DNA of 64,000 bases from Sedimentisphaerales bacterium (lineage in GTDB: Bacteria; Planctomycetota; Phycisphaerae; Sedimentisphaerales; Anaerobacaceae), in contig OY970194.1 in assembly GCA_963708075.1 (NCBI GenBank), forward strand, positions 4,224,001-4,288,000, written 5' to 3'. Shown piece after piece: positions 1 through 64,000 of the stretch (position 1 is its first letter; each line of letters begins with the position of its first letter). Below the pieces are notes generated by a model. The model made no database searches. It saw only the letters and a list, made by a program, of their open reading frames with translations, and was not told the origin of the DNA. The translations under genes and the position numbers were made by a program.

Positions 1-79
1 GGGCCTGCCCCTACATGTCGGCTCGGCAAAGCCGAGTGAAGTTGCTAACTCGCAACAACTGAAAAAGATTTCCAGATCT

Positions 80-1612
80 TCATGCGGCGGCTTTGTTAAG
101 TTGTTCTGTGGTGGCCTTTTGCGTTAGCGAGATGGTAGCGATGATTTTGGCTCCGTTCGCGGTCAGGCGATACTTGCGAGTCTTGGGCAGACGGCGGATG
201 ATCTTGTGCTCTCGCAATAGCCGCAGCAGATACGTCACCTTCGCCGAGACCTCCTTGGCAGGACGGTTTGGATAGAGACGGCCGGCAATATCCCGATTGC
301 GGAAATCCCCGACCAGTCCACAGGTCGCCACCGCCGCCAGCAGTTGCTGGTCCGCCTCGGACCAGGGTCGCAGCGCCCGGATCGATTTGCCCCTGCGGAT
401 GTGACGCCGGCAGATGGGCGAGACCACTTCTTCCACTCGCTCACTGGTGTCGAGCTTGGCCAGGGCTTCGAGGTAGCGGTCATTGACTTGTTGCGAGACT
501 TGACTGCGGGCGTATAAGTCCACGATGCCCTTGCTCATGGGCAGCATCCTCTTGGAACCCTGGGGATCGCGTTCGGACCGGCGGTAGACACGAAAGGCCC
601 GAGCGTTGTTGATCGTGCACTCCGTACGCAGGATCGAGCCGGCCTTGTCATAGACCTTGACGGAGTTGGCGTGTGCCTGGTGCTTGACCCGAATTCCTTC
701 GGGACGATCCCGGTAACTGCTGATCACCTCCTCCTGGCAGTTGGGATACAGACGCTTGCCGAGGAACCGCAGCACATCCTTGCTGCCAAAGGCGATCATG
801 GAGCCACGCACCAGTTGGGGATAGATACGGCCCAACGCCTTGGGATCATCAAAGGCGATATCCGTCGCCCATTCGGTCTCATGACTGGTCCAGTAGTAGT
901 GCAAAGGAAAACCGGCAAACATCGTCTCGTGGGCCGGATTGAGGAATCGTGCGATGCGGCCGAACTGCCGGCACCAATCGGTGCGGTGCAGTTGGTCCAT
1001 CAATGCCTGAGCCCGTGGAAAATCAGCCATCCAGGGAAAGCAGTTGTCACACCGCCGGTACGCCAGATGCTCTTGATCCATCCTCTTGGCCAGCCATTCG
1101 CGGCCGTTCATCCACATCTGAATGGCAAAGGGAAACCACGTTTGGATGCGGGCGCCCATGAACCCGAAGTAGGCATCGTACCAGTAATGGTACAGGTGCA
1201 TGCACTTGCCTTGAAACAGCTCCAAATCCAGCGTCTTGGCCTGGCGATTCTTATGAAGCTTGTAGGTCATGCATGGCTCAATCGTACGCAGAATGCAAAT
1301 CAGTCCCTCCCGGATGCCATCGCGGGCAGCGATGTCCAAAGCGACTTGTTCCTTATTGGTTCGGCTGGAGTGCAGGTACACATTGGGTCGGCCGGCCTGT
1401 TCGGCCTTGGCCACAGAGGCCTGGATCAGTTGCGCCGTCTTGTCCAGGGCGTACTGCTTGAAGTCCTTCATGAGAATGCTGCGATACGCCAGGTAGGAAC
1501 ACATCCCCGCCAGGTTGGCCACCAGGCGAAGGGTCCCACGAAAAACGATGCGGTCCCAGCCGCTCAAAACCCCTATAATGTGCTTCTTGTGCTTCTCCAT
1601 GAACGATTGCAT
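80..1612 (-). CDS. Putative Rep_trans/CRI-like transposase with C-terminal winged HTH (~510 aa)
   Basis: RBS AAGGAGG before ATG 1612. Motifs GVLSGWDRIVFRGTL, ETEWATDIAF and NSVKVYDK...LRTECTIN resemble rolling-circle Rep YxK/RxE motifs. C-terminal FRNRDIA...LLRLLREHKIIRRLPKTRKYRLT looks like a wHTH. Confidence 0.6.
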   Translation of the reverse strand: MQSFMEKHKKHIIGVLSGWDRIVFRGTLRLVANLAGMCSYLAYRSILMKDFKQYALDKTAQLIQASVAKAEQAGRPNVYLHSSRTNKEQVALDIAARDGIREGLICILRTIEPCMTYKLHKNRQAKTLDLELFQGKCMHLYHYWYDAYFGFMGARIQTWFPFAIQMWMNGREWLAKRMDQEHLAYRRCDNCFPWMADFPRAQALMDQLHRTDWCRQFGRIARFLNPAHETMFAGFPLHYYWTSHETEWATDIAFDDPKALGRIYPQLVRGSMIAFGSKDVLRFLGKRLYPNCQEEVISSYRDRPEGIRVKHQAHANSVKVYDKAGSILRTECTINNARAFRVYRRSERDPQGSKRMLPMSKGIVDLYARSQVSQQVNDRYLEALAKLDTSERVEEVVSPICRRHIRRGKSIRALRPWSEADQQLLAAVATCGLVGDFRNRDIAGRLYPNRPAKEVSAKVTYLLRLLREHKIIRRLPKTRKYRLTANGAKIIATISLTQKATTEQLNKAAA

Positions 1613-1697
1613 GGCATCCTCCTTGAAAAAACAGGTTGTCAGGTACAGCAACCAGCATAGCAGGGATGGATGCCTTTTTCATTCCAGAGGCTTGTGA

Positions 1698-1751
1698 TCA
1701 TCCTTTTCCTTTTTGCCCTCGATAGGCTTGGGGCAAAAAGGAAAAGGGTGA
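1698..1751. repeat. Long inverted repeat (17 bp perfect core) upstream of the Rep-like gene
   Basis: CCTTTTCCTTTTTGCCC (1702-1718) pairs with GGGCAAAAAGGAAAAGG (1731-1747) and extends through one G-T pair. Confidence 0.85.
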
Positions 1752-1979
1752 CCATCGTGGACAACAAGCGGGGCCAGCAGCGTCCACGGAGTGTGAGCAA
1801 GAAAAATGACAGGCGAGTCACGAGGGCGGATTCAACATCGCCGAGGATCGCGACTCTCGCTGGCGGCCCAGACTCGTGACCGAGACCACGCCTGGCATGT
1901 TCTTGCCACACGCAGTAGCTGCGGTCGAACGAGAACGCACATGCGATACGCCTTTGGTTGCGGCCGAAGGCCGCGCCAA

Positions 1980-2090
1980 GTTCATCGGCGTTCATCTGCG
2001 GTTGGAGAGCAGTTGACAGTTGTCTGTGGTCGGTTGTCAGTTGTGGCGTGCACGCCTTCGTGCTTTCTTCGTGGTCTTTGTGGTGGATCG
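1980..2090. repeat. Cluster of degenerate 7-10-mer tandem repeats
   Basis: GTTCATCGGCGTTCATCTGCGG, AGTTGACAGTTGTC...GTTGTCAGTTGTG and CTTCGTG/CTTCGTGG/CTTTGTGG units; partly overlaps the 3' end of the HNH-AP2 gene. Confidence 0.6.
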
Positions 2091-3017
2091 TTTTCTCTTT
2101 CGCTTGTCTGCTCTGCGTCTGGCGGCCTGGGCTCTTTTGTAGACCGCTTTTATCCGCTCTTTGGGCCACTCTTCGGGGAAGTTCAGGTAGGCGAATTCGC
2201 CGTTGAGCTCGACGTTCTTGCGGTCGCTGGCGCGGGCGGCTTCGATCTCGTCGGTGTAGCGGCCGACGTGGACGCTTTTGCCGTTGTACCAGGCGGTGGA
2301 CCGCCACAGGTTCCGATTCTTGTCCCGCGTGACGCCTTTGTATTTCGAAGTCTTGCCTCGCGGGCGGCGGTTGCAGTTGTTCTGGCCGTAAGTGCACAGG
2401 CGCATGTTGGCCTTGCGGTTGTCCAGGCTGGTGCCGTCGTGGTGATCGACGACCTTGCCCTTGGGGGCCTTCATGATCTGGCGATGCATGAGGATGCATT
2501 TGCCCTTGGAGTTGCGAGCGGCGTACCATTTGCCGCAGGTGTAGTGGGCGGTCCATCGATAGCGGCTGAGCTCCTCGTAGTCCTCGGCGTCCACGATGGC
2601 GAACATGCCCTTCGTCAAGGCGATGTAGCGAACCTTGTCGTTCGGGGGCTCCGGCTCGGGGTAGCGGACCGGCGGCTCGCGCCGGCCGTGGAAGTTGCGG
2701 CACGTGCCGCACGGGAGCACCTCTTTGATCTTGCCCGGCGCGGCGGCACTGTTGACGCAGAGCAGTTGGCCCGGCCAGCGGGTCGTCAGCCAGCCGGCGA
2801 AGACGCAATAGGCGCAGGTCCGCTTGTTCGCCGGCTCCTGGCGCTGCTCGTTGTCTGCGGGAGGCCGCCCGCGTGCCCGGAATCGTTTCTCGTGCTCCGC
2901 GTCCTGCGGCCGATGACCGGCGGGCTCCACGGGAGCGTCCCCCGGCTCGATGCTGGTCGATGGAAGGCGCTGCGGAGCGCTCGTCCCACTTTCTGTCCTG
3001 TGCTCTGCATTGTCCAT
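2037..3017 (-). CDS. HNH endonuclease-AP2 domain protein with N-terminal Cys4 motif (copy A)
   Basis: VDHHDGTSLDNRKANMRLCTYGQNNCN (HNH_3-like); SKYKGV...W...VGRYTDEIEAARASD...GEFAYLNFP (AP2); CAYC...C...CRNF; RBS GGGAGG before ATG 3017. Confidence 0.88.
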   Translation of the reverse strand: MDNAEHRTESGTSAPQRLPSTSIEPGDAPVEPAGHRPQDAEHEKRFRARGRPPADNEQRQEPANKRTCAYCVFAGWLTTRWPGQLLCVNSAAAPGKIKEVLPCGTCRNFHGRREPPVRYPEPEPPNDKVRYIALTKGMFAIVDAEDYEELSRYRWTAHYTCGKWYAARNSKGKCILMHRQIMKAPKGKVVDHHDGTSLDNRKANMRLCTYGQNNCNRRPRGKTSKYKGVTRDKNRNLWRSTAWYNGKSVHVGRYTDEIEAARASDRKNVELNGEFAYLNFPEEWPKERIKAVYKRAQAARRRADKRKRKRSTTKTTKKARRRARHN

Positions 3018-3054
3018 CTTCTGCCCTCCCAAAGGCGGTTCCGGACGATTCCCA

Positions 3055-3248
3055 GGAGGGCCGCGGACGAGAACACGCGCCCCTCCACTAGGGGACGAAA
3101 GTGCGCGAATCGGTCGAAAAAAGTGAAGGATCGAGGGAGTGGAGAGCGCTATAACTCATTGTGGGCAAAGGAATAGAAAAAATCCTGCACGGCAGCCGTT
3201 TTCACTTCCAAACCGGCGCACGAATCGTGCGAAAATCGACCGAAAGTG
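3055..3248 (-). promoter_or_regulatory. Conserved non-coding leader of HNH-AP2 gene (copy A); regulatory site, element end or ncRNA
   Basis: The reverse complement matches 61446-61636: 49/51 nt in block 1 and 28/28 nt in block 2. Confidence 0.75.
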
Positions 3249-3287
3249 GTACGGGGGGCGATTGTGTTCCTGCGCCGGTCGGGCGGC

Positions 3288-3473
3288 TCAGGTGTAGTTG
3301 ATGTTTCCGAAGCCGAGGAAGGCCCGGCAGTGGGGGCAGAGGAGGAACTGCTTACGCTCGATGAAGCCCATGCCCTTGGACTTCACCCAGATGAATCGCA
3401 GTTCTTTGTGGCAATGGGGACAGAGCGGCCAGACATCCTCCGGCGCTTCCGTGATATCGAGCTTTTCCTTCAT
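3288..3473 (-). CDS. Small zinc-ribbon protein
   Basis: 61 aa with two CPHC motifs; RBS AGGAG upstream. Confidence 0.7.
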   Translation of the reverse strand: MKEKLDITEAPEDVWPLCPHCHKELRFIWVKSKGMGFIERKQFLLCPHCRAFLGFGNINYT

Positions 3474-3522
3474 TTCGATTCTCCTGTGCTGAAGGGGCGC
3501 AAGAAGCCGAGGGGTCGTGGCT

Positions 3523-4155
3523 CTATCTGCGCTCCCAGGTCACTCTGAACTCGGGGGTGACGGCGTAGACGAGATCGTTGACGAGTCCGGCGTAGGCGTT
3601 GTCCGGGTCATCGATGTCGAGGCTGACGTTTTTGTTCGCGGAGAAGCTGGCGCCGCCGATCCGCTGCGTGGCGTCGGCGGAGCGGCTCCAGAGCGATGCT
3701 CCGCTGGCGGCCTCGACTATCTGCACGGCGAACGTGGCGTGCACATCCGCGGAGACCCCGATGCTGGTCAGGCTGTGGAAGACGGAGATGTTCGGGCGGA
3801 CCTCAGAGAGCACGAGATCGCCCGTGACAATCGTCTGGACGCCGTACTTTTCGCCGATCGCCTTGAAGGCGGCCGGATCGAGCCGGGGCTGACCGATCGC
3901 CTGGAGAACCTCGCCCTCGGTCCCCAGTCGCGTGAAGCGCACCATGCCCTGGTCCTGCCTTGCCGCCTCGATGAATCGGCCCGTGGCGAGGGGCCCGAGC
4001 GCATCCTGCGAGGTACAGGGGAACTCGATGACGCCGATGATCTCGTGCGCCTTGAGGTCGATCCGGGGAGGGATCATCACCCTGGTCCTGGACCCGCACC
4101 CGCATACTGCCAGTGACACTACCAAAATCGCGGCCGGCCCAAACGCTCGTACCAT
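3523..4155 (-). CDS. Hypothetical lipoprotein (CsgG/LpoB-like fold possible)
   Basis: Signal peptide with lipobox-like LAVCGC; IGVIEF and QIVEAASGASLW motifs; RBS AAGGAG. Confidence 0.65.
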   Translation of the reverse strand: MVRAFGPAAILVVSLAVCGCGSRTRVMIPPRIDLKAHEIIGVIEFPCTSQDALGPLATGRFIEAARQDQGMVRFTRLGTEGEVLQAIGQPRLDPAAFKAIGEKYGVQTIVTGDLVLSEVRPNISVFHSLTSIGVSADVHATFAVQIVEAASGASLWSRSADATQRIGGASFSANKNVSLDIDDPDNAYAGLVNDLVYAVTPEFRVTWERR

Positions 4156-4438
4156 GCAAAGGCTCCTTTCAAGCGCACCATGACCATAGTACTATCGGCC
4201 AAATCGGGGTCGCACCAAATGAGAAAACGAGGCAATGCTTCGGGGGTTGCACGACAGTAAATGGCAGTTGATCCGGGTGGCAGCGTCAAGGCCGTAGGTC
4301 TTGGCGATGGTTGCACCGTATCCGAGGAGGGCCATCGCCAAGCTGCGCTTGACGCTGCCACCCAGCCACCTCATGCTTGCTCTTCCAGAATCCTGTCGTG
4401 TACCCTCTTGGGTGGTATGAACGGTTCTTCGTGTTTTA

Positions 4439-4780
4439 TCAGCCGAGGTCGGTGTACTTGTCGGCCCGGCCGCGGGCCTTTTCGACGGGGTACTTGATCC
4501 TGTTGCGTTCGAGCTTGCGGCCGGCGGCGTCGAGGATGTCCACGCCCAACTGGTCGGCCAGGTTCAGCAGGCAGAGAGTGACGTCGCCGATCTCCTCCTC
4601 CACGGCCGCCTTCTTTGCCGCGGGCAAGTGCCGGCTCTCTTCCTCCGTCAGCCACTGGAAGTGCTCGATCAACTCGCCCACCTCGCCCGCCAGCGCCATC
4701 ACGAGATTCTTCGGCGAGTGGTACTTGCCCCACTCGCGCTCGCGATTGAACGCCCGGATTCTCTCAATCAATTCCTGCAC
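4439..4780 (-). CDS. MazG-like nucleotide pyrophosphohydrolase
   Basis: WGKYHSPKNLVMALAGEVGELIEHFQW...EEIGDV...KYPVEKARG; GTG start at 4780 is inferred. Confidence 0.88.
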   Translation of the reverse strand: MQELIERIRAFNREREWGKYHSPKNLVMALAGEVGELIEHFQWLTEEESRHLPAAKKAAVEEEIGDVTLCLLNLADQLGVDILDAAGRKLERNRIKYPVEKARGRADKYTDLG

Positions 4781-5083
4781 GAGTACACCCCACAGACAAC
4801 AAAAGTCGCATCTGCCGAATCCGGCCGGTGCGGACCGGCCACACGAGCGACTATACTCCCTTGCTCCTGAATCGACAAGATCCGATAGGGCAGAGTCTCG
4901 GCGCCGTGTCTGTGCAGGCTTGTGGGCATTGTTCCCATGGTTTCTCAGATGCCTGGCACCATCGGCAAGCTTCGCTGCTCTGCGCTTGCCGCTGCCACCC
5001 ACCACGGGGCCTTTGGAGAGGGTCGGATCGAGCCTTCAAGGGACCGCCGCTCTATCTCCACAGACAATTGACCCCCTATCGTA

Positions 5084-6272
5084 TCATCTGTGACGAACTG
5101 TCTTCCCCTGGGTCGTGGACGGCATCGGCGGGACTTGGACGGATTGGGTTTGCGGGGTTGAGGGAGCCGGATTGAAGGCCATGGCGGGGCCATACTTCTC
5201 GGCGACTTCCCTGTTGATCTGGGCAATGATGGGCGCGAAGTCGGTGGCGGGGTAGATCCTCTTGCCCTTGCCATCCGGATAGACGATGCGGAGGACCTTG
5301 CCGCGTTCCCACTCGTGCGGCTCGATCTCGACGTAGGCCGAGAAGCCATATTTCGAGAGGGCGTCGAGCGTGGGGGCCGGATAGGACGCCGGCTCGACCC
5401 CGGCCGGCGGGGCCAGTGGGAGGCGCCGGAGTGACAAAACCGTCGTCAGCTCCGATGTCGGTATTCCTTCTTTTCATGCTCGTCAGCATCCCGGTGCCGC
5501 TGTACCATTTGCCCCGGACGGACTCGCTGGCCTTCCTCGCCACGGCGGCCGGTTGCACACCGAGTTTACGCATCTCTTCATCGATGGCGATGGCCATAGC
5601 CTCGTCATAGGGGTGCTCCGTGTCCCGCAGGGCCCTCGCGGCGATGATGACCCCGAGGAGATTCGAGTAGCTGTCTTCCCAGGAGAACGCGGAGTGCGAC
5701 TCACGGATCACACCGACGGAGCGGAAACCATACCACGTGATGATCTCGTGCCAGGAAACCATGTTGAAGGCCAGGTACGGACTCATCGCAAGGGCCACCT
5801 CGCGAGCGACCTCGGCGCGCTGCTCCTGCGGCAGGCTCTGCCAGTTGTCGGGATAGGAGATGTGCACGGTGTGCCGGGAGCGGTCGGCGATCAGCCCGTA
5901 GGAGAAGCTGCCATCGCCATGCATCAAGTGCCGGTAGCTTCTGGCGGCAAGATAGGCGGTCCAATCCGCGGCGATGCGCACGTGCATCGTATCGATATGC
6001 CCGCCCCGCGTGGTGTACGCGATCCCGTTCTTCTCCGACGTCCGGAAGTAGTAGCCGTGCTTGCCGAGGTTTGCGCCGAGGAACGGTGCGCCCCTGGATG
6101 CACAGGGCGTGACGCCGCGACGCAGCCTCGGGGGGAGATTGAACCCAGTGACGACGACCTCGCTGGCCGGCTCGGACATACCTTTATCAGGGAGCACCTG
6201 GCAGCCTGCCGCCGCCAGCCCAAGCGTGAAACCAAGCAGGAGGAATTTACCGAAGACCCGTCTGCTTTCCAT
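5084..6272 (-). CDS. DUF4056-like lipoprotein (frameshift near 5410, probably a sequencing error)
   Basis: Lipobox AAAGC; EKNGIAYTTRGGHIDTMHVRIAADWT and SAFSWEDSYSNLLG. The C-terminus continues in ORF 5084-5437. Confidence 0.7.
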
Positions 6273-6534
6273 CGTTTTCTCTCAATTCCAGCGTCTATAT
6301 CTCAACCGCGTTCTTCTTTCGGAATCATCAATATCATAGTAGGGTCAATGGGCAGGGTTTGTTTGGGAATGTGCCCTAAGGCCAGTGCTCGAATCGGGCT
6401 TGAAAATCCCTGACAGGCATCTACGAGTCGGGCGGGCGCGGCTTAGTACTCACGCGCAGTCCAAATCCCCTGTTGGCCTCATCAGGCGAAGCTCGTTTGT
6501 ACTGTGCCCGACAGGGCATGCAATGTGTGCCGGG

Positions 6535-8142
6535 TTACTGCGGCGCCGCCGATTGGAGCCAGCGAAGCGAGAGCAGGCGGAAATCCTCGGCATCGACGCG
6601 GCAGTCGCCATTGATGTCGGCGGCGTCGATGGACTGGCAGGGCTCGGCGCCGAACCAGGATTTGCTCGCCTCACACGTGCCGCCGTAGACGCCCATATTC
6701 ACGCGGCCGCCGTTGGGGAACGGCTCCTGCTCGACCGGACTATTCGGGTCGCCCGCGTCGATGCACGGGCTGGTAACGTCGTCGAGCACCCACGCGAGAG
6801 ATTCGCCATCCCAGTGGCCGGCCTGCGATATCAAGTGGAAGTCGTTCTGGTCGGGAGCCACGAAGAGGGGATCGACGCCGATGTTGCCGATGCCGCCCCG
6901 TTGGGGCGTCCAGCGCTCGATGCAGCAGTATTCGAGCCTGATCTGATTGGGGTCACCGCTGACCTGGGCGTCGTAACCCGTTACGCCGTTATGCAAGCTG
7001 CGATTCCCCCAGAAGATGCATCCACGGGCCGTCACGGCAGCGGAATTGTCCGCGGCCCAGAGGGCTCCCGCGCGCCCGCCCTCCTTGTAATCCCAACTGA
7101 CGTTGCCGTAGAACGTGCACTGCTGGAGGGACACGGAGGCGTCCGCCACGCAGAGTGCTCCCACGTAGCCGCCGCGGTTCCCGGAGAACAGGCAGTTGAC
7201 GATCCGGGCCCCACCGCCGGCACAGACTACGCTCGCTGTGCTGTCGAGCCCGGAGTTATCGATAAACGTGCAGTACAGCAGGGACATTTCGCCCTCGTTG
7301 TGGAGGACCCCCAGGCCCTGCGCGGAGCGATTGGCGCGAAACAGACAACCGAAAAAGACCGCCTGACCCCTGTCGTTGGCAACGCCACATCCGGCGTAGC
7401 CGCAGTCGTTCTCGACAAACTCCGAGGCGATCACCTGAACCGAACCCCGGTCGTTGCGCAGCCAGCCGGAGATAGCTCCGGCCCAGTTATGGGTGAAGCG
7501 GCAGTCCTCGATGTACAGATTTCCTTTGTGGTTGTACACGCCGGCGTTCCCGTCGTCGGCGCCGTTGTCCCGAAACGTGCAGTCGCGCACGACGAGGCTT
7601 CCGCCCTCGTTGTACAGGGCGGCCTCGCGCTCCTCGTCGTCGGCGTAGCCGTGCGCCATGATCAGGCCATCGAGCACGGTGCCGTTGCTCACGCCGTCAG
7701 CCATGACCACATGGAAGCTGTTGTCGGACCAAGTGCTCCGGTCGTTGGGGTCATCGTTGCCGGCGAGATCGCCCGTCAGAACGGTGGCGAAGAGCGTGCT
7801 ATCCCGCAAATCAGGGTCTGCCGCCCCTACGCCGGCGAAGCCGCCCTTGATCGTGACGCCGTCGGGCGCTCGAAAGGTGGCATTGCGATCACCCGCCGTA
7901 TTACCGCCGCCCCGATCGGGCAGATACACCCCCTGTGCAACGCGAATCTCGTCCCCGGCAGACGCGACGGCCAGCGCATCCTGCAAGTACCGCAAGGCGG
8001 CGGCCCAGGACGCACCATCCCGGGGCCCCGCGGCATCGTCGTCCACATAGATGGTCCGCGCCCACATCGGGCTCAATCCTCCCGCCAGAACTAAGCACGG
8101 CAGGACCAACATTGTTGTTCTCACGCATCGCTTCGTGCCCAT
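6535..8142 (-). CDS. Secreted right-handed beta-helix protein with dockerin-like C-terminus (paralog 1)
   Basis: Signal peptide; IYVDDDA...YLQDAL; repeated C(T/L)F..N.A units; DPLFV...DFHL...SPCIDAGDP; ADINGDCRVDAEDF. Confidence 0.85.
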   Translation of the reverse strand: MGTKRCVRTTMLVLPCLVLAGGLSPMWARTIYVDDDAAGPRDGASWAAALRYLQDALAVASAGDEIRVAQGVYLPDRGGGNTAGDRNATFRAPDGVTIKGGFAGVGAADPDLRDSTLFATVLTGDLAGNDDPNDRSTWSDNSFHVVMADGVSNGTVLDGLIMAHGYADDEEREAALYNEGGSLVVRDCTFRDNGADDGNAGVYNHKGNLYIEDCRFTHNWAGAISGWLRNDRGSVQVIASEFVENDCGYAGCGVANDRGQAVFFGCLFRANRSAQGLGVLHNEGEMSLLYCTFIDNSGLDSTASVVCAGGGARIVNCLFSGNRGGYVGALCVADASVSLQQCTFYGNVSWDYKEGGRAGALWAADNSAAVTARGCIFWGNRSLHNGVTGYDAQVSGDPNQIRLEYCCIERWTPQRGGIGNIGVDPLFVAPDQNDFHLISQAGHWDGESLAWVLDDVTSPCIDAGDPNSPVEQEPFPNGGRVNMGVYGGTCEASKSWFGAEPCQSIDAADINGDCRVDAEDFRLLSLRWLQSAAPQ

Positions 8143-8188
8143 TGGTCTTTCCTTCCACTATTGGATCTGCGTGATCAGTTCCTCTCGT

Positions 8189-9792
8189 TTACTTGTCCAC
8201 CTGCGGCCAGCGCTGGAGGGCTAGGCGGTAGTCCTCGTCGTCCACCCGGCCGTCGCCATTGAGGTCAGCAGCGTTGACACCCGGGCCGGGCGCGACGCCG
8301 AACCAGGATTTGCTCGCCTCGCAGGTGCCGCCGTAGGCGCCCATGTTCACCCGGCCGCCGTTGGGGAACGGCTCCGGCCCAACGGGGCTATTCGGATCGC
8401 CTGCGTCGATGCAGGGACTGGTGACGTCGTCCGCCACCCACGCCAGGGCCGCGGCATCCCAGTGGCCGGCTTGCGATTTCAGGTGAAAGTCGTTCTGGTC
8501 GGGCGCCACAAAGAGGGGATCGACGCCGATGTTGCCGATGCCGCCCAGGTCCGGCGTCCAGCCCTCGATGCAGCAGTATTCGAGCCTGATCCGGTTGGGA
8601 TCGCCATCGAACTGGGCATCGTAACCAGTTACGTCGTTATGGTGATGCAAGTTGTGATTGCCCCAGAAGATGCAGCCGCTGGCTGTCAGGGTACCGGCAT
8701 CCAAGCGGGCGTTGGGGCCCAAGACAGCTCCCGCGCATCCTTCCTCCACGCTGGTGTTGCCGCAGAACGTGCACTGTTCGAGGGACACGGGGCCGTCCCC
8801 CACATGGAGCGCCCCACAAAGAAACCTCTGTTGCCCGCGAACAGGCAATTGGCGATCCGGGTCCGGCCTGCGCCGCAGGTTACGCCCCCCTCGCCGTCGA
8901 GCGCGTGGTTGTCGATAAACGTGGAGTACAGCAGGGACATTTCACCACCGTTCACGACGACCCCCATGCCCTCCCCGGAGGAATTGGCGCGGAACAGGCA
9001 ACCGAAAAGGACCATTTCACCCTTGTCGTTGAGAACGGCGGGCGTGCCGTCGCCGCAGCGGTTCCCGATGAACTCCGAAGCGATGACCTCGACCGAACCC
9101 TGGTCGTTGTTCAACGCGCCGGTGAGTTCCCAGGTAAAGTTGTCGATGAAGCGGCAGTGCTCGATGCGCAGAGTGCCTTTATGGTTGTAGACGCCGGCAT
9201 TCCCGTTGTCGGCGCGGTTGTCACGGAACGTGCAGTCGCGCAGGATAAGGCTTCCTCCCTGGTTGTACAGGGCGGCATCATGCTCCTCGTCGGCGTAGCC
9301 GTGCGTGATGGTCAGGCCGTCGAGCATGGTGTCGCTGCCCGCCCCCTCAGCCGTGACCACGTGAAAACTGTTGTCGGACAGAGTGCTCTGATCCTTGAGG
9401 TCGTCATTGCCGGCGAGATCGCCCGTCAGAATGGTGGCGAACAGCGCGCTATCCCGTAGATTGGGGTCTGCCGCTCCCACGCCGGCGAAGCCGCCCTTGA
9501 TCGTGACGCCGTCGGGCAGTCGAAAGGTGGCATTGCGGTCGCCCGCCGTGTTGCCGCCGCCCCGATCGGGCAGATACACCCCCTGTGCAACGCGAATCTC
9601 GTCCTCAGCGGACGCGACGGCCAGCGCATCCTGCAGGTACTTGAAGGCCGTGGCCCAGGAGGAGCCGCCCCCGGACCTCGGAGCGTCGTCATCTACATAG
9701 AGGGTCCGCCCGAATGCCGTGCCCGGCGAGCCCAGGAGGACTGTACAGAGTGATATCAGGAGCAGTATTCTGATATGTCGTTTCATTTGCAT
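8189..9792 (-). CDS. Secreted right-handed beta-helix protein (paralog 2; -1 frameshift in a G-run near 8813)
   Basis: ORFs 8686-9792 and 8189-8848 join into a full homolog of 6535-8142 if one G is restored (FVGALHVG). Confidence 0.8.
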
Positions 9793-10088
9793 GTGTTTCT
9801 CCTCTCATTATCGAGTCACGAATTGATCGCTCCGCCCCGCCGAGTAGTTCGACTTATCTGAGGCATTGGGTGGACCAGCCCTCTGCACAAGCAGCCGCAC
9901 GGGACCATGCTGTTTCTCAATTTCTATTCTCGCTCCACGGCAGAAATCCGTCACAATTTGACCCGATTCCTGACCGAATGCTCCCTGTGACGATAGGAGT
10001 GAGGATCGCGAACAATAGGGTTGACGGCGATGGGGGGCAGGGAGTATCGATAGAGGGACATGAGAAGCAACGTGTTGGAGGTATCGAA

Positions 10089-11171
10089 ATGCAAAGCAGT
10101 CGGCGTGAGTTCTTGAAGGGGGTCGTCGCGGGGACGGTGGCGATGAGTGCGTCTGGGTATGCACAGCAGGAGGACAAGCGGGTTCTGCAAGCGAAGGCGC
10201 AGACGGCGATTCCGCGGTGGCGCGGGTTCAATCTGCTGGAGATGTTCACGATGCGCAGCCGGGGCGACTTCCGCGAGGAGGATTTCCATTGGATTCGCGA
10301 CTTCGGGTTCAACTTCGTGCGGTTCCCGACGTGTCACCGGCTCTGGATCGAGGGCGACGACAACTACAAGATCAAAGAACCGATGCTGGCGAACCTCGAC
10401 CGGGGGATCGAGCTGGCCAATGCGGCTGGCCTGCACGTGAGCCTGAACTTCCATCGCGGACCGGGGTACTCCGTGAACCAGGAGTTCAAGGAGCCGTTCA
10501 ATCTATGGAAGGATAAGGAGACGCTCGACGCGTTCGTCTTCCACTGGCAGTTAATGGCAAAGCGATATAAGGGCATCGGACGCGACAAGCTCAGTTTCGA
10601 CCTGATCAACGAGCCTCCGTCGGTAGGCGAGCAGATGAGCCGGGCGGACCACGAGCGGGTCGTCCGCACGACAGTGGCGGCGATCCGCCAGACCAGCCCG
10701 GACCGGCTCGTCGTGGCCGACGGCCTGAGCTGGGGCAATGAGCCGATGCCGGAACTGGCGGACCTCGGTATCGCCGAAAGCACGCGAGCGTATCAGCCGA
10801 TGTTCATCAGTCACTACGGGGCGTCGTGGGTCGATAGCGGCAACTACCCCCAGCCGGCATGGCCGGGCAACGGCTGGGACCGCAAGCGGCTGGAGGAGCA
10901 CTACGCCAAATGGGCCGACGTGGCCCGCAAAGGGGTCGGCGTGCACTGCGGCGAAGGCGGAGCATTCAACAAGACCCCGCACCCGGTGGTCCTCGCGTGG
11001 CTCCGGGACGTCCTGGAGATCCTCACCGGCCACGGCATCGGCCTGGCCCTGTGGAACTTCCGAGGCTCCTTCGGCATTCTCGATTCCGACAGGGCTGATG
11101 TCCAGTACGAGGATTTCCACGGGCACAAGCTCGACAGAAAGCTGCTGAGTCTGCTGCAGGAATTCGCGTAG
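10089..11171 (+). CDS. Tat-exported glycoside hydrolase family 5 (cellulase-like)
   Basis: Tat motif SRREFLKG; WRGFNL, GFNFVRFP, FDLINEP (acid/base) and VHCGEGG (nucleophile). Confidence 0.9.
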   Translation: MQSSRREFLKGVVAGTVAMSASGYAQQEDKRVLQAKAQTAIPRWRGFNLLEMFTMRSRGDFREEDFHWIRDFGFNFVRFPTCHRLWIEGDDNYKIKEPMLANLDRGIELANAAGLHVSLNFHRGPGYSVNQEFKEPFNLWKDKETLDAFVFHWQLMAKRYKGIGRDKLSFDLINEPPSVGEQMSRADHERVVRTTVAAIRQTSPDRLVVADGLSWGNEPMPELADLGIAESTRAYQPMFISHYGASWVDSGNYPQPAWPGNGWDRKRLEEHYAKWADVARKGVGVHCGEGGAFNKTPHPVVLAWLRDVLEILTGHGIGLALWNFRGSFGILDSDRADVQYEDFHGHKLDRKLLSLLQEFA

Positions 11172-11314
11172 CGCGGCGATTCGGGGGAGGAGGGTCGCGG
11201 GAGTGGACGCAGTGGATCTATAGGACTGATAGGACCTATGGAGCGTCCGCCGCCATGTGGGGGCGACTGCGCAACCTCTCGAAAAATTTTTTGCATTTTC
11301 TTTTTTTTCCGGTA

Positions 11315-11336
11315 ACGTACGACACATGTCGTACGT
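11315..11336. promoter_or_regulatory. Probable BlaI operator
   Basis: Perfect palindrome ACGTACGACA-CA-TGTCGTACGT about 35 nt upstream of blaI; the ACA-NN-TGT core matches BlaI/MecI/CopY boxes. Confidence 0.8.
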
Positions 11337-11370
11337 CTGTTATATGTGTAGCACGAAAGGAGATCTGACT

Positions 11371-11829
11371 GTGAGTAGAAACAAGCGTTCCGACAAACCG
11401 AGCGTCGAGCTGACCGAGGCGGAATGGGCCATTATGCGAGCGGTATGGCAACATCAGCCCTGTGCGGCGGGCACGGTACAGGAGGCTCTGGCCACCACCA
11501 AGGGTTGGGCCTACAGCACCGTTAAAACCACTATGGATCGTATGGTCCGCAAGGGGCTGCTCCAGACCCGGCAGATTCGCAACCTGACCCTGTTCAGCAC
11601 GACGGTGGATGAAGTGGAGGCCAAGCGCGGCGAGTTCTACCGGATGCTCAAGCGGGCCTTTGACGGGGCGTTGGCCCCGATGATGCAATTCCTGGTGGAG
11701 CATGAGGGGCTTTCGGCGGAGGAAGCCCGTCAGCTCCGGGAGATCACCCGCCGGGGCACGAAGGCGGCGAAATCGGACCGTGCGGATGACCCGCACCAAC
11801 GGGAGACCGGAGATGGACGCGATCAATAG
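11371..11829 (+). CDS. blaI: BlaI/MecI/CopY family repressor
   Basis: LTEAEWAIMRAVW...WAYSTVKTTMDRMVRKGLL; RBS AAAGGAG before GTG 11371. Confidence 0.92.
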   Translation: MSRNKRSDKPSVELTEAEWAIMRAVWQHQPCAAGTVQEALATTKGWAYSTVKTTMDRMVRKGLLQTRQIRNLTLFSTTVDEVEAKRGEFYRMLKRAFDGALAPMMQFLVEHEGLSAEEARQLREITRRGTKAAKSDRADDPHQRETGDGRDQ

Positions 11830-14818
11830 TGCAATCGTTCTTCTCAATGACTGGGGCCGGGTGTTCTGCGACTTCGGCGGACGCATATTCATCCAATCCA
11901 CCGTTTTAGTGGGGCTGCTGCTGATCGTGGACCTGTGCCTGAAGCCTCGCGTGTGTGCGCGATTTCGCTATGGGATTTGGCTGCTGGTCCTGGTGAAACT
12001 AGTGCTGCCGCCGTCCCTGGCGTTGCCGACCGGCGTCAACTATTGGCTGGGCAGGTACTTGCCCGCGACGACTCCAGCGCCCTTGATATCTCCAGTACTG
12101 TCTTCATCTCCGGCGTCCCTGATCTCGCCGGCGCCGTCGGCATACGACAATTCCCGCCAGGTCATCACTGCGATACCTTTCGGCAGAGCGGAGGTGGCTG
12201 CGGCCGGCAGGGACATCGTTCCTCTGCAATGGCCGGGGCTGGCTCTGTTGGGCTGGCTCGCCGTGGTCTTACTGCTGTCGGCGCTGGTGCTTCAACGGGC
12301 TGCGTCCGTCAGAAGGTCGTTGCGACGGAGTCATCCCGCCCGGCAGCAGATGATTGCTCTGCTGGAGGAGTGCCGTGCCAGTCTGGGCGTCACTGCGCCC
12401 GTGTCGCTCAGGCTCACGGAGGACATACACAGTCCCGCGGTGTGTGGCTTTTTGCGCCCGGTGATTCTCCTGCCCGCGTCGTTGCCTGCAGGACTATGGC
12501 CGGAAGGCGTGCGCACGATTCTCACTCACGAGCTGGCCCATATCAAACGGTGGGACCCGTGGGTGAGCTTGGCGCAGACCGCCCTGCAAATCGCCTATTT
12601 CTGGCATCCGCTCGTCTGGATGGCGAATACGAAATTGCGGGATCTCCGAGAGCTGGCCGTCGATGAAACGGTCGTCGTCACGCTCCGGTCCCAGGCTCAG
12701 TGCTACACCAATACGCTTATCGACATTGCGCAAATGGCGTTTCGAAAGCCGGCTTTCAGTTTGAGATTGATAGGAATAGCGGAATCTAAGAGAGCATTGG
12801 AAAGGAGAATCAAACATATGTTGAATCGACGCATATCGAAACGTCCCACATTGGGATTGTCAGGGCTGCTGGCGATTGTCGCCATCGGCGCCGTGCTGGT
12901 GCCCATGGGACAGGGAAGCATGGCGGCTCCCGTGAAGCAGACCTCCGTGCAGAGCGTCCCGGCGCTTCCCGAGGGAATCGCGGAGCTGTTTCCACTCACG
13001 AAGAACGACGTCCTGGAAAGGTTCGGCCAGCCCGCGAGCATCGAGGGGCCGTACCATATCTACGAAGACCTTTCCTTCTCCATACCCGAGAACGATGTCG
13101 TCCAGATCACTCTACTCACCCCCCGTTACGCCTTCGGCAACGGCATCCGTGTCGGCGACTCCGAGGCGAAGGTCAAGGGGGCATTCGGCGCGGACTGGGG
13201 GCTCCAAGAGGCAGAAGCCAAGGATTTTCTGATCTACGAGGGCCTTGGCGTCAATTTCGAGATCAACAAGCAAGACCGCACCGTGATGGAGATCAACATC
13301 AGCGAGGAGTACGGGGACCCCGCCCAGTTGGAGGCCTATGCTCACGCCGCCGAGTTCACGGCGCAGCTTCCTCTAAAGATCGCCCAGCTCGATCTTGACT
13401 CCGCCGGCATGGAACAGGTCCTGGCGACGTTTGGGCAGCCGGTGAAATACATATGGGGTCCGAAGACTCTGCCGGCCGACCAGTTGCCGAACCGCTTCAT
13501 CGCCGTGTACCCGGGCGGTTTCCACGTGTTCATGATGGACAATCGCATCGTGGAGCTGCGTTTTGAAGGCAACTCCAAGTATGTGTATGCCGGCAAGTTG
13601 CGCATCGGCTCGACGCTGGAGGAGGCGCTGGCCGTGCTCGGCGCTCCCGTCAAGACGGTCGAGGGCAAGCCGATCGGCTGGTCCGACTCGGACAACGTTC
13701 TCTTCAAGGACATCGATGGACGGAAGGGGCACTGTTATTACCACCGGCCCGATCACGGCGTGCGCGTCTGGTTCGGCGACTACAAAGTCGCGGCCATCTA
13801 CATGACCCGGAGCGACTTCGACGACGGCGGCTCAATGGGGCCGTTCGACCCGGAATTCGCTCGCCTGTTGCCGGAGCGGGTCGCCGCGCTGGATATAGAT
13901 TCTGCCGATCTGGAACAGGTCAAGGCGATCTTCGGCGAGCCGACGAAATATGTATGGGGCGACAAGACCTTCACGGCCGATGCGCTGCCGGACAACTACA
14001 TCATGAGTTATCCGTGCGGCTTCAGCGTGTGGATGACAGGCGACCGCATTATGGAAATCCGTCACGAGCGGAACTCGCCCTATGTCTTCCGGGATAAGCT
14101 GCGCATCGGCTCGACCTTGCGGGAGGCCCTGGACCTGTTGGGCGAACCGGCCGAGACGGTCACAGGTCAGAAGAACACCTTCAAGGAGAAGGTCCTGTAC
14201 AAGGACATCGACGGACGCCAGGGGTATGACTACTACCACCGCCCCGATCAGAAGGTCCGCGTCTGGTTCGGCGATGACAAGGTCACGGCCATCTATATGA
14301 CCCGGGGCGACTACAGCGATGGCGGCGAGGAGCCGTTCGACGCCGGGTTCGCAAGCCTGCTGCCTGAGCGACTGGCCCGATTGGACATTGACTCGGCCGG
14401 TCTGGAGCAGGTCCGGGCGATCTTCGGCGAGCCGACGAAATACGTCTGGGGCAACCAGACCTTCCGTCTCGACGCCCTGCCGGACAGTTACATCATGAGC
14501 TACCCGTGCAGCTTCAACGTGTTCATGCAAAAGGGACGCATCATGGAGATCCGCCACGAGCGGACCTCACCTTATGTCTATCGCGGCAAGCTGCGCATCG
14601 GCTCGACCCTGGAAGAGGCACTGGCCCTTCTTCGCGCGCCGACCGAGACAGTCACCGGCCAGAAGAACGAATTCAAGGACGGCGTCCTGTACTGGGACAT
14701 CAACGGCAACGAGGGGCATGGCTATTACCATCGATCCGATCAGGACGTCCGCGTCTGGTTCTGGGAGGGCAAGGTCACGGCGATCTACATGACCCGCAGC
14801 GACTATCCCGCGCGTTGA
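11813..14818 (+). CDS. BlaR1-like M56 metallopeptidase sensor with repetitive extracytoplasmic domain
   Basis: RYGIWLLVLVKLVLPP, SPAVCGFLRPVILLP, HELAH, YFWHPLVW and RELAVDE; overlaps the blaI stop; three ~164-aa C-terminal repeats. Confidence 0.9.
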   Translation: MDAINSAIVLLNDWGRVFCDFGGRIFIQSTVLVGLLLIVDLCLKPRVCARFRYGIWLLVLVKLVLPPSLALPTGVNYWLGRYLPATTPAPLISPVLSSSPASLISPAPSAYDNSRQVITAIPFGRAEVAAAGRDIVPLQWPGLALLGWLAVVLLLSALVLQRAASVRRSLRRSHPARQQMIALLEECRASLGVTAPVSLRLTEDIHSPAVCGFLRPVILLPASLPAGLWPEGVRTILTHELAHIKRWDPWVSLAQTALQIAYFWHPLVWMANTKLRDLRELAVDETVVVTLRSQAQCYTNTLIDIAQMAFRKPAFSLRLIGIAESKRALERRIKHMLNRRISKRPTLGLSGLLAIVAIGAVLVPMGQGSMAAPVKQTSVQSVPALPEGIAELFPLTKNDVLERFGQPASIEGPYHIYEDLSFSIPENDVVQITLLTPRYAFGNGIRVGDSEAKVKGAFGADWGLQEAEAKDFLIYEGLGVNFEINKQDRTVMEINISEEYGDPAQLEAYAHAAEFTAQLPLKIAQLDLDSAGMEQVLATFGQPVKYIWGPKTLPADQLPNRFIAVYPGGFHVFMMDNRIVELRFEGNSKYVYAGKLRIGSTLEEALAVLGAPVKTVEGKPIGWSDSDNVLFKDIDGRKGHCYYHRPDHGVRVWFGDYKVAAIYMTRSDFDDGGSMGPFDPEFARLLPERVAALDIDSADLEQVKAIFGEPTKYVWGDKTFTADALPDNYIMSYPCGFSVWMTGDRIMEIRHERNSPYVFRDKLRIGSTLREALDLLGEPAETVTGQKNTFKEKVLYKDIDGRQGYDYYHRPDQKVRVWFGDDKVTAIYMTRGDYSDGGEEPFDAGFASLLPERLARLDIDSAGLEQVRAIFGEPTKYVWGNQTFRLDALPDSYIMSYPCSFNVFMQKGRIMEIRHERTSPYVYRGKLRIGSTLEEALALLRAPTETVTGQKNEFKDGVLYWDINGNEGHGYYHRSDQDVRVWFWEGKVTAIYMTRSDYPAR
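13349..14806 (+). repeat. Three intragenic ~492-nt tandem repeats
   Basis: Units LD(I/L)DSA..EQV...FG.P.KY.WG...KLRIGSTL.EAL...HR.D..VRVWF...KV.AIYMTR.D start near 13349, 13841 and 14333. Confidence 0.9.
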
Positions 14819-15002
14819 TCGGTGACACCTGTTCGTACGGCACATGGAGAGCCGACCTGCCGACCGCAGGCCGGCTCTTTCTCTATGCAGGTTTGGATTG
14901 ATCCACAGGGATGGCGACCTCGTCCTGGTACTGGACGACATCCTCGACGGAGGCGTTGAACGCGCGGGCGATACGAAAGGCCGGAGGCAGCGACGGAGCG
15001 CG

Positions 15003-16355
15003 CTACAGGGGTGAGCGGGTGGACTCGATCCTGCCCTTTTGCAGGGGTACACTGCGTTTTCCGGGCCGCTTGCCGGTCTTGTCGGCGGACTCCGGCTTTT
15101 GCAGGGGCAGTTCGAGGGTGAGCGTCCCGGCGCCCTTTCGCACGACGGTGAGGGCGACCGACGGCTGGTCTCGCACTTTGAATATTGCCAGCTCGAAATC
15201 GAGATTGTTGGCCAGAGGCCTTTCGCCGACGGCGGTGATCACGTCCTTCTCCTGCAGTCCCGCCTGAGCGGCGAGGCTGTCCTTCTCCACGGTGAGAACG
15301 AACAGACCTTCCTGCATATCGATCCCGCTATTCAAGGCCAGTGCGGACGTCAGACGATCGATCTCAGCGCCGATCTCGGGGAACCTGAACTCCCTGACCA
15401 ACTGCCGGATGTCGGCGCCGAGCACCTGCCTGAAGATTTCGCGCAGATCTCGCCCATTCACGGTCTGGCGGGTCCCAATCTCCGTCACGATCTTGCGGAT
15501 CGCCTCCGGGCCGTACGTATCTTCCACGAGCAGGAACAGGCCAAGGGCGGCATTGTAGTACCCCCGCTCATAGGCCGTCCGCGAGGACTGCACCCAGGAG
15601 AACAGCCTGTCACCGACGACAGCGAGGGCTGAGAACGGATTCGTGTGCAGAAGCGTCTGCCGGTAGTACAGCCGACGGGAGTTCGGGATGTCCTCCGAGA
15701 GGGTACGATAGGCGACGTAGCCGCCGTAATTGGCCAAGCCATCCCGGAACCAGCGAGTGTAGTTGTTGACGTGCACCACAAAGACCAGCATGCCCCAGGA
15801 GGGATCCGGCAGGACCACTCCGCCCTTGCGGCCGGCGGCCAGCGAGGTCTCCACAAGCTCATGGACGAACATGTAGGGATAGCTGCGATTCTGGACGAGG
15901 ACGGCTTCGCAGGACTCGTCGCCCGCCTGGACAAACAGAGGCAGCGGAAGCTCGTTCGGCTCGACGTCCAGCATGACATCAAAATCCTGCGGCCGGTCAT
16001 CGAAGCGAAGCAGGTAAACCGTGCTGCGGGTCGTGATGGTGACGCCCGTGTGCTCCTGCACCTCGTCGAGCAACTCGTTCGTCTTGTCGGCGATGCACTG
16101 AGCCTGCTCCGCCAGGCCCTGCTGATACTGGATCGTCGTATCACCCGCGCTCCGCGAGCCTTCGAACTGGACCTCCTTCATCGTGATATCGTTCAGGAGG
16201 TAGTGGACCCGGCTGCCGTAGTGCACCTGCCATTGCTCCGGCTCCTTGCGATCCAGCACCGCCTCGGTGAGCCCCTTGTTGATCGTTTGACAACCCGCCG
16301 ATAGCGAGATCAGCGTCACCGCGACGGCCAAGAGCAATCTGGACTTGTGTCTCAC
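15003..16355 (-). CDS. Lipoprotein with degenerate zincin-like domain and C-terminal PDZ domain
   Basis: Lipobox LSAGC; HELVE...RWFRDGLA; GLFVLTVEKDSLAAQAGLQEKDVITAVG (PDZ). Confidence 0.8.
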   Translation of the reverse strand: MRHKSRLLLAVAVTLISLSAGCQTINKGLTEAVLDRKEPEQWQVHYGSRVHYLLNDITMKEVQFEGSRSAGDTTIQYQQGLAEQAQCIADKTNELLDEVQEHTGVTITTRSTVYLLRFDDRPQDFDVMLDVEPNELPLPLFVQAGDESCEAVLVQNRSYPYMFVHELVETSLAAGRKGGVVLPDPSWGMLVFVVHVNNYTRWFRDGLANYGGYVAYRTLSEDIPNSRRLYYRQTLLHTNPFSALAVVGDRLFSWVQSSRTAYERGYYNAALGLFLLVEDTYGPEAIRKIVTEIGTRQTVNGRDLREIFRQVLGADIRQLVREFRFPEIGAEIDRLTSALALNSGIDMQEGLFVLTVEKDSLAAQAGLQEKDVITAVGERPLANNLDFELAIFKVRDQPSVALTVVRKGAGTLTLELPLQKPESADKTGKRPGKRSVPLQKGRIESTRSPL

Positions 16356-16596
16356 AACTCAGACCCCACAAGAATGTTTTCCTCACAGCTTACTCACGCT
16401 GCCGTGTCCCGTAAAGCGAAATTCCCCCTGCCGCCCGTAGCGAGGGGTAGGGAAAAGGAGGATTGCAACCAAGCGTAATTCCCACTACAATCAGAAATGC
16501 ACCGGCCGATACACTCACCGTCGTGGGGAGACGGAGAAAGGGGCTCGGCCGTTTCCTGAGCCGACCGCACGATCTGCAAGATAAGAGGAGATCGCT

Positions 16597-18396
16597 ATGT
16601 TCATGAGACGGGTTCTCGTGGTGATCACGAGCGTATTGGGCGCGATATTTCCCTGCGGGGACCTTCAAGCGGCGGAGTACGCGGATGCTGCCGCAACGAC
16701 GGTGTCGCTGCCCCGGCCATACGTCGGGGCGGCCAACGTGTACCCTCATGACCTGGTCATGCAGTGGCCCGCGGTCGCCAATGCGAATTCGTACAGCATT
16801 TACCTGGGCACCGATCCGGATGATCTCTTCCTGCTGAGCACCGCGGCCACGCTCCGGCTGGAGGTCAACAGGGAGCTGGCCTGGGGCAAGTGCTACTACT
16901 GGCGGGTGGATGCCCGCACGACCGGGACGACAACCATCCGCGGCCCACTCTGGCGGTTCACCATTGCCCCCCCGCCGCCCGAGGACCCGGACTTGCTTGC
17001 GTGGTATGCGTTCGACGAAGTAGCCGGCTCCATAACCGTCGATCTCTCCGGCCACGGCGTCAATGCAGTCCTTGAGCAAATGATCTGGGAGACGACAGGC
17101 GCGCCGGGCCTCGAAGGCGGCTCCGTGCGATCGGACGGCTCGGGGAACATGCATTTCGGCATCACCGGACCGACCCCGCCGCTTCGCCAGGCGACACTCA
17201 CAGGCTGGTTCAGAATCGGCCGGCAGGAGCAGTGGATTCCTCTGTGGTATCTCGCCCGCGGAACCGACAGCTACGTGAGCCTCGTGCCGCAGCCGGCCAA
17301 TGACGGGGGCCTTGTGATCGAGGTCAAGGGCGCAGGCCAGAGTCAGCCCATCCGAACTCAAGCCAGGGACCCGCTGCCCGTGGATCACTGGACACATCTG
17401 GCGGTCACGATGGACGCGGCGGGCGAACAGATCACCGTGTACGAGGATGGCGCGGCCGTGCTGACCGCCCGCGGATTGACAGGCCTGACGACGGTGCTCG
17501 AAACGGCCGACTTCGTATCCATGGGAAACTCCTTCACGTTGTCCGACTGCCTGCGCTGTAGTGTGGACGAGGTGCGACTCTACGCGAGGATTCTCGACGC
17601 AGAGGAGATCGCTCGAACCATGCTCGGCCATCCCAACAGCCCGTATGAACCCAATCCCCCGCACTGGGCTCAACTGCACGCAAGCGTCCCGGCCGTGCTG
17701 CGATGGAAGGCCACGGATGCGGCCCTCACATATAACGTGTACGCAGGGACAGATATCAATAATCTCGACCTCGTGGCGTGGGACTTGACCAAGCCCGAAT
17801 ACCCGCTCCAACAGAAGCCCGCGGATGGGCAGACCCTCTGCTGGCAGGTGGAGGCGGTCGTGGACGGCGGGTTCGTTCGAGGTCCCTTGTGGCAATTCTC
17901 CGTCACCGGCCTGTCCCTGGCCGACGTCATCAAGGGAGCGAAACCCTGGTGGGCCGATTACGGGAAGTACTATCACCAGGCCGCTCCAGACCTGTCGTTG
18001 ACGGACATGGATGGCGGAGGGCATCGGGTCCGGGACTACCGCGGCCGACACCTGCTGCTGGCGGTCTGGGCCCCCTGGTGCCCCACCTGCCGCGAAGAGC
18101 TCGTCACGTTGGCCAGACTGCGAGACGACATGAGCGAGGAGGACATGATCCTGCTGGCGGTCACCGATGAGAGCAATCGGAGCGCCCTGCCCGCCTTTCT
18201 CATCGAGCATCCGGAGATCAACTTCCCGGTGTGTATCACCAGACTATCGGCTGTGCCGCCATTCAGCAGCGTCACCCACGTCCCCTCGATCTTCTATGTT
18301 GCTCCGGATGGCACGATAAAGCTGGCCACTGTCGGCGCCGTCCCGCTGGAGACCATCGAACAAGTCCTGGAAGCGGCCTGGCCGTACCAGCCGTAG
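16597..18396 (+). CDS. Secreted LamG-like/FN3-like protein fused to a TlpA-type thioredoxin domain
   Basis: Signal peptide; YYWRVDA; LLAWYAFDE...WTHLAVT...VDEVRLY; WAPWCPTCREE. Confidence 0.85.
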   Translation: MFMRRVLVVITSVLGAIFPCGDLQAAEYADAAATTVSLPRPYVGAANVYPHDLVMQWPAVANANSYSIYLGTDPDDLFLLSTAATLRLEVNRELAWGKCYYWRVDARTTGTTTIRGPLWRFTIAPPPPEDPDLLAWYAFDEVAGSITVDLSGHGVNAVLEQMIWETTGAPGLEGGSVRSDGSGNMHFGITGPTPPLRQATLTGWFRIGRQEQWIPLWYLARGTDSYVSLVPQPANDGGLVIEVKGAGQSQPIRTQARDPLPVDHWTHLAVTMDAAGEQITVYEDGAAVLTARGLTGLTTVLETADFVSMGNSFTLSDCLRCSVDEVRLYARILDAEEIARTMLGHPNSPYEPNPPHWAQLHASVPAVLRWKATDAALTYNVYAGTDINNLDLVAWDLTKPEYPLQQKPADGQTLCWQVEAVVDGGFVRGPLWQFSVTGLSLADVIKGAKPWWADYGKYYHQAAPDLSLTDMDGGGHRVRDYRGRHLLLAVWAPWCPTCREELVTLARLRDDMSEEDMILLAVTDESNRSALPAFLIEHPEINFPVCITRLSAVPPFSSVTHVPSIFYVAPDGTIKLATVGAVPLETIEQVLEAAWPYQP

Positions 18397-18597
18397 CCGA
18401 GTGACGCCAGGCGCCGGCCAATCATGCCACGATCTCCGGACAGCATCGTGTCGAAAAGGCCCCCTCCATCTCGGCCCCTCACATCCGGCTGTACTTGAGG
18501 ATTCCACAGGCGTGTGTTTTGTGTTACCTTTCTCCCAAGAACGATGATAGACCGGATTCCATCTACGCGTATGCAACAGTTCGAATCGGGAGGCAGG

Positions 18598-21500
18598 ATG
18601 ATTATGAATCTCCTACGGCAGAAAACCACCGGTACATTCCTGATGATGTGCCTGCTCGGGGCTGCGTACGTTGCAGCGAAAATCGCCAACATCCTGCAAC
18701 TGATCAGTTACCCCAGGGAGGATGCCGCCAAGTTGGCGATCGCAATCATGCTGTGTGTGATCGGATTCTCGCGAGGACGCGACTTCTTTCAATTCACGCA
18801 TACGATGTCTATCTTCGTGGTCGGGTCGCTCTTCGTGATCGCCTACCATATCATTCAACTGGCGAAAGAGATGATCGTGTTTCATGGAGTGCCCCTGGTG
18901 GCCAGGGACTCCGCAGCCGCCAGCGTTGTCGGCGAGACGCTGCTGATCGGAATCCTTTGCCTGTTTCTGGGTGGGATTCTCTTCTCGGTTTCCAGGATCA
19001 ACATCGCAAAAAGGCAGTTGGAGAAAGACATCGCGGAACGCAAGCGGGCCGAGCAAGCCCTGCGGGAGAGCGAGTCCAAGCTCAAGAGCATCTTCCGGGC
19101 GGCGCCCGTGGGCATCGGGCTCTTATCGAACCGGGTCCTGTTGGATGTGAACGACCGCATTTGCGAGATGGTCGGCTACTCCCGGGAGGAGTTGGTCGGG
19201 CGCAGTGCCCGGATGCTCTACGCGACACAAGAGGATTACGACTACGTCGGCCGGGAGAAATACGGACAGATCCGCGAGCGAGGCACAGGCACAGTGGAAA
19301 CCCGCTGGCAACGAAAAGACGGCGAAGGGATCGACGTCCTTCTAAATTCCACGCCGCTGGATCCCAAGGACTTGTCGAAGGGCATCACTTTCACCGCTCT
19401 GGACATTACCGAGCACAAGCACATGGAAGGGGCGTTGAGAGAGAACAAGGCGAAATTGGAGACGATTCTAAACTCTTCTCCGTGCGCCATCGTCGTCTCC
19501 GATCTGGAAGGGCGCGTGGTGGACGCCAATCCCGCGTGCATGGACATGTTCGGAGTCCTTTCCAGGGAGGAGGGAATCGGTCGAAGTACTCTCGACTTCG
19601 TCAGTCCCAGGGATCGGGACAAGGCACGTGACTACGTGGCCAAAACAGCACGGGGCGGTCTGGTGAGAGACGTCGAGTACGCGTTCCTCAGAGGCGACGG
19701 CAGTGAATTCATCGGCGAGGTTTCATCGAACGTTATCCGGGATGCCGCCGGCGCCCCTGCGGCTTCGTGACAGTCACCGCCAATACCACGGAAAGAAAGC
19801 GGTCTGAGAATCTGATGAAGATACAGCACGATCTGGCGGTCAGCCTCGGCGAGGCCGGTAGCCTGGAAGAGGGTTTGCGTCTGTGCCTTCAAGCAGCACT
19901 CAATGCATCGGGGCTGGATTGTGGCGGCATCTATCTTCACGACAGGGCATCCGCAGGTTTGTACATGTCGTGCCATACCGGCTTATCGGAGGAGTTCGTC
20001 GCACGAGTCTCGCGCTATGACCGGGAGGCGATTAACACGCAGATGGCCATGAGCGGAAGACCCATGTACGCGACTGTCGAGGAGCTGGACGCCTCCCTCG
20101 TGTGCGAAGCCTTGCAAGCCCTGGCCGTCATCCCCATCATTCACCGAGGCCAGGTCATCGGATGCCTGAACGTCGCCTCCCACACGTTGGCAGAGGTGCC
20201 CCAGTACGCTCGCAGCGTCCTGGAGACCATCGCCAGCCAGATCAGCGGCACGATCGCAAGGCTCGAAGCGGAGGAGGAAGTCCGACGCGAACGTGAGCTG
20301 CTGGACCGGATCGCGGGCACGAGCCAAGTGGGAATCACCGTCGTAGACCGCGATGGACGGATGAAGTTCGCAAATCCGCGGGCCGTTGAGATCCTCGGCC
20401 TCGCCAGAGACCAGATCCTGCAGCGAGCCTACGACGCCCCTGCCTGGCATATCACCGACTATGATGGCAAGCCTTTTCCTGAGGAACAGTTGCCTTTCCG
20501 ACAAGTGATGGCGACGCGCCGGCCGGTTCATAACATCCGCCACGCCATCGCACGCCCCGGCGGGCGCCGGGCCCTGCTTTCGGTCAACGCTGCTCCCATC
20601 CTCGATGATACGAACCGCATAGAAGGTGTGGTCCTCACCATCGACGATGTCACGGAGCAGGTCCGTATAGAGCAAGCCCTGCGGGAGAGCGAACGGCAGA
20701 TGCGTCTGGTGGTGGAGGCGTCGCCGTTGCCCATCCATGTAACCCGGCCGGCAACGGGAGAGATCCTCCTGGCCAACCGTGCGACCTGTGAACTGTTCGG
20801 CTATGACCGTCAGGAGATCCTGGGCAAGAGCACACCGGATTTCTATGCGAACGCCGCTCACGACAGACCGGTGGTCCTGGCCGAGTTGCAGGAACGCGGC
20901 CGCGTCGTCCAGCGTGAACTCTCCATGCGAAAGTCGGACGGCACGGCATTTCCCGCTCTCATGTCGCTTGAACCGGTGGAGTACGAGCGTCAACCGGCCA
21001 CGCTGGTCGTGATCTACGACCTGACCGAGCGTAAGCGCGCCGAGGAGGCCTTGCGCGAGAGCGAGGAACGGTATCGCCTGCTGCTGCAGAACGCCAACGA
21101 CGCTGTCTACGTCCACGAGGTGTCGCCGGAGGCGCCGGGCGGTTCCTGGAAGTCAACGAGCGCGCCTGCCAACTGCTGGGCTACACCCGCGAGGAACTCC
21201 TCCGCATGAACATCCCCGAGATTGATGTTCCCGAACAGCGGGCCTGCATTCCCGCCATCCTCCGGCAACTGTATGACATCGGCTCGGCACTATTCGAGAC
21301 GGAGCATCTAACGAAGGACGGCCGGCGGGTGCCCGTGGAGATCAGCACCCGCTTGTTCCACCTGCGAGGACAGCCTACGGTTCTCTCGTTCGTGCGCGAC
21401 ATCACTGAACGCCGACGTGTCGAGAAGGCGTTGTGGGAGAGCAAGCAGCGGATGGACCTGGCATTGCGGGGCGCCGATCTCGGCACATGGGACTGGAACG

Positions 21501-23290
21501 TGCAAACGGGCCACGTAGTCTTCAATGAGCGGTGGGCCCGGATGCTGGGATACACGCCGGACGAAATCCGGCCCCACGTGAGCGTGTGGAAGGAACTGAT
21601 CCATCCCGATGATCTGGCGAAAGTCATGGAGGTTCTGAACGCACACCTGCGTGGCGAGACGGATTCCTACACGACGGAACATCGTCTCAAGCATAAGTCG
21701 GGCGACTGGGTCTGGGTACTGGACAAGGGACGCGTCATCGAGCGTGAAGCCGATGGCAAGCCGCTTCGCGCGTGCGGCACGCATCTGGATATCACCGAGC
21801 GAAAGCACGCCGAGGAGGCCCTGCGGGAGTCTGAAGAACTGTTCTCGGCCGTCGTGGGACAGGCGAAGGACGGCATCGTTCTCATCCAGGACCAGCACTG
21901 CATCTTCGCAAACCAGGCGCTCGCCGACATGTTGGGATACAGGCGTGACGAGCTGCAGGGCAAGCCTTTCATCGACAAGATTGCTCCGGAAAGCAGGGAC
22001 CTCGTCGCAAGGCAAGTCGTGGCTCGCCTGAGGGGGCAGGATGCACCCTCGGTGTACGAAGCGAGGCTGCTGGGGCGAGACGGGCAGATCATCGATGCGG
22101 AGCTTGGGGCAACGGTCATCCGGCATCGGGGCATAGCCACCGATGTGGGAATCGTTCGTGACATTACCGATCGCAAGAAGGCCGAGCAGGCGCTCGCGCG
22201 ATCCGAAGAGAAGTTCTCCAGAGTCTTTCGGGCAAGTCCCGCGCAGATCGCTATTTCCCGACTGAGCGACGGTCGCATGATCGACGTCAACGAGTCGCTC
22301 GCACAAGCCTCCGGATACCACCGGGAGGAGATCCTCGGCCGCACGTCGTTCGAATTGGGATTCTGGGCGGATCCCGAAGATCGGGGGCATCTCACGCGGC
22401 GCATCGCCGCGGAAGGCGCGGTGCGCGATTACGAGTGCCGGTTTCGCACCAGGGATGGCCGGATTCTCAGCACCCGCTACTCCGCCGAGGTGGTCGAGAT
22501 CGGGGGCGAAGTCTGCCTTCTTTCTGCTTTCGTGGATGTCACCGCGCGTAAGCAGGTGGAGGAGAGGTTGCGGGCTCATGAGAGGCAGTTAAGCGTGCTG
22601 GCGTCCGAGCTGGCGCTCGCGGAGGAGCGAGAACGACGACGGATCGCGGGGGAATTGCACGATCATGCCTGCCAGAGTCTCGTCTTGGCGCGCATGAGAC
22701 TCGATGCGCTGCTTGCCACCATGCCTGCCGCACAAGCCGAGGCCTTTCAGGGGATCAACAGCAGCCTGAACAAAACGATCGAAAGCGTGCGGGAGCTGAC
22801 ATTCGACCTGAGCTCACCCACCTTGTACAAGTTCGGCCTTGAGGCGGCCCTGGAGGAGTTGCTGGATGATAAGTTCCGCCTCCAGAAAGACGTGGAACAT
22901 GTCTTCTCGAATGACCATCTGCCAAAACCTCTGACGGACGACGTGAAAGTGCTGCTGTTCCAGTCTGTCCGGGAAATCCTGATCAACATCATCAAGCATG
23001 CTCGGGCCCATAGAATAAGCCTTGACATAAGACGCACGGATGGTTCTATTACGATTGCCGTGACCGACGACGGCGTGGGTTTCGATCTCGAGGAGGTGTT
23101 CTCATTGCCTGCCCGGCATCGCGGTTTTGGCCTGTTCAACATAAAAGAACGCCTGGATTATATTGGTGGCATCCTTAAGACAAGCTCGCAGCGTGGAGAA
23201 GGAAGTCGATTCGTGTTGGTAGCTCCTTTGAAAATGGAAGGTCTCGATTCCAGGAGGAACCACGATGTCGGCCAGAGTTCTGCTCGTTGA
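18598..23290 (+). CDS. Membrane multi-PAS (8) / GAF sensor histidine kinase, HisKA_3 type (frameshifts near 19763 and 21139)
   Basis: Three consecutive ORFs (18514-19770, 19767-21209, 21206-23290) break inside PAS domains. Repeated DITERKxAE linkers; EERERRRIAGELHD; NIIKHA; DDGVGF; GFGL. Start is uncertain. Confidence 0.85.
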
Positions 23291-23912
23291 TGATCATCAG
23301 GTGTTGCGCGAAGGATTGCGTGCGCTCTTGGAGAAACAGGAGGATATGGAGGTGGTGGGTGAGGCCGGCGACGGTCACACAGCCCTGCAACTCGTTCGGG
23401 ATCTTCAGCCGGATGTCGTTATCATGGACGTGAACATGCCGGACTTGGACGGGATTGATGCTACACGTCTGATCGCCCACGAGTGCCCGAAGACGAAAGT
23501 ACTTGCCCTGTCCATGTATCTGCGAAAGACATTTGTCTCGGAAATGTTCAAGAGTGGAGCCTCCGGCTACATCCTCAAAGAAGACACCTTTTCTGAAATT
23601 GCGAAGGCGATCCGGATGGTGATAGCCGGAGAACGATACGTTTGTTCCAAGGTCGCCAATCTGCTTGTGGATGAGTATCTCGATCGCGGAAGCCCGGCCT
23701 CGGCAGGCAGCTCGTTGACCGAACGCGAGACAGCGGTCATCCGCCTGTTGGCGAACGGCAAGACATCGAAAGAAATCGCTGCCGCCATGAACGCCAGTGC
23801 CAAGACCATTGATGCCTGTCGCCGGCAGATCATGCGGAAGTTGGAGTTCAGAAGCGTTGCCGAGCTGGTGAAGTATGCGATCCGGGAAGGATTGACGAGG
23901 CTTGATTCCTGA
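23265..23912 (+). CDS. NarL/FixJ (LuxR) family response regulator
   Basis: LLVDDHQVLREGL, PDVVIMDVNMP, GASGYILK and LTERETAVIRLLANGKTSKEIA. Confidence 0.95.
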   Translation: MSARVLLVDDHQVLREGLRALLEKQEDMEVVGEAGDGHTALQLVRDLQPDVVIMDVNMPDLDGIDATRLIAHECPKTKVLALSMYLRKTFVSEMFKSGASGYILKEDTFSEIAKAIRMVIAGERYVCSKVANLLVDEYLDRGSPASAGSSLTERETAVIRLLANGKTSKEIAAAMNASAKTIDACRRQIMRKLEFRSVAELVKYAIREGLTRLDS

Positions 23913-24074
23913 GCCGTCTTCGGCACACCAGAACTGCCGGGCTGACATCGGAGGTTCTTTCCTTCCATTCCCCTGGGATTCCGCGCGAGCATTTGGCTAT
24001 TCCAAGTAGCCAAATACCCCGTGTCTGTCAGGTTTTTCCCGTTCATTGTCTTTTACACCCATCGATAATGAACA

Positions 24075-24827
24075 TTGTCAAAGGTTCTTGGCAGAATTAT
24101 GGCGCCCCTTCATATCATGGGACAAATGGATAGGCAGACTGCAGTGGTTACCGACGAGAGGAGCCGCATCCTTTTCGTCAGTGATGCATACCTGGTGAGA
24201 GACGCCCTGCTGGCGATGTTCAGTGGGTGCGCCGACATGGACATCATTGGCGCAAGCGATGACCCGGCCAATGTGCCGGATTCACCCGGCAGATCGCAGC
24301 CCGATGTGATCGTGATCAACATCACGGGTACCCGTACTGCCAACGTGGCAGCCGTCAGACAGTCCCTCGACCGATGGCCCCAGGTAAGAGTCATCATCTT
24401 GTCGGCCTTTTCGAATAAGACATTTCTGGCGGAAGTCCTTCGCGCCGGCGCCCACGGATACGTCACCATGCAATGTGCTTTTCAGGAGTTGCTCGAAGCC
24501 GTTCGGACAGTCGCCTCGGGCTCCACGTATCTTTGTTCTGCGATCAGGCAAACGATTCTCGATGGGTATGCCGGAGTAAAGACTGACAATATCGGCCCTG
24601 ATGCCGGGTCGATGACAGATCGCGAAGGCACGATCCTTCAGCTCTTCGGGGAGGGCCGGTCCTCCAAAGAGATCGCGGCAAGGCTGAATCTCAGCTCGAA
24701 GACGATAGATGCCTGCCGTCGGCAGCTCATGCAGAAGCTCGACGTGGATAGCACGGCCGGTCTGGTCAAGTGCGCCATTGCATTGGGCCTGACGACGGTC
24801 GATCCGTGGTCCGTACCCTCCAGGTGA
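24075..24827 (+). CDS. LuxR family regulator with atypical (pseudo-)receiver domain
   Basis: LuxR HTH MTDREGTILQLFGEGRSSKEIA; the receiver has VSD, PDVIVINIT and GYVTM in place of the conserved D/D/K. The real start may be 24099-24126. Confidence 0.85.
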   Translation: MSKVLGRIMAPLHIMGQMDRQTAVVTDERSRILFVSDAYLVRDALLAMFSGCADMDIIGASDDPANVPDSPGRSQPDVIVINITGTRTANVAAVRQSLDRWPQVRVIILSAFSNKTFLAEVLRAGAHGYVTMQCAFQELLEAVRTVASGSTYLCSAIRQTILDGYAGVKTDNIGPDAGSMTDREGTILQLFGEGRSSKEIAARLNLSSKTIDACRRQLMQKLDVDSTAGLVKCAIALGLTTVDPWSVPSR

Positions 24828-25098
24828 CAGCCGTTCCTCCGCACCATCATCCTTCCTTGTTCTTATCTCCTTCATGCCGTGCAGATATTCCTTGTCCCTG
24901 CCATGCTCGTCGGGCCTTTGCACGATGGCGTGGCGTCTTTGGATCGTTCGAAATAGCCAAAGGCTCGTAATGTCCGTCTCCCTCGAAGTCGATGGGTTCG
25001 CCGTGCCTGTGCCCGAGGCACAAGGGCGGCTGCCCTCGTATTCCTGGGCCCTGGTTGGCAACAGATCGTAAAGTGGGTCATTTTTGGGAGAATCTATC

Positions 25099-25665
25099 AT
25101 GGCTGAAGTCGCAGTACAAATGAAGGGCTCCCGTATTGGAGACGCCCTCACCAAAGAAGGCAAGTACCTGACCTTCGCGTTGGCCCACGAGGAGTACGGC
25201 CTGGAGATCCTGAAGGTCCGGGAAATCATCGGCTACATCGATGTCACGGCCGTCCCGCAGACACCCGGCTACGTCAAGGGCGTGATCAACCTCAGAGGAC
25301 AGGTCATCCCGGTAATCGACCTGCGTGCCAAGTTCGGCATAGAGACCGCCCAAGTCACCGATGAAACCTGCATCATCGTCGTGGAAATCACCGAGGCTAA
25401 CCGCAAGTTCAACACCGGCATCATCGTGGATTGTGTCCAGGAAGTGCTGGACATTGCCGGGGAAGAGATTGAGGAAGCACCGCAGTTCGGCCCATCCGTC
25501 AACACCGATTTCATTCTCGGCATGGGCAAGGTTGGTCAATCCGTCAAGATTCTGCTGGACATCAACAAAGTGCTCTCCTGTGACGCACTACAGAGTCTCG
25601 CGCACGAGTGTGAGACGGTGGCCGGCTCAGATTCCAAGGAAAAGGACTTGCACGAAAGGGATTAA
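25099..25665 (+). CDS. cheW: Chemotaxis coupling protein CheW
   Basis: KYLTFALAHEEYGLEILKVREII...VKGVINLRGQVIPVIDLR. Confidence 0.95.
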   Translation: MAEVAVQMKGSRIGDALTKEGKYLTFALAHEEYGLEILKVREIIGYIDVTAVPQTPGYVKGVINLRGQVIPVIDLRAKFGIETAQVTDETCIIVVEITEANRKFNTGIIVDCVQEVLDIAGEEIEEAPQFGPSVNTDFILGMGKVGQSVKILLDINKVLSCDALQSLAHECETVAGSDSKEKDLHERD

Positions 25666-25667
25666 CT

Positions 25668-27177
25668 ATGAAACGAGTCAGCATCCTGCTATCTGTCGTG
25701 ACTCTGCTGGTACTGGGCGGCGCAACTCCCGCTGCCGAGGATTCTCAGTACCTGCAGCAAGAGAACACGCAACTGCGGCGCCGCCTCGAGCGACTGGAGA
25801 ATGCCATTGAGGCCCTCCAGAAGGCGACCGTCGCGCAAAGCCAGTCGGCCGGTTCATCCAAGGCGGCTCCTGCGCCTTCTTCCAGCCAGGCTGTGCCAAA
25901 CAAGGATGTGGAGAGCCTCAGGCAGGAGAACGTGCAGTTGAGACAACGGCTGGAGAAACTGGAGAGCGCCCTGGCCGCATCCAGCAAAAAGGCCACTCCG
26001 CCACCGGCTGCTCCGGTGGACGCCAAGAACCAGCCTGCTCCCGCCAAGCCGCAGCCTGTTCCCGGTCCCGCCGGCCCGCCGGAGAAGAAGAACGTCCTGT
26101 CCAGCCTGGATATCGAAATCTACGGGATCATCAAGGCGGATGCCTCCTATGATTCGTCCCGCACGAATCCGGGCAACTACGTCGTGTACGTCGATTCAGA
26201 AGAGACGCGTCACAACGACGATGAGTTCAACTTGACGGCGAATCAGACACGCCTTGGGATGCGCATCAGCGGCCCGGCAACGGAGACGTTCAAGACCTCC
26301 GGGCTCATCGAGTTCGACTTCTACGGCAACTACGCGTCCGAGAATAAAGCCAAGATCCAGATGCGCCATGCCTATATGGTCCTGGATTGGCCGGTCTCTC
26401 AATTCAGCATTCTGGCGGGCCAGACGTCTGACATTATCTCCCCGCTGGTGCCGAACACACTGAACTACACCGTGCTGTGGGACGCCGGCAATGTTGGCTA
26501 TCGCCGGCCCCAGATTCGTTTCACAAAGGGCATCCCGCTCGGCGAGAAGGCGAGCCTGAAGCTTGAGGGCGGTTTCGCCCGGACCATCGGGCGGACCGAT
26601 CTGACCGGCTCCGAGACCGGCGAGGACGCAGGGTTCCCCACCGGCCAGGCCAGAGTGAGCATGACCTTCCCATTCTTCGGCCCCAAGCCGACGACCATAG
26701 GGGTTTCCGGCCACTGGGGACGAGAGGAATATGACCTCGACAACACCGGAAGGAACCTGGATTTCGAGAACCCAGTCCATCAACCTGGACGTGACACAAC
26801 CTGTGTTCCCCTGGCTCACGGTTCTGGGCGAGCTGTTCTCCGGGCAGGATCTCGACCAGTACTTCGGCGGCATCGGCCAAGGCGTCAATACGACCGCTCT
26901 TAAAGAGATCAGCGCTGACGGCGGCTGGGTCGCCCTCAGCCTCGGACCATGGTCCAAGTGGAGCTTCAACGTGGGCGCCGGCCTCGATGAGGTGGAACGC
27001 GACGACGTCGCCAACGGAGCCCGGACGAGAAACTCCTCCATCTTCGCCAACGTGCTCTATGCACTCAACAAGAACGCCCAGATCGGCCTTGAGCTGTCTC
27101 GCTGGGACACGTACTACCGGGGTCCGGGCGACGCCGACGACACACGTGCTCAGGCCTCATTCATCTACAAATTCTAG
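25668..27177 (+). CDS. DcaP-like outer-membrane porin with N-terminal coiled coils (frameshift near 26769)
   Basis: Signal peptide; duplicated LxQENxQLRxRLExLE; IYGIIKADASYD, ANQTRLG, IEFDFYG and MRHAY; C-terminal aromatic residue (FIYKF). Confidence 0.75.
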
Positions 27178-27239
27178 GGATCCAACGTTGAGGGACCGCC
27201 GTTTCTTTCGTCAACGATCTTGAGTGAAGGGATCAAACC

Positions 27240-29451
27240 ATGCTGAGAAATGTCAAACTTCAAACCAAGCTGCTGGCCTATGGGATTCTCCTGACCATCC
27301 TCCCGTTGGCTGTCATCTCCTTCGTCGTGCTCAGGCAGAACGGCAAAATGGTGAAAGTTGCCGATGAGGAGAGCACAAACCTCGCGTATGCAGACCTCGA
27401 CCATATCGCACAGAATATCTATGGCATGTGCAAGTCCCAGGAGGACCTGCTCCAGCAAAGTATCGATCACTCCCTGAACGTGGCACGCCACGTTCTTCAG
27501 CGAACCGGCGAAGTCCGCCTGGCGGAAGAGACCGTCACGTGGGACGCCGCGGATCAGTCCACGAATGTCTCGTCCAAGGTGGAACTACCCAAGATGATGG
27601 TCGGGGACGCCTGGTTGGACAAGATCGCCGACATGAGCAAAGCGGCCCCGGTCGTGGATAAGGTCCAGGACCTCATCGCCGCGACATGCACGATCTTCCA
27701 AAGGATGAATGAATCGGGCGACATGCTGAGAGTGTGCACGAACGTCCAGAAGAAGGATGGCACGCGGGCGATCGGGACGTACATCCCGCGCACCAATCCC
27801 GACGGCACGCCAAACCCGGTGGTCGCTGCCGTTCTGCGCGGCGAGACGTACCAGGGTCGTGCCTCAGTCGTGGGCCGTTGGTACATCGCGGCCTATGAGC
27901 CGATTCTCGACCAGAACAATAAGGTCATCGGCATGTTGTACGTCGGCGTGCCGCAGGAGAGTGTCACCACCCTGCGGGACTCGATCATGGCCGCCAAGGT
28001 CGGCAAGACCGGATACGTCTACGTCCTCGACTCCAAGGGCAACTACGTCATCTCCGCGGGCGGCAAACGCGACGGCGAATGCATCTGGGAGGCCAAGGAT
28101 GCCGGCGGCGCCCTGTTCATCCAGGAGATCGTCAAGAAGGGCTTGGCCCTCAAGCCGGCGGAGATCGCGGAGCAGCGATATCCGTGGAAGAACGAGGGGG
28201 ATGCCGTGGCCCGGGACAAAGTCGTGCGCATCGCATACTTCCAACCGTGGGACTGGGTCATCGGCGTCGGATCCTACGTGGATGAGTTCTACCAGGCCAA
28301 AGACCGCGTGACCACCATCGGCAGAAGCAGCAATATCACGCTGGGCATCGTTCTGCTCGTCGCCTTCGTCGTGGCATCAGCCACCTGGTATCTCGTCGCC
28401 CGGGGTATCGCAGGCAAGGTTCATCGGGTTGTCGCCCTGCTCTCCGAGGGCGCCGAACAGGTTTCGTCTGCGGCCGGACAGGTTCTCGTCGGCCTCGCAA
28501 TCGCTGGCTGAAGGCGCCACGGAGCAAGCAGCCGGCCTCGAAGAAACGTCCAGCAGCCTGGAAGAAATGGCGTCTATGACAAAGCAGAACGCCGATAACG
28601 CCCAACAGGCGAATGGGCTTTCCTCCGAGGCACGCAAGTCCGCAGGCATGGGCACGGAAGCGGTGTCGCGCATGAACACCGCCATCCAGCAAATCCAGAA
28701 GAGCTCGGACGAGACCGCCAAGATCATCAAAGTGATCGATGAGATTGCATTCCAGACGAACCTGCTGGCGCTCAACGCGGCAGTGGAAGCCGCACGTGCG
28801 GGCGAGGCAGGCAAGGGCTTTGCGGTCGTGGCCGAAGAGGTCCGCAACCTGGCCATGCGTTCGGCGGAGGCGGCCAAGAACACCGCCAACATGATCCAGG
28901 AATCGGTGAAGAACGCCAAGAATGGCGTGGACATCGCCAGCGAGGTCACCAAAGTGCTGGACGAGATCGTCCTGAACGTCGGCAAGACGACCGATCTGGT
29001 CAGTGAGATTGCCGCCGCTTCCCAGGAACAGGCGCAAGGCATTGACCAGGTCAATACGGCGGTCACCCAGATGGACAAGGTCACTCAACAGAACGCCGCC
29101 AATGCCGAGGAAAGCGCCAGCGCCTCGGAGGAGTTGACCGCACAGGCGGAGTCGATGAACGAGATCGTCGGCCAGCTTGTCACCCTGGTCGGCGGCAGTT
29201 CCTCGAAGTCAGGCCGCGCCCAGACGGAAACGACACGTCAGAGTCCCAAGGTCGCCGACCATCCGCGAGCAGCACATCCGGTGGAGAAGACCTCGGGCAA
29301 AGAGCACGGGCTCGGCAAGTCCGACGAAACGTGGCATCAGATCAGCCGCCCTGACGGCAAGGGCAAGCAGAAAGCAGCCGGCAAACCTTCGGCACGCAAG
29401 GCGATCCCCCTGGATCCTCATGAAGATGACATGAAGGAGTTCAATGGATAA
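27240..29451 (+). CDS. Methyl-accepting chemotaxis protein with Cache 3/Cache 2 sensor (frameshift near 28484)
   Basis: Two TM helices; [10 protein letters not shown]...RAIGTYIP...[48 protein letters not shown]. Confidence 0.9.
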
Positions 29452-29548
29452 GTGCATCCCACCGATGGGATAGCGAATTCGATCTGGCTCGGGCGGACCG
29501 GAGGCCCGTCCGAGCCGTTCTCTTGCAGATAGGAGTGAGCGACCGATC

Positions 29549-29923
29549 ATGGGAAAGTCACTGATGATAGTGGATGATTCGGCCACAATGCGAAAGATCA
29601 TCATGCGGACGGTGCGCATGTCGGGCCTGGAATTCGAGCGAACGGACGAGGCCGGCAGCGGCGTCGAGGCCCTGGACAAGCTCAAGAGCGGTTCGGTGGA
29701 TGTCATACTATGTGACATCAACATGCCTGAGATGAACGGCACGGAGTTGGTCAAGAAGGCCCGGGAGCTGGCCGCCTGTGCCCGCACGAAGATCGTCATG
29801 GTCTCGACGGAAAGCGCCCAGGACCTGATCGACCGGCTGATGACCGACGGCGCCGACGGGTATATCACCAAGCCGTTTACACCGGAGCAGTTCAAGGAGA
29901 AGCTGACCCCCTTGTTGAACTGA
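29549..29923 (+). CDS. cheY: CheY-like response regulator
   Basis: IVDDSATMRKII, ILCDINMPEMNG and YITKPF; located within the che operon. Confidence 0.85.
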   Translation: MGKSLMIVDDSATMRKIIMRTVRMSGLEFERTDEAGSGVEALDKLKSGSVDVILCDINMPEMNGTELVKKARELAACARTKIVMVSTESAQDLIDRLMTDGADGYITKPFTPEQFKEKLTPLLN

Positions 29924-29940
29924 ACACCGGAAATGTCTCT

Positions 29941-29968
29941 ACGGGAGGGTCTGAGAACCCGCCCCAAC
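29941..29968. repeat. REP-like palindrome
   Basis: GGGAGGGTCT-G-AGA(A)CCCGCCC between cheY and cheX. Confidence 0.55.
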
Positions 29969-29992
29969 GGTATGCTTGATAGGGAGTAGAAA

Positions 29993-30505
29993 ATGGTAAC
30001 AACCGCATCCCTCAAGGACGTCGTGCTGGACAGTGCCAGGGAAGTATTTGAAACCATGGTCTTCATGGCGTTGGCCGAATCCAGTGGGAACGCTCCGCCC
30101 ATCGAGGAGATGGCGCTGCTGGGATCGATCACCTTCAAGGGGAGCCTCGAGGGCTGTCTCACGATCTGCTGTGATCTGACTTGTGCCCGGACCATCGCGG
30201 CCAACATGCTCGGCATGGACGCCGGCGAGGAACTTGGCGAGCCGGATATCTGCGACGCGATCGGCGAACTGGCCAACATGGTGATGGGCACGGTCAAATC
30301 GAAGATCCAAAATGATGTTGGGACCATCGAAGTCTCCATCCCGTCTGTGGTCCGCGGCCGCGAACTGAAGAATCGCATGGGCGAGGGAGCCGGTTCGGTC
30401 AAGGTCGTGGCGGATATCGAGGGGCAGTACTCGGCCGAGTTCTCGCTTCTGTATCGCAACCGCTCACCCGAACGACAGAACCAGGACAGGCGAGCAGACC
30501 AATAG
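29993..30505 (+). CDS. cheX: CheX family phosphatase
   Basis: EVFETM...ITFKGSLEG...DAIGELANMVMG...SIPSVVRG. Confidence 0.88.
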   Translation: MVTTASLKDVVLDSAREVFETMVFMALAESSGNAPPIEEMALLGSITFKGSLEGCLTICCDLTCARTIAANMLGMDAGEELGEPDICDAIGELANMVMGTVKSKIQNDVGTIEVSIPSVVRGRELKNRMGEGAGSVKVVADIEGQYSAEFSLLYRNRSPERQNQDRRADQ

Positions 30506-30528
30506 AATTAGGATGCGCCGGATAGAGC

Positions 30529-31998
30529 ATGGCAGACACAATGATCGACAGCACAGCGCGGATGATCGACCTCTCGGACGCGGCGTACCAGGCCTTCTGC
30601 GAGGGGATCTCCGGCATGTTCGGTGTGGAGATGCAGTGCGACCGTCAGCAGGCGGGCGTGGGCGCGGCCGGGCAACTGCAGAGCCACTTCAAGAAGCTCA
30701 CCGCGGTTCATGTGGTCGCGGCGGACGGGGCCGTGCATGGGACCTTACACCTGCTGTTTGATCAGGCAGGACTGTTCATTCTCTCGGGTGTAGTCGTCAT
30801 GCTGCCGGAGAGCCGGATCCTGGAGCAGGTCAAACGCGGCTCGATGGAGAATAACGAGAGCCTGCAGGATGCCGCCAAGGAGGTGGGCAATCTGCTGGTG
30901 GGCTCCTGGGACACGGTCTTTCGTGATGCGTGCAAAGGCCACAAGCACTTCGTCAAGAAGGCCAGCGTCATCGGCAAGCTGTGGGAAAAGGACGGCCAGA
31001 TGGAGCTGTCGCCCGAGGATCAGGTCCTGCTGGTTCTCTATAAGATGACCGTCGAGCCCTACCCCAGCTTCACCTGTGCGGCCGTATTCCCAAAATCCGT
31101 TCTGGCAGGCACTGACAATCCAGGGACTGGCCAGGTCGCCGAGCCGCCAAAGCCGCAGGAGCCGGCAGAGGTGGGTTTGAAACCTGTCCAAACTGAGCCG
31201 GAGCGGGTTATCGCGGCCGTCCAGACGCCGACACCAAGTGGCAACGGGAAGACTGAGAGCCCAGGCGCTGCACCGAGTCCCGTGGCGGAAAATCCCACGC
31301 AGCCCCCTGCCGAAGCAGCAAGTGAACCGACTCCAGTGGCTGTTGTACAACCGCCGGGCTCGGGCAAGAGCTGCGAGTCTTCTCCAGAGACCAAGCCGGC
31401 CGACCCCGCGGACAACGCGCCGGCCGTGGCTGATGCCGGTGTCCCCAACGTGTCACAGGAATCCGGCCCCGTCGTTCCTGTCTTGCGACAAAGTGCCGGG
31501 CCCAATGGCGAATGGATCGAGCTGCTGCGTACCCCGGCGGACAAGATCATGCAGCGTAACATCGTCTGGGCCGGCCCGGACGACACGGTTCAGACCGTGC
31601 TGGCGAAGATGCAGCAGCACAATACCGGTTACGTGCTGATCGGCCAGAACGGAACTCTCGAAGGGCTCGTCTCCAATTCAAGCATTCTGGGAGCCGTCAG
31701 CCTGTACCTGCGTCCGGTGTTCGCCAAATGGCGCCGCCCGGAAGATGACGCGACGCTCGGCGTGAAGGTCAAATGGATCATGAGCCGGCCGGTCCGGACC
31801 ATCCGACCCGATGCCACACTGGAAGCGATGATGGAGAGTATGCGCCGTTATGGCGGGCGTTGTCTGCCCGTGGTGGACGGCAAAGGAACAGTGCTGGGCC
31901 TCGTCACCACGTTTGACATCCTGCTGTATCTTCTCCAGGTGGGCGGAGACGTATCCTGGCAAGGGAGCCCGCCCCAGGCCCCCGCCCTGCTGCTGTAG
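30529..31998 (+). CDS. CheX/CheC-like domain - Pro/Ala/Glu-rich linker - CBS pair fusion protein
   Basis: DAAKEVGNLLVG (ExxN); C-terminal ADKIMQRNIVW...KVKWIMSRPVRTI...LPVVD...LGLVTTFDIL. Confidence 0.75.
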   Translation: MADTMIDSTARMIDLSDAAYQAFCEGISGMFGVEMQCDRQQAGVGAAGQLQSHFKKLTAVHVVAADGAVHGTLHLLFDQAGLFILSGVVVMLPESRILEQVKRGSMENNESLQDAAKEVGNLLVGSWDTVFRDACKGHKHFVKKASVIGKLWEKDGQMELSPEDQVLLVLYKMTVEPYPSFTCAAVFPKSVLAGTDNPGTGQVAEPPKPQEPAEVGLKPVQTEPERVIAAVQTPTPSGNGKTESPGAAPSPVAENPTQPPAEAASEPTPVAVVQPPGSGKSCESSPETKPADPADNAPAVADAGVPNVSQESGPVVPVLRQSAGPNGEWIELLRTPADKIMQRNIVWAGPDDTVQTVLAKMQQHNTGYVLIGQNGTLEGLVSNSSILGAVSLYLRPVFAKWRRPEDDATLGVKVKWIMSRPVRTIRPDATLEAMMESMRRYGGRCLPVVDGKGTVLGLVTTFDILLYLLQVGGDVSWQGSPPQAPALLL

Positions 31999-32010
31999 GC
32001 ACGATTGGCA

Positions 32011-34089
32011 ATGGATAAGACTATGAACCAAGCCGACAATACACTCAGTCAGCTCGTCGAACAGGCGGCCTCGTGCGTCAATATGCTGACGCCTGCCGAC
32101 CTGTCGGACGTGCAGACCCTTGCGACCATTCTTGACCAGATCGGCAATGCCGCCAGAGGGATGTGCCCCGGCCCCGGCGAGCTGCAACACAAGCTCGAGG
32201 GAACGACCACAGAGGCGGCCTCGGTGTTGCGGCAGATCCTGCAACAGGACGTGCAGGACACGGCAAAGGCGCTGGATACCGTTTCCAAGGCGATCTGTGT
32301 TCTTCAGGGTCTGGCTGTCCAGATGACCGCTGCGGCGCCGCACGAGCAGGCGGCCCCGGAGACCAAGGCGTTGACGATCTCTGCGGAAGATGCGCCGCTG
32401 GTGCAGGATTTCGTTGCGGAGGCGAGCGAACACGTGGAAACGGCGGAATCGGCAATGCTGGAGCTGGAGAACCGCCCCGGGGACAACGAGCTGATCAACA
32501 AAATCTTTCGGGCCTTTCATACCATCAAAGGCATGGCCGGTTTCCTGAATCTGACGGAGATCCAGTCCCTGGCTCATTCGGCGGAGAATCTGCTCGATCT
32601 GGCTCGAAAGAACCAGTTGGTGCTCACCGGCGGCAACAGCGACGTCGTATTCAAATCCATCGATGCGCTCAAGAAGATGCTCGGCGGACTAAAGGAGGCA
32701 TTGGAATCGAGCAAGGCGGTCGCTCCCTATGACGGCCTGCCGCAGTTGCTGGAAGAGCTCAAGGCCGCGGCGGAAGGCAGAGCGCCCTCCAGTCCGCAGG
32801 CGGCGGCCAAAGCGAAGGAAACGGATCGCAAGCTCGATGCCATCCTGGAAGAGCCGTCGGATACCAGGAAAGCCGCTGCCGGGTCGGCGACGCATGCGGT
32901 GGAGGACAAGATCAAGGTCGGCATCGCACGCCTGGACAAGCTGATCAATCTCGCGGGGGAACTGGTCATCGCACAACTGATGGTGGCCGAGGAGGTCCAC
33001 ACCGGCCAATCCTTTGAACATGAGCTGGCTCACAAGGTCACCCACCAGGGCAAGATCGTGCGGGAGCTTCAGGAACTGTCCATGTCCATGCGGATGGTGC
33101 CGATCCAGGGTGTGTTTCAGAAGATGACGCGACTGGCCCGCGACCTGTCGCACAAGGCGACAAAGCCCGTGGACTTCGTCACCAGCGGCGAGGAAACGGA
33201 GCTGGATCGCACCGTCGTGGACAGGATCTCCGATCCCCTGGTTCACATGGTGCGCAACGCCATCGATCACGGCATCGAGTTGCCCGAAGACCGCGTCAAG
33301 GCGGGCAAGAGTCCCACCGGACGCGTGGAGCTGCGTGCCTTCCATCAGGCGGGCAACATCATCATCGAGATGCAGGATGATGGAAAAGGGTTGGACAGGG
33401 AGCGAATTCGCAGGAAGGCTGTCGAACAGGGCCTGGTGGAGCCGGACCAGGAGCTGTCCGAGGAAGAGATCTTCAAGTTGATCTTCCATCCGGGCCTCTC
33501 GACGGCCCAGACCGTGACAGCGGTTTCCGGCCGGGGCGTCGGGATGGACGTCGTCAAGAAGAACATCGAGTCCCTGCGGGGCCGGATTGACATCCGATCG
33601 AAGGCCGGCCAGGGGACGACTTTTACAATCCGCCTGCCACTGACGTTGGCGGTCATCGACGGCCAGGTGGTGCGGGTCGGCGATGCCTGCTACATCATCC
33701 CGATCAATGCGATTGTGCGAAGCCTGCGTCCGGCGAGGGAGCAGGTCTCCACGGTGCAGGGTCGCGGCGAGATGGTGATGGAGCGAGGTCAGCTCATGCC
33801 GCTGATTCGCCTGTACAAGCTGTTTGGCGTCCGTCCATCGACGGAGGACCCCACGCAGGCTCTGATCGTCATTGTCGAGGGCGACGGCAGGAACTGCTGC
33901 TTGCTGGTGGACGATCTGCTGGCCCAGCAGCAGGTGGTCATCAAGAACCTCGGCGAGGCGATGGGCAGGACCCGAGGCGTCTCCGGCGGGGCCATTATGG
34001 GCGACGGTCTGGTGACTCTGATTCTGGATGTTCCGGGCCTCGTGCAGTTGGCCCAGGAACGGTACGCCTTGAAGGAATCCCAGGCATGA
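32011..34089 (+). CDS. cheA: Chemotaxis histidine kinase CheA
   Basis: Hpt FRAFHTIKG; LDKLINLAGELVI; DPLVHMVRNAIDHGIE; DDGKGLD; SGRGVGMDVV; C-terminal CheW domain. Start 32005-32023 is uncertain. Confidence 0.96.
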   Translation: MDKTMNQADNTLSQLVEQAASCVNMLTPADLSDVQTLATILDQIGNAARGMCPGPGELQHKLEGTTTEAASVLRQILQQDVQDTAKALDTVSKAICVLQGLAVQMTAAAPHEQAAPETKALTISAEDAPLVQDFVAEASEHVETAESAMLELENRPGDNELINKIFRAFHTIKGMAGFLNLTEIQSLAHSAENLLDLARKNQLVLTGGNSDVVFKSIDALKKMLGGLKEALESSKAVAPYDGLPQLLEELKAAAEGRAPSSPQAAAKAKETDRKLDAILEEPSDTRKAAAGSATHAVEDKIKVGIARLDKLINLAGELVIAQLMVAEEVHTGQSFEHELAHKVTHQGKIVRELQELSMSMRMVPIQGVFQKMTRLARDLSHKATKPVDFVTSGEETELDRTVVDRISDPLVHMVRNAIDHGIELPEDRVKAGKSPTGRVELRAFHQAGNIIIEMQDDGKGLDRERIRRKAVEQGLVEPDQELSEEEIFKLIFHPGLSTAQTVTAVSGRGVGMDVVKKNIESLRGRIDIRSKAGQGTTFTIRLPLTLAVIDGQVVRVGDACYIIPINAIVRSLRPAREQVSTVQGRGEMVMERGQLMPLIRLYKLFGVRPSTEDPTQALIVIVEGDGRNCCLLVDDLLAQQQVVIKNLGEAMGRTRGVSGGAIMGDGLVTLILDVPGLVQLAQERYALKESQA

Positions 34090-34934
34090 CCTCGCTGGCG
34101 ATACGAGAGGCGGTCCTCGACGAGAAGGAATTCTGCCTGATCAGTGATCTGGTCTATGAGCACTGCGGGATCAACCTTCACGACGGCAAGAAAGAGCTTG
34201 TCCGCGCCCGGCTGGCCAAGCGGCTTCGCGAGGGTAATTTCCCTACATTTCACGAGTACCTGCGGCACGTGCTGGAAGACTCGACGGGCAGGGAACTGTC
34301 CGTCCTCACCGACTCATTGAGCACGAACCTGACGAAGTTCTTCCGCGAGGAGCAGCATTTCGAGTTTCTCAGGTCTCAACTGTTGCCCGGCCTCCTGAAC
34401 GCCAGGCAACGCCGCCGTGAATTCCGCATTCGCGCCTGGAGCGCCGGATGCTCCTCCGGGGAAGAACCCTACTCGATTGCGATTACGCTGCTGGAAGCCA
34501 TCGCGGGCAAAGGACACTGGGACGTCAAGATCCTGGCCACCGACGTCTCCACGCGCATGCTGGAGCGGGCCCGAAGGGGCGTCTACGACACGGAGCGCAT
34601 GGCGCCGATTCCGCCGCCGCTTCGGCACAAGTACCTCGTGCAGAGCCACGGGGATGAGAGCCGCGCGTATGAGGCGGCGGACTGCCTGCGCAATGTCGTG
34701 ATCTTTCAGTACCTCAATCTCATGAAGGACTGGCCGATCAAGACGACCCTGGATTTCATCTTCTGTCGCAACGTGATGATCTACTTCGACAAGCCCACGC
34801 AGGGCCGGCTGATCCAGCGGTTCTATGACCTGCTGGCCCCGGGAGGAGTCCTGTTCACAGGCCATTCCGAGTCCCTGACCGGCATCGAGCATAAGTTCCG
34901 TTATGTGCAGCCGACGATCTATACAAAGCCGTAG
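34086..34934 (+). CDS. cheR: Chemotaxis methyltransferase CheR
   Basis: TNLTKFFRE, WSAGCSSGEEPYSIA, DFIFCRNVMIYFD and GHSESL. Confidence 0.96.
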   Translation: MTSLAIREAVLDEKEFCLISDLVYEHCGINLHDGKKELVRARLAKRLREGNFPTFHEYLRHVLEDSTGRELSVLTDSLSTNLTKFFREEQHFEFLRSQLLPGLLNARQRRREFRIRAWSAGCSSGEEPYSIAITLLEAIAGKGHWDVKILATDVSTRMLERARRGVYDTERMAPIPPPLRHKYLVQSHGDESRAYEAADCLRNVVIFQYLNLMKDWPIKTTLDFIFCRNVMIYFDKPTQGRLIQRFYDLLAPGGVLFTGHSESLTGIEHKFRYVQPTIYTKP

Positions 34935-34937
34935 AGG

Positions 34938-36571
<1,634 letters not shown>

Positions 36572-37159
36572 AGTGCTCGGTCAAGCCGCCCATGTCCGCC
36601 ACGGCTTCGTATGCCTGCTGAAGGCCCCGTCACGCCTCGGCCGGGTGCCGTGTCTACGCTTGCGCAGACATGTCCTACTCGATAGACAAGGCATGCTTAC
36701 GCTCGCGTAAGCATGGCACCCGAACCGTCCCATTTCTTCCCGACACCAGCCGCGAAGCGACGCAATGACTCGGCACAGAAAGGACGATCGCTCCTTCTCC
36801 GAATGTCGTAACCGCTCGGCCGGACAATTTCCTTGGCTACAATAGCGAATGGCTAATTCACTGCATTGGGCCGCCGGCCGACAGAAAGCGTATGGTTGCA
36901 TCGCTGGTGTGAATCCACTGCCATGTGGTTTTCAGGTGATGCTAACGATGCTTTTGGCCCTGGGAATGGTGCTGTAAGTGGACCATGTGGATAGACAGTG
37001 ATGCCTGTTCACGGCCCGTTGACCTGATTCCACAGCACCATTCCCTCCTTTGAACGTGCGGCAGACAACATGAGGCACGGCCTGAGAATCCAATGGCCTG
37101 ATATCTCCAGCCGACTGACGTTGAGAGAGGTGCCTTTCAAGGAACTCATAAGGCGGTAG

Positions 37160-37672
37160 ATGCGAGAGAACATCATGGTAAGTGATAACAGCAAGCTGAC
37201 GGAAAGTAATATCCCTTCGACGCAGGAGGCCTGGCGCCGGCAACAGGAGTTTGCAGGGAGTCTGATTGACGCTGTGCACGCCGTTGTGCTGCTGGACACA
37301 CAGGGCCGGGTTATCCAATTCAACCGCTGCATGGAGGAGACATCCGGCTACAGGCTCGACGAGATGCGAGGAAGGGACTGGTTCGCCGCCTTCGTACCCC
37401 AATGCGATCACACGCGCGCTCGCGCCATATTCGCCAGGGCCATCGAGGGTGCTCACATCCACAGTAACATCAGCACGATCGTCACCAGGGACGGACGGGA
37501 TCGCTACATCCGGTGGTTCGATAGCGCGCTTCGCGACGGCAATCACAAAGTGACCCACCTGCTCAAAATAGGGTATGACGTCACCGGTCTGCGGCAGGCA
37601 GAAGACTGGAAGAACGTGCAGGAGCAACTGGTGGCGTTGGAGCAAAAATGCTGCGAGGATCTCGCCAAGTAA
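37160..37672 (+). CDS. Stand-alone PAS domain protein
   Basis: VVLLDTQGRVIQFNRCMEETSGYRLDEMRGRDWF...IGYDVT. Confidence 0.75.
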   Translation: MRENIMVSDNSKLTESNIPSTQEAWRRQQEFAGSLIDAVHAVVLLDTQGRVIQFNRCMEETSGYRLDEMRGRDWFAAFVPQCDHTRARAIFARAIEGAHIHSNISTIVTRDGRDRYIRWFDSALRDGNHKVTHLLKIGYDVTGLRQAEDWKNVQEQLVALEQKCCEDLAK

Positions 37673-37727
37673 GCCGGGGTTCCGGCGAAAACCACACCGG
37701 TAAGCCGGATCGCTGAAAGAAAGCAAA

Positions 37728-37759
37728 CGGGGCCTGCACCATGGTGGGCACAGGCCCCG
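37728..37759 (-). terminator. Rho-independent terminator after array gene 1
   Basis: CGGGGCCTG...CAGGCCCCG stem followed by TTTGCTTTCTTT on the minus strand. Confidence 0.75.
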
Positions 37760-37793
37760 AATTCTACGTGACAGCCGGCAACGGTCGGTCGTC

Positions 37794-40700
37794 TTACTTG
37801 GTGGCCAAGACTTTCACCTCAGCGGCGGTCAACGCCTGATTATACAACCAGACGTCATCGATGGCGCCGTTGAATGGGTTGCCACCGTTGGAATCACAGC
37901 AGCCGATGTGCATCGAGGCGTCCTTGTTGGAGCCGAACGAGAAGGCGCCTGAGCCGGTCTGAGCGCCGTTGACATAGAACCATGCGGTCGCCCCATCAAA
38001 GGTGACGGCCACATGAGCCCACTCATTCACCGGCAGGATGGGGTTGCCACCGACTGAAGAGCCGCCGTTTCGCGCGAACGTCAAGGCACCCGCCGCGTTG
38101 TTCGCCTCGATCTGCCACATCATCTGGGCCGGATCCCACCAGTTCCTCTTGGCCATCAGGCCCTGATACAGACCGGTCGGACCTTTCCAGTTGGCCCACA
38201 GCGAGACCGACAGCTTGCCCGTCAAGGCCGACGGGTTGAAGGTCCCCAGATCGACAAAGGGGCCCACAGCTCCGCTGAACTGGACGGCCTGGCCCTTTGC
38301 CCCGGCTACGAAGGTCGGACCACCAACCAGCGTCCCGTCAAAGCCGTTGCCCGAGCCATCCTTCGCATCGTTCTCGAAGGCATAGTGAGCGACCAGTGGC
38401 GGAATGGGGACGCCGTACTGAATGTCGTCGATGTAGATCCTTCCGGCCGCACCCGCCTTCGGACTGCTGCGGCTGCCGATGCCAATCGTCATCTTCTTGA
38501 TGGCCGCGGCATTCACGCCAAGGTCGCTGAGCGGGATACGCCACTGCGTCCAATCAGCCGAACACGTGGCCTTGGGATCGGGATGAACGATCGTCTTCGA
38601 CTTGTTCGTGCTGTCCACGAGCGTCAGGTACAAGGTATCGGGACCATTGGCGGGTTGAGCGACGCTGATATCGGCCGTCTGCCACTGACCCGTGACGGTG
38701 CCGGTGGTCTTGATCTGGGAGAAGTCAGCTATCGCCAGATTGCCTGCCGAGTTGCTGCAGACCACCATGCCGAGGTAGACGCTGGCGGGCATGACGAGTG
38801 TAATTGAGGACGCCGTGCCATCCGTCGCCGTGATCTTCGTCCAGGCCGTTCCATTCGCCGAGTACTCCCCGGTGAACACGTTGCCCACACGCGTGATTCG
38901 CAGCCACACGGGCAGCGGATTGGAATTCGCCGCCGTGGCGAGCGCCGTGGTGGTCGTGCTGGCCATGATGCTGCGGTACATCCACTCCACGAGGCTCTGC
39001 CGCGCGGCGCTGATCATGTGGACCTGCATGGCCAGCGGCTCCAGGCTGTCCCGGATCATCACGCCGGACTTCGTCCAGTCGGTGAGTGTCTGGACGCTGT
39101 CGACCCGCACCGTGATCGAGCCGTCGCCGCTGAGCTTCTTATAGGCGAAGCGGAATTCGTCGGTGCCCTGGTAGATATCCGCGCCGGAGCCGCTGAGGGT
39201 GATGCCCGAAGCCGTCTCAAGGAAGGCCGCCGGGCTGCCCCGGAACCACAGGCTGAAATCAGTGGCGCCGTGGGTCGTCCAGTTCTGAGGCGTTGACCAG
39301 GTCCGATCGACCTCCGAGTAGTACGGAGTATTGACGTTGTTGTACTCGACAGGCATGGCCTTGCCGCCGCCGTGGACAATGGAGGTTTCCATGATGTCGC
39401 CCAGGGCGGGGTCATAGCCGACCATCGAGCTAGTGGCGTTGCCCGGATCGCCATTCGGGAAGAAGTCATCCGTCGAGAAGCCCCAGCCGTCGATCCAGGT
39501 CTGGAAGACGCGGTTCGGAGAATCGTTGGTGTAGCTCTCGAAGTTGTCGATATCACCGTATTCGGTAGTGACGAAGCTCCACAGGTTGCCCGCCCAATCG
39601 CTGGCGGGAGCCGTGTTCACTTCGTCCACTCTCCAGTAGTACAACTTGCCAAAGTCCAGCGACGGCGGCTGATAGGAGTTGTCAGTGGTCGTGTCCACCA
39701 GGGCCGTGCCATCGACGACCTTGGCCTTATCCGTGCTAAAATAGACTTTGTGCGATGCGACTTGCCGGCCGTTTCGCCAGTCGAATCCGGCATTCACGGA
39801 TACGCCTGTGCTATCCACAGCGGGACTGGGCTGTCGGGCCTGGACGGGAATGTACTGGAAGCGGACCTCGCTCAAGCCGGCCTGCTTGAAGAAGCTGCCC
39901 CAGGCGCTGTTGATCGTGAGCCGGATGAACTTCGCGTACACGCTGTGCATATCGACAGTGAACCCGGCGTATGTATCTGAGCCGTCGGCCCGCGGAAACT
40001 CCACGCTGTCCAAAGCGGTCCAGGCCGTGCCGTCCAGCGAGTACTCGATCAGGACATCCTTGGCGCCCCAGCCGACGAGCGTTTCCATCTTCTGGTTCTG
40101 GTTCCACACCTTCATCTGCTGGATCACGTACGGCTGATCGAACGCATACTGGATCCAGGCCGGGAACTGGTTGATCGCGCAGAGCCACATATCCGTATCC
40201 ACGTTCGAGTGTGTGCTACCGTCGGCGGCGAGGCCCGAGCCATTGACGGTCTTGGCCGCCGTGTAGCCCTGGGTCGTGCTCTCCGAACTGGCGGTGGCAG
40301 TCACTCCGGTGAGCGTATAAGCATAAGGCTCGACAGTAAAGCTCCACACGTCGCCCTTGAAGACCGTATTGGTCGGTGGAGCATTGACTTCATCGACTCG
40401 CCAGTAGTAGGTTTTGCCATAATCCAGCAGGCTGGCCGGCGTGAAGGTCGTTCCTGTCTGGCCCTTGCTGACCGCCGTGGCGATATCGGCCTTATTGACA
40501 TCCTCAAAGCCGGCGCCCAGATATACGTTGTGCGTGTTGGCGAACGGACCCGCCTTCCAGCTCAGGATCGGATCGCGCGGGATATCCGTGGCGTTGTTCT
40601 CCGGCGCCGGCTTCACGGCACTGAGCTTGTCCTTTGTCACCGTGGGGACATAGTCGCCTTCATACCACTTGGCGTCATCCATCCAGAACTCCTGCGCGGT

Positions 40701-41228
40701 ATAAGCGACGTGGATGGTGATGTGCGCCGGAGTCACGTCCGCCGCGATCACGGGGGTCGTGAGGTGATATTCCACCCATTTATCGGTCATGGTGAACGCC
40801 GTACCGCCGTATCCGGTATAAGGATCCTGGGACAGTTCCGGCGAGACGAAGACCTGCGCGGTGCCGCTCTTGCTCTTGAGGAAGATCGAAAACGTGTATT
40901 TCTTGCCTTTCTGGAAAATGGTTCCCGGAGGCGTTGCCATGGGCGCCTGCACAGCGGCATCCCAGCGGTTGGCGCCTGCTCCGGAGACCTTTATGTTGAG
41001 GCAATACGTCCCCTCGATCGGTCCTTGGGGAACCGCAGCGCCGGCACAGTCCTTCACCACGGTGTACGTCGCGAGCCCGCCGTAGTTGCCCCACGGCGTG
41101 AGGGCCCCGGTTCCAAAGCCGCTGTTGTTGGTCAGAAGGTTCGTGGGCACCTGGGCCTGGCTCGGCGGACTGAATCCCAGGAGTACGATCGTCAATGCCG
41201 CAGTCAACCACACTGTTCGAACTCTCAT
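37794..41228 (-). CDS. Secreted multidomain protein 1: CBM4/9-like, FN3-like, discoidin, beta-sandwich, LamG
   Basis: RBS AAGGAGAG and signal peptide MRVRTVWLTAAL; YYWRVDEVN x2; F5/8C-like AWIQYAFD...GLSEVRF; LVAHYAFE...WAHVAVTFDG...IDDVWLY. Confidence 0.88.
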   Translation of the reverse strand: MRVRTVWLTAALTIVLLGFSPPSQAQVPTNLLTNNSGFGTGALTPWGNYGGLATYTVVKDCAGAAVPQGPIEGTYCLNIKVSGAGANRWDAAVQAPMATPPGTIFQKGKKYTFSIFLKSKSGTAQVFVSPELSQDPYTGYGGTAFTMTDKWVEYHLTTPVIAADVTPAHITIHVAYTAQEFWMDDAKWYEGDYVPTVTKDKLSAVKPAPENNATDIPRDPILSWKAGPFANTHNVYLGAGFEDVNKADIATAVSKGQTGTTFTPASLLDYGKTYYWRVDEVNAPPTNTVFKGDVWSFTVEPYAYTLTGVTATASSESTTQGYTAAKTVNGSGLAADGSTHSNVDTDMWLCAINQFPAWIQYAFDQPYVIQQMKVWNQNQKMETLVGWGAKDVLIEYSLDGTAWTALDSVEFPRADGSDTYAGFTVDMHSVYAKFIRLTINSAWGSFFKQAGLSEVRFQYIPVQARQPSPAVDSTGVSVNAGFDWRNGRQVASHKVYFSTDKAKVVDGTALVDTTTDNSYQPPSLDFGKLYYWRVDEVNTAPASDWAGNLWSFVTTEYGDIDNFESYTNDSPNRVFQTWIDGWGFSTDDFFPNGDPGNATSSMVGYDPALGDIMETSIVHGGGKAMPVEYNNVNTPYYSEVDRTWSTPQNWTTHGATDFSLWFRGSPAAFLETASGITLSGSGADIYQGTDEFRFAYKKLSGDGSITVRVDSVQTLTDWTKSGVMIRDSLEPLAMQVHMISAARQSLVEWMYRSIMASTTTTALATAANSNPLPVWLRITRVGNVFTGEYSANGTAWTKITATDGTASSITLVMPASVYLGMVVCSNSAGNLAIADFSQIKTTGTVTGQWQTADISVAQPANGPDTLYLTLVDSTNKSKTIVHPDPKATCSADWTQWRIPLSDLGVNAAAIKKMTIGIGSRSSPKAGAAGRIYIDDIQYGVPIPPLVAHYAFENDAKDGSGNGFDGTLVGGPTFVAGAKGQAVQFSGAVGPFVDLGTFNPSALTGKLSVSLWANWKGPTGLYQGLMAKRNWWDPAQMMWQIEANNAAGALTFARNGGSSVGGNPILPVNEWAHVAVTFDGATAWFYVNGAQTGSGAFSFGSNKDASMHIGCCDSNGGNPFNGAIDDVWLYNQALTAAEVKVLATK

Positions 41229-41250
41229 AGTACACCTCTCCTTACATTCA

Positions 41251-41330
41251 GTCGCTCTGCGACCTAACCCGGTTGGTTTTCGCTCGTCTCCTACGCTCTT
41301 CCAGGAACCGCCCGGAGTCGGCACTCTCAC
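41251..41330 (-). promoter_or_regulatory. Conserved structured leader, copy 1
   Basis: TCCGGG-CGGTT-CCTGGA hairpin, GACGAG, GGGTTAG and GTCGC-N3-GCGAC; homologous to the three other copies. Confidence 0.7.
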
Positions 41331-41342
41331 GGTAGAAAAACA

Positions 41343-41375
41343 TCGGGGCCCGTATCAAAGAGGTACGGGCCCCGA
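41343..41375 (-). terminator. Rho-independent terminator after array gene 2
   Basis: 12-bp stem TCGGGGCCCGTA/TACGGGCCCCGA followed by TGTTTTTCT on the minus strand. Confidence 0.85.
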
Positions 41376-41450
41376 ACTGTACATGCCAGCCGATTCGTAC
41401 GGCTGTCCGGTCGCCTGAACTGAGGGGTAACTCAGCCGGCAACGGTCCTC

Positions 41451-44400
41451 TTACTTGGCAGCCAAGGTCTTAACCTCAGCAGCGGTCAGAGCCCTGTTGT
41501 ATAGCCAGACCTCGTCGATGGCGCCGTTGAACGGGTTGCCACCGCTGGAATCACAGCAGCCGATGTGCATCGTGGCCTCCTTGTTGGAGCCGAACGAGAA
41601 GGCGCCGGAGCCCGTCTGGGTACCGTTGACGTAGAACCGTGCAGTCGCCCCATCGAAGCTGACGGCCACATGGGCCCACTCGTTCACCGGCAGGATCGTG
41701 CCGTTGGCCGAACCACTGCCATTTCGGGCGAACGTCAAGGCGCCTGCCGCGTTGTTCGCTTCGATCTGCCACATCATCTGGGCCGGATCCCACCAGTTTC
41801 TCTTGGCCATCAGGCCCTGATACAGACCGGTCGGACCCTTCCAGTTCGCCCACAGCGAGAACCGACAGCTTGCCCGTCAAGGCCGACGGGTTGAAGGTCC
41901 CCAGATCGACAAACGGACCTACCGCTCCGGTGAACTGGACGGCCTGGCCCTTTGCCCCGGCCACGAAGGTCGGACCACCGACCAGAGTACCGTCAAAGCC
42001 GTTGCCCGAGCTGTCCTTCGCATCGTTCTCGAAGGCATAGTGGGCGACCAGATCAGCAATGGGGGTGCCGTACTGGATGTCATCGATGAAGATCTTTCCA
42101 GCCGCACCCGCCTTCGGGCTGCTGCGGCTGCCGATCCCGATCGTCATCTTCTTGATGGCCGCGGCATTCACGCCAAGGTCCTTGAGCGGAATACGCCACT
42201 GGGTCCAATCACCCACGCAAGTGGCCTTCGGGTCGGGATGAACGATCGTCTTCGACTTGTTCGCGCTGTCCACGAGCGTCAGGTACAATGTGTCAGGCGT
42301 GTTGGCGGGTTGAGGGACCCCGACATCGGCTGCCTGCCACGCACCCGTGATGGTGCCGGTGGTCTTGATCTGGGAGAAGTCTGCCACGGCAAGGTTCCCT
42401 GCCGACTGGCTGCAGACCACCATACCCACATAGACGCTGGCGGGCATGGTGATCGTCGTCGAGGACGCCGTGCCGTCGGTTGCCGTAAGCTTCGTCCATG
42501 TCGTTCCATTCGCCGAGCACTCGCCTGTGAACACATTGCCCACACGCGTGATCCGCAGCCACAATGGCAGTGGATTGGAATTCGCCGTGGTGTTGAACGC
42601 CGTAGTGGTTGCGCTGCCCGAGGCGCTGCGGTACATCCACTCCGCCAGGCTCTGCTGTGCGGCGCTGATCATGTGGACCTGCATGGCCAGCGGGTCCAGG
42701 CTCTCACGGATCATCACACCGGCCTTCGTCCAACTGGCGGCGGTTTGAACGCTGTCAACTCGGACGGTGATCGAGCCATCGCCGCTGAGCTTCTTGTAGG
42801 CATAGCGGAACTCCGCAGTCCCCATGTAGATGTCCGCCCCGGCGCCACTGAGGGTGGCGCCTGATGCGGTTTCCACAAAGGCCGCCGGACTGCCCCGGAA
42901 CCACAGGCTCAGATCGGTGGCGCCGTTAGCCGTCCAGTTCTGAGGTGTTGACCAGGTCCGATCGACCTCGGAGTAATACGGACTATTGATGTTGTTGTAA
43001 TCCACGGGCATGGACTGCGTGCCGCCGTGGGTGATGGAAGTCTCCATGATCAGGCCCACCGCGGGGTCATAGCCGACCATCGAGCTTGTGGCGTTGCCCG
43101 GATCGCCGTTCGGGAAGAACTCATCCTTCGAGAAGCCCCAGCCGTCGATCCAGGTCTGGAAGACGCGGTTCGGCGAATCATTGGTATAGCTCTCGAAATC
43201 ATCGATAGCCGCCCATTCGGTGGTGACGAAGCTCCACAGGTTACCCGCCCAATCGCTGGCGGGAGCCGTGTTCACTTCGTCCACTCTCCAGTAGTACAAC
43301 TTGCCGAAGTCCAGAGACGGCGGCTGATAGGAGGTGTCCGTGGTCGTGTCGACCAGAGCTGTGCCATCGACGACCTTGGCTTTATCCGTGTTAAAATAGA
43401 CCTTGTGAGATGCGGCCGTTCGCCCTTCTCGCCAATCGAACCCGGTGTCCAGCGCCACGCCTACGCTATCCAAGGCCGGACTGGGCTGTCGGGCCTGCAC
43501 GGGGATGTACTGGAAGCGGACCTCGCTCAGGCCGGCCTGCTTGAAGAAGATGCCATAGGCGCTGTTGATCGTCAGCCGGACGAACTTCGCCTGCACGCTG
43601 TGCATGTCGACGTCGAACCCGGCGTAGGTATCCGAACCATCGGCCTGCGGGAATACCACGCTGTCCAAGGCGGTCCAGGCTGTCCCATCCAGCGAGTACT
43701 CGATCAGAACGTCCTTGGCGCCCCAGCCGATGGCCACTTCCATCTTCTGGTTCTGGTTCCACACCTTCATCTGCTGGATCACGTACGGCTGATCAAATGC
43801 ATACTGGATCCAGGCCGGGAACTGGTTGATCGCGCAGAGCCACATATCCACATCCACGCTCGAGTGCACGCCGTTGGTGGAACCCGAGCCATTGGTGGTC
43901 TTCTCCGGACCCATGTTTGCCGTCGAGGAGCTGGCCGTGGCTGTTACGCTCGTGACCGTATAGGTGTAGGGCTCTGCGGTGAAGCTCCAGACTTTGCCCT
44001 TGAAGACGGAAGAATCCGGCGGAGCGTTGACTTCATCGACTCGCCAGTAGTACGTCTTGCCATATTCGAGCAGGCCGGCGGGGTCGAAGCTGGTCTCCTT
44101 CTGGCCCTTGCTGACCGCCTTGGCGACATCGGCGTTGTTGACATCGTCAAAGCTGGTGCCAAAAAAGACATTGTGAGTATCCGCAAACGGGCCCGGGTTC
44201 CAGCTCAGGATGGTGTCACGGGGCACATCCGTGGCGTCCGCCTGTGGACTGGGCTCGTCAGCCGAGAATCGCTTCAGGAAGGCCGGCGGGGCATAGTCGC
44301 CTTCATACCATCGTATGGCATCCACCCAGAATTCCGCCTTGGCAAAACCAATGTGGAGTGCTAAGTCCGCGGGTGACACGTCCTCGGTGAAAACCGGAGT

Positions 44401-44850
44401 TGTGACGCTGTATTCCGCCCATGTGTCGGTCATGGTGACCTGCGTTTCACTGTATCCCGTCCACGGGTCTGCTCCATGTTCCGGCTTGAGGTTCATCGTC
44501 GCGGTCCCGCTCTTGCTCTTGAGCCATACGGAAAGAGTGTACTTCTTGCCTTTTTGGAAGACTGCAACCCCCCGGCCCAGGGAGGTCTCCCACCAATTTG
44601 GCGTTGCGTTGGGAACCGTCACATGCAGGCAGTACTTTCCCTCAATCGGACCTTCGGGGACCGCCGCGCCGACGCATTGGGTCACCACTTCACTGGTGGA
44701 GGGCGTCCCTACCCACCACGGGGCAAGAACACCGTCCTCAAAGCCGCCATTGGTCAGAAGATTTGGGGGCTCTTGTTGCGCGAGACATGGGGCCAACCCC
44801 ATGAGCCCGATCAACAAAGCCGCAGTCAACCACACTGCATAACTTCTCAT
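41451..44850 (-). CDS. Secreted multidomain protein 2 (CBM4/9-like...LamG; +1 frameshift near 41860)
   Basis: NLLTNGGFEDG N-domain; paralog of gene 1; one extra A relative to gene 1 (GAGAACC vs GAGACC). Confidence 0.85.
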
Positions 44851-44873
44851 AGTGCTGTTCTCCTTCACCATCA

Positions 44874-44950
44874 GTCGCTTTGCGACTTAACCCAATTGAT
44901 TCTCACTCGTCCACCCACAGTCTCCCAGGAACCACCCGGAATCATCACAC
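44874..44950 (-). promoter_or_regulatory. Conserved structured leader, copy 2
   Basis: TTCCGGG-TGGTT-CCTGGGA, TGGACGAG and GTCGC-AAA-GCGAC. Confidence 0.7.
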
Positions 44951-45060
44951 GACACATACATCACTGCGAAAGCCTTGCCGCCGCCACTTGCGTCGGTACT
45001 CCCGCAGGTTCACGTGAGATCAATCACTGTTCTATCACCAGTCCGTCGGCACCGGCCGCA

Positions 45061-48000
45061 TTACTTGCCTGCCAGGGCGGAGATCTCAGCGTCCGTCAGG
45101 ACGGTATCATAGATCCGGATATCATCCAGCGCGCCGTTGTACGAGTTGCCGCCGTCGGAGGTGTCAGCTCCGAACTGCAAGGGCGCCTCGCGGTTGGAGC
45201 CAAAGGAGAACGCGGCTTGCACTGTCCTGGCGCCGTTGATGTAGCCTCTGGCGGTCGTACCGTCGAAGGTCACGGCGATATGAATCCACTGGCCGATCGC
45301 CGGAGCGGCGGCCTGCAATACGATGTCGCCAATGCCTTCTCTCTGGAAGCGAAGCACTCCTGTGGTCTGATTGGCCTCGATCTGCCACATCATGGCGCTG
45401 GCGGCCCAGGTGTTGGTTCTCTTGCCGATCAGGCCTTGCCAGGCCGTGGACAGGCCGTCCCACTTGGCCCACAACGCGACGCTGAGCTTGCCCGTCTTCT
45501 CCGACGGATTGAAGGTCCCCAGGTCCACATACTGATGGCCGGATGTCCCTTCGAACAGCATGGCCTTGCCCTGACCCGCCGGGCCGTCCACGTAGGAGAC
45601 CGGGAAGGCCACGTTACCGGCTAATACGCCGTTATGGCCGTTGCCCGAGCTGTCCAGCGTGTCGCCTTCCAGCTTGAAATGAGCCACCAGGCCCACCGGC
45701 ATGATGGGGGCGCCGTACTGGATATCATCGAAGTAGACCTTTCCGGCCGCACCCGCCTTCGGACTGCTGCGGCTGCCGATGCCGATCGTCATCTTCTTGA
45801 TGGCCGCGGCATTTATGCCTGCGAGGTCCTTGAGCGGAATACGCCACTGGGTCCAATCAGCCACGCACGTGGCCTTCAGGTCGGGATGAACGATCGTCTT
45901 CGACTTGTTCGTGCTGTCCACGAGCGTCAGGTACAACGTGTCGGGGCCATTGGCCGGGTTTGGCCCGCCAATGTCCGCCACCTGCCATGTACCCGTGACC
46001 GAGGTGCTCGTGACGACATCGGAGAAGTCGGCGACACAGGCGCCGGCACTGCTGTTGTTGCTGGCCACGCCCATACCGACGAATATGCTGGCGCCCATGC
46101 TGATCGTCTGCGGGTTGGGCGAGGCATCGGCGCCGGTATTCTCCGTGGCCGGTTGAACGGTCCAGGTTGTGCCGTTCGTCGAGTAGGAAGCGGTGATCTG
46201 ATTGCCTTTTCGCTCCAGCTTGACCCAGAACGGCAACGCGATCTGGCTGATATCACTATGAGCGGAGAATGGGGCGCCGCCCGTTGTCGGCCGGTTCTGG
46301 AAGGCCCGCCGAAGATTCGGCGTCACGACCATGAACCCGTATGCAGAACCTGGATCGAGGCTCTCACGGATCATCACGCCGGCCTTGGACCAATCCGCCG
46401 CATAGCTGATGCTGTTGATCTTGGCCGTGATCGTGCCGTCGCCGCTGAGCTTCTTGTACACGAATCGGAAGTGATCGGCCGCGTTCCAGACATCCCCGCT
46501 GGTCGAGCTGACCACGAGATGACCATTGGCCGTCGTATCGAACTTGCCCGGATTGCCTCGGAACCACAGGCTCAGATCGGTGGCGCCGTTAGCCGTCCAG
46601 TTCTGAGGCGTTGACCAGGTCCGATCGACCTCGGAGTAGTACGGACTATTGACGTTGTTGTACTCCACGGGCATGGACTGTCCACTGCCGTGTACAATGC
46701 TCCTCTCCATGATGGCGCCAACCGCGGGGTCATAGCCGACCATCGAGCTTGTGCCGTTGCCCGGATCGCCGTTCGGGAAGAACTCATCTTTCGAGAAGCC
46801 CCAGCCGTCGATCCAGGTCTGGAAGACGCGGTTCGGCGAATCATTGGTATAGCTCTCGAAATCATCGATAGCCGCCCATTCGGTGGTGACGAAGCTCCAC
46901 ACGTTGCCCGGCCAATCGCTGGCGGGAGCGGTGTTCACTTCGTCCACTCTCCAGTAGTACAACTTTCCGAAGTCCAGAGACGGCGGCTGATAGGAGTTGT
47001 CCGTGGTCGTGTCGACCAGAGCTGTGCCATCGACGACCTTCGCTTTATCCGTGTTAAAATAGACCTTGTGAGATGCGGCCACTCGGCCCTCTCGCCAATC
47101 GAACCCGGTGTCCACCGGCACACCCTCCGCGTACTGAGCCGGACTGGGCTGTCGGGCCTGGACCGGGACCTGCGTAAAGCGGACCTCGCTCAAGCCGGCC
47201 TGCTTGAAGAAGATGCCATAGGCACTGTTGATCGTCAGCCGGACGAACCTCGCCTGCACATTGTGCATGTCGATAGTGAACCCGGGGTAGGTATCCGAAC
47301 CATCGGCCTGCGGGAATACCACGCTGTCCAAGGCGGTCCAGGCCGTGCCATCCAGGGAGTACTCGATCAGGACATCCTTGGCGCCCCAGCCGATGGCCAC
47401 TTCCATCTTCTGGTTCTGGTTCCATACCTTCATCTCGTGGATCACGTACGGCTGATCAAACGCATACCGGATCCAGGCCGGCAATTGGCCGAGAGTGCAC
47501 AGCCACATATCCGTATCCGTGCTCGAGTGCACGTCGCCAGTGAGACCTGAGCCATTGGTAGTCTTTTCCGGACCCATGTTTGCCGTCGAGGAGCTGGCCG
47601 TGGCCGTTACTCCGGTGACCATATAGGTGTAGGGCTCGACGCTAAAGCTCCATACGTCGCCCTTCAAGACCGCATTGCTCGGCGGAGCATTGACTTCATC
47701 GGCCCGCCAGTAGTAGGTCTTGCCGTACTCCAGGAGGCCGGCCGGCTGGAAGGTCGTTCCCGTCTGGCCCTTGCTGGCGGCTTGGGTGACATCGGCCTTG
47801 TTGACATCCTCCAAGCTGGCGCCCAGGTACACATTGTGCGTGTTGGCATACTCACCGGCAGTCCAGCCCAGCGCGACGTTGCGCGGTACATCCGTGGCGC
47901 CCACAGCAGGACTCGGGTCCTTGGCCGCTCCGGCAATCACGATCCCGATCTGCACGTTGTCGAAGTGAATGACTCCCGTAGTGCCGGCAGCAGAATCGGT

Positions 48001-48543
48001 GCAGAGGAACACGCTCTCGATGGCGGTGAAGTTCGCGTTGGTAACACTACCGACCACCTTGCCGTTCAGGCTGACGGTGAACTTTGTCCCGTCTTGCTCC
48101 AACACAATGCTGTTGTACACCCCTGAGGTCATATTTGCACCAGCGAATTCGACCCAGCCGGGCCAGCCGCCGTCCAGGGAGTTGGCATGGGTTATGGGGC
48201 CGCCGACCCAGCAGTAGAGCTCAAGGTAGGCGCTGCTTCCCGCGGAGTCGACACGGCAGTGGAAACTGAAGTTGTTATTCGCCAGGAAGTCGAAGGAGAC
48301 TCTCTTCTCGCCCGAAACAGGTCGGGAGATACCCGATCGCGCCCAGTCCGTGGCCTGCGTACCTGAGATCAGAACCTCGTTGTCCACAATCTCGGCCTTA
48401 ATGGTCCCATCCAGCTGAGCTGTCCAACCATTCCCTACAGGGCCATTGGGCCTGTTGAAGTCGTCCTTGAATGTCGACCCCCAGGCGTTGGCAACCGAGA
48501 GCGCACAGACAAGCACAGCGAGTTTCTGGATCTTACCCATCAT
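45061..48543 (-). CDS. Secreted multidomain protein 3 (ConA-like N-domain...LamG)
   Basis: Intact 1160-aa ORF; unique N-domain FKDDFNRPNGPVGNGW; shares the conserved core. Confidence 0.9.
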   Translation of the reverse strand: MMGKIQKLAVLVCALSVANAWGSTFKDDFNRPNGPVGNGWTAQLDGTIKAEIVDNEVLISGTQATDWARSGISRPVSGEKRVSFDFLANNNFSFHCRVDSAGSSAYLELYCWVGGPITHANSLDGGWPGWVEFAGANMTSGVYNSIVLEQDGTKFTVSLNGKVVGSVTNANFTAIESVFLCTDSAAGTTGVIHFDNVQIGIVIAGAAKDPSPAVGATDVPRNVALGWTAGEYANTHNVYLGASLEDVNKADVTQAASKGQTGTTFQPAGLLEYGKTYYWRADEVNAPPSNAVLKGDVWSFSVEPYTYMVTGVTATASSSTANMGPEKTTNGSGLTGDVHSSTDTDMWLCTLGQLPAWIRYAFDQPYVIHEMKVWNQNQKMEVAIGWGAKDVLIEYSLDGTAWTALDSVVFPQADGSDTYPGFTIDMHNVQARFVRLTINSAYGIFFKQAGLSEVRFTQVPVQARQPSPAQYAEGVPVDTGFDWREGRVAASHKVYFNTDKAKVVDGTALVDTTTDNSYQPPSLDFGKLYYWRVDEVNTAPASDWPGNVWSFVTTEWAAIDDFESYTNDSPNRVFQTWIDGWGFSKDEFFPNGDPGNGTSSMVGYDPAVGAIMERSIVHGSGQSMPVEYNNVNSPYYSEVDRTWSTPQNWTANGATDLSLWFRGNPGKFDTTANGHLVVSSTSGDVWNAADHFRFVYKKLSGDGTITAKINSISYAADWSKAGVMIRESLDPGSAYGFMVVTPNLRRAFQNRPTTGGAPFSAHSDISQIALPFWVKLERKGNQITASYSTNGTTWTVQPATENTGADASPNPQTISMGASIFVGMGVASNNSSAGACVADFSDVVTSTSVTGTWQVADIGGPNPANGPDTLYLTLVDSTNKSKTIVHPDLKATCVADWTQWRIPLKDLAGINAAAIKKMTIGIGSRSSPKAGAAGKVYFDDIQYGAPIMPVGLVAHFKLEGDTLDSSGNGHNGVLAGNVAFPVSYVDGPAGQGKAMLFEGTSGHQYVDLGTFNPSEKTGKLSVALWAKWDGLSTAWQGLIGKRTNTWAASAMMWQIEANQTTGVLRFQREGIGDIVLQAAAPAIGQWIHIAVTFDGTTARGYINGARTVQAAFSFGSNREAPLQFGADTSDGGNSYNGALDDIRIYDTVLTDAEISALAGK

Positions 48544-48589
48544 ATTTCTCCTTCCAAATCACGCCCGTTATTTGTTGAATCTGGCCGGG

Positions 48590-48652
48590 ACCGGAGGCGA
48601 TGACTCCGATCAGCAAGGCCACGGTCAATCAAACGACTCGATCTACGATAAT
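48590..48652 (-). pseudogene. Decayed signal-peptide remnant upstream of gene 3
   Basis: Translates IVDRVV*LTVALLIGVIASG; compare gene 2 MRSYAVWLTAALLIGLMGL. Confidence 0.6.
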
Positions 48653-48671
48653 CTTTGTTCCTTCTGGCTTT

Positions 48672-48752
48672 GTCGCAGCGCGACCTGAACCAGCAAATCG
48701 TGCTTGTCCATCAACACTATGGCCCGGACCATCCAGAGCCATCCCATGTCAC
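48672..48752 (-). promoter_or_regulatory. Conserved structured leader, copy 3
   Basis: GGCTCTGGA-TGG-TCCGGGCC, TGGACAAG and GTCGC-GCT-GCGAC. Confidence 0.65.
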
Positions 48753-48781
48753 GTCCATCACGGCAAAGGGCCTTGCCGTCA

Positions 48782-51700
48782 CTACTTGGCGGCCAAGGCA
48801 GCGATCTCGGCATCGGTCAGGACAATATCATAGATCCGGATATCATCCAGCGCGCCGTTGTACGAGTTGCCGCCGCCGGCGGTGTCCGCCCCGAACTGGA
48901 CGGGGGTCTCGCGGCCCGTGCCAAAGCTGAACGCGGCTTGCACCGTCCTGGCGCCGTTGATGTAGCCCCGTGCAGTCGTGCCGTCGAAGGCCACGGCAAT
49001 GTGAACCCACTGGCCGACCGCCGGAGCGGTGGACTGCAGGACGACGTCGTTGCCTTCCCTCTGGAAGCGAAGCGATCCGTCGGTCTGGTTGGCTTCGATC
49101 TGCCACATCATGGCCGTGCGGTCCCAGGCACCGGTCCGCTTGCCGATGAGGCCTTGCCAGGCCGTGGACAGGCCGTCCCACTTGGCCCACAAGGCAACCG
49201 ACAGCTTGCCCGTCTTCTCCGACGGATTGAAGGTCCCCAGGTCCACATACTGATGGCCGGATGTCCCTTCGAACAGCATGGCCTTGCCCTGACCCGCCGG
49301 GCCGTCCACATAGGAGAACCGGCAAGGCCGCGTTACCGGCTAATACGCCGTTATGGCCGTTGCCCGAGCTGTCCAGCGTGTCGCCTTCCAGCTTGAAATG
49401 AGCCACCAGGCCCACCGGCATGATGGGGGCGCCGTACTGGATATCATCGAAGTAGACCTTTCCGGCCGCACCCGCCTTCGGACTGCTGCGGCTGCCGATG
49501 CCGATCGTCATCTTCTTGATGGCCGCGGCATTTATGCCTGCGAGGTCCTTGAGCGGAATACGCCACTGGGTCCAATCAGCCACGCACGTGGCCTTCAGGT
49601 CGGGATGAACGATCGTCTTCGACTTGTTCGTGCTGTCCACGAGCGTCAGGTACAACGTGTCGGGGCCATTGGCCGGGTTTGGCCCGCCAATGTCCGCCAC
49701 CTGCCATGTACCCGTGACCGAGGTGCTCGTGACGACATCGGAGAAGTCGGCGACACAGGCGCCGGCACTGCTGTTGTTGCTGGCCACGCCCATACCGACG
49801 AATATGCTGGCGCCCATGCTGATCGTCTGCGGGTTGGGCGAGGCATCGGCGCCGGTATTCTCCGTGGCCGGTTGAACGGTCCAGGTTGTGCCGTTCGTCG
49901 AGTAGGAAGCGGTGATCTGATTGCCTTTTCGCTCCAGCTTCACCCAGAACGGCAACGCGATCTGGCTGATATCACTATGAGCGGAGAATGGGGCGCCGCC
50001 CGTTGTCGGCCGGTTCTGGAAGGCCCGCCGAAGATTCGGCGTCACGACCATGAACCCGTATGCAGAACCTGGATCGAGGCTCTCACGGATCATCACGCCG
50101 GCCTTGGACCAATCCGCCGCATAGCTGATGCTGTTGATCTTGGCCGTGATCGTGCCGTCGCCGCTGAGCTTCTTGTACACGAATCGGAAGTGATCGGCCG
50201 CGTTCCAGACATCCCCACTGGTCGAGCTGACAACGAGATGACCATTGGCCGTCGTATCGAACTTGCCCGGATTGCCCCGGAACCACAGGCTCAGATCGGT
50301 GGCGCCGTTGGCCGTCCAGTTCTGAGGCGTTGGCCAGGTCCGATCGACCTCGGAGTAGTACGGACTATTGACGTTGTTGTACTCCACGGGCATGGCCTGT
50401 GCGCCGCCGTGGATAATGGAGGTTCTCCATGATCTGACCCACCGCGGGGTCATAGCCAACCATCGAGCTTGTGGCGTTGCCCGGATCGCCGTTCGGGAAG
50501 AACTCATCTTTCGAGAAGCCCCAGCCGTCGATCCAGGTCTGGAAGACGCGGTTCGGCGAATCATTGGTATAGCTCTCGAAATCATCGATAGCCGCCCATT
50601 CGGTGGTGACAAAGCTCCACACGTTGCCCGGCCAATCGCTGGCCGGAGCGGTGTTCACTTCGTCCACTTTCCAGTAGTACAGCTTGCCGAAGTCCAGAGA
50701 CGGCGGCTGATAGGAGGTGTCCGTGGTCGTGTCGACCAGAGCTGTGCCATCGACGACCTTGGCTTTATCCGTGTTAAAATAGATTTTGTGAGATGCGGCC
50801 GTTCGGCCCCCTCGCCAACTGAACCCGCTGTCCACGGCCACACCTGTGCTATCCACGGCTGGACTAGGCTGTCGGGCCTGCACGGGGACGTACTGGAAGC
50901 GGACCTCGCTCAAGCCGGCCTGCTTGAAGAAGATGCCCCAGGGGCTGTTGATCGTGAGCCGGACGAACCTCGCCTGTACGTTGTGCATGTCGATAGTGAA
51001 CCCGGCGTAGGTATCCGAACCATCGGCCTGCGGGAATACCACGCTGTCCAAAGCGGTCCAGGCCGTGCCATCCAGCGAGTACTCGATCAGGACATCCTTG
51101 GCGCCCCAGCCGATGGCCAATTCCATCTTCTGGTTCTGGTTCCACACCTTCATCTGCTGGATCACGTACGGCTGATCAAACGCATACTGAATCCAGGCCG
51201 GGAACTGGTTGATCGCGCAGAGCCACATATCCGTATCCGTGCTCGAGTGCACGTCGCCAGTGAGACCTGAGCCATTGGTGGTCTTCTCCGGTCCCATGTT
51301 TGCCGTCGAGGAGCTGGCCGTGGCTGTCACTCCGGTGATCGTATAGGCGTAGGGCTCGACGGTAAAGCTCCATACGTCGCCCTTGAAGACCGTATTGGTC
51401 GGCGGAGCGTTGACTTCATCTACTCGCCAGTAGTAGGTCTTGCCGTACTCCAGCAGGCTGGCCGGCTGGAAGGTTGTCCCCGTCTGGCCCTTGCTGACCG
51501 CCTTCGTGATATCGGCGTCGTTGACATCATCATAGCTGGCGCCCAGGTACACGTTGTGCGTCTGGGCATACACCCCCGGCTCCCAACTCAGCGACGTATC
51601 GGCGGGTACATCGCCATCCCCATCGCCGGGGACAGGCTCGAAGGGGCGTGCAACAAGCGTCTTATCGAGCGCAGGCGGCTTCTCCGTGCCCATCCAGATC

Positions 51701-52218
51701 CGATCGACGTACAGATCCGTGCCGTTGCCGGCGAGGTTGAAATGGAAGTCTATGTCGCTGTCGAAGACCCCCGTTCCTCCAACCGTTGCACCCGTGTGGG
51801 TGTACTCGAAGTTGAATGTCTGTGGCTCGGTGGTCAGTTGGATGTCCTGGCTCCAGTACACCTGCCAGCTGTGCAGCGCGCGGGCCTGGATCAGTAGCGT
51901 GACCGGCCGCGGGGCGTCTGCCTTGGCCATGAAGCTGATGTAGTGTGTCTTGCCCTGCTCAAGCTTCAAGTATGAGCGGAAGACCAGCAGCGGATCGAGT
52001 GATCCGGTCCCGATGTCTATCTTCATCGCGTTTCGGCCGGACAGCTTGGCGCCCTGTACGGTGGATATGCCGGTGAAGTTCTCGCTCTGCCACAGGTTCC
52101 AAAGGCTGGTAAGCGTCACCGACTCATCGAATTCCCAGTTGGGAATCTGGTTTTGGGCGCGGGCTGTGACCACAGACAGCGCAACGACAATGACGAAAGC
52201 TACGAACTTGCTACGCAT
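48782..52218 (-). CDS. Secreted multidomain protein 4 (CBM4/9-like...LamG; +1 frameshifts near 50423 and 49317)
   Basis: ORFs 50365-52263, 48843-50612 and 48782-49309 join into a full paralog of gene 3; signal peptide MRSKFVAFVIVVAL. Confidence 0.85.
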
Positions 52219-52307
52219 GGTGTGCCCCTTCCAAAAAAAGGTCGAAAAGGAATAATGTGCCACGCATGAATCGTTTCAGTCGATCGCGTCCCTCCGCCGG
52301 AACCACC

Positions 52308-52368
52308 CGAAGGCGATGACTCCGATCAGCAAGGCCGCGGCCAACTAAACGACTCGATTTCTCCTAAT
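52308..52368 (-). pseudogene. Decayed signal-peptide remnant upstream of gene 4
   Basis: Translates RRNRVV*LAAALLIGVIAF. Confidence 0.6.
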
Positions 52369-52387
52369 TCTTGCTCGTTCTTGCTTT

Positions 52388-52467
52388 GTCGCGATGCGAC
52401 CTGACCCGGTAGATTTTGCTCGTCCACCAACATTCTTCCAGGAATCACCTGGAATCAGTACTCTCAC
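52388..52467 (-). promoter_or_regulatory. Conserved structured leader, copy 4
   Basis: TTCCAGG-TGATT-CCTGGAA, TGGACGAG, GGGTCAG and GTCGC-ATC-GCGAC. Confidence 0.7.
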
Positions 52468-52816
52468 AGATTCGCACAGTCCTGAATCACTGTCCTATCG
52501 GCCGTCCTTTAGATAATCTGTAACGGACCTTCGAAGCTATCTCATCAGGGCGCCACGCATACACAACGACCTCCGGTGGTTGTACCCCTGCCGGCGCACA
52601 ATGTGGCAACAGTCACAGAAACCAGGGAATTATGTCGCGCTCTGTATGTACAGTTCGACGGAATTGCACATTACCTCCATCCGGCATAGATACCACTCAA
52701 CTCCGGCGGCCCTGCCAGCGAAGAAACACCTACAGGCCCTTAGCGGCAGTATATTATCAGACTCCCCGCCAGCGCGTCAAGCGCAAAAAGAGCGATTCCG
52801 CAAGCGGGAGTGACCG

Positions 52817-55348
52817 TTATTGTGACGGGTGCCCTTCTAAATCGAGATAAGGCCATTTATTCGCGGCCTCCGGATGGTACCAGAAGAGTTTCCAATATTC
52901 CTGGTCCAGGGAAAATCCATCCACAGGATCGACGCCCGGGTCGAATTGCGCGGGCAGGACACCGAACCTCTTCATCTCCCGGATGTATTGCCGATTGGGC
53001 TTGAATCCGGGCATGCCATACCTTGCAGTCGCTGCGAGTTGCTGGTTCCGACCTCGGATATCCGTAAGCAGCGTCCGGTAATCCACGTCTTCTGTGCCTT
53101 CAAACTGATGCGGGCAACTGGCCCACCCCCCTGCCGATTTTGGCAGCGGGCCCAGCAACAGGGGCGAACACTCCGGGCGAGACAGGTTCAGCAGCACGTG
53201 TGCGGAAAAACGAAGGTCCTCCTGGCGGACAATGCGTTCATAGGGGGCCAACCGCAGCGTCTTTACTATTTCTGTTCGTTCCTGCTCCGACATCCCCAGA
53301 GGCAGCGGAGGGGCTTGTTTTCCCTCCACATGACATTGCCGGCATCGCTGGTTCAGGACCGGTGATCCAAACGCGGAGTGTAAGGAGCCCTCGCGGGCCT
53401 GGTCCTCGGCATTGCGCAGGGCGGCATAGGTCCCCGCGTACGGCGCCCCGCTTTCCAGCCATAGCCAGATCGTCCGCCACTGATCGGCCGTGACCTTGAC
53501 ATCGTGGTGGGAGCCGTCGATCTTGTGCACCAGCCCGCTCGCCGATGAGCCGATGGTACGCGGCTTCTGGTTTCCAAGACCGTTGCGGCCGTCCGCCACC
53601 TGGCCGGCGGCCAGCAGCGTGTAGTAGCTGATCGACCAGCACACGCCGAGATCGTCGGTCAGTACCACGTGCCCCTGCGGATCGTCGTAGCTGTGGCATT
53701 TGACGCAGTGGGCGTTGAGGATTGGCTGGATGTCCCGGCGGAAGTCCAGTACGTCCGGTAAAGTCTGAAATGGCGTGATCCGGCTTGGGGCCCGCCGGGC
53801 AGCCAGCAGTGCGGCGCTCGCCGTGGAGGCGGGCGTCTGCATCCGCGGCTCGTGGCACCCGACGCAGCCGAGCACTTCGCCCGGCATGATGCTCGTGAAG
53901 CTCTGCATCCGTTTGACGGACAGGTCATTCGCATCCAGTGCGACGAAGAACACCGGCCGGCCCGCGGGAACCTCGAAGTACGCGGAGCCGTCGGACTCCA
54001 CAGGCACCGTGCCCAGGACCCGTTCCAGCGTGAACGTCCCCAGCCAGGAGGTCAGGTCCATGCCGCCGCTGAAGTTCACCGGCTTGGGCAGGATTTCGAG
54101 GACCAGCAGCTTTTTGATGTCGCCGGGCCGGATACCCTCCATGTTTCGCCCGCTGTACACGTTCGCCAGAAGCATCCTGCCGCTGGCGCTGGCGGCGTTC
54201 GTGCGGTCGGTCAGGATGCGCTCGCGGGGCCGCTGTGTCACCGGGATCGGCTCATGGACGTTCGCCCCGCCCTTGCAGGTCAGGACGGGCGTGAGACTGC
54301 CGTCGTACGTCCCGAGGAGAACCCGTTTCTGCGAGGCCACCAGGAAAGCGTCTTTGCCGATAGGCGCCGGATCGTTGCATCCCCACTTGTTCGCGATTCG
54401 GCGGCTGCCCCGCACGTCGTCTGGGCCGTACTGGACCGAGATCGTGCAGACGAATCCCCGATGGTCCGTGCTGCCGTGGCCCGGGGAGTCGATCAGCAGC
54501 AGCGCGTCGCTGCCGGGGATTGGTTTGGCGTCGATGTACAGCGGATAGTGTTCCTGGTTGCCGAAATGTGCCGTCACGTCGGTCCCGTCCGGGTTCATCG
54601 CCCAGAGCTGATGGTATCCCACCTGGGAGCGGTCCACATACTCCCACCGCGTGTAGAGGATTCGCCCATCGGGCAGGACGGCGGGCGTGTTGTCGTGCTC
54701 GATATTGAAAGACAGCGGGCGAATGTTCCCGCCCTGACGGTCGCAGCGAAACAGCGTGCCGACCTGGGTCATCCAGCAGCCGACCCATCGTTCGCTCCGC
54801 GTCGAGACGAAGACGATGTCGCCGTCGGGCAGGTAGATTGCCTCATAGTCATCGAATGGTCCCTGCGTGACCTGCCGCAGCCCGGTGCCATCGATCTGCA
54901 TCTCACAGAGATTGTAATAGTCGCTCCCAGCCCGGCGGTAAGAGAACAGGATGGTCCGACCGTCATAGTGGACATGCGGGTCCCGGATACTCCCGCCGCC
55001 GGCGTCGAGCAGGACGTCGATTTGGCCCGTGGCGGTATTGAGCAGGTACAACGCGCTCTCATCCGGCTTGCCATTGCCGGCGTAGGCCTTGTGATTCTCA
55101 TCGTCGCAGTAGTACCCGATGTTGGCGTACCAATGCGGGTCATCGTAGCCGAGCCGGGTCGCAAAGACCACTTGTCCGATGCCCAACCGGGCCAGCGCCT
55201 CTACGCCCTTCTCGATCTGAAAACGCTGCCCCTCCGCAGGAGATGTCTGCCCATTCACCGTCACCCAGCATGACAGGAGCACAACCGCCAGAGCACATAT
55301 CAGCCGCACCATGTGGTTCATCTTGCGGTTTGCCCGACTCATTGCCAT
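52817..55348 (-). CDS. HzsA-related beta-propeller / c-type cytochrome protein
   Basis: Propeller motifs YLPDGDIVFVSTR and VLPDGRILYTRWEYVDR; LGTVPVESDGSAYFEVPA...KRMQSF...GCVGCHE; three CxxCH motifs. Confidence 0.85.
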   Translation of the reverse strand: MAMSRANRKMNHMVRLICALAVVLLSCWVTVNGQTSPAEGQRFQIEKGVEALARLGIGQVVFATRLGYDDPHWYANIGYYCDDENHKAYAGNGKPDESALYLLNTATGQIDVLLDAGGGSIRDPHVHYDGRTILFSYRRAGSDYYNLCEMQIDGTGLRQVTQGPFDDYEAIYLPDGDIVFVSTRSERWVGCWMTQVGTLFRCDRQGGNIRPLSFNIEHDNTPAVLPDGRILYTRWEYVDRSQVGYHQLWAMNPDGTDVTAHFGNQEHYPLYIDAKPIPGSDALLLIDSPGHGSTDHRGFVCTISVQYGPDDVRGSRRIANKWGCNDPAPIGKDAFLVASQKRVLLGTYDGSLTPVLTCKGGANVHEPIPVTQRPRERILTDRTNAASASGRMLLANVYSGRNMEGIRPGDIKKLLVLEILPKPVNFSGGMDLTSWLGTFTLERVLGTVPVESDGSAYFEVPAGRPVFFVALDANDLSVKRMQSFTSIMPGEVLGCVGCHEPRMQTPASTASAALLAARRAPSRITPFQTLPDVLDFRRDIQPILNAHCVKCHSYDDPQGHVVLTDDLGVCWSISYYTLLAAGQVADGRNGLGNQKPRTIGSSASGLVHKIDGSHHDVKVTADQWRTIWLWLESGAPYAGTYAALRNAEDQAREGSLHSAFGSPVLNQRCRQCHVEGKQAPPLPLGMSEQERTEIVKTLRLAPYERIVRQEDLRFSAHVLLNLSRPECSPLLLGPLPKSAGGWASCPHQFEGTEDVDYRTLLTDIRGRNQQLAATARYGMPGFKPNRQYIREMKRFGVLPAQFDPGVDPVDGFSLDQEYWKLFWYHPEAANKWPYLDLEGHPSQ

Positions 55349-55498
55349 CGTGCTCTCCTCACACCGACTCCACATCCTCGACGCCCTGCCCTCTCCAATT
55401 GATAGAGTAAGGTGCCGCCCGACTGTTGTCAACATACGCCCGCGCCAGGCAATCGCATCGGGTGCGGCCGACATACGATAGCGGATTCGAGCCGCACA

Positions 55499-55526
55499 GT
55501 AGAGCGAGCGGGAACGCTCGCCCTAC
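55499..55526. repeat. REP-like palindrome (GTAG type)
   Basis: GTAGAGCGAGCG-GGAA-CGCTCGCCCTAC; related to 61263-61364. Confidence 0.7.
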
Positions 55527-55667
55527 GAAAGACCACATGGACCGCCACTATATTCCGACCACACCCATCGTATCTCGATTGCCTGCCACTGTTCTCAGGA
55601 CAGGACAACAACTCCAGATATGCCTTACTTGCTCCGGATTGGAGTTGGGTGCAGCGTCCGCAGATGA

Positions 55668-58272
55668 CTACCGGCCGGTCTTGTTCGCAGGCGAGCGCTG
55701 CCAGTAGAGCTGGATTTGCCTGGCGATTTGCTCGGCGAGCTTCTGGTTGCCGGCGGACTTGGCGATCTGGAGCGCTTCTTCCAGGCAACTCAGGGCTTTA
55801 TCGGCCTGGTTTGTCTGTGCGTAACTGGCTGCAAGGCTTACCAGCGCGTTCGCGTTGCCAGGATCGAGCCGCAGGATCTGGCGGAGATGCGGGATTGCCC
55901 GGTCGTGCTGTTTGAGCCGAGCCAGGGTGCTCGCGAGATTGTAGCGGATAGCAGTGTTGCCGGGATCGAGGTCCACGGCTTTGGACAGTTGTGCCAGGCC
56001 CTCCTGGATCGCCCCTTTCGCACAAAGGGCGTTGCCCAAGTGGGTCTGCGCCATGGCGTCGTTTGGCTTGAGTTGTGCGGCTTTGCGATAATGCACAATG
56101 GCCTGGTCCACGTTGCCTTGCTCCTCCAGCGCCACGGCGAGGTTGTGGTGGGCTTCGTAGTTGTCGGGGTTGAGCTCCGCCGTCCGCGACCAGCACTTCA
56201 TGGCCTCCTGCTTGTTCCCCCGGCGCAACTCCGCCACGGCGAGATTGAAGTACGCCTCGGCGCTATCCGGGGCAAGCTCCAGGGCTTTGTGCAAATAACC
56301 GACGGCCTCATCCAGCATGTCCCGGGCGATGAAGACGGCCCCCAGATCCACCTGGATTTCGCCGTCGCTCGGATTCACCTTTGCCGCCTCGCGACAAATA
56401 TCGGATCGGCCTCGTCATACTGCTCGCGTCCCAGCAGGGCCAGCCCAAGGCAATGCAGGGCGTCACAGTTCTTCGGATTCAGCTCCAGCGCCTTTCTGTG
56501 CCTGGCGTTCCGCGCCCTCATAATCGTTCTGACTTGAAGTACTCCCATGCGGCCCGGGCATAGGAGACATCGTCGATGAATTGCTCCCGTATATGCCCGA
56601 TGGCGGAGGGGGCGACATTGACGAATTCCGGGATGTTGGCCGCGCGGTCCGGGGCGGTCAGGTGGTCCAGAACCACCGCCGGCGTGCTCTCGCCATGCTC
56701 GTCGATGTGGGTCAGGTAGAGCCGCGTGTAGGGAGAGTCGGGCTTGCCTGAGAAGACGAGCCATTTGCCGTTCGGCGAAAAGCTGTGCCAGGAGTTCATC
56801 CGCTTGGTGTTGGCGCGCAGTCTGCGGGCTTCGCCTCCCTCGGCGGGAATGATGAATAACTCGCTGTCCGGCTGGAGAAGCATGTAGTTCTCGGCCCGGC
56901 AGAACACGATCCACTTGCCGTCGGGCGAGTACTTCGGGAAGAAGTTGCTCTTGCCGTTGAAGGACGCCCCCGCGATCGGCTCGGCCTTGCCCCCTCGGCC
57001 GCCGTTGAAGGGGATTCGATAGAGGTTGAATTTGAAGGGCTTTCCCTCCTCCAGAAATTCGCGGCAGTCGGCGGGACTCAGAAGCACGGTTCCCGGATCG
57101 CTGCCGCGCTTCGTGAGACTGTACGCCTCGGTCGCCGCAAAGACAATGTACTTGCCGTCCGGGCTCCACGTCGCGTTGCTCTGGACCAGGCTCGGCGTCG
57201 TCCGCCCCCGGCAGCGACTGGAACGTGCCGGTCTGCCGGTCATACACGCACAAGAATGCCCTTCACGGGAAAGAACAACTGCGAGAAATCCAGGCCGGGC
57301 TTGGCGACAAAGACGGACTCATCCTGGACGGTGCTCACCACGAATCTGCCGTCGGGGGAGACCTGGGAGAGCAAGCCGAAGGTCGCCTCTCCTTCGTTCC
57401 TCCGGTAGTCGCTCCACGTGATGATCGCGCTCTTGTCGAGCGTCATGGTCCTGACGGACCGGCGCGATGGCATAGGAGCCCTTGTCGTTGGCATAGTCGA
57501 TGTCCATCCCCAGAACGGCGCCGTCGGCGGAGAACGAGTGGCAGTTCCCGCACACGGGCAGGTTCTCCAGCACGACCGGCGGACGCTGCCGCGGACGACA
57601 CCGCTCCGAAGCGCCAGCGAATGGCGGACGGGTCCTTCACGGCATCCGCAAAGGGGAGGTTCACTTCCCGGTAGAACAGGGCGCGCCCACCTTATCCGAC
57701 GAGGTCCGGATGGTGACACGTCCCGCGGACAGGACTTCTGACGGCGCCTCGCGGCTGACTCCGGCGATCGTCACGACGGCCGGCGTCTCCAGGGATCGGC
57801 TCTTGATCTTCTCCCAAACCGCCGGTTCGGGCCGCCATTCAGGCTGCCGGCTGAAACCGTTGATGCGTCCTCGGCCGTCGGAAAACTCAATCGTGACGAG
57901 CCACAGGTCCGCGTGGAAATCCTCGTCCTTCCAGCGAAAGGCCGGAGCGACGATCTCGGGCGGGAACAGCGTCCCATCCAGCGGGTACTCAACCACGATC
58001 CGATGCGGCGGTGTCGTTGCGGCCAGGGACTCCAGCACATCCCGCGGGCGTATCTGCCATCCACGAACCCAGAGAATCGCCAGAGACACAGCGACAACAA
58101 TCGCCGCTGCACCTGCCCCCACCAGGAGCTTTCGAGTGCACTTTCGCACAGCCTCTTGCCCCAGCGCTGCCATCCACAGGTAGACGGGGCGTTGATTGCC
58201 CGTCTCACTCCTATAGTACCACAATTCGTGCGGTGGCGACGACAGGAATTCTGGGGACATACGGGTAGTCAC
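55668..58272 (-). CDS. TolB/PD40-repeat + TPR protein (about 7 frameshifts; sequencing errors or pseudogene)
   Basis: Consecutive fragments YPLDGTLFPPEI, PVCGNCHSFSADG, VSPDGRFVV, WSPDGKYIVF, YSPDGKWIVF, then TPRs. The start may be GTG 58149. Confidence 0.75.
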
Positions 58273-58474
58273 ATCGGGTTTTCTCTTGACGCCGGCCCGC
58301 CCGTGAGGTAGGCTGGTGGCTACAGTGGCGGATTACCGTCCCCCTGTCGAGTAGCGGATTCTTGCGGATGAAGAGGGATCATCGATGGCGCGGGAGGATG
58401 ACAGTTTCGTAAAAGGCGCCGCCGCGCCGGTTGTCTACACGTTTTGCGAGGTTCTGCGATTAAGGAGGCCGATC

Positions 58475-61205
58475 ATGTCCAGTAAGTCGATCATGCTTGT
58501 CACGGTAGCGTTCGTACTGGGGCTGGCGCAAGCCGGTTTCGCCCAGGTGGACTCGGATCTTATTGGGTGGTGGCGGATGGATGAGGGGCGGGGCACCACT
58601 GCCGCTGATCTAAGTCGGTACGGCAATCACGGCACCTTTGTCGGAGCCCCCAAGTGGTTCGCCGGCAAAATCGGCAGTGCCCTGCAATTCGACGGAGCCG
58701 ACGACTACGCGCGCTGTGCCCAACGGGTGGGAGCCAAGCCTGGCACCTATTCGGCGGAACTGATGCCGGCGACGTTCACCGTAGCCTGTTGGACAAAACT
58801 GGACACCTTCGCCTTTTTCAGCAGCTTCGTCGGGAACGGCATGGACAGCGCGGACGATGAGTGCGGCTTCTTCCTGTATAATTACGGCTGGCTCGATGAG
58901 AGCGGAAAAGACTTCGGCCTGGCGATACGCACCGAGACAGGCGCCGAAATGAGCTACGTGGAGACTCCGAACACCTATGAGAACCAACACGTGGTACCAC
59001 GTCGCCGCAACCTATGACGGGACCAACGTCAGCATGTACGTCAACGGCGCCCTTGTCGCCGGCCCTACGGATGTGGGTGGTCCCATGCGATGGATCAGTC
59101 AGGCCAGCGGAAATTACCCGGAGCGGTTCTCCATCGGGGTGTGGCTCGACCCGGGCTACGATCTATGGGTGGACGGCGCCATCGACGACGTGCGCTACTA
59201 CAGCCGAGCTCTCGATGCGAGCGAGGTCAAAGCGCTCATGACGGCTGTGTCGTATTACCCGTTCGCCTACGCTCCGATACCCAAGCACAGCACCACGATC
59301 AAGACAACCTCGCAGGTGCTTCAGTGGAGCCCGGGTGACTCGGCCGTCTCGCACGAAGTCTACTTCGGCCAGAGCCTGGAGCAGGTCGCTGCGGCCACGC
59401 CGGCCGATATCGGCGTCTTCGTCGGCAGGCTCGCTGTCCGCACGCTGGTCGTCGGCACAGGCAGCGGTCCCTACCCCCAGGGACTGACTCCTGGAGCCAC
59501 CTACTACTGGCGCGTGGATGAGGTCAACGATGCAAATCCCAACAGTTTGTGGAAAGGCGAGGTCTGGAGTTTCTCGGTCCAGCCGCTGACCGCGTGGAAG
59601 CCGTACCCGCCCGATGGGATGAGACATGTCGATCCCAATCAGGACCTGAGCTGGGAAGACGGGCTGGGCGCCGTATACAACACAGTCTACGTCGGCCGCA
59701 GCTTCGATGAGGTCAACAACGCCACGGCAGATGGAACGATCGCGATGGGCCCCGTCCATGATCCGGGCCCCCTCGCGCTGGACACGACGTACTACTGGCG
59801 AGTGGACCAGTACGTGACTCCGGCAAACGTCACACGCAAGGGCCCCGTCTGGAGCCTCACCACGCGCGGGCCCGGCGGCGGCGTCAAGGCCCAGTACTTC
59901 GACGGCAGGAACCTCTCGGGAACGCCGGTACTGACCCAGATCGAGGGTTCAATCGACCACGCCTGGGGCGGTGAGATCGCCGGCGGCCTGGCCGACAATG
60001 TCTCGGCCCGCTGGACGGCCGATCTCGAGGCCCCGTTCACCGAGACGTACAATCTCATCACGACCAGCGATGACGGCGTGCGGCTTTGGCTCGACGGCCG
60101 CATGATCGTCGACAACTGGACCGACCACGGCACCACCAGCAACGTGGCCAAGGTGGACCTGATCGCAGGCCAGATCTACTCCGTCCGTATGGAGTTCTAT
60201 GAGGGCGAAGGGTCCGCGGTGGCGAAGCTCTCCTGGGAGAGCCCGACGCTCCCACGACAGATCATTCCGCAAGGCTGGCTGCAGTTGGCGCTCTGGGCGA
60301 CCAGTCCCTCTCCGGCCAATGGCGAAACCCAAGCCCCGCCGACGCCGATGCTTCGCTGGAGCGCCGGCGATGAGGCCACCAATCACGACGTCTACTTCGG
60401 TGCGGATTCCGCGGCGGTGACCGCGGCAACGCCCGCCGACGCGGGCGTCTATGGCGGCAGGCAGGCCGTAGATGCTGTCACCTACAACCCCGGGCCGCTG
60501 GAGTGGAACAAGACCTACTATTGGCGCGTGGACGAGGTCAATCTGGCAAATCCGGAGAGTCCGTGGAAAGGCCGCGTGTGGAGCTTCACCACCGCCAACT
60601 TCGTCGTCATCGATGACTTCGAGGTCTACACCAACGATTCGCCCAACCGCCTCTTCCAGACCTGGGTCGATGGCCTGGGCTACTCGAAGGATCTGTACTT
60701 CCCGAACGGCTATGGCGGCAACAGCACGGGTGCGGCCGTCGGACACGACGTCTGGAACTCGCAAAGCGCATACTTCGGCGGCTCCATCGTCGAGACCAAA
60801 GACGTTCACGGCGGCTATCAGGCGATGCCTCTCTACTACGACAACACGGCCACGCCCTACGATTCCGAGGCCCAGCGAACGTGGTCCACGGCGCAGGACT
60901 GGACAGTCAACGGCGTCACCGACTTGGTGCTGTACGCACGCGGCAAGGCAGATAACGCTCCTGCCCCGCTATACATAGCGGTCGAAGACAGTGCCGGCCA
61001 CGTCGCCATTGTCACCCACGCGGACAGCGCTACTGCAACCGCCAAGGACTGGGCCGAGTGGAAGATCCCGCTCAGCGATCTCGCCAATGCCAAGGTGACG
61101 TTGACCGCCGTCAAGAAAATGTGCATCGGCGTAGGCAGCCGGAACGCCGCAGCGGCAGGCGGAGCCGGCGTGGTCTTTATCGATGACATTCGCCTGACCA
61201 AATAG
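58475..61205 (+). CDS. Secreted LamG + FN3-like + PA14 domain protein (+1 frameshift near 58982)
   Basis: RBS TAAGGAGG; signal peptide; LIGWWRMDEG...WYHVAATYDG; SARWT...SDDGVRLWLDG (PA14); YYWRVD x3; DDFEVYTNDSPNRLFQTWVDG domain. Confidence 0.85.
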
Positions 61206-61262
61206 CCCGCCGGCCAGGGATCGGGCGCAGTCGGAACACGGCAGCGAATCACGCGGCTCTTC

Positions 61263-61364
61263 GTAGGGCGAGCGTCCCCGCTCGCCCATTTAGAACACTT
61301 GCGATAGCCGGAACGTTGCGCCGGCGTACGTGACAAGAGGGACGAGCGGGGACGCTCGTCCTAC
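61263..61364. repeat. Inverted REP doublet (REPIN/BIME-like)
   Basis: GTAGGGCGAGCGTCCCCGCTCGCCC (61263-61287) and GGACGAGCGGGGACGCTCGTCCTAC (61340-61364). Confidence 0.8.
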
Positions 61365-61445
61365 GCGGAGGGTCAAATCTGCTGCCGAATACCGGCAGCC
61401 GCCTCGCCCTCTTCATTGCCGCACAGACCTCCGCGCAGGGTGAAT

Positions 61446-61636
61446 CACTTTCGATCGATTTTCGCACGATTCGTGCGCCGGTTTGGAAGTAAAAACAGGC
61501 GCCGCTGCAAATTTTCTTATTCCTTTCCCTGCCGGGACTTGCGGCATTTCCAACCTCCCGCAAGCCCGTTTTCTTCGACCAAATCGCGCACTTTCGTCCC
61601 CTAGTGGAGGGACGCCTTGTCCGTCCGCGACCCTCC
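61446..61636 (+). promoter_or_regulatory. Conserved non-coding leader of HNH-AP2 gene (copy B)
   Basis: Homologous to 3055-3248 (minus strand); palindrome CGCACGA-T-TCGTGCG at 61463-61477. Confidence 0.75.
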
Positions 61637-61663
61637 GGCACCCGTGCCATTATGGGATGTGAA

Positions 61664-62608
61664 ATGGACAATGCAGACATGGAGTCATCCGTGGAGAAGC
61701 GAACTTGTGCAAACTGCGTGTATGCCACGCCCCTGTGGGGCCGCTGGCTGCGGATCATCATGGCTGGCTGGTCCGGCCTGCGGATCTGCTTCAACAGTGC
61801 CCAGTCCCCCGGCCGCCTGCAGGAGGTCTACCCCACCGGCTCCTGCCGAAACTTCCATCCGAGGTGCGTCCAGCAGCATCACGCCCGACTACTGGACCGT
61901 TCGCCGAACACCTCACGGTCAAGGGAGGAAACGCGTCTAATCCCCCTGACCCACGGCTTGCACGCCATCGTCGACGCCGCCGACTTCGAGTGGCTCAGCC
62001 AGTACCAGTGGTTCCTGTGGGGCCCGGGTTACGCCGCCCGCCGCGTACGTGGCGGCGTCATCCTCATGCACAGGGAGATCATGAACGCTCCGACAGGCAA
62101 GGACATCGATCATTTCAACGGCCACCCATCGGACAATCGCAGACGCAATTTGCGTATCTGCACGCGATCCGAGAACCTGCGCAATACGCGCAAACGCCGC
62201 GGATGCCTGTCTCAGTACAAGGGCGTCTCCGTCAACAATCGTCACAGCAAGTGGATCGCCCAGATCTCGCTTGAACGCGAAAACATCAAGTTGGGCACGT
62301 TCGATGACGAGGCCGAAGCCGCACGCGCCTTCGACCGAGCCGCCCTCCTGCTCTTCGGCGAATACGCCTGGCTCAATTTTCCCGAAGAGTTCGACACCCG
62401 CCGCCAGGAAATCGCCAGTCCCCAATACCAGAAAGAGCTGGCCGCCAGAATAGAGAGAAAGAAGTCAAGAAAGCGTCAACGCCCACACGCCAAAGCGAAG
62501 TCCACCAAACGCAAGCCCCACGCCGCCGCGCGACGACGCAAAGGAGATAACAGAAAGAGAAAACGATCCCCCACGAACAAAACACGAAGGCATTCATCGC
62601 CTAACTGA
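61664..62608 (+). CDS. HNH endonuclease-AP2 domain protein with N-terminal Cys4 motif (copy B)
   Basis: CANC...C...CRNF; IDHFNGHPSDNRRRNLRICTRSENLRN; SQYKGV...LGTFDDEAEAARAFD...FGEYAWLNFP; K/R-rich tail. Confidence 0.88.
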   Translation: MDNADMESSVEKRTCANCVYATPLWGRWLRIIMAGWSGLRICFNSAQSPGRLQEVYPTGSCRNFHPRCVQQHHARLLDRSPNTSRSREETRLIPLTHGLHAIVDAADFEWLSQYQWFLWGPGYAARRVRGGVILMHREIMNAPTGKDIDHFNGHPSDNRRRNLRICTRSENLRNTRKRRGCLSQYKGVSVNNRHSKWIAQISLERENIKLGTFDDEAEAARAFDRAALLLFGEYAWLNFPEEFDTRRQEIASPQYQKELAARIERKKSRKRQRPHAKAKSTKRKPHAAARRRKGDNRKRKRSPTNKTRRHSSPN

Positions 62609-62619
62609 CAACCGGAGTT

Positions 62620-63240
62620 TTCAACCACGAAGTCCGCGAAGGCCACGAAGAAAACACGAAGTTGTAGGGTGGGTTCTTAACCCACGCGTTGAAGTCTTCT
62701 TTGCCACAGAGGTCACAGAGCCCACAGAGGAAACAAAACCGCTGATGAACGCCAGTTCGGATCCTGTCATTCCTGCAAAACTTGTCCTCGACCTGATCGA
62801 GGACAAGAATCCAGATTTCTTGAACTACGCAGGACACGGAGCCCGCAGAGTAGAATGTCAGCAGGTAGGAACATGGGAGGGAAGAAACCACCTGATTCCT
62901 GTTCCCCAATCCGCATTCCGCAATCCGAAATCCGCAATCACGGCGTCCCGCGGCCCCCTTCTCACTCCACATTCCGCAATCCGCAATCCCCACTCCAAAG
63001 GCCCCCTTTTTCCCTTGCCTGCCCCGCCCGCATCTGGCATAATAGTCCCCAGCGGAACACTCCTGGCGACAAGTGCGACGAATGAAAGTTGCGGCCCTCC
63101 GTGGGCCGGATAGATGTGGTGAGGCCGAGATGGATGCGATGGCCATGAAGGTAAGGCCGAGGGATAAATGAGACGGGAGAAGGTGGAAATAGGTTGACTG
63201 TCCCCGGTTTCCCCCCTCGGAATAAGTACCTGGCACCGTC
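62620..63240. repeat. Mosaic of different short repeat types
   Basis: CACGAAG and CACAGAG nonamers, GTAG-REP (62664-62685), hairpin CTTGTCCTCGA/TCGAGGACAAG (62781-62807), AATCCGC heptamers (62905-62990), GACTGTCCCC motif (~63198). Confidence 0.7.
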
Positions 63241-63256
63241 GCGCGGGCGCGCTCCC

Positions 63257-64000
63257 TCACTTACCAGGCAGTCTTCTCACGTTAGTCCCAAACTTCTTAT
63301 GAGATGGATCCAATGACTTGGCCGGGACTTTGATGCCCATCTTTTGACAGAGCTTTTGTGATTGCTTGTAGTCTGTTTCAAATAAGAGCAACCGCTCCCA
63401 AGTCATGGCCTCTAGGACCACCTTTGCTAAGCAATTGCCCTCCCTCTCCAGTCGACCATGAAGGGTTACCATTTCGTCAGCCGGAATCGACTTGCCTCTG
63501 CGACCTAGTCGCACAACTAAGTGCACGAGCTCGTTGGAGAGAACATCATCCTTCTGCCTTAGTTTGCCGAGCGTCGAATCCAGCAAGGGCAGACCGATAG
63601 CCGAACCTGTTCGCTTGATCATGGAAAAAGTGGCCAGCCAATTGAGGTCGAACCATAGACGATTGGCCAAATGCGCAGCCTCTTGGCGAAGCTCGCGCAG
63701 TTGCGCCCTCCCGAGCTTGAAATCTTTGTCTTCAGATTGGACGACGGTGGCAACGCGAATGCGAAATAGACGCCAACGGATATACCTCGTCAATCCCTTA
63801 ACCTCACCTTGGAAGCTGTAGATACGACCGAGCAAACGACGAGCGAGCCCGACAATCTCTTCCATAATAGCAAGCTTTTCAGTCCCCTCGATTGATGAAG
63901 CACCATTGCGCAGAACCTGGCCAAGAATACCGATCGTCTTGAGAGCCGCGCGCACATGTTGGAGTTCATCGAGTTCATGCGCACCAGACGGCGGCAAAGC
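63257..64000 (-). CDS. Hypothetical helical protein, 5'-truncated by the window edge
   Basis: Open for at least 246 codons; visibly lower GC than its neighbours; no recognisable motif. Confidence 0.55.
   Translation of the reverse strand, partial: ALPPSGAHELDELQHVRAALKTIGILGQVLRNGASSIEGTEKLAIMEEIVGLARRLLGRIYSFQGEVKGLTRYIRWRLFRIRVATVVQSEDKDFKLGRAQLRELRQEAAHLANRLWFDLNWLATFSMIKRTGSAIGLPLLDSTLGKLRQKDDVLSNELVHLVVRLGRRGKSIPADEMVTLHGRLEREGNCLAKVVLEAMTWERLLLFETDYKQSQKLCQKMGIKVPAKSLDPSHKKFGTNVRRLPGK

Follow-up and report, generated by a model that had tools for sequence, protein, structure and literature searches.

The beginning of a 64,000-nucleotide stretch of Sedimentisphaerales DNA (hereafter the window) carries a single ORF for a 510-aa protein set amid short repeats, which raises the questions of whether this gene belongs to a mobile element, where such an element would end, and what kind of enzyme would move it. 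A sequence-only reading of the locus had proposed a mobile unit starting at position 17, with similar hairpins at its two ends and a Rep_trans-like transposase. The comparisons set out below make the mobility of this insertion sequence (IS) close to certain and lead us to favor, with a probability of about 0.6, an IS91-like rolling-circle transposon run by a non-HUH tyrosine enzyme of the Rep_trans fold.

Extent of the element and its flanks

A BLAST search of the 7.5-Mb genome recovered two further copies, at 3,519,585-3,521,524 and 5,208,771-5,210,711; the flanks of the three copies are unrelated, and their agreement covers exactly window positions 41-1979. This common span (41..1979, minus strand, 1,939 bp, ~99.9% identity), which reads TTGGCGCGGCC ... 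GTTAGCAAC, is the whole insertion sequence, and the three-copy comparison moves its downstream boundary from 17 to 41. The gene occupies 80..1612 (minus strand; ORF 1612..83, stop codon 82-80), and in it the second copy has one single-base insertion and the third has two, the copies otherwise being in agreement; the window copy is the sole one in the assembly with an intact reading frame. A contig of run X1, marked as a possible source of the window DNA, matches 41-1981 without difference and then enters the flank of the second copy, so that the frameshift of the latter may be an assembly error; the X1 contigs give zero cover of the window's right junction. No terminal inverted repeats (TIRs) were found in the element, and the earlier description of a mobile unit with neither TIRs nor a target-site duplication is upheld by both the multiple copies and the homologous loci. 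We conclude that this is a real, currently or recently active insertion sequence.

The two hairpins that had been taken as matching termini do exist, but only GCGGCC-TTC-GGCCGC (1974-1960) belongs to the element, whereas CTCGGC-TTT-GCCGAG (36-22) is flanking DNA, absent from the other copies and occurring once in the genome at ≤2 mismatches. Because of the three-copy span and this single occurrence, we delimit the element as 41-1979 with one conserved hairpin, at its upstream end; the flanks of the other copies and the uniqueness of the second hairpin both rule out the symmetric two-hairpin model, and the ends are asymmetric, as in IS91. Directly after position 41, both other copies have GCAGAT, while the right flank of the window copy (1..40, minus strand, outside the element) starts with a non-canonical TTCA, continues with the 36-22 hairpin and closes with a REP-like palindrome in the first 15 bases of the window, which recurs elsewhere in the genome. 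This atypical flank fixes the downstream boundary of the element; it opens with TT and a hairpin, loosely resembling the element's own upstream end.

The left target flank (1980..2003, minus strand, likewise outside the element) is a tandem 10-mer, CCGCAGATGAAC-GCCGATGAAC, whose last base is the conserved target C, and the reported setting between a REP and a tandem repeat is accurate. These neighboring repeats are provisionally labeled REP/RAYT and GxxExxY-associated. A boundary that would place RCAG inside the element was considered and ruled out: the bases after the downstream end (RE) vary with the target repeat (GCAG, GCCG, ACGG, TTCA), whereas the tetranucleotide at the upstream end (LE) stays constant within an element type, and a contig of run X5 has the left flank followed directly by GCGGAT in place of the element. 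In 23 same-genus genomes, an orthologous site lacking the window copy was not found, the matches there being to paralogous neighbors and repeats. Beside the element, window 2037-3017 (minus strand) encodes an HNH_3 + AP2 protein with ~15 paralogous matches in this genome and many matches in all 23 same-genus genomes; the third element copy also sits just downstream of such a paralog.

The LE (1948..1979, minus strand) comprises a terminal TTGG, the hairpin and a conserved AACCAAA, and by analogy with the IS91 layout it would act as a ter. The RE (41..75, minus strand), a putative ori, contains an imperfect inverted repeat (75-59) and the terminal motif GTTAGCAAC (49-41), in which base 44 (minus strand, position -4) is a putative guide picked out by the end-target covariation described below. 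The intervening leader (1613..1947, minus strand) has optional structured blocks, a hairpin with 24-bp arms (1695-1754) and an SD motif, AAGGAGG (1624-1618), 8 nt before the ATG. In this subclade the leader has conserved, partly complementary blocks and the long hairpin, which are absent from shorter family members; since the end motif of many homologs lies merely ~90-110 nt from the ORF, the long leader appears dispensable in the family. An Rfam search of window 1-2300 returned sub-threshold hairpin matches only and assigned no family to the leader, nor was a sigma-70-like promoter found there.

Ends and target across homologs

The same anatomy was examined in 82 loci, viz., 78 of 80 from metagenomes (two incomplete matches left out) and four of five from genomes (one internally deleted locus left out). 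The RE motif TTAGYARY|RCAG (≤2 mismatches) is present in 59 of the 72 loci with ≥60 nt past the ORF, mostly 41-48 nt from the ORF end, against a shuffled mean of 2.6, and the LE motif GCCGSAACCAA in 54 of the 61 loci with ≥250 nt upstream (shuffled mean 1.4); both are kept in homologs down to ~41% protein identity. Across homologs the upstream end reads NNAGCGCGGC-loop-GCCGCAACCAAA. It is preceded by C in 57/63 cases, the other six being visibly mis-anchored by the pattern, and a further RCRGA unit is found in 27/63 left flanks as against 61/1,467 control windows. These motif counts and the conserved C before the LE indicate, at the level of sequence comparison, that the target is C^RCAG(A), often within 9-10-bp tandem repeats; the earlier suggestion that repeats might be targeted agrees with this preference for short tandem repeats. 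The element can be classed as an autonomous insertion sequence; its ends are asymmetric, it inserts at a fixed target (C^RCAG) and it encodes a single protein.

A consistent target duplication is absent from the 46 two-ended loci, in which only 2-nt matches, explained by repeats, were seen; longer matches in three of them were set aside, two being mis-anchored and one lying in a tandem-repeat flank. The imperfect inverted repeat, 10-45 nt inside the RE, exceeds shuffled sequences in 50/59 loci. Near insertions, the target repeat has an inverted arm in 4/41 cases versus 0/49 control windows, too weak a signal to use. Flanking DNA captured beyond the ter was seen nowhere, which counts against the rolling-circle reading. 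One locus, L004, looked end-truncated at first; its deletion is internal, and it was dropped as evidence of polarity. For a distant relative (25% identity), two orthologous empty sites, 85-87% identical, have one tetranucleotide where the filled site has two, and these two differ (CTAA and CTAG). This relative (24-25% identity) is a 1,814-bp unit, CTAA...GGAAT|CTAG, that occurs at three different plasmid sites; a search for the empty sites of two Burkholderia insertions found none.

The two sides of the downstream junction covary. Position -4 of the RE is complementary to flank position +1 in 55 of 59 junctions (42 T/A, 13 C/G; the remainder are two T/T, one C/A and one T/G), in a search whose pattern did not enforce this complementarity, and 56 of the 59 have G/C as the neighboring pair. 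A quick maximum-likelihood tree was built from 57 proteins, leaving out two frameshifted loci; on it, each position changes nine times, and the independent pairs include six in the same direction, none in the opposite and one unchanged (p=0.03); three control end positions on the same tree gave no significant signal. A same-genus set, reduced from 26 rows to 20 by taking out four loci already counted, one repeat within the set and one spurious match (three fetched regions yielded no row), has 16 complementary junctions (11 C/G, 5 T/A) and four C/A (Fisher p=0.008, for kin that are not independent). A Burkholderia end has a G/C pair at -4/+1. The rule has exceptions in the window copy itself (C/T, with TTCA after the RE), the four C/A genus junctions and a TCAG-target clade; it is also broken by two distant ends of the CTAG type, for which the boundaries are provisional. 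The TCAG-target clade (L092, L096, L099, L104, L105, L107, L109) has ends of the form TAGTAG(A/C)|TCAG, which lie off the -4/+1 pairing and may use another register.

We infer that this covariation reflects protein-assisted pairing across a 3-nt loop. Against such pairing, a two-pair stem is not stable alone and the folding of one junction favored another hairpin. Base pairing likely determines part of the site at which the element lands. Because one base of the element follows the target base, DNA-guided targeting can be tested cheaply and directly.

The putative transposase and its predicted fold

An AlphaFold2 model computed with 115 sequences (pLDDT 92.8 in full, 96.4 for residues 1-390) predicts a TBP-like/Rep_trans-like domain (1-390) followed by a winged helix (392-510), in line with the C-terminal wHTH noted earlier; the latter region (~392-510) matches MarR/PadR-type domains in VIA at Z 8-9.7 and fills the full-length VIA searches. 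RepSTK1 (4cij) came first in both Foldseek searches of the PDB (E=1.8e-3 and 1.0e-3), with TBPs next, and no match there passed E≤1e-3, the TM values being 0.2-0.3. Twelve viral matches at E≤1e-3 include A0A345MNV4, which PMC13107129 describes as an inovirus Rep_trans protein. In VIA searches with the domain model, TBP scored Z 8.4, RepDE Z 6.9 (rmsd 5.0, 179 aligned) and RepSTK1 Z 6.7 (rmsd 4.9, 188 aligned); the TBP-like matches of the domain span 174-188 residues, with modest scores for a predicted model, and a Z below 8 can reflect a common arrangement. The ranges of the latter two matches start at 13/39 and 12/1, which would place D20 on the metal ligands D46 of RepDE and D9 of RepSTK1 if the first strand is ungapped. 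Hence the Rep_trans fold that had been proposed survives in part, with the TBP-like model, the top PDB match and the retained catalytic constellation in its favor, and a weak score and a blank whole-domain profile comparison against it.

The catalytic constellation is best seen against RepD, in which Carr et al. (PMC4797284) give D46, D142 and E214 as metal ligands, Y191 as the nucleophile, and R189, K193, R212, A144 and D146 as conserved residues. The element protein has SVKVYDK and LRTE, as first read, at residues 317-323 and 328-331, and the codons for the putative nucleophile Y321 and for K323, R329 and E331 (620..652, minus strand), for D20 (1555-1553, minus strand) and for E247 (874-872, minus strand) specify residues to which roles can tentatively be given from RepD and RepSTK1. 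Among the 115 homologs, D20 is conserved in 111 (four gaps), E247 in 115, A249 in 104, D251 in 114, K319 in 114, Y321 in 115, K323 in 108, R329 in 115 and E331 in 115, so the alignment retains the candidate acidic ligands, the strand tyrosine, YxK and RxE. The resulting E-x-A-x-D, K-x-Y-x-K and R-x-E motifs mirror D142/A144/D146, R189/Y191/K193 and R212/E214 of RepD as given in PMC4797284, and persist in relatives of 24-28% identity. D20, E247, Y321, K323, R329 and E331 all fall on predicted strands. The TBP-like β-sheet of the model, a strand-borne tyrosine and, in matching sequence order, a D/E/E triad of acidic residues with K/R partners are shared with the Rep_trans/MOB_T comparators, i.e., RepD/RepDE (4cwc), RepSTK1 (4cij) and the inovirus Reps. 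A domain of this kind fused to a MarR-like winged helix is also found in the archaeal Rep-Arvir family (PMC13107129).

The protein also departs from Rep_trans in several respects. No Pfam, NCBIfam, PHROGs or PADLOC model matches the window protein; Rep_trans (PF02486) and Phage_CRI gave no match at E≤1, and were absent among the 25 families listed of 28 in a search with 89 aligned members (E≤0.1). The domain, at ~390 residues, has large insertions. Of the motifs set out in PMC5714925 (I, RxD; II, T/SxY/ExG; and the glutamate of YxKxxE), the first reads Q/E-x-E (position 245 is Q/E and 247 is E), the second is missing, with no TxYxG, and the glutamate is lost, with no E after K323; motifs I-III are in sum partly kept. 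A whole-domain HHalign comparison with 116 Rep_trans proteins gave a probability of 1%, equal to the reversed control, and a trimmed one, chosen afterwards, gave 8.9% (E=0.004), aligning YDK and RxE and not the E247 strand. A PDB sequence search with the alignment gave weak winged-helix matches only, and the ESM Atlas hypothetical-protein clusters only. The genetic context differs too: the gene belongs to an independent, multi-copy insertion sequence whose ends and target are fixed, and not to a plasmid, phage or ICE origin.

Other enzyme classes fit less well. No HxH pair is conserved in >10% of the 115 sequences, profile searches gave no HUH-family match, and, unlike DDE insertion sequences, the element has no TIRs or duplication and its domain model is TBP-like rather than RNase H; nor are its homologs single-copy or syntenic. 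The protein could instead be a TBP-like DNA-binding scaffold in a mobile element that uses another chemistry, such as hydrolysis by the acidic triad or catalysis through Y141 or Y143, of which Y143 is also invariant and Y141 99% conserved in the homolog alignment. In favor of this, TBP ranks above Rep_trans in VIA and the whole-domain profile comparison is negative. Against it, the Rep_trans active site has counterparts in at least six residues, which keep its order and lie on β-strands; RepSTK1 leads two Foldseek searches, TBP lacks such a conserved set, and the duplication or TIRs of DDE chemistry are missing. We regard this explanation as improbable. We accordingly prefer a protein with a predicted TBP-like/Rep_trans-like fold, for which the structural link is weak in score, that would work like a Rep_trans enzyme while not being a PF02486 member, and that likely represents a new transposase class.

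Mode of movement, family and derivatives

The element likely moves as a single DNA strand. In the account of IS91 in PMC13181058, a ter with one palindrome lies upstream of the gene and an ori with an adjacent target tetranucleotide downstream, there is no duplication, and a functional bottom-strand circle is formed. The present element shares with IS91, IS801 and IS1294 the lack of TIRs and of a duplication, the palindromic end upstream and the tetranucleotide target beside the downstream end, as well as a terminal tetranucleotide that often resembles the target (here CTGY on the bottom strand, with the ter tetranucleotide often being CTRN). It differs in that TnpA is an HUH (Y2) enzyme, whereas the element protein has no conserved HxH and is modeled as a different fold, and in that the target C^RCAG covaries with an element base, which the IS91 account in PMC13181058 does not describe.

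In the rolling-circle scheme that we propose, a metal-dependent tyrosine nickase of the predicted Rep_trans fold would use its winged helix to bind the short inverted repeat in the downstream end, the putative ori. In pT181, the bind sequence lies downstream of the nick. Y321 would then cut the bottom strand where target and ori meet, 5'-CTGY^RYTRCTAAC (the candidate site for this element being CTGC^GTTGCTAAC), and hold the 5' end of the element, while replication from the freed 3'-OH would displace the nicked strand. At the upstream end, the hairpin (ter) might trigger a second cut after a tetranucleotide that in many cases resembles the target, yielding a single-stranded circle, which would insert at CTGY^G with the last base of the target pairing with the fourth base of the element across the 3-nt loop. 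The RE inverted repeat would be comparable to the separate bind repeat of pC221 (PMC4797284). The window copy lacks GCAG beside its downstream end despite its intact frame; IS91-like transposition would then not allow it to mobilize itself, but its enzyme could serve the remaining copies and the derivatives.

The same tyrosine enzyme might instead drive an IS200/IS605-type peel-and-paste movement, with excision of the element from DNA in single-stranded form, perhaps from the top strand, resealing of the donor and no nick-primed replication. The 5'-phosphotyrosine chemistry permits either route; the RE inverted repeat is above chance in 50/59 loci; and target choice by pairing, which the present covariation resembles, is a hallmark of IS608 (PMC5934647), with which our element shares an apparent recognition of the target by element-target pairing, no duplication and an expected single-strand circle. 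In IS608, however, the target tetranucleotide flanks the left end, each end has a recognized palindrome with a guide at its foot, and TnpA is a small HUH Y1 enzyme (PMC5934647), whereas here a 510-aa non-HUH protein is encoded, it is the downstream end that the conserved target bases flank, the strong conserved hairpin is only upstream, as in IS91, and the pairing base is 4 nt inside the downstream end with 1-2 pairs evident. One covarying pair only speaks for IS200/IS605-style targeting, with a differing geometry and with exceptions. Since the layout matches IS91 and the RE inverted repeat is a plausible winged-helix site, the asymmetric, IS91-like ends would favor rolling-circle movement, and we regard peel-and-paste as possible but distinctly less probable.

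Of 8,000 candidates scored against the 510-aa protein, 3,308 are relatives, and 5,689 clusters (50% identity) match it at E≤0.001; existing annotations call the family members hypothetical proteins or ArsR-type regulators. The nearest named records are from Planctomycetota, and more distant ones are found on plasmids of Burkholderiaceae, Rhodococcus and Mycobacteriaceae. A far-fetched option is that the unit consists of little more than a Rep and a double-strand origin, as a minimal rolling-circle replicon whose integration is a by-product of nicking and closing by Rep, or that it is a domesticated, RAYT-like repeat-spreading nuclease: its fold belongs to replication initiators, and it stands among REP-like and tandem repeats with many short derivatives. 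Against this stand the precise conserved ends, near-identical copies at unrelated sites, a patchy presence (19/301 genomes of the class, by protein), the absence of family matches among 50,697 phage records and, with the two patterns used, in viral contigs, and its occurrence on plasmids as an insert within large replicons.

In reviews of these enzymes (PMC5714925), the transposases that act by rolling circle or on single strands are all HUH enzymes, and Rep_trans proteins appear solely as plasmid, phage and ICE initiators. Our search of the full-text literature found no description of a Rep_trans-fold transposase; ISfinder, subscription journals and supplements lay outside its scope, and an unclassified entry may exist. 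We hold it somewhat better than an even bet that a large, phylum-spanning IS class uses a Rep_trans/TBP-fold tyrosine nickase, of a catalytic superfamily not described among transposases, together with IS91-like ends and a guide base that retargets it by Watson-Crick pairing, and that its short derivatives are a common class of intergenic hairpin repeats. If so, a second, unrelated rolling-circle enzyme family has also been recruited for transposition. Being large and without a library model, the protein family would be missed by family-based annotation; the element is also a possible compact single-strand insertion tool.

This genome contains at least four short LE+RE derivatives of ~195-200 bp, which are non-autonomous (G000:C1:5900285-5900480, 6218208-6218402, 4915386 on the minus strand, and 2714079-2714274), and ~15 derivatives with the upstream end only. 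The ~200-bp forms have a long internal hairpin built from CGCAGAG units in tandem; the C^GCAGA sites within this hairpin may be landing pads for further insertions, and several are cut off by REP-like palindromes. A truncated remnant of a second family member, ~51% identical, retains the upstream end and the start of the ORF (G000:C1:5137583-5137312, minus strand). Stacked elements also occur in assembled contigs, with an RE joined directly to another LE in L084 and an RE, an 8-20-bp target repeat and then an LE in L112 and run X4; these may be tandem insertions, and the junction of one element can serve as the next target.
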